A model generated the notes under the pieces. The model saw only the letters and a program-made list of their open reading frames with translations. It was not told where the DNA came from and ran no database searches. The translations under genes were made by a program, and so were the position numbers. From assembly GCF_964204645.1 (NCBI RefSeq), contig NC_134033.1, positions 16,252,655-16,316,654 of the forward strand: DNA of 64,000 nt, written 5' to 3'. Source of the DNA: Tubulanus polymorphus (Eukaryota > Animalia > Nemertea). Positions 1 to 64,000 of the stretch are shown here, piece by piece. Numbering within the stretch: position 1 is the stretch's first letter; each line of letters opens with the position of its first letter.

Positions 1-139
1 CAAACAATTATAATAGATACATTATATGAATTATATCGAGGCAGTTTCATGAAAAAGTTGAACATGAACGAAGCGTGTTTTTAAAAAAGAAAGCAGCATT
101 CAGGATTTGAACCTGGGCTAGGGAGAAAAGAAATGAGAT

Positions 140-475
140 ATAAAAAAATCATATTCGTGGGAAAAAAAACTTGCGTGCAATCTGAATGTTTTAAGGTTAC
201 GATATGTGATTCAAAAAGAAATACAAATCTTAGACGCTTCATCAACATGTAGAATATCAAGGGTAAACAAAAATGATACCTTGTTTCTTCGCAGCGGCCG
301 GTTCAGTTTTGTAAAATATAATAGAATTTGTAATCAGTTTATTTCTATAGCTGCTAGGTCTGTTACATGGTAAAATTGATCACGATTTAAGAAAAAGAGT
401 AATGTACAGGGTAGATAGGCGACAGGGCGGGTCAACATTTAAGCTCAGCAGAGCGGAGAAACAAGGAATCAATTT
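140..475. repeat. Dispersed repeat; inverted copy at ~47700-47915
   Basis: gggtagataggcg...gggtcaacatttaagctcagcagagcggagaaacaagg matches the reverse complement of ~47720-47790; aaaatgataccttgtttc matches ~47895-47912. Confidence 0.65.
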
Positions 476-537
476 GTTTTAGCTAAATCAATTAAGTTTG
501 ATATTTCATGTGTTTTGGTTTTTGGTGATATTTTCAG

Positions 538-19586
<19,049 letters not shown>

Positions 19587-20904
19587 TTGTTGTGATTTCT
19601 GGTCGGTGTGTACAGTTATAATTGTTTTATAAGTATGATGATGTCACCCCCACAGTGACGGCGATCGGGGGAGGGGGATGATGATGTCGTAAACTCTTCC
19701 TCTTACTAATGCTCTACACACCTCAAATTGTATAAGATTTTTTTCTAAAGCCTCGTCAGGTTAGGCATCTACACTAAGCTCATAACTTTGGGTTCAATGC
19801 AGAGTTTGCCGTAAAACCCTTAGAACCCTTCTCCAGAAAACCGCGTTCGCATCTGACTCAACCCATGTTCGATGGAGCATTCCAGCTCCACTATTGACCT
19901 TGAACTACGGATTTGAATTTGTGCTGTAGACGTTACTCGCAGCGAACGCAGGTTTTTGTCGAACCCGTGTTCATCGAAACCCGGGTTCAATGAGCTTGTG
20001 TAGACAGAGCTTAAACTAGGTGGGTCTATTCGAGTAGATCCACTGATTACACCTTTTGAAAATCGAGTTTCTTGCTCTTCCAATATGGCCACCACGGCCA
20101 GGGCATTTTGAATTCCCTTGTAGCGTTCTATATGCTGCAACTGATGTGTAATTATCATGAAACTTTGTACTCCATGGATTTCACAGATCGAAAATCAAGT
20201 TTCTCGCTCCTTCAAAAAGGGAAGACATCTTAAACATTGTTTTACGATAATTGGCACATAGGTTTCCCGAACGAAAGGTGACCTTTCAGTCACTCTGATA
20301 TTGTACCTTCGTGCAACAAAATGTGCTGGCGCTGAAAGAGTTAACTTATAACTCAGTGGATTGACAAAACGGCTTTCCACGATTTTCTAGTCGTGAATAT
20401 ATCGAGTCAAATAATGCGAGTTTTAATGAGTTTTCATTAATGTATTCATGGCGTATTATCATATTTGGGAATTACGTCAATACTTTTCATAATATTGATT
20501 TTTTTTATACGTATATGACGGTAATTAGAGTAATAGATGTTATACACGCGCGTGTGTAGCTTTTAATAGAATATCTGTTTTAGGTTAGATCTAGCGGTTA
20601 TCATTGTCTCCCTTAAACAAAACCGAATGTGATTGAAGCTGTTAGTCATGTACGATGCCCGTACCAGTAAAAGTGGGTTGGATTTCTAGTGTGATAACGC
20701 GGTTACGTTTTATTGGCTTCAGCTGCAAAATTCAGGGAAACGAAAACTGAAAAATCAATGTTTTAATTACGTACTGAATGCGTTACGCTGCAAATGACAT
20801 AATAATTGGGAGAGTGTAATATTGAGATCGATCAAATATACCTCTGTAATTATATCTGTGATTTGTATGTTTGTAACCAGCACCCCTTCAGACATTCTAC
20901 CCGT

Positions 20905-21545
20905 TGAAGTGTGAAGTGTGGATGAACAGTTTTGAAAGTGAGCTGATACAATATCTAATATCTGGTGTTTGTAGTTCATTTTCAACTGAAAATGTCTCAG
21001 ATGAAGCACTGAACACATGTGAAGTGTGGATGATCAGTTTTTTAAAGTGAGCTGATACAATGTCTAATATCTGGTGTTTGTAGTTCATTTTCAACTGAAA
21101 ATGTCTCAGATGAAGCACTGAACACATGTGAAGTGTGGATGATCAGTTTTTTAAAGTGAACTGATACAATGTCTAATATCTGGTGTTTGTAGTTCATTTT
21201 CAACTGAAAATATCTTAGGTGAAGCACTGAACACGTGTGAAGTGTGGACGATCAGTTTTTTAAAGTGAACTGATACAATGTCTAATATCTGGTGTTTGTA
21301 GTTCATTTTCAACTGAAAATATCTTAGGTGAAGTACTGAACACATGTGAAGTGTGGATGATCAGTTTTTTAAAGTGAACTGATACAATGTCTAATATCTG
21401 GTGTTTGTAGTTCATTTTCAACTGAAAATATCTCAGGTGAAGCACTGAACACGTGTGAAGTGTGGACGATCAGTTTTTTAAAGTGAACTGATACAATGTC
21501 TAATATCTGGTGTTTGTAGTTCATTTTCAACTAGGTGAAGTACGT
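20905..21545. repeat. 109-bp tandem satellite in putative ABCC4 3' UTR
   Basis: About 6 near-identical units gtgaagtgtggatgatcagttttttaaagtga...; same family at 34905-35595. Confidence 0.93.
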
Positions 21546-22129
21546 TGCCGATCATTTTTTTTAAAGAACAGTGATATTATGTTGTGATTGTCCGAAGGGG
21601 TGCATGGAATAAGTGATGAAGTTGTGGGATGGGAGTGGGGAGTGGGGAGGGGGTGTGCTGAGATAGGTCACAATCATACGTGCAATTGCTATATTATGTA
21701 TCTAGCGTCTTTCCAGTATTGATCTCATCCTGTTTCTAGTTCCACAGATTTTCGGAAACTTGAACCGTAGCCTACTCATTCGGCAGAAGTCAAATTCAAT
21801 CGATAATTTTTGGAATTATGTCGTGAAGTTCAGAATAGGAAGAAAAATATCTCAAGCTTGCAATTATTTTCCTGCAATTGTCATATTATGTATTTATATT
21901 ATGTTGTCCGTAGTGTATAAATGCCTTTTATGAACATATCTTGACATAACCAAACGGTCTAAGTGCTGTATGTGTTGAATGCAGTTATGAGTATTGTGAG
22001 TTTGTATGGCATGCATTCCTAACTGAATGTAACTCTTTCATAAAATAAAAAACGGTATAGTTTGTTGACATACTTAGTGTTATTCTCGAATTATAGAAAT
22101 CAGGACCAGCATAGATAGGATTGTTGACT

Positions 22130-23300
22130 CTGGAGAGGTGGGCTACTTCATTTGAGGATGTCTGGCTATTTCATATAGATATGACGATGTTTGACTCAGG
22201 ATTGGGTTATTTCATATAGCTATGAGGATGTCTGACTCAGGACATGGCTATTTCATATAGATGTGAGGATGTCTGTCGACCGTACGGTGCTGCCGCTATG
22301 CTCATCGTTAGCGGGATTTCCATACACTAACTGAAGTCAACTCTGGCAATCGTCGTGCTCTCCAGTTATACTCCGCAACCCTTGCTTGCCAGAGTTCGCT
22401 ACCGTTAGTGTATGAAAATCCCGCTACCGATGAGCCTAGAGGCAGCACCGTACGGTGAAATGTAGATATCTTAACAAAAGTAATTACTGATAACTGATTC
22501 AGAGTGGTCCCGATGCTGAATAGAGGATGTACAGGGGTGTCCCGGGTTCGAACCCAGTAATTACTGATACTGGTTCAGAGTGGTCCTGATGTTGATTAGA
22601 TGATGTACAGGGGTGTCCCGGGTTCGAACCCAGTAATTACTGATACTGGTTCAGAGTGGTCCCGATGCTGAATACGTCTGACCCAGGACAGGGTTATTTC
22701 ATATAGATATGAGGATGTTTGACCCAGGACAAGGCAACTTCATATAGATATGAGGATGCCTGTTGACCGTACGGTGCTGCCGCTATGCTCATCGTTAGCG
22801 GGATTTCCATACACTAACTGAAGTCAACTCTGGCAATCGTCGTGCTGTCCAGTTATACTCCGTAACCCTTGCTTGCCAGAGTTCACTAACGTTAGTGTAT
22901 GAAAATCCCGCTACCGACGAGCATAGAAGCAGCACCGTACGGTGAAATGTAGATATCTTAAAAATAATTACTGATAACTGATTCAGAGTGGTCCCAATGC
23001 TGAATAGAGGATGTACAGGGGTGTCCCGGGTTCGAACCCAGTAATTACTGATACTGGTTCAGAGTGGTCCCGATGCTGAATACGTCTGACCCAGGACAGG
23101 GCTATTTCATATAGATATGAGGATGTTTGACCCAGGACAGGGCTATTTCATAGATATGAGGATGTTTGACCTGGGACAGGGCTATTTCATATAGATATGA
23201 GGATGTTTGACCCAGGACAGGGATATTTCATGTAGATATGAGGATATCTGACCCAGGACAGGGCTATTTCATATAGACATGAAGATGTCTGACCCAGGAC
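22130..23300. repeat. Composite repeat: ~38-bp minisatellite plus duplicated ~490-bp block containing a ~178-bp palindromic MITE
   Basis: cccaggacagggctatttcatatagatatgaggatgt units; palindromes accgtacggtgctgcc...gcagcaccgtacggt at 22279-22456 and 22766-22943; relative at 60181-60346. Confidence 0.88.
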
Positions 23301-24476
23301 GTCAAATCCAAGAGATCGCTTTACGACCTGGTGAACACAATGCTTATGTCAACTGAATCATAAAAAATCAAGGACCATATTCAGTCAGAACAAAATATAA
23401 CTGATGGTCCCAATCTTGATACATGTTGGAATTAAGAAACACAAATTATTATTTTATTAATCAATTATGTTTCCCGGGGTTTTCTGTTTTCGATGGATGC
23501 CAAACCTCAAATGATTCCGAAACTTATGGATGCCTTGCAAACTGTTTACAAACTATTCAAGTCACATGCATTACGTATATCGGAGGCATAATTGGCAGCC
23601 GTTACAGGTTGGGGTTTTAATATCAGCTGATTTTTCCTAAACTAATCAAGATAGAACAAAATTGAAAACAGTTTTGATCACAGTTTAGACATATGGCTTT
23701 CAGATGATATACGTTTGGTGGCAGTATTTTGAATAACTCGGAAGGAATGTCACTACTATATATGTGATTAAATGATTCTCACACAGTCATTTCAGTAATA
23801 TTCCTATATGCTTCTTTCATCCGAGAAAGTAAGCTCGATCAAAAATATGGGGCACGGGCCGGCTGGCATTGCAGTGTATTGAGGCCCGGACCGGCTGGGC
23901 CTCCATTAAATCCGCGCCTGGCCTGATGGCTACTGAATTATAATAGCGAGGTATATCGTTAAAAGATGAACATATCGATAAACTTGATAGTAGGTTTTAA
24001 CCTAAAAGCTTGATTTTGTTGCGAATGTATTCATTAATAATTACAAAGCACAATTGCGTTGAAAGCGTTCATTTGATGCATTGAATCATGCAGTGGTGAA
24101 GCAGATGCTTTGCAGAGTTGGATGATTTTCAGAGGATGTCCAATGACAGGTGTGTGATCACGCCCCATTAAACGCCCCCTCTCATATGTGGATAATATAG
24201 GAGACACTTATATACGAACAAATAGAGATGGTTTAGGTGCAGTTTGCTCATATACAACACAGATTGAAAATCAACCGATTAGAAAGTGACAAACACGTGC
24301 AACAGTTACGAGAATTAAACGAAGGGTGATTAATATGATTTCAATTGACCAAAATGTGACGTACTGGCGATCGACGGATATCGGGCATATGTTGGAATAT
24401 ATCCGTACATACGTGGCTTTAGGGTTACACAGAAAATTAGCGGAAAATTTCAACGCGTAACGGAAAATACGATAAA

Positions 24477-26632
24477 ATGGTTGCAAATTGTCGAATGAAG
24501 TTGTTATTATTAGTTCAAATATTAACAGGTTAGATATGGCTTTAGAAGGTGCAGTCTCATGAAAAGGTTGAATGCTTAAATCGGTTCAACGAGTAAAAAT
24601 CCCTCAATGTATGAACGATCATATGTAAAAGGTTTATCGAAAAATTAGAAATATTTCGGGTGGTTGCTGCCACCCTTCTTCAGTCTAAAATGACTTGCAA
24701 ATGGCTGAATAAGGCTGGTAGCGAGCACCCGAAATATTTCTAATTTTCTAATAAACTTTTAGAATTCGTTCATACATTGTGGAATTTCTACTCATCGAGT
24801 CTTTATCACGGATATTGTGATTCTAAACTGATTCTTAAATTTGAAACGTTGAGTTCGATTTGAAGTTACCGATAGCAATCAAACCAAAGAATCTAGTTAA
24901 ACCTTTTCGTGGAACTGGACCCGGGCGATTCGTTCAAAATGTTATCCAAAATTTTACTTTATTGATGATGCGTTTTCGTAATTGCAGTGGCGCTTGTTTT
25001 GTTCGCTTTGAACCGAAAGATCCTAATCGTCGACCCGGATCAATTAGGAACGTTCGTTAGCGCGAAAACGAGAACTACACAGCCGTCTGCCGAACCGATG
25101 AAGGTTTTACTGTTCACGCACTATCGCGGCGGTTCGTCGTTCTTCGGGGAGACTTTCAATCAGAATCCGTCGGTATTTTATCTGTACGAACCGGCCATGT
25201 TTGTCAACGAACTGGGAATCGATAAATATGGGTAAGTTCTGCTGCTGCTGCTGCTGCTGCTGCGGGTAACATGATCAGGCCAATGGGAAACTGGTAAATA
25301 AATGCAGGGGAAGATATTTATCCTCGTATTTTGAGATGATTTTCTGTCACTGACCACGCGTCGAACGGGGGTGATTTTGTTGAAAATCTTTGCAAAAGAT
25401 AGCTTGCTTGGTAAAATGAACTAAAATGAAACAATGCAGAAAATAGTGAACCCAGTTCTATTTGCCAGTTGAGTTTGATTTTGGAAAATAAATTACTTCA
25501 TTTTGAACTCAAGGACTAAAATCGTAACGGAGAAATGTGGAACTCCAGGGGCGAATTTAGGGGGTGGTTTCGGGAGTCTGGAACTCAGCCTTTTCATCGA
25601 GGTTACCCGATCGTCAAGACAGTTAGAGATCGTCAGAACCTATAACTTTGAAACCCTAGGACATAGCACTTTTCAGGATGGATTTCTTCAAAGATATCTA
25701 ACCCTGAATGGAGGACCGCACCAGTGGGCTTTGACATGACATAGAAATGCGTGTTATGTTCTTCTCGACCCCGTCGTTCCAATTTTCCTGAATCCACCTC
25801 TGTTCAACTGAGTCTGGAACTTGTAATTACGTGAAATCTTTTAAAACTCCTTTTTTACAGATTATCTGGAAAAGAGAAATTCACGAAAGTACTGAATGAA
25901 TTGGCTTCGTGTGACCTTCACCGACTACAGACCACCATCCTGAACTCGCATAAAAGTTTCTACAGTCGAACTCGCCTCGGGGGATCGGAGTTTGTGAAAT
26001 GCGCGACCAGCGCGAAAGGAAAAGTTACTAATTTTATGCCGGCGGTGGCGAAATGTCTCACCGATTTTGAAAATCAATGCAAACAATCGCGAATTCGCGT
26101 CATCAAGATTATACGCTTCGACGCGGAGCTGATCGAGCTGCTGATGAGGTCAGATCCTAGTTGGCATGTTATACATTTACTGCGCGATCCGAGAGGGATT
26201 CTAAATTCTAGATCTCAAATTCATCATTACACGTCCAAAGATATACCTCGTTTCGCGAATTCCACTTGTCGAGTTTTGTTAAATCGTATCGAATCGTTAG
26301 AACAACTCAAAATCCAACATCCGCTTTATAGTTTACACGAAGTGAGGTACGAGGACATAGCGCGCGATCCGATTGGTCAAACGTCACGTGTTTACGAGGC
26401 GATCGGTTTAGACGAAGTTCCGGTTCAAGTAAAAACGTGGCTGTCGAAAATGACGCACACAGATCCGAACGCGCGTATAACTAATATTTACAAGCCCTCG
26501 CCGAAAGACTCAGTGGCAAACTCGTATAAATGGAATAAATCAATCAGTGTTTCGAATCTGATAGAAATAAATCATGTTTGCGGTGAATTGTTCGCTAAAA
26601 CCGGATATCCGTTATACAAGCCACCTGAATAA
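24477..26632 (+). CDS. Carbohydrate (Gal/GlcNAc-6-O) sulfotransferase, CHST1/3/5-like, type II Golgi membrane protein
   Basis: Exons 24477-24528, 24988-25231, 25861-26632 in phase. N-terminal TM MKLLLLVQILTVALVLFAL; 5'-PSB THYRGGSSFFG, YLYEP, 3'-PB HLLRDPRGILNSR, VRYEDIARDP. Confidence 0.88.
24592..24793. mobile_element. Inverted-repeat element containing a minimal hammerhead-like motif (minus strand 24645-24688)
   Basis: Arms gagtaaaaatccctcaatgtatgaacga / tcgttcatacattgtggaatttctactc; minus strand reads TTAGA-CTGAAGA-A-GGGTGG-cagcaa-CCACCC-GAAA-TA-TT-TCTAA. Confidence 0.6.
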
Positions 26633-27580
26633 ATTCCAATTTTAATAAAGTAAATAAATACGTGTATATCATGATTTTTCATCGTCATTTGCATTGATCA
26701 GATAAGATATAGCTTTGTTTCTGACGATTTACAACATTACCTAAATTGATTGGGAACATAATAATATCACATACTGATTATTTTGAAATTGAAATATCAG
26801 TTTTGCTAAAACAGTAATTCAGTCAAGACAAGTAAATTTACGTCAGATTTGAGTTGTTCTAGTAAAAGTAAAAACCAGTTTGGCATGTACTGACAAAAGG
26901 TCAATGACAAATGGCTCTGTCGGCCTAACTCAGGATTTTACAATATATCCAAGTGCAGCAAGTGGGCCATCTAGCAAAGTGCAGCAACAGTCTAAGTGCA
27001 TGTTCAGTAGTGGTAGAAAATTCCAAGGTCACTCTGCCGTAAAAGGGAATGCGCACTCCCCCGCGCCCCCTGAATCCACCACTGTTAGCATTAGCTAGAA
27101 TTTAGTTGTTTTTTTTAATAGAATATGTGAAGTATGAGAACTATAAGCAGGAAACCACTGCAGAGATTAATCTGTCTTTTTTACAGCTGGTTATCGCATA
27201 TTTTGACATCAGTGAAATAATATTTGATAAGTTGTAATGTTATCGTTCGTAAACTGCGGCCCTTTCTGTATAAAAACTCTACAGGCGTGGAGAGAAATTT
27301 CATTGTCTTAATGTACGTAAGTTTAAGGGCTTATAAGAAAATGAGAAGGACTTAAAGTATATACGTTTGGAAGACCAAAGATATGAAGATCTTACATGAA
27401 AATCTGTGTCACTCAATTCTCTTTGAGCCATTTCTAAAATAGTTGAGAAAATGGCTAAAAGAATTGCGTCGACACGTCGCATAGTAGTATTTTCTTCATA
27501 TCATGGTTTTTTTCTTCAAATTCAATTAGATAAATGCTTGTGTACAGATTCTTATTTTCCAGTCCGATTTCACTAGAAAT

Positions 27581-28812
27581 ATGAACGTACTTTTGTCGGT
27601 TATCGTAGCTTTGATCGCTGGTGTGCAGGTAAGGGGCACGGGCTGGACCGGGTTATGTTCTACCTGTGCTGATATTATAATGTTTGATAATACATGTTCC
27701 ACTCTGTAGGCGTCCATTGTTCTCCGATATAAATACGACGATTTTGACCACGGTAAGTTCTAAACGATACCGAAAAAAGACAAATTGCGTTATTCAATCG
27801 GACAAGATATTGTATATTCAGCCGTGCTATTATTCTTATTAGTTTTGATCATTTTCAGACCTCCTGGTGGCGAATTATCCGAAGTATTTCGATTTCCTAT
27901 CGAAAGCGTCGGACGGTTGCGTCACGTTTAAACCCGTCGAGAACGAAGACGAACCTTACATAAAGGTTGTCAGCATGGAAGCGTAAGTAAAGGATTCACA
28001 TAGACCTGCCCACACTCTGGTAGAAACTGTCCTCAACTGAGGAGTATATTCTAACTCCATCATTGGTTTTAAACCGAGTTTCACACTAATGTAAGTCGTC
28101 ACAACCACTTTCTCAGTTATCATGCGTAGAAGCAAAACAATCTTCCAGCGAGTCTAAACTACGTATGTCCCCTAATGGGTAGGAGACCACCCTTCCAGTC
28201 TGGACGTTGTCCCCTTGTGGGCAGGAGACCACTCAGCTTTCCCAGCTTACACGGGTCCTTTAATGGGTAGGACACAAATCTCCCAAATCTTCTGAACGGT
28301 GTCCCTTAACGGGTGGGAGACCAATTTTCCGGCCTGGACGGCATTCATCCAGTCTACACGAAGTCCTCTAATGGGTAGGACACCACTCTTCCAAACTGAA
28401 CGGCAGCCTCTTATGGGTTAGGAGACCACGCTACCAGTCTGGACGGTATCTCCTAATGCGTAGGACACCACTCTCCCAGTCCATACAATTCTGAATCTTG
28501 TCTTTCGTCGGTCAGAATTTTCGATGATTCTATTTTTGTCAACAGATGTTACGGAGGAAATGACGGACAGAATGTGTATATAAACTACAGCCCTCCGTGT
28601 ACTGTAGGACATAATCTATTCATACTGATGAAATACGGAGTGAAAGTTGACGCCATGCCCGATTACTGGAAAGATCGCGCGGCCCTGAGAAAAGGAATCC
28701 TTTCGTCAAATAAATGTAAGCTACCGCTTTTAGAAGTCGATACAATTATGGTGTATTAGGAGATAGTCTATACATTATTTCTAAATATTCAGTAAGCTGC
28801 AGTGTGGTATGA
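27581..28812 (+). CDS. Small secreted protein (134 aa), astacin-like cysteine pattern, no HExxH motif
   Basis: Exons 27581-27628, 27710-27752, 27859-27982, 28546-28715, 28793-28812 (all GT-AG, in phase; last exon least certain). MNVLLSVIVALIAGVQA|SIVLRYKYDDFDHDLLVANYPKYFDFLSKASDGCVTFKPVENEDEPYIKVVSMEACYGGNDGQNVYINYSPPCTVGHNLFILMKYGVKVDAMPDYWKDRAALRKGILSSNKLSCSVV. Confidence 0.75.
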
Positions 28813-30482
28813 TTGGCAGCGTCGTACATAATTTACGACAGAAATTTATAAAACGTTATTATTATAGATACCCATCTGTACATAAATTTACTCAATTATT
28901 GAGTACACAGAACGAGAACGAATTGCTAAATTTAGGTAAATACTGTTTCGTAGGTCTGAAAAGAATCCAATCACGTATATGATTAAATGTTGTTATATCC
29001 TTTACTACTTTACAAAGTGACGGGTGCCGATATAGAAACGGCGTTAGGACATATTATATTTTATATTTTCCGAAATGTAATGTATAGTTCTGAAAGTACT
29101 GTATTTATAGAAATTTATTGTATGAAATTAAGGACCATGATGGTCTATTTCAATAAACTTAAACTTAAGAACATAATGGGGAGGGGGGGGGGGTTATAGT
29201 TGCAGACATTTTGGGAAAGTGCTCATTTGGCAAATATTGTAGTTATATCCAATAGAATTTTCTAATGTAGTCCAGAGTCCTTGGCTTGGGACTGAGATCG
29301 CTTGCAATTAAATTGTTTCGAATGTTATTCCATTTCAGGGGAAATTCCGGCTGAATACATGAACATGTTAAAACAACAGTATTGTTGATGATAGAATTTG
29401 TATACGTTGTTGTACCACGTTTGTGGGTAAAAATAAATCAATATAAAAGCAAAATTTGAATTGTATTTTTTTCTGTAAACAACACCCGGCTCGGATAACA
29501 CAATCTGCAAAATTGGTCCGAGTTTGAGAAAGTCAGAAATAAGGATTGAAAAATTTGCTACGGAGTAGGAAAACACGATGTAGTCCGGATTATGTCTGAG
29601 TTGAGCGAGGTTCAGTTTCTTTGATGAGACCTGGTTGAACCTGATGCAATGGTCGTGGCACCTCTGTATCATTTGGGATGACCATAGTCGCCGGTAGATC
29701 ATGCTGAAGGCGACGCTTAATTCTTCCATAGAACACTATTGATTGACCAAAATAGGTCAGTTTTCGATCGTTCTGGTACAAACCAGTTCGTGGCACGTAC
29801 GACAAAACCATTTAACGACAAAATCATTTTTGAGGGACCTGTTTTATATAAACTGAGAATGCATGCTCCTGGTGATTTTCTGAACAAGTTTAATGTTTTG
29901 TCAGACGGACAATACCCAACACAAAAATAAATCAGAGGATATTACTATTATTCCACAGTATAACTATTATTATTCCTCAGTATTTCTATCATTGTTATTA
30001 CTATTATCATTCCTCAGGAATAGATATAAATGGTTTCGAATTCTTTGAACCACCAGAGGGTTCTTCCCCTCTCTTAATCCTTGATTAACGTCGTTAATTT
30101 CAGCTGACTAGTGGAAACATCACTCCAAGAACAAACTAAAATGATGTTAAACATAGTTCAAGTTTGTGATAGAACTGATAGACATTTTCCCAGCTAGTCA
30201 GATATTTCACTGTAAAATATTTCACCATCTACAATGCATTCTGACTTGTAAAACGAATATTGATATTCAATTCAGTTACAATTTAATATTTTACACATTA
30301 TATAATGGTTTTCAATGAATCCTAGTGCAAAGACTTTAATGATATTTCTACATTTAAGTGAAATTAATTTCGAATATGCGAGAAGACTTGTAGACTGTTC
30401 CAGAATATTCTCAGGACAGTCAGTATACTCGCGAACAGTCAGTGCGCGCTCAGTAAGTCAGTAAACTCACAGATATTCTCAT

Positions 30483-31436
30483 TTGATCATCATGAATTCT
30501 ACTCGGATGCAAATTGGTAGAACTTATAGCAGTTTCATTGTCATCATGTCGGTGGTGAACAGATCTGTAATCTACCGCACCGCCTCACTGGTCTTTCTGC
30601 CTGTCGTGTTTCTGTTAGGAGCCTTTGGAAATTCAGCTACTTTCCTGATAATGATCAGTCGTAGATTCCGCAGTTTATCTTACGCTAACTATCTGATCGT
30701 TTTATCTCTTAGTGATTCTATCTACTACATCAATTATACACTGATGCCTGTTTTACAGTTTATTCTCTTCCACGTTCAAGATGGTCCTATATTCATCATG
30801 AATTCAGTGATCAGTTGTCAAATTTATGAATTTGTAATGGCGGTTGCAGTCTTCAATAGTTCGTGGTTGATAGTAGCGATATCTCTAGAACGAGTGGCAG
30901 TTGTTCTCTTCCCGTTCACATCTCGTTTGATATGTACACCGAGATTCGCTAGATTTGTTATATTGATAATCACTGCAGTAAACGTACTGGTTGTAAATAT
31001 CACACCAATTTTGTCCATACATGTTTCTGACCAGTTCTTAGGATGTTACTTCCAATTATTTGATCAAATATCAGTTTTCACCACAATTGTCATTCACTTT
31101 AACATTCTACCTTTATCTCTGATTATAACATCGAATTCTGTTATAATATTTCAGTTGTTCAGAGGTCCAAAAATAGTTTCGTCCGATCAGAAAACTACAA
31201 AATCAAAACGTACAACAATAATGCTCGTAACAGTTTCACTCGCATTTGCGATGTTCACACTTCCAACGACTGTTGTGGCATTGTTACCAATGTCACCGGA
31301 ACAGAGAGATTTTCTATTTGATATTTTCACTCAGTTCCATGTTTTAAACTATGCAGTAAATTTCTACATATATATTTTGCTGGGAAAAGAAATTCGTGAA
31401 TATTTCTGTATGAAAATCCGCTGTAGGTCGCCATAG
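30483..31436 (+). CDS. Intronless rhodopsin-class GPCR, FMRFamide-receptor-like/chemoreceptor-like expansion type
   Basis: Seven hydrophobic segments; TM1 GAFGN, TM2 LSLSD, TM3 SLERV, TM6 FTLP, TM7 NYAVNFYIY. Start probably ATG 30492, 30507 or 30546. Confidence 0.9.
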   Translation: MIIMNSTRMQIGRTYSSFIVIMSVVNRSVIYRTASLVFLPVVFLLGAFGNSATFLIMISRRFRSLSYANYLIVLSLSDSIYYINYTLMPVLQFILFHVQDGPIFIMNSVISCQIYEFVMAVAVFNSSWLIVAISLERVAVVLFPFTSRLICTPRFARFVILIITAVNVLVVNITPILSIHVSDQFLGCYFQLFDQISVFTTIVIHFNILPLSLIITSNSVIIFQLFRGPKIVSSDQKTTKSKRTTIMLVTVSLAFAMFTLPTTVVALLPMSPEQRDFLFDIFTQFHVLNYAVNFYIYILLGKEIREYFCMKIRCRSP

Positions 31437-31619
31437 TTCGCCGTACGCGTGGCTGGAAAACTAAACAATGAGTTCCCACTCATCCGTATTATTAATGCGT
31501 CGAGTGCGCTCGGGTAATTCACGATCCTAAAGTGCAGCAACGGGGGGACACTTAGTCAAAGTGGCATAAAACTTGTTAGCATGTACTGAAAAAAAGTTTT
31601 AGGTGAAAATGGTCCTGTG

Positions 31620-32830
31620 GGAAAAATTTTGGACGGTGTCTCCTAATGGATAGGAGACCACTCTCCTTGTCTAAACGGTGTTCCCTAAAGGATAGAAGAC
31701 CACTCTCTCAGTCTGGACGGTGTCTCCCATGCGTAGGAAACCAATTTTTCCAATCAATACACATTTTGTAATTTTCGATATAGTTTTTTTTGGCTTTGGT
31801 CGGTATTTTTCAATCATTCGATTCTTTTTTTAAAGATGTTTCGGGATGGACGACGGTGAGAATGTGGTTCTTACATACAGCCCTCCGTGTACCGTAGGAC
31901 ATAATCTATTCATACTGATGAAATACGGAGTGAAAGTTGATGCTATGCCCGATTACTGGAAAGATCGCGAGGCCCTGAAAAAAGGAATCCTTGCGTCAAA
32001 TGAATGTACGTAAGCCGTCGTATAAAAGAAAGATAAATTCGATATAGCGTGTTAGGGGATTTAATTCTTAATATCTGGGTATGGATCGATGGGTCAATAT
32101 CTATCATATGTAAATTCGATGGCAATTCAGATTTTAATTCTTGGTAGATGAATTTTGATTTCAACCATTTTTGAGTCGTACATAGTAGTTTTTAACCTTA
32201 GCTACAGAAACATAATTAACACCGAACAATCACCTCTGTTTATTCAAGTGTTTACTTCACCAAGAAATATAAGAGCTGCATGTATTAAGCATGGAATTAA
32301 TCGAATTCGAATTTTATTCTATTTCAGGGAAAATTCCGGCTGAATATATGAACATGTTAAAACAACAGTATTGTTAATGATTGAGTTTACGTTGTTGTAC
32401 CACGTTTTTTTGGGTAAAAGTAAAACAATATAAAAACAAGATTTGAATAGTTGTTTATTTTTGTAAACAACACCCGACTCGGATAAGAAAAAAACCTGTC
32501 ATCTGCAAAATCAGTCCGAGTTATGAGAAAGTCCGGATCGAAAAATGTGTTACGAAGCAGGAAAACATGATGTCCGGATTATGTCTGAGCTGGGCGAGGT
32601 TTACCATAGGCTCTCAGAGGGCACGATGGTTGAACATAATGCAGTGGTCGTGGCACCTCTGTATTATTTGGAATAGCTATTTAGCTGACCATAGTCTCCA
32701 GTAGATCATGCTGAAGGCGACACTTTTGATTCTTCCACAGGCCACTCGTGCGTAATCTATAGATTGACCAAATAGGTCAGTTTTCGGTCGTTCTGGTACA
32801 AACCAGTTCGTGGCACGTATGACAAAAGGT
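31620..32830. repeat. Local duplication of ~28400-28715 and ~29325-29810
   Basis: Shared blocks such as tttcaggg..aaattccggctgaata..tgaacatgttaaaacaacagtattgtt and ataggtcagttttcg.tcgttctggtacaaaccagttcgtggcacgta. Confidence 0.85.
31836..32005 (+). CDS. Duplicate of exon 4 of the astacin-like gene (alternative exon or gene fragment)
   Basis: taaag|A TGT TTC GGG ... AAT GAA T|gtacgt; 170 nt like 28546-28715; open frame CFGMDDGENVVLTYSPPCTVGHNLFILMKYGVKVDAMPDYWKDREALKKGILASNE. Confidence 0.6.
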
Positions 32831-33685
32831 GACGTCATTGCCGAGTGGCGACAGCTCTACGGAAGCACGACTATAGACGTAATCGCGGGGTAGAATGCTA
32901 ACAATATTATTCCTAGGAGATTCTAGCCCAACCCTTCACCACAACATCGCAACTTCTCGAAAATCCTCCAATTCAAACTTACTGCATTGATCTAGAACAA
33001 CAAAATAAGCTGCAATATTTATCCAAAATTTATTACAAAAAATAAGATAAAATTTAACAATCTACAGAAATATTAACATACACGTGGCTAATTACATAAT
33101 GCAATAAAACTAATGAATATTCAAATGATATCGATTTAACGAAGGGAAACTCAATTGAATAAAACTGTATCTGTTTATTCAGCTCACTCAGTGTGATATG
33201 AGAACTAAAGAGAGCTATTTTTCAAAGAAATTCTCACAAACATTTATCGTGTTAAATAATATAGTCAAACTCATAGCTGGGCTGATCATTATATTCAAAT
33301 GATGACTTACACTATGGAAATCAAAGAAAGAAATCGAAATTGGGACTCCAGATAGTCTGATCGCTTCAGTAATGTGACGACTTATCAAGTGAAGATTTAA
33401 CCGAGTTTGACTAGGTTTATTTTCAACAATTACATTATTTACCGATACAACATGCGCATGTACATGTATTAGATCGTGTGCATGTATTAACACATGCGCA
33501 TGTATTAGAACATGCGCATGTATAAGAACATGTGCATGTACTAAAACATGGACATGTATTCGAATATGTGGATGTATTAAAACATGCGCATGTTATAGAA
33601 CATGTCAGTCAGTATGATGTTTGTATGTATGTACGGCAATTGGGACGGATATTGACTGTATGATGGATAACGTGTGTGTAAAACC

Positions 33686-36600
33686 TCAATGTCTAACGGC
33701 AGCAGGTCTCGCGGCAGCTGCAGCTGATCTAGCCGCACCGGTCGTACTCGACGACGTCGCCGGTGCAGTTCGTTCGGGACGCTCGCGCTCTTTCTGATAT
33801 TCCATTTCGATTTTAGCTTCGATCACCTCCCAGTCTATTTGAACCTGAAATCATTCGACACGTTTTAAACTCTCGGGTCGTCCTAGGTAACAGGGATCGG
33901 TTTCAGATCGTTCTCTATTCTATGACGTTCATACTTACACCTTCTGCGTATTGTATAAATCGTTTATTCGACTCGGTTTTTTGGAAGTTGTCCAAATATC
34001 GTTTTCTATATCCAAGTACCGTATCGACGTGTGTCTTATGTTTCACTGCGAGTTCCATAGCTCTGAATAACAGAGAATAATATGAGAGGGGAGAATGAGA
34101 GGGAGGGAGGGAGGAGAGGGAGGGTAGAGAGAGTGAGAGAGAGAACGAGGAGAGGAGAGAGGGAAAAGAGAGAGGAGGGAGTGGGAGAGCAAGGCAGAGG
34201 AGAGAGGGAGAGCGAGAGAGAGGAGAGGGAGGAGAGGGAGGGTAGAAGGGAAGTCAGAGTAAGTAGAGACGGAGGGGATAAGAGGAGAGAGGGAGGGAGA
34301 TCACAAATCATTCATCAAAAATCTAATAAAACCATGTTCAAATAATTCATCAGTTAGGCTTTAACGAACAGATTTCGCTGCTCTTCTGGGTCCAGTTCCA
34401 ATGTGATTGAACTAAATCTTCCTTTAAGTCCAATATTGTTCGATGCTTTTTATTCCTAGAGTCAACTTTGGAACCGGTTCCAGAAATTTCATAAGATTCT
34501 CTTACCTATCCCAGTTGTACAATTCTAGATTCATCAATATCGCTCTGAATACCAGACCCGATTGTAAAAGAATTCCTTCGGCGTCTTGCGAATTGCCGGT
34601 GAATAAAGCCATAGCGGCGTTCCTCGCTTCTCGTAACGGTAGCTCCTTGATATGCTGTATATACTGTACTTTATCAGCCTAAACAAACGACAATTAGAAT
34701 GTACCCCTTAATTTATACGCCTACTTTTATTTTCGACTAGGTTTTTCGTTGACTTTTCCGCGACGTGTTCGTTGAAATATGTACTGACCTCGTTTATTGC
34801 GGCGTAGGCAATTTCAGCAGTGTTTAGATCTTTGTTATAAGCAGCCATCGCAGCGAGACACGCCCACAATGTATCGTCCTACAAAACACAATCAAACTCT
34901 TTATTCCTGTTGTTTGTAGTGAAGGTGAAGCACTGAACACATGTGAAGTGTGGACGATTAGTTTTTGAAAGCATACTGATAAAATGTCTAATATCTGGTG
35001 TTTGTAGTTCATTTTCAATTAAAAATGTCTCAGGTGAAGCACTGACCACAAAATGTGAAATGTGGACGATCAGTTTTAGAAAGTGTGCTGATAAAATGTC
35101 TAATATCTGGTGTTTATAGTTCAGTTTCAATTAAAAATGTCTCAGGTGAAGCACTGAACACATGTGAAGTGTGGACGATCAGTTTTTGAAAGCATACTGA
35201 TAAAATGTCTAATGTTTGTAGTTCAGTTTCAATTAAAAATGTCTCAGGTGAAGCACTGAACACACGTGAAGTGTGGACGATCAGTTTATGAAAGTGTGCC
35301 AATGAAATGTCTAATGTCTGGTGTTTGTAGTTCAGTTTCAATTAAAAATGTCTCAGGTGAAGCACTGAACACATGTGAAGTGTGGACGATCAGTTTTTGA
35401 AAGCATACTGATAAAATGTCTAATGTTTGTAGTTCAGTTTCAATTAAAAATGTCTCGGGTGAAGCACTGAACACATGTGAAGTGTGGACGATCAGTTTAT
35501 GAAAGTGTGCCAATGAAATGTCTTATGTCTGGTGTTTGTAGTCTATTTTCAATTGAAAATGTCTCAGGTGAAGTTGAAGTGTGGATGAACAGTTAGACAT
35601 TTTCATATCAAGATGCCACTTTTTTCGAAAAACTGAAGTTCCGAAGTAACGCTTACCTTACAGAATCGCGCCAGTCTGACGGCGTCCTCCCATTTACCGA
35701 TATTGATATATTCGTGTAGAATCGACGGATACGCCGGGATACCGCAGCTGATAATCGATCCGTCTGCCCGGCGAATATTCACGTGGTTACCGAGGAAACT
35801 CAACAATTGGGGATTCTTATCGAACTCACTGGAGGAGAAATGAACGATTGATAAACAGTAGAATATACCAGACACTCAAAACACCGAGAATGAAATCAAA
35901 ACCCACTTAATACTTTTTTTTACACCTGATGAGGATATCTAGAAAAGACAGCTGTTTAATTTTTAACATTTAACATACAGTGTTTATCATACAGGACCCA
36001 GTTCCACAGTTCGGCGTAAACTCATTGAAAACGAATTGATTTTAACTCAGAGTTAACTCTAACTGTGGAACTGAGCTGCTTAATTTTTGATTTGGACAAA
36101 TTCAGTTTTAACCTTTCAGTGCGTCTACACTGCTGTGCGGTGTATTGATATTATTAGCAATTGGTTTTCATCCACATTGCACTTTCAGGTATTGATAAAG
36201 TAGCACTGAAAGGATTTAATATTTTAAATTTGTATAAAGCAGGTTCTATGTAATTTGATGAAATTTGAATACGTTGATGACAGGCCTGATTTTGTTTTTA
36301 CCTGGCGTCGCGTTCGAATAGAGTTTTCGGCAGCAGATCTTTGTCGACGTAAACGCAGTTCGGGTTATACCAGACGGTCAGTTTACCGTTACCGAGAGCT
36401 GATAGCATGTTATTAGAATCGTTCCACGCTAACGACATTATCATCGTTCCTGAAATACAGATCATACATCGGTAAAAAGGATTTTCGATTGCAAAATTCT
36501 ACTACGACTAATTTTACTAGTTTGCGTGCAGTGCGTCTACACCATCTCTATTGAAAGATGGCAGCACCTGTCAAACGCGAGAAATATTAGTAACTAATGA

Positions 36601-39600
36601 TACACCGCGCCGCGGTGTAGACGCACTTTAGAGATATGTTCATTATTCAACACACTAGGGTGAAATTTTCAAATTATCTCCAGTACTTTCTGGTATCAAT
36701 TAGTCAGCACTGAAAGGGTACAGGCTAAAGTCAATGAGTCTGACAATTTTAACTTGCTTAGTTTAACAGGTTCAACTCAATGAGTTTGACAATTTGAACA
36801 TTATAAATTCACCGGTCTTAACTCACCGAGTTTGACAGTTTTTCGCGCCGAGCCGAATATTCTGACCGACGTGAGGTACAGATCTCGGTTTTTGTCGATG
36901 ACGGCGAGGCGTCGTTCGTGCGGCGGTCCGCATTGATCTAACGCTATATCCATCACTTCTAACTGTAAAACACAACAAAAAGTTTTTAACAAGGAAGGAA
37001 ACCATCGCCAGACCTCAACTGTTCATTTGGATCCAGTTCCACAGTTCTGGCACCAGTTCCACAGTTGTGAGTTAAAGTTAGTTCATTTTCAATGTTTTAA
37101 CTGAGAGTTAAATCTTAACTCGGAACTGTGGAACTGGACCCTGGGTAAAGATATGACTCAGAGCTAACTCATTGAAAATGAACTAATCTTGACTCAGGGT
37201 TAACTCTTAACTCAAAACCGTGGAATTGGGTCTTGATCTAATAAAAGGAAGACGGTTCAACCATTCACAATTCACAAGTTAAATTGTGTCAAGTTAAATA
37301 CTTGTGAACCAATTTGAACTCTTTCAACCCATTGGCATTCATTGGAATTTCACTACAAATGTAGAGTCTATTACTCCTCAGAAAATTCAAGGGAAAATCC
37401 ACAATTTATTGCGATACAGTAATAGGCCTGGTGGACGCAGGCGGCTTGAGGGCTAATAGGATATATTACATGTATAAGCGAATTAAACTGATGACTTTGG
37501 AACTAGGCGTGAAAGCTTGGGTCCAGGAAGATTTAAAATCAGCTTTTTGTTTATCATGTTCACATATGACGTACCTTGTGTATGAAAGGTTTTCCATCTC
37601 CTAAAGTTTTCCCAGTGACTGCATCAAAAATATGTATAACTGAAACAAAATGAGAAATGAATATCAAACAAGTTTCACGGTCTTAGATCTGAGTCAAGTC
37701 TAAGCTAGGTTCTATAACCAATCCAGCAACTCCATTTAGACCAGTTGATAAAGCTCATTTTGGTCCAATAACGAAGCTTAAGACCAGTCTAATAAGTCTA
37801 TAACCAATCTGACAACTAAAGACCAGTCTAAGCTCATTTTGGTTCTATAACCAAATCCAACTACTTAAGACCAGTCTAAACTCATTTCAGTTTTATAACA
37901 AATCTAATAGCTTAAGATCAGTCTAAGCTCATTTCAGTTTTATAACAAATCTAATAGCTTAAGATCAGTTTAAGCTCATTTCAGTTTTATAACCAATCTT
38001 ATAGCTTAAGACCAGTCTAAGCTCATTTCAGTTTTATAACCAATCTAATAACTTAAGATCAGTTTAAGCTCATTTCAGTTTTATAACCAGTCTTATAGCT
38101 TAAGACCAGTCTAAGTTCATTTTGGTTCTACATGTATCACAAATTCAACTCAAATCTCCCAACAGTTTGAATTACTTACTTTTCTCATCGGTTTTATCTC
38201 GTATCGCGATCGTATCGTTGCTCAGAGCTAACGTCTGCCGACTGAGAATATCCGTTCTCATCCCGGCGTATCGAGGAGAACTGATCAATCGTCCTTCGTA
38301 CGAATAAACGTAGACAGCTGAATTATCGACCAACACGAAATGTCTGAAAAATCCACCGATAAATATCTTAAACATTAGTATCGCATAGTCACAGCGGAAT
38401 CAATTAGAAGTCTAGAACCCCCCACTTCAGCCTCGACCCTATCCCTTCATACCCATTCAGCCTCGACCCTATCCCTTCATACCCATTCAGCCTCGACCCT
38501 ACACCCCTTCACGGAACCTTGCCTTTCAACCTGGACCAACTCTCTTCAGCCTAGAACCTCTCAACTTCTTCAGCTAGGACAAAACTCAGTCATAGAACCT
38601 CCCCTTTCAGCCAAATGTCTCAGGTCATGTGGGGACGATCAGTTTTTGACAGCGAGCTGATAAAATGTCTGTCTGGTGATTGTAGTTGATTTGTGAACTC
38701 AGGACTGTGGAACTGGATCCAGGGGTCAAACCCTGCGAACTGTGAAAATAGGTCTTGGGGCGGAACTAGATCAGGGGTCAAACTGTGGAACTGGATCTCG
38801 GGTGGAAGTGGATCTCGGGGAGTAACTGTGAAACTGAATCTAGAGGTGGAACTGGATCTAGAGGTGGAACTGGATCTAGAGGTGGAACTGGATCTAGAGG
38901 TGGAACTGGATCTCGGGGGTGGAACTGGATCTCAGGGGTGGAACTGGATCTCGGAGGTGGAACTGTGGATTTTGTTTCTAGTGATTGACTAACTTTTCCG
39001 CTTGAACAATTAAAATCACGTTTCCTTCTTTCAGATCGAATATCATCGGCGTATTCCAATTCTTCGTGCTGCAGAAAAAAACTCACGAAACTCAATCTCA
39101 CGAATAAACAAAATTAAATACGGCTAATAATCGATTTTAACTAATAACCGTCCCCGGAGAGACTTACGTGTAGACGTAACACTGCGACGACGTCGAAACG
39201 ACTAAATGTTCGAATCCCATCGAAACTTTGATAATGCGATCTCTGAACTCGAGTTTTTCGACCGTTTCGTTTTGAACGTTTTTCACGTTGATGGATTTAT
39301 TCGCGGCGACCGTCACTTCGTAATTCTTCCATTCGATGCGTCTACAACAGTAAACAACGACACAATTCAGGGGCCGGCCGGTTGCACAGTCATGACTTAG
39401 ATTTAAGACCAGTTTAAGACCAACTTAGTTCTATTGACAATCTAACAACTTAAGACCAGTATTAAGATTTAAGACCACTTAACTCATAAACATTTTTACT
39501 ACTGTCAAACCCGCTTAATCCCGACAATATTTGCAGTACATTGTGTTCATTAATATACAAGGTCAAGTTCCACAGTTCCGAGATTTAACTCTGAGTTAAC

Positions 39601-42600
39601 TCAGTGAAAATCAACTAACTTTAACTCAGAGTTAACTCTAACTCACAACTGCGGAACCGAGTCCAGTTTATCATATATAAGCAACTTAATACAGAAACAG
39701 CATCAGGTACTTTAAACGTCCTAGGGCGCGTTCTTTGCTAGTGCTTTGCTTAGAAATCGAGTAGAAATAAAAAATTCTTACTTCTCAATGACGCACGCAA
39801 AAATGACGTGACCATTACCACAAGCTCCGGCCACTTGTGTGCTGTCATGTGACCAGGAAATATTGAATATGCTTCCTGTATTTGGCTTCTCCAAACCATA
39901 CGACCACTGTGTGTGCGAAAAAACATCGATTAGTTCAAAATACTATATTGAGAATAAATCCCCGGTTTATGGGTTCTAATCCCGGTGGTTCTTTCTGCGT
40001 CTCATCAATTAAGGGTTCATGGGTTCAGCGGTGCGGGACTCATCCTCTGGTCCTTTCATTGAACCCAGCTAGGCGCCGCGCGTTTAAACCCATTAAGAAA
40101 TATTCGTTATTCAAAATCAACCTAATAGTATCGTTGGCGCTCCCTGGAATACTTACCCCGCTTTTATCGCAGAGTCTGAGCGTGTTGTAGGAACCGACTG
40201 CGAATAGATCACCGTCGGGACTCCACGTCACCGACGTGATCGGGTAGTCATGGATACCGCTGTGATACATCAATCGGCCGTAACAATCCCATACTTTGTA
40301 TTTGCAATCCTCGGCGCCGGATAGAATCAGATTATTCACCGGGTTCCAGTCGAGAGTCAGAATCAATCCATCGTGAGCTTTCCACTGAAATAAACACAGT
40401 TCGATGATGTCATAGGGGGATTTATGGGGGCGGCTTCCCTTCCACCAGGGTCTAAAGAACAAGTAACTTTGCTAGTAGGCAATTTGATGATGTCATAGGG
40501 GGATTTATGGCAGCTTTCTTTCCATGAGGGTCTAAAGATCAAATAACGAGCAGACAATTTGATGATGTCATAGGGGGATTCATGGAGGCAGCCATGTTTC
40601 GTGATCGGCGATCTAACGATGTCGTAGAGGAATTTACGGACGCAGTCATCCTTTATCGTAGAACGGTCTATACATGAAATCACTATGATGTCATAGAGGG
40701 GTTTACGTAGGCAGCCATCTTATAAACGAGACACTTACGGTTAATGGTTTAGCGTTTGCTTGTAGAGGTTTAATCACTAACGTTCGTCCGTTTGTGTAAA
40801 GAACTTGATCAGAATCCGGTCCCCAAGCTAAAGCGTAAACCGGTGAACCTAAAAATACCAAACAAAAAACATTGACGTCTTAAATGAGTTTAAGTCTTCT
40901 ACGGATAGGGGGGCCATCATCGCGATTTGACAGATCATGGAATTCAAAATTCCCTGACTCTTGATAAAAAACTTCTCCCATCAAGTAATAAAATATCCTC
41001 AATAGGGGCTGTTTCTGATCAAGAGGTACGTTGTGCCACTCATCACCAGCAAGAACAACAAACCAGAAATCTAAATTCTCTGATTAAATAATAAGATATC
41101 CTCAGAGGGGACTGTTTCTGATCAAGAGGTTCCTTGTGCCACTTGTCACCACCAAGAACAACAAGACACCAAAAATTCAAATTCCCTGATTAAATCATAA
41201 GATATCCTCAGTGGGGGCTGTTTGTTATCAAGAGGTTCCTTGTGCCACTTGATACTGCTGGGAACAAAAGAGCAGAAATTCCAATTCCTCGACTTTCCAA
41301 GCAATGAGTCAGCAGCATATAATGAATCAATAATAGACCTGTTAAAACCCTGGGTGTCCTGGCAACATGTTCTTATCTATACTCACTGCTCTGTGTTAAC
41401 GTTGAACGTAACATTCCGCTTCGAGACCAGATCTTCACTTGTCCGTCTTCACCAGCTGAATTCAAACAAACATTACGTATAAATTCATTAACGGCTTCAA
41501 CGTTTTTGGGGTCAGTTGCTTACACTCTGGGTGTTAAAGGTTAACCACCGGATGAAGTAAATACCAATAAACCGCCATTCTAATCGTCGCCATATCAGTT
41601 ATCTTACGGTTAACTTTTGAGCAGAAGCACCCTACAGAGACTCAGGTTAAAATTAACAGGGTGGCCAATTTTATTCGACTTCACTTTTCCCAGACTATAT
41701 ACGTTGTTTTCCCTGAATCAATCCGTTTAGAATCCAATCGATTAACACAGTCAAATATGTAAGATGCAGACAATCTGGCAATCTCAACAATCTCAAAAAT
41801 TTCCCTGGCTATTCCCGGACTTTTTAATGAAAAGAAAATTGCCTGACTTTACTCTGATTTCAAGTTAAGTGGCCACCATGCTGATACAAATAATGGTACA
41901 AATAATCCACGGATAACAATGCAGTTTTGACGAAGTGTGGATGATCAGTTATGTCAGTTATCAGGGTCCAGTTCCGCAGTTCTGAGGTAGGACTTGACTT
42001 GGAGTAAACTCATTGAAAGTGAACTAATTTTAACTCGGAGTTAACTCTAACTCGCAACTATGGAACTGGGTCCTGACGGTTAAGTTTAACCCGCTTTCGA
42101 GTGACTGGACTTCTCGCAGAGCATTAGATTATTAAATTCATACCGGTAGCGTAGGCCGTTCCGTCGAAACTCCAGCGTCCGGAGAGAACGGCTCCGCGAT
42201 GAGCGTCGATACTCTTCTCAATACGACCAGTACGGGTTACGATGTGGAACTTGCCTGCAACAGATTATCTCGATAATTTATCAAAAAGACGATATTTAAC
42301 TGTAAAAGTCATCATAGTTGTGATGGTTGTTATGTTGATGACTTATCCAAATGTTAAAATTGAAAATACCAAATTGGGACTCAAAATAGAGATGACTTCA
42401 GTAATGTGACAACTTATCGATATGATGACTTAAACTTAGTAAATGAATTGGAAACAAAAATCGAGAGGACTTCAGTAATGTTATTACTTTACCGATTTTG
42501 ACCGCATAATAAGCTAGAGTTGACAATGGATCAATAAACCAGTCAAATTGTCACGGTGACAATTTGACATAAACCAGATTGGGGTGTCTACCGTTTGAGA

Positions 42601-43570
42601 ATCTGGTTTATGGTGACAAAAGTTGTGACAACTTTGAGTTTGACTGCATTATAAGGTAGAGTTAGAGAGATACGCCCCATTTTCGAAAACATTTTCAAGT
42701 ATCTCAAATACTTACCGTCGGTAGCGGTTAATGCGAATATATCGGAAGCCGCTTGTTTTTTCGAGGCTCCCCCTCCACCGCTGCCTTTCGGGAACCAATG
42801 CATGCTGATAGCATACAGATCAGCCGGCAGGTTCACTAGGGTCGACGTCTCGCCGTTCACGAGATTCCAACGCAGGATTTTATGGTCGTCGCCGCCGGAG
42901 TAAGCCTCCTCCGGAGACGTCCATCCGACGCAGCTCACCAGCTCCGCGTGTGAAAATCGCCGTCAAGGAGAACGACGTTTCAAAAAAATTCGGACGCAAT
43001 TACTTTTCGGCTTTCCCACCAGATGGCGTGACGAGCAATCAGTATTATAAATTCCAACAAATTTAGTCATGTAAATATTGATAGAAACAAACGTATTTGT
43101 ACATATTGTAGTCTTAACCCTTTCAGTGCTGACTAATTAATACCCTATAGTGCTAGAGAAAATTTGAAAATTCTAAAAAATTCCACCCTAGTGTGTTGAA
43201 CAATGGGAATACCACTATAGTGCCTCTAAACCGCGGTGCAGTGTTAGTTACTAGTATTTCACTATGTTTGACAGGTGCTGCCATTTTTCAATAGAGATAA
43301 TTACAAATTACATCAATACACCGCAGTGCGGTGTACTAGCAAAATCCATCACTGATTTATACACCGCACTGCGGTGTAGACGCACTGAAAGGGTTAACAA
43401 AATCGGCGTTGAATTCCAATTTCTTTTTGAATGTTAATAATTAAACTGTAAACCTAACACCTATTTATGTAAATAAATAGGTAATATATGGCAGAAGAAT
43501 TACAATATTCGGAGGAACTGTTGAAAAGGATATGTTTAGGATCTTTACTCAAAGTTGTTTTAAATCTCAT
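33686..43570 (-). CDS. IFT80: Intraflagellar transport protein 80 (WD40), 18 coding exons
   Basis: Exons (minus): 43534-43570, 42716-42949, 42144-42254, 41387-41455, 40739-40848, 40157-40384, 39782-39906, 39168-39341, 38994-39068, 38180-38343, 37575-37639, 36827-36962, 36302-36449, 35657-35828, 34789-34878, 34506-34678, 33939-34062, 33686-33844. [90 protein letters not shown] are collinear with vertebrate IFT80. Confidence 0.97.
34082..34300. repeat. GA-rich low-complexity tract in IFT80 intron
   Basis: Purine-rich gagaggag tract. Confidence 0.9.
34905..35595. repeat. ~102-109-bp tandem satellite (same family as 20905-21545) in IFT80 intron
   Basis: About 6 units of ggtgaagcactgaacacatgtgaagtgtggacgatcagttt. 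Confidence 0.92.
37690..38130. repeat. ~51-bp tandem repeat related to a dispersed element
   Basis: ttaagaccagtctaagctcatttcagttttataaccaatct units; reverse complement of agactggtcttaagttgttagattggctatagaac at ~995-1065, 18050-18145 and 51070-51200. Confidence 0.85.
38700..38970. repeat. 18-bp tandem repeat (ggtggaactggatctaga)
   Basis: Tandem units matching the tgtggaactgga terminus of the abundant MITE. Confidence 0.85.
42950..43533 (-). other. U12-type (minor spliceosome) AT-AC intron of IFT80
   Basis: Minus strand: AAA C|ATATCCTTTT ... TTCTCCTTGAC-ggcgatttt-CAC|AC GCG GAG CTG; removal restores PK-H-AELVSC. Confidence 0.95.
43114..43397. mobile_element. TTAA-flanked piggyBac-like MITE inside the U12 intron
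   Basis: ttaa-ccctttcagtgc ... gcactgaaaggg-ttaa: perfect 12-bp TIR plus TTAA on both sides. Confidence 0.85.
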
Positions 43571-43599
43571 TTTTGATTCTTCTGAAGCTTAAAAAACAA

Positions 43600-44660
43600 A
43601 TAAACAATCTATTAATGAAAATACATACAATGAAGTTTACAATATTTACAGGGATTAGGTCTGAGGCTGAACAGGGCCGGGTCCTAGTCAGTAACCTGTC
43701 TGTGGTTTAGTTTCACGATTGGATATTTTCACAAACCTCATCCGATTATAAAAAAGCTTACCACCAACGATTAGGTAACTAACTAGGCCGGGTCCGGAGT
43801 CCGAAGGCCTGGAGGGCACGCAAAAAAGGAATGGTCAGGAATATCAAGTATCAAGACGCAGTTATCAAAATTCACACTAAACCAAGTTACTTCATGTTAG
43901 ATTTATGAAATGATAAGATACAGAGAACTGAAAGTGGTCCGTTGTAGCAAGCCTCTGTAGTACATATTCCGGGTACGAAATTAATTAATAATTGCTATTG
44001 AATTGAATTGATTCACATTCTTCTTGTTTTCTGATCTTCAGGCAAAACGATAGAAATGTTTCCGACTTAAATCAGGTTTTAATTAAGCCGGTTAAGATCA
44101 AGAAAGTTAAGAAATGTAAACTTTAAATACCATAAGACCGAAATGCACTGTTTTACAGTCGGAACGGTCGATATTTATGACAGTTCAGATTTTGTTGTCA
44201 GAAACCAGGAAGTGGAATGCGAAGGGAACGCCGGCTGGTGCTGCCACCTGCTGACGTTTCGACACTGAATTCTCATTTTAGTTTGGCTGCTTAGTGCGTT
44301 GCCCATAGTATCTAACGGTCATATACGGCGTGGTTTATAATGACCGATTCTCAACCACTTGGCATGCAGCGCGAGAAGTTACCAACACCCTCTGAAATAC
44401 TTTTTAACACATTTAAGGCTTGTTGATACAAGACGTAACGAAATTGTAAAATCTTTGCTAAAATCCAGAAGAAACAACAAAAACGATTATTTAGTCGATT
44501 TTTACGTTTTATATATCATATTTATGTGAAATAAAGCTATTGTAGACATTGAACTTGTCCGATCTTATTTCTTTTACATTTTAGAACTGTCAGGATTTCG
44601 CCCCGCTTTCGCTTCTTCGACAATAAAATTTAATTGAGATCTTTCTAGGCGGATTGAAAT
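43600..44660. promoter_or_regulatory. Putative bidirectional promoter region between IFT80 and the BAR-like gene
   Basis: Divergent start codons 43570(-) and 44665(+); ETS-like caggaagtg ~44206, CTCF-like gctgccacctgctga ~44240, imperfect X-box-like gttgcccatagtatc 44298-44312. Confidence 0.5.
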
Positions 44661-44664
44661 AAGG

Positions 44665-47600
44665 ATGTTTTCTGGTTTAAAGAAAGTTCTGAAGAATGTC
44701 AGCTCATCAGGGAGTTACGCGGGGCTGAGTTTGATGATTTTTCAACATAAATTAGTTATCGATAATTTAGAAAAACTGGGTTCACTGCAGAAAGAAGGTA
44801 AAAACCTAGAAAATCATGTCAAATTCAATTAAGAATTTATTACGTATTCCATCATTGGAAACTATACTTGATTCAAATTTTTCTAAAATCTGATTTTGAA
44901 TACGGACCAGAGTCGAATTGATTGAAATTGGGAATCTGAGCCCAAAATTTTACTTAATTTTGCCTCTGAGACTGAGTTAAAAACTACTTTTTACGATAGT
45001 CTTAAAAAAGAATGTCCTATCATTTTATGTCATCAGATTCAGGAACTGTAGGCCACAGGCCTTTCACTTGATCGAATCGCTTCTATTAGATTTGCAAATA
45101 TTTTCATAATATATTTCTTTGCAAAAATTAGCGGATGGGTGGAGCGAGGTGGCAATGTCAAATTTCAAACTTTTGTATCTGTATCTGTATCTATATAGCA
45201 GAAGTTGCAAGTTGATTTTCCTGCTCTTGTTTGTAGCAATTGAAAGCGAAATAAAATGGGCAATTACGGAAGAAAATATCGTCTTACGAGAACTGATTCT
45301 GAAACTAAACGAAATGAATCTAATGGTGATGAATATCTGGCAGGAATACGTGTCACAGGTTCGATTCGACTTGGCCGCTCTTAACATCGCTTAAGCACTT
45401 AATCATTTCTAAAACAGGGGCTCATACCAGGGCCCAGTTTCACAATGGGTTTAACTCCTAAATCGATTTAATTTCTACATTAATTCAGTTTATCGTAAAA
45501 ACGATTTAGGCCTTAATCCTTTTCGTGAAACTGGGTCCAGAGTTGTAGGTAGTGTAAAAACGATAATCCGTTTATCCAGTGTCCATAATATAATGTATAA
45601 TAACATATATTATAGATACTGGATTAACAGATTATCGGTTTTACATTACCTACAACTCTGATACGAGTCCCTGCGATTTTTAACGGTGCATCATGAATAC
45701 ATATATGTAAAATCATCCAAAATTGAAACAAGACCGTGTTTTCTCAATTGCAAATGATATCATTTATGTCTTTTAATTTTATTTTCTCTGAAATAGATAA
45801 GATAGGCCTATATAGAGCAAACAGCAGTTTAGGTGTACAACGTCATGTACCAACGAGCTAATTCTTTAATAACACGAGTGGAAAGGTGACCTAAACTGCA
45901 GTTAGACACCCAAAGAATAATTTGAACTTTTAATTAACTCTCTCAATCATGAAAAATTAACCTCCGAAATATTTCTTGATTGAGAGAGTTAATAAAAAGT
46001 TCAAATTATTCTTTGGGTGTCTAAGTGCAGTTTAGGTCACCTCTTCACTCGTCTTATTAAAGAATTAGCTCGTTGGTACATGATGTGGGAAACCTTAACT
46101 GCAGTTAGACACCCAAAGAATAATTTGAACTTTTAATTAACTCTCTCAATGATGATTGAGTGTTTATTGATATACGTCGTTCCTTCTTGTTTCTCGTTTC
46201 AGTATAAAATCTACCGAAGCGTCTTTCAATCGATTCACGAACGAAGAGGAAAATTAAACGAGTCTCGAAAACAACTCGGACTCGGCGAAATACGTAAAGA
46301 GAAAGCTCGAAAACATGTTAGTGAAAATTAACCCTTTAAACAGCGGCCGGGACAGTTTCACTAAAACAACTCAAAGTTCTGTACAGAACACATTTTTAAG
46401 AAGTGACCAATCATAGGAGTCTATTTGATAAAGCTTAATGAAGAAAAATCGATTTGAGTTCAGCTTTTTTTAAAACTCGCTCCAACTGAGGGTCTCTATT
46501 TCTTAGATTTGCTTAATTAGTACAACGATTGGTTTCAATTTTGGTTTTAGTTGGAAAATATTTCAAAGAAAAACGACGTGCAGAAAACTGAAAATGCAAA
46601 ACAAGAGCTAAATACGGTAATTTGAGATACTCTTCGAATTAGGTAGAATGCTTACTGTAGATCTCAGTTTTGATATTTCGATATTTTCTCTCTTCTTACC
46701 CCAACCCCCAGGTCACCGATCAACATAAACGGATTAAGACTCAAGTGAAAATGGAACAGGACGAACTTGAAAAATTCACGGTGAGTTAATTGAAAAACTT
46801 TTGAAGGCATCCATCTCTGATCTGTGTACGTTAGAATTTTGATTGAAAAACTTGTAAAGCAGAACTAATTTGTTCTATTTCTACCTCTAGATTTCGTGAA
46901 GTTCCCATTTTGAATTCATGGTAAAATTAACTGATATTTTTGTTGTTTCATTGATGGTGTTAAATGTTAGACAGTGTTTTTAATAGTTTTAGCTTTAGAT
47001 ATTTTATTCTACGCCAAGCTATTTTGAATCCCATTCTGTTTTGTTTTTAGATTTGCATTGTTTTTTTCTTGTGTCGCATAAATCCTAGAAATGCTATTTC
47101 CTATTTTGCCAGATAACAGATTTTGAGCCAAAAACTTCTGATTAAGTGTTTTTGTGAATTTGGTGAATTGATGAGTCACAAATAGTCTCAGTGATCAAGG
47201 CTGTAATTAGCAGGGGGGGGCAAATTTTGAAAAACTTTTGCAAATATTATATTTCTGTTACGTATTTTGTATTTCTGATAGGCATACAAAATATTTGGTA
47301 CGTAGAAATACGTCTAAATGTAGAATGTATGTATTTCTGATGATGTACCTGGTATTTGTCCGATGAAGTATTTGTCTGATGATGTATTTGTCTGATGACG
47401 TATTTGTCCGATGACGTATTTGTCTGATTACGAATGTTGTAATGTATTTGACTGTTTACAGGTATTAAATGTACGCGATGCGTTGATGAACTGGTCGTCT
47501 GCTTGTCACGCGTTCCACAAAAAGTCGTCGTGCGCGAATCGAACCCGAGTTCAAATAGTCGAATGTTTTCTGCCTGGACTGAAAAGCGTAGAAGACCCGG

Positions 47601-50600
47601 TCAATATAACGATAGGTATAACCAAACAACGCGTCGTTAAGATTTGATTAAATCCCGCACTAAAAAATGAAAAGAGCCCGAGTTTCCTTGATTTCCTTTA
47701 AGGCAAAAAAAATTGACACCTTGTTTCTCTGCTCTGCTGAGCTTAAATGTTGACCCGGCCGGCCGCCTATCTACCCTGAACATTACTTCTTTTTAAATCG
47801 TGATTTATTTTACCAAAACAGACCCGGCCGCTATAGAAATGAACTGATTACAAATTTCATTACATTTTACAAAAATGACCCGGCCGCTGCGGAGAAACAA
47901 GGTATCATTTTTGTTTAGTCATGTTAGGCTAAACGAAACTAATGTTTTGAGTTTATCGGAATAATCATCTTAAGTAAAACTAGTGTAAGGAGATGTGACA
48001 CTAATATTCCCATAGATGACTACAGACATACCGGTAGTCGAAATGTAGAATAAACTTCTCTAGCTCAAGAAAACATTTCGGACTCCTTCTTTTTCTTAGT
48101 GTACAGGGATTTTATATCCCTGTTGATACCTAGATTCTCAGTGCCCGCTAAACTAATCCAATTCATCGGTTCTTTGACATTCGAATTCATCTACTTCAGG
48201 AATACTAGCTTTATGATAACAAAATTATAAGAAAGATCCAAATCAATTAATTCCTTTTCAGCTCAAGTGAACAGCGCGTTAGCCATACGTAAACTATCGG
48301 ATAAACTCAAAGTACCGATGGTGCTCACCCCGAAAGACAAGGACGCCGGGGCATCGTTTCAGGTGATTATATCCACCTTAATTCTTCACACTATTCGTCA
48401 GGTTTTCCGCTGATGCTCGGACGTGAAACAAAGAAACAATTTCATGAATTTGATGTTTCCTTTCGCAGGCGTTTCAGTATATTTCCGGTAAAGAATTAGC
48501 TTTGGTCGAATTTTCGCACGAAAATCGAAACGCTAAGAGTAAGTTCTGATGGTTTTTCATTCGTGTTCTCTGTTTTAATTTGATTCCCGAAGGCAAAGTT
48601 CGTTCAGTCAGTTAACTCTAGACTCTGCTGTACTTTTTGATACAAGAAAGTCAAGAGTTAACCAGTTGATAGCTTCAAGACATAAATGACAATTGAAAAT
48701 CCAGGTCTGGGGCTGCAGTTGCTCAGAAGATGGTTAGAGTTAACAAGTGTGGATAGTTGACATAGTGACAATTGAAATTTCATTGTTATCATTGCATTTT
48801 TCCACATTTATCTTTAACCAACTTTTTAACATGTGACCCCAGGATCCAGTTCCACAGTTGTGAGTTCAATTTACAAGTGACCCCAGGATCCAGTTTCACA
48901 GTTGTGAGTTCAATTTGACTGTAGAGTTAAACATTGTTTAACATTGAAAAAGAACTAATTTTAACCCTGAGTTAACTCTATAACTCACAACTGTGGAACT
49001 GGGTTCTGATTAGTGTTCGCTCATTTTCAACCTTTAAGTCAAATTCTAACCGATATCCGTTGATCCGGTTCATCTGACCGTTTGAGTTCCAATTTAAAAT
49101 TCAACAGTCGAAATGTTTTTTTTTTTTTTTTAAATTTTCACTAGGTAGATCAGTGAGCGTAGGGGTCGCCGAGGAACACAATCACCGGCGTCAAATATCG
49201 TTGCCGTCGGATACGAAACAACAATCGAATACGTTGGATAATAATAATCACCGTTCGAAGCCGTTACCTCTTCCTCGTCCGGCGTGGTCGATGGAAAACC
49301 TGGCGGCGCCACCGTCGTCGTCGGCGGTCGCTGATCGGTTTCTAAAACAACGTCGCAGCGGCAGCAATGATAATTCACTACCGACTCGATTTACCGACAG
49401 TCACTACCGCGCGAGGTCTTCATCTTACGGAGCAACACAATTCAACGATAATAATCTGAACAAGGTATGAAATACATCGCGAAATATGGCTGCCTACATC
49501 AACTCCCCCTATGACATCATCAAATTATCTGTTACAGCAAATATGGCTGCCTCCATTATTCCCCCTATGACATCATCAAATTATCCGTTACAGCAAATAT
49601 GGCTGCCTCCATTTATCCCCCTATGACATCATCAAATTATCCGTTACAGCAAATATGGCTGCCTCCATTAATCCCCCTATGACATCATCAAATTATCCGT
49701 TACAGCAAATATGGCTGCCTCCATTTATCCCCCTATGACATCATCAAATTATCCGTTACAGCAAATATGGCTGCCTCCATTAATCCCCCTATGACATATA
49801 TTACTAGTATTAGAACTGCGTTTATTTGCAGCCAAAATCATCTGGGCTGAAAATCAGCTCGCACGCTCGGTCGATGGAGAATCTAGAACGAGGCTCATCA
49901 AGCGTCTGCTCCGATGAAGATGTCAGCAGCGTTCATGATTATTTACCGATTTTACCGGAACTTCCGAAAAAAACAGGTAAACAACACGTTCCCGCTGCGG
50001 GCAGACGTATTACGACTAGCGGGGCTGGATGAAAGGGATATAACAGTAAATCTCGCCTAACACGGATGAACTTGGACCGGTAAAATCAATCCGGGCTAAG
50101 CTTAGTCCAAGTTTAGAATAGGAAAATATGTTAGGAAGTTAGAAAACTGATTTTGTTTTTGTCAGACTTAGTCAAAAAGTCAAGAGTTGGCCATATCTGA
50201 GTTAGGCTAGGTTTTGTAGGTACACCGAGGGGAACAGTTCACTGTGTCTGAGGGGGAACACTCCACTTGTGTCTGTTTCATTCTAGAAATCCCTTTCTTT
50301 TTCTATAAACTCCGGGCTAGATTCACCCCTGGCAGGTGAGTATATCGTTGATTTTATTTTCAGTCCGTACGAATAGTTGGACGGTCGTTTACGGAGACGA
50401 CACTCCAGCGGTTCCTCCGACGCCTCCACCTCGGTTCCCTCCTCCGAGGTGTCCGGTATCTAGTCCGCGATCTCGTATGACTCGGTCAACCGGTGACCTC
50501 ATCGGTAAGCGGCGCCATCTATATTTCACTCGGCACTGAAAACAAGTTTTTAACTTGGAATGAAATAATTTATTATGGCGCAGTTGGAGTAAAACTGTCG

Positions 50601-50947
50601 ACTTGTGAAACTAAATATTCATTAGTGAATAAAACATATTAAATATGGTTATTATTTCAGATGAATTGAATGCTGATGATAATAACAGAAATCAGTCGAC
50701 GACTGATCGGTCGACGCCGTCTTCATCAGAGCTGAGTTTTAACTTCGAAAATGTCGAACGGCGCCGCGCGCAGTCGACCAGCGACCTGCTCGGCGGGAAC
50801 AGCATGGACCGGTCTCAGTCGACCAGCGACCTGCTCGGCGGGGACAGCGTGGACCGGTCTCAGTCGACCAGCGACCCGCTCAGAGACAGCGATGGTTTCA
50901 GTTTGTCGTACGAACGAATTTGGAAAACCGGTCTAGGTTCGTGTTGA
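44665..50947 (+). CDS. Uncharacterised protein: N-terminal Pil1/Lsp1- or FAM92-like BAR domain plus disordered Ser/Arg/Pro-rich tail; 12 coding exons
   Basis: In-phase GT-AG exons 44665-44797, 45237-45358, 46203-46316, 46551-46616, 46712-46780, 47462-47615, 48262-48362, 48469-48538, 49145-49464, 49832-49976, 50364-50504, 50661-50947. First ~205 aa helical/coiled-coil. Gene model is more secure than the domain call. Confidence 0.75.
45843..46083. repeat. Long inverted repeat (~107-bp arms, ~27-nt loop) plus partial third copy to ~46149
   Basis: tcatgtaccaacgagctaattctttaataa...ctctctcaatca / tgattgagagag...ttattaaagaattagctcgttggtacatga. Confidence 0.9.
49483..49797. repeat. ~57-bp tandem repeat (aatatggctgcctccatt.atccccctatgacatcatcaaattatccgttacagca)
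   Basis: About 5.5 units; relatives at 16020-16255 and, inverted, at 40400-40720. Confidence 0.92.
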
Positions 50948-52489
50948 ATAGATTCTGTGAGAGAGTGTATTAGAAATTGAATCTTAACCTTACCCCAGTT
51001 GCACAGTGATTGTGACTTACGGCAGTTGCACAGTCATTGTGACTTACGTAGAAATGTGGTCTTCAATCATAGAACTGGTATTAAGTTATAAGATTGGCTA
51101 TGGAACTAAAATTAACTTAGACTGGTCTTAAGTTGTTCGATTGGCTATACATGTAAGAACCAAAATGAGCTTAGGCAGTCTTAAATCTAAGACTAGTTTT
51201 AGGGGGTTCTAGAGGCAACCATTACTTCAGATGAGGTTTTTAGACAATTTCATGATGTCATAGGGTGATTAAATGGCTGAATCCAAATCTGTAAAGGTTG
51301 ATTGAGGTTAATTATGATGATGTCATAGGTGGATATGGTGTTGGTCGTATTTTAAGTCGCTTGTAATGTAAACCTGTATTTTGTCAGAACAAATCTACCT
51401 CATCATAGCAGATTATTTTATTTAAAAAGGGTGACTTCATTTGGTATACTGTATCATTATTTCTGAGTCATTGTATCAATATTTAAACCTTTCACTGCTG
51501 ACTAATGTATACCTGAATATGCTGTAAATATTTTAAAAATTTTTCCACCCCATACCGCCATACCAACATAATGCGTCTACACTGTGGTGCCGTGTATCGT
51601 TAGTTTGCTAATGTTTGACTGTGCTGCCATCTTTCAATAGAGATCAAAACCAATTACTTATTACATCAATGCACCGCAGTGCGGTGTACTAACAATGTCC
51701 ATGACCAATGTATACACCGCACCGTGGTGTAGATTCACTGAAAGGGTTAAGGGTGACTTCATGTGATGTAATATATCACTACTTCTGAGTCATTGTGTGA
51801 ATATTTAAAAATGACATATCATTATTTATTTCTAAGTCATCCTGTCAATATTCACGACTTTATGTGGTATAGTATACCATTATCTAAGAGTCATTGTATC
51901 GATATTCAAGGTATCAATATTATGATTTAAACCCTATTCGCGTATGAAATTGTTTTATGTTTTTTCTTAATATCTTTGCTTAAAAATTATGCGTTTTATT
52001 TCATGTTAAGTTTTGTGATATTCGAAAATGATTTTGATTCAATTTTTGAAAGTATATCTTATATCGGTATTCTGTCCATAGATTGTGCAATTCCGTCCTA
52101 ATTCGTTTTTATTTAGTAACCATTTCAAAATGATTTAGCCATTGATTTAATAAATTATTGTATATTGAATCTATTCGTCTGTTACGTTGTCTTGGAGCGA
52201 CATTATTAGAATATTTGAAATTATGACATCTTGAATGAAGAACGTTTCAATTTGTATGTATATGAAACTGACTCGGCACAAAATATCGAATTATATTTTT
52301 ACATTTCGTTTAAATCTCGTTAATCATTAATTCGGTTTCGTAGATTATTGAATTTCTTTTTACGGGCGCCGTGTAGTCCGAGTCAGTCTCATCCAGCTCT
52401 ATCCATATTCACTGGGAAACGCCCAACATTAATTGGATTAAAATCTATTCGCTGTAGTTAGAGTTAAACTGATCGAGGAGAATGTCAAC

Positions 52490-55400
52490 ATGACGCGCAG
52501 TCTCTTAACGTTATTACTCATTCTACTAATGAAACTGTCGTCGGTTCAGACGACTGATCGGATCTCTACCGATCAACCGTCTGTAACTGTCAGTTCACGG
52601 TGTAACAATACGTGGTTTTCACTCGATTCTACGTCCGGTTACATCGTTTCACCGAATTATCCGTCGTTTACGCGCGGTGTTGAATGTTATTGGTTCGTCA
52701 ACAGCTCTTTACCGGGTACCTTTCGCGTCCAAGTTTACTACGACATCGAGCCGTCTATATTCTGTAGAGATAACTATCTTCACATCAGCGATTCTGATAA
52801 CTTACTGTGCGGTGCTGGAAAACGATTAGATATTTACCGCAGTAATTCATTATCGTTGATGTTTAAGAGTGATGTAAATGATGTTGCGAAAGGAAGTCGA
52901 GTTTATGTATTTTATCGTTTGGAGGAAAAACATCTGAAAACTGTTCACGACTGTTCCTCAAAATATATAAAACAATTACAAACAACTTTTGAAACTGGTT
53001 ACAAATTCACCATCCACATGAACAATTGTCGCCTCTTCCGGCTGGAGTGGTCCGGGATACCAAAGGGTTTCGGTATGAATTTGACTTTTGAGAAAATAGA
53101 TTTCAGATTACGACAACCAGGTTTTCATGTGACCGTTCAGATTTATGACGGATGGAACTCAAGTGAACCTATAATGAATATACGGGAACAAACCGGACAT
53201 CCGCCCATCTCTATTTACACTAAAACTAACAAAGCTATCGTCACTTTTTCAATAAAACAGGTCCGAGTGACTCTCAAAACTAATCTATTCGTTAAAATGT
53301 ATAGAATATCTGATTGGAATATTTCTAATCCATCGATTCCGATCTATAGAAACAAATCCGGAGTGCTCATTCCTGGTGATAGGCCGCACGTAATAACTCA
53401 GTCTAAACGCTTATACTGCTGGTCTATCACAGCTGAAATACTGCAGTACGTCGTCTTCAACTGGTCACGTGATCTCGTCACTTCCGGTGACGTCATCGGT
53501 GTTTATAAACTGGAAGGTTTAACGGTTGTCGGAACTGATATTTTACTCGGTAAAAACTACCTGGAATCTTTAAGTGTAAAATCTGACGGATTTCTCGTGA
53601 TATTGTGTTTACTGTTATCAGAGAATTTTGTCGGGAAATCGTTTAGAAATTCAACATTGATCGACTACAAAATAGAATCATTGAAAGAAACAGACGTCAC
53701 AGTGGAAAATAAAAAAGTGAGTAAAACAGCACGAAAATATGTCGACAGTTTTTTGTGTGTTTTTTTCTCAATGACAATGACGAAATGTTTAAAACTTTTA
53801 AATTTGACTCGAGCTACCAACTTTCTTTCGAACATAATTCGTTTAGAATGGTCAAGTGGCAATATTTTGCTGTAGAATGGTAAATATAAATAAGGCATGT
53901 AATATTTCATTGGATGCTGATGATCTACTTCATGTTTGCATCTTTTGTAGGTACCACACCATCATAGAGTGTCACATTCTAATCTGTTCCCCAGATATTC
54001 CAAACGGAAGTTACAATATCGTATCAGCAGATTTGCACTCAGTTCGAAAGTCGACATCTATGAGTATGGATTGAAACTAACAGTTTTATCAGAGAATTGT
54101 GAGAGAGCTGGATTTTATATATATGATGGTGGTAATTTTACAGCTAGACGCTATGGTCCGTATTGTACTGCTGGTCTTGGAAACTATGATGGTCGATCTG
54201 TTGTCAGTCTGATTACATCAGGAGGACCGGTAACTGTAGTAACATACGCTTACAACTGGCATGATATACTAGTTACTGGTTATCTCAAGTTAGTTCCTAC
54301 CGACTGTGACGGATATGTTCTACGGGAGGGAGAACGCCAGATCACTATGACGTCACATTGTCTCGTGATTACACCTGAAAATCGACGCCAACCGATAGAA
54401 AACATAGATGTATTATCAGAACACGAATATCAAATTGACAGATGTTATCGTAAAGCTAGGAATCCCTGTTCAGCGTTAAGTCTCAATAGTCACGTGTTTA
54501 ATACCAGTCTCGTATTAAACCATGTGAAATTATTAAACACTAAATATGAATTCTGGAGGACACCACTAATGATTGTATTACGACGTAATTGTCAGAAATT
54601 AAAACGAAGTCAATTGATTCCACGTTTTATAGGAGGGAACACGAGAAATAAAATTCATTGTGGACTCGTGCAGTCACCGGACTTCCCTGGATTAACTACC
54701 GATACTGCAAAATCATTCTATGTTTTTTCTTTTTCTACCGACATAAATATAAATTATTACATCAGATTCCTGTTTAAATTTATCGGACAAACATCATGCT
54801 CTAAATCTACTCATTACCGCATCAGGGAATCAATATTACTGACACAAATTATCAAAATATTTGACGATCCAAACGATTTATTTTCCGGGTTTACAGAAAC
54901 CCGTCATATAACAAAAATATGTGAAAATAACGCAGTAACAGGACTTGTATTGTACAGTCTACTCGGGTATGACATAAGTTTTTCGACTGAGGGGTACATA
55001 CCAATATTTCAAATTCAATACACTTTAGAACAATCTCCTTTATTGAAACATCGAATTAATGGCTGCCGATCAGATTTTCTAGATCCTGGTGTTTCGTGTA
55101 TTAGACACATCAAACATGAACGTCTGAATTGGGAGAACGCTGAAATTTACTGTCAACAGAAATATGGAGGACATCTTCTCAGTATCAACTCTCAACGCGA
55201 AATGATGGCCGTGAAAAAGCTGTTCGCTACAAAACTGCTTCATGAGGCTTATTCACAGGCGGGACTTATTGTGATGATTGGATTGAAATGGCAGGTAAAT
55301 ACAATCTATTGTATAGATTTGACAATTACGTAAGGTATATGTGTTTGTGTAATTTTTCCAAATACAATTAGAGCTAAGTCAAATTTCAGAAAGAATGTTT

Positions 55401-58400
55401 AATAACGTATATAACAGGAAGTGTTTACTTGTTTTTAAAGGAGTCCAGTGGTTATTACTCGTGGTCTGATGGGAAACCGTTGAGTTACACAGAGTGGTTT
55501 AAACCTGCTGATGTTAATGAAACAATACCAGAAGTTATTCTAGGATTGATATCTCCTCAACTAAAACAACCGATAAATGACGTCAATATGCCATGTGCGG
55601 CGATGATACTGAATAATCCACGAGGATCAGCGAACTGGGTTCGATTCCCGTGCCAAATTATACAAACGCATACAACATTCATTTGTGAAACAGAGAGAAA
55701 CGACTTTAATACGTCATCACAAAACGATACAACTGAAATAACACGCAACAACTTTAAACGATTTAACTCCACGTGTTTAAGAGGCTGGATTCATATAGAA
55801 GCGCAATGCTATCAGATACATACAGCCTGGAAAACGCTCCATACTGAAAGTTTAACAATCCAAACAGCGAGAGAAATGTGTCTTACAATCGGCGGAGACT
55901 TAGGTATAATAACATCTAATATTGATATTCAGAATTTGATAAATGTTTTTCACTATCAGCATCAATATGGCGCTATACTGACTAATCATACAAGCGGAAG
56001 AATTGTGGCAATAAAACCAGTTGTAATCAGAGATTGGATAACGTATATTAAAACAGTGAAATGGTCAGTGACTGCATTCGATAATGGGACAGATGTAGCG
56101 CATTCCGTGCTATGTTCCTATGATGTAACTGGTGAAGAGTTAGCTTCTATAAGCGGATGTAAATCGTGGCAGTTTCAATGTAACGATCAAAGATGTATCA
56201 GCGACCATCGTGTATGTGATACTAGAAACGACTGTCAACACGGTGAAGATGAACTCGATTGTTCGGGTTCAAACTTAGACAGTCAGTTCCAGTGTTCGGA
56301 TGGACGAGTTATATCAGTGAGTACTGTGTGTGATTTTGTACGAGATTGCGCTGACGGATCAGATGAGAACTCGTGCTATCATACTTTATGTTCCTCAGAA
56401 CAGTTTAAGTGTAAAAACGGACAATGTGTGGGTAAATATAAACGATGTGATGGACTGGTTGATTGTAAAGATAAATCCGATGAGATCGGCTGCTCTTCCG
56501 ACGAATGTAACGGGTTTTTGTGTGTAAATGGTGAATGTATCAGTTCTCTGTTGTATCGGGATGGTGTTGTAGATTGTGGCGGGGACCTCGAAGAAGATGA
56601 AATAGTGCCAACAAACATAACGATTAAACCACAACTTCACTGCACTACAGAGAACTACTGCACGACCAATTTCACTTCACTCTGTACAGAATCGGATAAA
56701 CAAAGATGTTCATTCAATTCTCCTCATTGTTACGCGAGAAGAGATAGATGTATTTTAGAAAGAATGTCGACAGGTTTTCCTGTTTGTAGAAGACTCGAAC
56801 ATTTACTGAATTGTAATGAGTTTGAATGTCCAGCTGGTACAGTGAAATGTCCATCGTCTTACTGTATACCGATTAGACACGTGTGCGATGGTCGATCTGA
56901 TTGTCCTCATTCAGAAGATGAATTCAAATGCGAAACGTTTTCGTGTCCAGGAATGTTTAAATGCGGTGATGAACACAGATGTATTCCTCAGTCGGAAGTT
57001 TGCGATGGCGTCGTTAATTGTAAACACAACTCGGATGACGAGGCTTTCTGCGACGTCACGTGTCCTAACTACTGTAAATGTCAAGGTCGTTTGATTGATT
57101 GTGAAAACGCTTCTTTATCTGATATTTCTAACATTTTTGCCGCGTCGACTCGCGTTCTGATTTTATCGAATAACCGAGTTAGATTTAATGAATCGACATT
57201 TTCTCCATTTTTATACCTTTTTATACTCAATATTTCCCGTAATGATTTATCTGACATTGTCTCCAACGCGTTTTCTAATCTACGCAATCTAAATATATTA
57301 GATCTGTCCTATAATCACCTAGTATCACTACATGCCGATACATTCACTGGTTTAAACAATTTAAAACAACTTTTACTCGCTGGAAATCCGCTGAGATATT
57401 TGGAAGATGGAAGCTTCAACGGTTTGACATCACTTCCGGTTATGGATCTACACGGTCTCTCTATATCGGTTCTTACTCGTAACGTATTCCGAGGTTTACC
57501 AGCGCTGAAATATTTGAATATCAGCAGTAACGCAATCAGATCAATATCCAGATACGCGTTTTCTGGGTTAAGTTCACTGGGAGTTCTAGATTTCTCCAAC
57601 AACTCACGGGTAATTTCTGTGAAAAATAATATCTTCAATAATTTGACGTCTTTATATTTTCTCGCTTCGGACGCGTATAAATTCTGTTGTATGGCGCCGA
57701 ATATTGACCGGTGTCTCCCGGATCCTGATCAATTCTCATCGTGTTCAGACCTCATTGAGAACACTGTCCTCACAGCTGTTATCTGGATCATCGCTTGTTT
57801 TACTTTCGTTTCCAATATTATCGTTATTTTATTTCGTTTTAGGTCGATTCGAATTTCATCGGAAACGCGAAATAAATCGTCAGATATCCTCATCATTAAT
57901 ATCGCGCTTTGTGATTTGCTGATGTCTGTTTATCTGTTTCTGATCGCTGCAACTGATCACGTTTATAAAGGTGTTTATTTTCTGAATTCTGAAACTTGGA
58001 CTCGCAGTTCATTATGCAGCGTTGCCGGAATTGTGGTGACGATATCTTGTGAAGGCTCTTTAACATTTCTCTTTCTCCTCACGCGTTTCAGATATTCGAA
58101 TATCGTCGATCCATTTTCTGGTAACCCGGTTTTATCCTCAAATATCATTATGATTCTGTCTTGTTTATGCTGGATATTTCTGAGTTTAATCGCCTTTCTT
58201 CCGCTGTCTCGGTCCTCATATTTCGGTGATAATTTTTACGGTAGCACAGGTATCTGTTTACCTATGAATTTAATATCTATAGATGTCAATGGTTGGCAAT
58301 ATTCGTTCGCTATATTCGCTGTATTAAACGCGATCATTCTCACTCTGATAATGATGTCGTACGCGCAGATGTACAAGTATGTATCCGGAAGCAGGTCCGG

Positions 58401-58665
58401 TTCGGGTAGAGCTGATCCTACAGAACTCGTTCTAGCTCGACGCAGTTTAGTCATCAATTTGTGTAATTTATTTTGCTGGTTACCGTTAATAATCGTCCAG
58501 TTGTGCGCCGTATTTTCGGTCGAGATACCGAACCAGGTCGCCGCTTGGCTGGCCGTTCTTTTCTTACCGATAAACTCAACTCTGAACCCACTTCTTTACA
58601 CTATTCTAACTATCGATATGAAATCCATACGAGCTCGAAACAAACGCAGCAAACCAATCAAATAG
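52490..58665 (+). CDS. GRL101-like LDLa/LRR GPCR with N-terminal CUB and C-type lectin domains (~1931 aa, 3 exons)
   Basis: Exons 52490-53716, 53951-55294, 55441-58665 (phase-0 GT-AG introns). Signal peptide; CUB (SGYIVSPNYP..CYWFV; IYDG..YGPYC); CTLD (LNWENAEIYC..GHLLSINS..WSDG..WVRFPC); many LDLa repeats (FQC..C..CD...DC.DGSDE); LRRs; hinge YKFCC..PDQFSSCSDL; 7TM ending LPINSTLNPLLY. Confidence 0.92.
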
Positions 58666-60180
58666 CCTCACGGCGTTGTGCAAATGAAATAGTTATCTTA
58701 TTAAGGACCGGATCGAATTTATTTACGAATTCGCTCGAACTTAATGATTTTCACTGTAGTTCGTGTCTTGTTGTAGCTATACAAAACATATAATGTTGAT
58801 AGAACACAATTGAAATTGTTTTACGGATCTGATTACCTGTGGATATCCCGTGTCCCGGTCTCTGCACCACGGAGGTGATTTCCTCGGATTATCGGAGATT
58901 ATCGCGGGTCTTGATTCGTGTGACGACAAACAATCGTCTGCCCGACTCGCCCGATAATCACTTGCTACCGCGTTACAGAAAATAACCCAAGATCCAATAC
59001 TTTTTTTTTTTTATTCTATACCCTCGAGGAGAAATAAACATGAATTATTTGACGAAATGATTACTCCAAGGGTTTAGTTACAGATATGGGAAGATGAGTT
59101 CAATAGCCATCTGCGCATTTATTTCGATTTTTTTAAAAATCTGCGTATATCAAACAAATACTACCGGTAGATTAATCAATGCGGGATGAAAAATAAATCA
59201 AATCAAATCAAAACCTTACGCTGTCTGGTTCCGCCAGCATTTCATGAGAGGTGCACGGTCCAAACTGATGATTGAATTATGTCTCGAACACAAAACAGTT
59301 TAAAATATATACAATCTCTGAATATCATATAGTTTTATTTCTACAATTTATCATGAATAACAATTAGAAAATCAAAAATTATCCAACAACGAAAAATGTT
59401 TGTGACGTCTTTTTTGATTCTCTTGGAAATTTGATTTTATTGCGGACCTAAAATGATGAAAATAAGAATAAAACATAGCTCTTATTCTGACATCTGGAAA
59501 AAACAATCAATTTCGAAATGTGAATGAGCAATATTCTATCGAATCATATCGAACTTAGATTTCATGAAGTATTATTAGCGTTTAGCCCCCGGTGCGAGTC
59601 GAAAGCCTCTGATTATCACGCGTACTCCCGCCATGCGAGACAAACGACTCAGTGACCGGCGCAGTCATGTATTCTAATGTCCAATGCATGCAATGATTAT
59701 TATATTATATTTACAAATGTCAAAATGCTTCCACAACCACCACTGTACACACTATACATGCATAAATATAGAGGTTCAAATGTATACGCAAAAACAAAAT
59801 GATTCACTACTACCGATAACAAAAAACGAGAATGAAATGTAATAGATACATAAATGAATAAGCAATTGAATAATAAATAGACAAATAGAATATATTTGTA
59901 AGAAGTAAAAAGGTGACGACTGCGTTTTCAAGTGTAACGTCGATAGACGTTGCGAGTCGGCGCTGGTGAAAGACAATTGGTGTATTATTCCGGTCCCGTT
60001 AAAATCAAAAGCGTCGCTTCATCAAACGGAATTTTGTACACAACCAAAAACATTTCGCCGTAAACTATTAATGAGTATTATATAGATATTAGTCGTTATC
60101 TAGTCGCGGAAACGACGTTCTAAAACTATCGATTATAACGGACAGCATTTTCCGGCGCAGTCATTCGTAGTAACGATGTT

Positions 60181-60346
60181 CCGTGAGGTGCTGCCGCTGT
60201 GCTCGTCGTTAGCGGATATTTCACACACTAATACGAGTCGACTCTGGCAACCGACACTTGTTCTTCTGCACGTTGGTTGCCAGAGGTGGCTCAGATTAGT
60301 GTCTGAAAAATCCGCTAATGACGAGCATAGCGGCAGCACCTTACAG
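60181..60346. mobile_element. Palindromic MITE related to 22279-22456
   Basis: ggtgctgccgctgtgctcgtcgttagcgga ... tccgctaatgacgagcatagcggcagcacc; degenerate half at ~61005-61095. Confidence 0.8.
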
Positions 60347-61391
60347 AACTACGTACTGCACAAGACTGCGCGTACAACGGATCCGATTATCTCTGATTAT
60401 CACATGCCCCTATTCGTTATGACTGACAACCCATCGTCGCTCCATCTTCGGTTGGTATCTGAGAATTATCCCGGTGATCCCTAAATCCGCGATGCAAACG
60501 CACTCTATTTTCTATCCTCGAGAATCATAATGAATATTTACCGAAGTAACAAGCCGCACTGAAATATTCGGAAACTTTGATTTTGATTTTAAAGTTTAGT
60601 GAACCGACACAAGACTGGGAAAGTAATCAGCACAATGATTTACAGGGTTCTTATACAGATCAGGGAAATCAGCGAATTCCGGATTCCGGAACAGTTTTCT
60701 TGAAAATCTGTCAGGTAATATCAGGTGACTATCAGGATATTTTGAATTATCTGATCTACAAGAACCCAGGGTTCGTGATTGATGCAAATATTATGTAATA
60801 TGATGATATATTCACTATTAATCACTGTCACTTTTATTCACTCTTTATCTTTTGTACTTTGTCTCCGCTTCCAGGTTGACATATGAATAAGAAATAAAAC
60901 TATTCACAATAAGATTATTGTAAATCTTTACGAATCAAATAGATAACAGGTTTAATACCTATTCTAAGATAAAAAAAATATGAATCACCTCTGGTGATCG
61001 CCACGTGCTCCTCAACTCGTCGATGGCCAGAGTCGACTAAAGTCAGTATCTAGAAAACCCACTTACAAGGAGTATTGCGGCAGCACCTTACGTCAAGGCA
61101 GAGACAGTATTCGAAATAGAACGTATTTAGAGTTTTGAAATAACATTGAAAAATGGTATGTATATAGAACTGACTCGGCATTAGATATCGAATTATATTT
61201 TTACATTTCGTTTAAATCTCGTTAATCATTAATTCGGTTTCGTAGATTATTGAATTAATTTTTACGGTCGCCGTGTAGTCCGAGTCAGTCTCATCCAGCT
61301 CTATCCATATTCACTGGGAAACGCCCTACATTAATTGGATTAAAATCTATTCGCTGTAGTTAGAGTTAAACTGATCGAGGAGAATGTCAAC

Positions 61392-64000
61392 ATGACGCGC
61401 AGTCTCTTAACGTTATTACTCATTCTACTAATGAAACTGTCGTCGGTTCAGACGACTGATCGGATCTCTACCGATCAACCGTCTGTAACTGTCAGTTCAC
61501 GGTGTAACAATACGTGGTTTTCACTCGATTCTACGTCCGGTTACATCGTTTCACCGAATTATCCGTCGTTTACGCGCGGTGTTGAATGTTATTGGTTCAT
61601 CAACAGCTCTTTACCGGGTACCTTTCGCGTCCAAGTTTACTACGACATCGAGCCGTCTATATTCTGTAGAGATAACTATCTTCACATCAGCGATTCTGAT
61701 AACTTACTGTGCGGTGATGGAAAACGATTAGATATTTACCGCAGTAATTCATTATCGTTGATGTTTAAGAGTGATGTAAATGATGTTGTGAAAGGAAGTC
61801 GAGTTTATGTATTTTATCGTTTGGAGCAAAAACATCTGAAAACTGTTCACGACTGTCACTCAAACACAATAAAACAATTACAAACTATTAAAACTGGTTA
61901 CAAATTTGCCATCTACATGAATAGATTTTGTCGCCTCCTCCAGCTGGAGTGGTCCGGAATACCAAAGGGTTTCGGTATGAATTTGACTTTTGAGAAAATA
62001 GATTTTAGATTCGAACAACCAGGTTTACGCGTGACCGTTCAGATTTATGACGGATGGAACACAAGTGAACCTATAATGAATATACGGGAACAAACCGGAC
62101 ATCCGCCCATCTCTATTTACACGAAAACTAACAAAGCTATCGTCACTTTTTCAATGAAACAGGTCCCAGTAGTTCTCAAAACTAATCTATTCGTTAAAAT
62201 GTATAGAATATCAGATTGGAATATTTCTAATCCATCGATTCCGATCCATAGAAACAAATCTGGAGTGCTCATTCCTGGTGATAGGCCACATGTAATAACT
62301 CAGTCTAAACGCTTATACTGCTGGTCTATCAGAGCTGAAATACTGCAGTACGTCGTCTTCAACTGGTCACGTGATCTCGTCACTTCCGATGACGTCATCG
62401 GTGTTTATAAACTGGAAGGCTTAACGGTTGTCGGAACTGATATTTTACTCGGTAAAAACTACCTGGAATCTTTAAGTATAAAGTCTGACGGATTTCTCGT
62501 GATATTGTGTTTACTGTTATCAGAGAATTTTGTCGGGAAATCGTTTAGAAATTCAACATTGATCGACTACAAAATAGAATCAGTGAAGGAAACAGACGTC
62601 AAAGTGGAAAATAAAAAAGTGAGTTAAACAGCACGAAAATATGTCGTGAATTCATTGTATTGATCCAACTTTTCTTGTTGGATACCAAGAGAATTATGTG
62701 TTCATATTGCGGTTAATGAGAATGAAGAATAGACAATTAATGAATTGAATATTGAGGACTTACTCTAGGTTTTCATCTATTGTAGGTTAAAAATGATCAT
62801 CAAGTGTCATATTCTAGTTTGTTCCCCATAAACTCGGAATGGAAGTTACAATATTGTATCAGTAGATTTGCACTCCGCTCGAAAGTCGACATCAACGAGA
62901 ATAAATTAAAACTAACAGTTTTATCAGAGAATTGTGAGAGAGCTGGATTTTATATATATGATGGTGGTAATTTTACAGCTAGACGCTATGGTCCGTATTG
63001 TACTGCTGGTCTGGGAAACTATGGTCGATCTGTTGTGAGTCTGATTACATCAGGAGGACCGGTTACTGTAGTAACATACGCTTACAACTGGCATGATCTA
63101 CTGGTAACAACTGGTGACCTTGTTTCCCTCATGTTTGTTCCTACCGACTGTGACGGGTATGTTCTACAGGAAGGAGAACGTCAGATCAATATGACGTCAC
63201 ATTGTCTCGTTATTACACCAGAAAATCGACGCCAACCGATAGAAAACATCGATGTATTATCAGAACATGAATATCAAATTGACAGTTGTTATCGTGGAGC
63301 CAGGAATCCCTGTTCAGCGATAAGTCTCAATAGTCACGTGTTAAATACCAGTCTCGTATTAAACCATGTGAAATTATTACGCACTGAATATGAATTCTGG
63401 AGGTCATCACTAATGATTGTATTACGACGTAAATGTCAGAAATTAAAACGCGGCTTTCGGGCTGTTATTGGTGGAAGGAGTGAGATAGATCATTGTGGAC
63501 TCGTGCAGTCACCGAACTTCCCTGGATTACCTACCTATACTGCACAATTATTCTATGTTTTTTCTTTTTCATCCGACAAAATCATAAATTATTACATCAG
63601 ATTCCTGTTTAAATTTATCGGACAAACATCATGCGATAAATCTACTCATTACCGCACCAGGGAATCAATATTACTGACACAAATTATCAAAATGTTTGAT
63701 GATCCAAACGATTTATTTTCCGGGTTTACAGAAACTCGTCATATAATAAAAATATGTGAAAATAACGCAGTAACAGGACTTGTATTGTACAGTCTACTCG
63801 GGTATGACTTGTATTTTGAGTTGTCAGAGTTCATGCCAATATTTCAAATTCAATACACTTTAGAACAATCACCTTTACTGAAACATCGAATTAATGGCTG
63901 CCGATCAGATTTTCTAGATTCTGGTGTTTCGTGTATTAGATACATCAAACATGAACGTCTGAATTGGGAGAACGCTGAAATTTACTGTCAACAGAAATAT
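61392..64000 (+). CDS. Tandem paralog of the GRL101-like receptor, 3'-partial
   Basis: Exon 1 61392-62618 (1227 nt, same length as copy 1); exon 2 starts 62786 (tgtag|GTT AAA AAT) and appears open to the window end (..LNWENAEIYCQQKY); ~240 bp upstream also duplicated. Confidence 0.9.

Follow-up and report, generated by a model that had tools for sequence, protein, structure and literature searches.

LOC141911015 of the ribbon worm Tubulanus polymorphus probably encodes an N-BAR-like protein of the Pil1 branch that is invisible to Pfam profiles, a reading to which we give a probability of about 0.55. The gene lies on the + strand of the window (the whole stretch of 64,000 nucleotides that was analysed), where its 12 exons run from 44665 to 50947. 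In the NCBI annotation it is an uncharacterized gene whose isoforms are 573 and 526 amino acids long, with a protein recorded as XP_074658059.1. It is expressed, with spliced transcript contigs spanning the gene. The protein of the 526-residue isoform X2 (P0001) aligns exon by exon with the window at GT-AG exons (tblastn). A spliced contig from transcript run X2 contains the junctions between exons 4 and 5, 5 and 6, and 6 and 7, together with further ones downstream, all of them GT..AG, and introns 1 and 2 have zero read depth in this run.

The initial annotation had placed six GT-AG exons between 44665 and 47615. All six are real, as seen from the DNA borders, the mapping of P0001 and the exon 4–6 junctions of the run X2 contig, and the peptide it quoted is identical, letter for letter, to residues 21–189 of P0001. 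The gene continues beyond 47615, however, through six more exons that lead to a stop codon at 50945–50947. P0002 was rejected as a repeat artefact. The exons are as follows.

Exon 1, 44665–44797, + strand: start codon, basic amphipathic helix (residues 1–13) and the beginning of helix 1, ending in phase 1; donor GT, tblastn with P0001 residues 1–52, and a run X2 contig that starts at 44641 and departs from the DNA at 44795.
Exon 2, 45237–45358, + strand: end of helix 1 (Trp52 region), loop and first part of helix 2; AG/GT borders, tblastn with residues 45–87, and run X2 depth that is absent in the flanking introns.
Exon 3, 46203–46316, + strand: central part of helix 2, bearing the motif Y-x-x-Y-R-x-x-x-x-S-I ... 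G ... S-R, a putative match to Pil1 proposed in the initial annotation; placed by tblastn.
Exon 4, 46551–46616, + strand: end of helix 2, tip loop and start of helix 3; GT..AG junction 46616 to 46712 (run X2).
Exon 5, 46712–46780, + strand: helix 3; junctions 46616 to 46712 and 46780 to 47462 (run X2), tblastn at 100% identity.
Exon 6, 47462–47615, + strand: end of helix 3 and linker, the BAR-like core stopping near residue 198 (∼47551); 100% match to P0001 residues 169–219 in a library of 1.84 billion proteins, and a junction to 48262 (run X2).
Exon 7, 48262–48362, + strand: short helix past the core (residues 219–235); run X2 junctions, tblastn and predicted secondary structure.
Exon 8, 48469–48538, + strand: final predicted short helix (residues 248–259); 73 nt of the run X2 contig between exons 7 and 9, a 3-nt border ambiguity being settled by a GTAAGT donor.
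Exon 9, 49145–49464, + strand: beginning of the Ser/Arg-rich disordered tail; run X2 contig piece 49145–49462.
Exon 10, 49832–49976, + strand: disordered tail; GT..AG junctions 49464 to 49832 and 49976 to 50364.
Exon 11, 50364–50504, + strand: cassette exon of 47 amino acids with a proline-rich stretch, included in isoform X1 (573 residues) and in the run X2 transcript contig and skipped in isoform X2.
Exon 12, 50661–50947, + strand: last coding exon, with an acidic Ser-rich motif repeated twice and the stop codon; tblastn with residues 431–526.

The protein begins with a basic amphipathic helix, as had been read from the DNA: the hydrophobic moment of residues 1–12 is 0.67, compared with 0.28 ± 0.13 for all 12-mers of P0001, and the net charge is +3. 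Helices are predicted at residues ∼18–53, ∼59–129 and ∼133–194, giving a three-helix region of ∼180 residues in which helix 2 carries a net charge of +7. The tail of ∼300 residues is Ser/Arg-rich and predicted to be disordered, and serine makes up 19.5% of residues 276–526. A BAR-type domain following the amphipathic helix is plausible on the modelled structures. AlphaFold models 1 and 2 are of low confidence (pLDDT 56–63), the hairpin at residues 90–165 being the one part that AlphaFold predicts with confidence; in a low-confidence model, residues 15–198 align with many solved BAR domains with an rmsd of 3–4 Å.

We propose that the gene product acts peripherally at membranes and is built like an N-BAR protein: the basic amphipathic helix comes first, and the three-helix domain would pair into a curved dimer, binding acidic membrane via its basic face. 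The core would be followed by two short helices and then by the disordered tail with its alternatively spliced proline-rich cassette. Among known families, the domain would stand nearest to fungal eisosome Pil1/Lsp1, as a very divergent relative unseen by the Pfam profile.

Two kinds of search weakly suggest this kinship to Pil1/Lsp1 (Pfam PF13805; PDB 3PLT, 8QB7–8QB9). Among the protein-language-model neighbours of residues 1–275, Pil1 clusters score 0.90, with 187–190 of 256 features in common, in a search in which shuffled proteins attain 0.9 in 4–10 of 100 cases. The Pil1 clusters outrank those of FAM92 and BAR, which come 18th and 30th, and the FAM92 cluster reaches only 0.80. An unannotated arthropod cluster is also near (0.91), and a feature search of unnamed clusters gave only a weak arthropod cluster (0.85). 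In Foldseek (3Di+AA), Lsp1/Pil1 occupy ranks 1–4 and 6 with low-confidence model 1 (E 0.13–0.24, TM 0.36–0.46) and ranks 16 and 22 with low-confidence model 2, at only 16–22% identity in the alignments. The top matches of model 2 are ESCRT-III/Vipp1 proteins. The likeness to Pil1/Lsp1 put forward in the initial annotation is only partly supported, since the profile and structure searches that it proposed do not clearly favour Pil1. An atlas fold search gave meaningless matches with TM below 0.35.

Whereas language-model features and Foldseek with model 1 favour the Pil1-like BAR reading, the Pfam Pil1 profile and phmmer against the PDB do not. PF13805, which has a curated cut-off of 27 bits, gives no match at E ≤ 10 in the six exons, the whole protein, residues 1–270 or eight sub-regions, and the Pil1 profile finds none in the six-frame translated genome; FAM92 and BAR profiles are equally silent at E ≤ 10 on exons, whole protein and sub-regions. 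As a positive control, the exon-wise profile search detected the true FAM92 gene at 5e-8. Phmmer against 177,635 PDB sequences at E ≤ 10 (residues 1–275 and 15–115, exons 2 and 3) returned only noise, with Lsp1/Pil1 absent. No relative was found in a metagenome scan, and paralogues at E ≤ 10 in the worm's own genome are absent apart from coiled-coil noise. A degenerate DNA pattern of a Pil1 motif matched this genome 7 times, compared with 9 matches in the control; its sole open-frame match, L016, was rejected as not being a Pil1-like gene.

An unlikely alternative is that the domain belongs to the BAR superfamily and has no special kinship to Pil1, being a fast-evolving, lineage-restricted offshoot of classical animal BAR/N-BAR proteins (amphiphysin/Bin, CIBAR-like or arfaptin-like). 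A geometry-only alignment (VIA) is consistent with this view, as it scores Bin1, amphiphysin, FAM92A (9uhd), ACAP1 and SNX1 equally (Z 10–11, rmsd 3.0–3.4 Å), with Lsp1/Pil1 absent among the best 50; on these models, geometry by itself does not distinguish Pil1 from other BAR domains. A ciliary BAR protein would also suit the genomic setting. LOC141911015 lies head to head with the divergently transcribed IFT80, across a gap of ∼400 bp that holds one further feature.

Candidate RFX/X-box-like site, 44298–44312, no strand assigned: match to the pattern GTNRCC-N(0-3)-RGYANC in the gap between LOC141911015 and IFT80.

No other match to the pattern occurs around LOC141911015 and IFT80, and the full 64 kb contain four, counting both strands; matches to the strict X-box pattern are at chance level across the window. 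Against a classical BAR offshoot, the whole protein and its sub-regions have no match at E ≤ 10 to Pfam BAR, BAR_2/3, Arfaptin, FAM92, IMD or FCH, the feature space ranks FAM92 and BAR clusters after Pil1, and amphiphysin is 11th in Foldseek with model 1, behind Lsp1/Pil1. The canonical FAM92 orthologue lies on another contig (C3:4231054–4233791), where five of its exons were located, and CIBAR orthology of LOC141911015 was rejected. The resemblance of helix 3 to FAM92/CIBAR remarked on in the initial annotation comes down to generic BAR likeness.

We consider it rather improbable that the protein is a lineage-specific coiled coil or helical hairpin that forms no BAR dimer and has no membrane role, its likeness to Pil1 and BAR domains arising from composition and long helices. 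The sole Pfam/PDB sequence matches are indeed noise-level coiled coils (Phage_scaffold, CC2-LZ, ZWINT), a word search with P0001 residues 1–275 at E ≤ 1 and E ≤ 10 returns only P0001, one with the exon-2 open frame yields no candidate, and the exon-6 search of the protein library finds no relative. The confident hairpin and the scores of shuffled proteins are in keeping with such a protein. However, the nearest family-bearing feature clusters consistently represent one family and its clan with high shared-feature counts, and Pil1, which had been named beforehand, also tops the independent Foldseek search with model 1. The basic amphipathic N-terminus followed by three helices of BAR length likewise argues for a specific design.

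An ESCRT-III/PspA/Vipp1-like membrane remodeller is very improbable: members of this superfamily likewise begin with an amphipathic helix, here followed by a long helical hairpin, and CHMP2A-CHMP3, PspA, Asgard ESCRT-IIIB and Vipp1 are the best Foldseek matches of model 2 (E 0.10–0.5), with Vipp1 5th and 10th for model 1 as well, but the model 2 matches arise because that model merges helices 1 and 2 into one low-confidence helix of 113 residues, Pfam Snf7, PspA_IM30 and Ist1 give no match at E ≤ 10 (whole protein, sub-regions), and these families are absent among the feature-space neighbours listed.

Pil1 and Lsp1 form stretch-sensitive membrane furrows in fungi; they self-assemble into a lattice, and their tubulation depends on PI(4,5)P2. 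If an animal Pil1/Lsp1 branch is real, one may ask whether animal cells, too, have eisosome-like membrane domains, and an entire BAR subfamily would have been missed by profile-based annotation. Our tentative and somewhat doubtful extension of the Pil1-branch reading is that animals kept an eisosome-type BAR lineage, with ribbon worms (and arthropods, judging from the feature-space neighbours) retaining profile-invisible Pil1/Lsp1-related scaffolds; this copy, which would share its 400-bp divergent promoter and X-box-like site with IFT80, might shape or stabilise plasma-membrane furrows in ciliated cells. Read cautiously, LOC141911015 encodes an N-BAR-like protein that lacks annotation and whose tail is regulated; the gene adjoins a core cilium gene and lends itself to direct tests.

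Among classical BAR proteins, the ciliary CIBAR1/FAM92A (PF06730; PDB 9uhd) differs in that LOC141911015 lacks a FAM92 profile match, and amphiphysin/Bin1 N-BAR proteins (PF03114; PDB 2fic, 3sog) differ in that it has neither a profile match nor an SH3 domain, its tail being disordered. It would share its general layout with Pil1/Lsp1, in which a segment at the N-terminus faces the membrane, a BAR domain of ∼200 residues comes next and the tail, phosphorylated in yeast, is disordered. In a putative alignment, residues K130 and R133 of the conserved basic patch in yeast would correspond to Gln and His, with Arg/Lys adjacent. Pil1/Lsp1 are found in fungi, whereas LOC141911015 belongs to an animal, has no PF13805 match, is intron-rich and has a much longer tail with a proline-rich cassette exon. 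Membrane binding by Pil1/Lsp1 requires the N-terminal segment, of 35 residues in Pil1, and a basic concave patch (PMC3257569). Animals are said to have no direct Pil1/Lsp1 orthologues (PMC10010689), and our literature search found no report of animal Pil1-like proteins. Saccharomyces cerevisiae Ssp1, in contrast to our low-confidence, purely computational case, is fungal, has a confident predicted structure and has been studied with mutants; its Pil1-type BAR domain is undetectable by primary-sequence comparison and was recognised solely from the predicted structure (PMC12470953), and in this respect Ssp1 serves as a precedent.

The peptide quoted in the initial annotation consists of exact in-frame translations of six exons on the plus strand, all with GT-AG borders. 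The location assigned to the gene, 44665–47615, holds for these exons but not for its end, since the gene spans from 44665 to a stop codon at 50945–50947, well past 47615.

44665–44797, plus strand, exon 1 (DNA reading)
45237–45358, plus strand, exon 2 (DNA reading)
46203–46316, plus strand, exon 3 (DNA reading)
46551–46616, plus strand, exon 4 (DNA reading)
46712–46780, plus strand, exon 5 (DNA reading)
47462–47615, plus strand, exon 6 (DNA reading)
50364–50504, twelfth exon, a cassette of 47 aa with a proline-rich stretch; present in isoform X1 (P0003, 573 aa) and in a contig of sequencing run X2, skipped in isoform X2

Exon 6 alone, used as the query in an exhaustive protein search, returned record P0001 (526 aa) with 100% identity over residues 169–219. 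NCBI lists P0001 as isoform X2 of the uncharacterized protein LOC141911015 from the ribbon worm Tubulanus polymorphus, and protein-level analyses used this record to represent the spliced product. By tblastn of P0001 on the window, eleven exons were placed at the same coordinates as in the DNA reading.

The gene is transcribed and spliced as modelled, because contigs from sequencing run X2 (distinct from isoform X2) skip introns and read depth is present over exons 2 and 3 but absent from introns 1 and 2. A 1546-nt contig, which includes the cassette exon, skips at least seven introns at GT..AG borders, including 46616/46712, 46780/47462 and 47615/48262; a second contig (386 nt) begins at 44641 and diverges from the genome at the donor site of exon 1. 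We take these spliced contigs as evidence of transcription, although none of the runs is recorded as RNA. Contigs of runs X3 and X4 differ from the assembly at exonic positions 45286, 45307, 46316 and 46553 (three synonymous, one Leu124 to Phe) and at about a dozen positions in neighbouring introns, which agrees weakly with coding-sequence constraint. In each of the four runs, contig depth over the intronic stretches 45400–45800, 47600–48000, 48600–49100 and 49600–49800 ranges from the thousands up to about 100,000, which marks them as high-copy interspersed repeats. The segment 45850–46140 reads as a long inverted repeat resembling a miniature transposon.

In an alignment-free AlphaFold prediction, helices span residues 2–13, 18–53, 59–129, 133–194, 219–235 and 248–259, and predicted helix 2 carries a net charge of +7. 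The amphipathic basic helix described for the N-terminus is borne out: residues 1–12 have a moment of 0.67 (0.28 ± 0.13 for the whole protein) and a charge of +3. Residues 276–526, in which serine makes up 19.5%, look disordered.

The claim that this is an animal protein with a Pil1/Lsp1-like BAR domain found no backing in profile searches with Pil1, FAM92 and BAR. None of the BAR-clan Pfam families, including Pil1, matched the exons, the full protein, residues 1–270 or eight sub-regions at E ≤ 10, where coiled-coil noise was all that came up. The Pil1 profile had no match in the six-frame genome, and phmmer against all PDB sequences never reached Lsp1 or Pil1. Word searches of 5.8 billion proteins and a search of 1.84 billion representatives with exon 6 returned only the protein itself, and no paralogue is detectable in the T. 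polymorphus genome. By the Pfam definition, tested here on the predicted protein, it falls outside the Pil1 family. The blank in the Pfam and Pil1-profile searches carries weight, since the same exon-wise method does detect a true FAM92/CIBAR gene, hitting five of its exons (E down to 5e-8), on another contig (C3) of the same genome:

G000:C3:4231054-4233791 (L009-L011), minus strand, canonical FAM92/CIBAR gene, five exons matching PF06730

LOC141911015 is therefore not the CIBAR orthologue.

Two other methods point to Pil1. In language-model features, residues 1–275 lie nearest to an unannotated arthropod cluster (0.91; 183/256) and to Pil1/Lsp1 clusters (0.90; 187 and 190/256). By the tool's own calibration, made on whole proteins rather than parts, true family matches typically have 170 or more features in common, and 4–10% of shuffled proteins also reach 0.9. 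The best ten family-bearing matches all fall in one family or clan. Foldseek with model 1, one of two low-confidence AlphaFold models, ranked Lsp1 (3plt) and Pil1 (8qb9, 8qb7) 1–4 and 6 among 350,542 chains, with E of only 0.13–0.24 and 16–17% identity. An atlas fold search was uninformative.

Because Pil1 had been named beforehand and two methods then put that small family first, a chance ranking is unlikely; still, the two methods share one input sequence and fall short of full independence. Pil1 is opposed by the blank outcome of every profile method, by the poor quality of the models and by a Foldseek ranking that depends on the model used. We consider a BAR-superfamily domain of some kind probable, and put one nearest to Pil1/Lsp1 at about 55%; the protein may work like Pil1 and may descend from it. 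A domain from another BAR branch is a good deal less likely, with language-model scores for residues 1–275 of 0.80 for FAM92 and 0.78 for BAR. Somewhat less likely again is a plain coiled coil. An ESCRT-III-like protein is improbable, even though ESCRT-III, PspA and Vipp1 head the Foldseek matches of model 2, in which helices 1 and 2 are fused, at E values similar to those of model 1, with Pil1 dropping to rank 16 (22% identity over 161 columns).

In the likely mechanism, the helical domain would form a crescent-shaped homodimer whose basic face docks on an acidic, phosphoinositide-rich membrane, with the N-terminal helix inserting as a wedge. The protein would be regulated by phosphorylation in its serine-rich tail and by splicing the proline-rich exon in or out.

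The divergent upstream neighbour is IFT80 (minus strand, 40040–44264), of which a 140-aa open frame at 40043–40462 matches solved IFT80 (E 1.6e-40). Its first coding exon probably begins, with the start codon, near 44264, about 400 bp from the LOC141911015 start codon. Between the two genes, at 44298–44312, there is an RFX/X-box-like site (half-sites GTTGCC and AGTATC, 3-nt spacer); the relaxed pattern matches here and at three other places in the window. Relative to the putative IFT80 start codon the site is some 25 nt upstream, and relative to that of LOC141911015 some 365 nt upstream. Matches to the strict X-box pattern in the window are about as many as chance would give. The site hints at co-regulation with a cilium gene but does not amount to evidence of it. 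Further downstream, at 52490–58665 and 61392–62627, there are intronless open frames of great length (461, 454 and 1078 aa). They code for repeats of two kinds, LDL-receptor class A and leucine-rich, and for the seven-helix end of a receptor. The first of these frames recurs in nearly identical form from 61392 on, so an LGR-like receptor gene has been duplicated in tandem here.

The alignment with yeast Pil1 presumably runs in a single register from Leu-Ser near residue 21, via Trp52, to Tyr-x-x-Tyr-Arg, Ser-Ile, Gly and Ser-Arg of helix 2, and we assume that gaps are needed in helix 3. Gln and His would occupy the positions of the yeast K130/R133 patch. That patch is described in PMC3257569. 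In the literature, Pil1 proteins are described as a ubiquitous family of fungi (PMC12470953) and animals are reported to have no direct Pil1 orthologues (PMC10010689); yeast Ssp1 provides a precedent for a Pil1-type BAR protein that escapes sequence comparison (PMC12470953).
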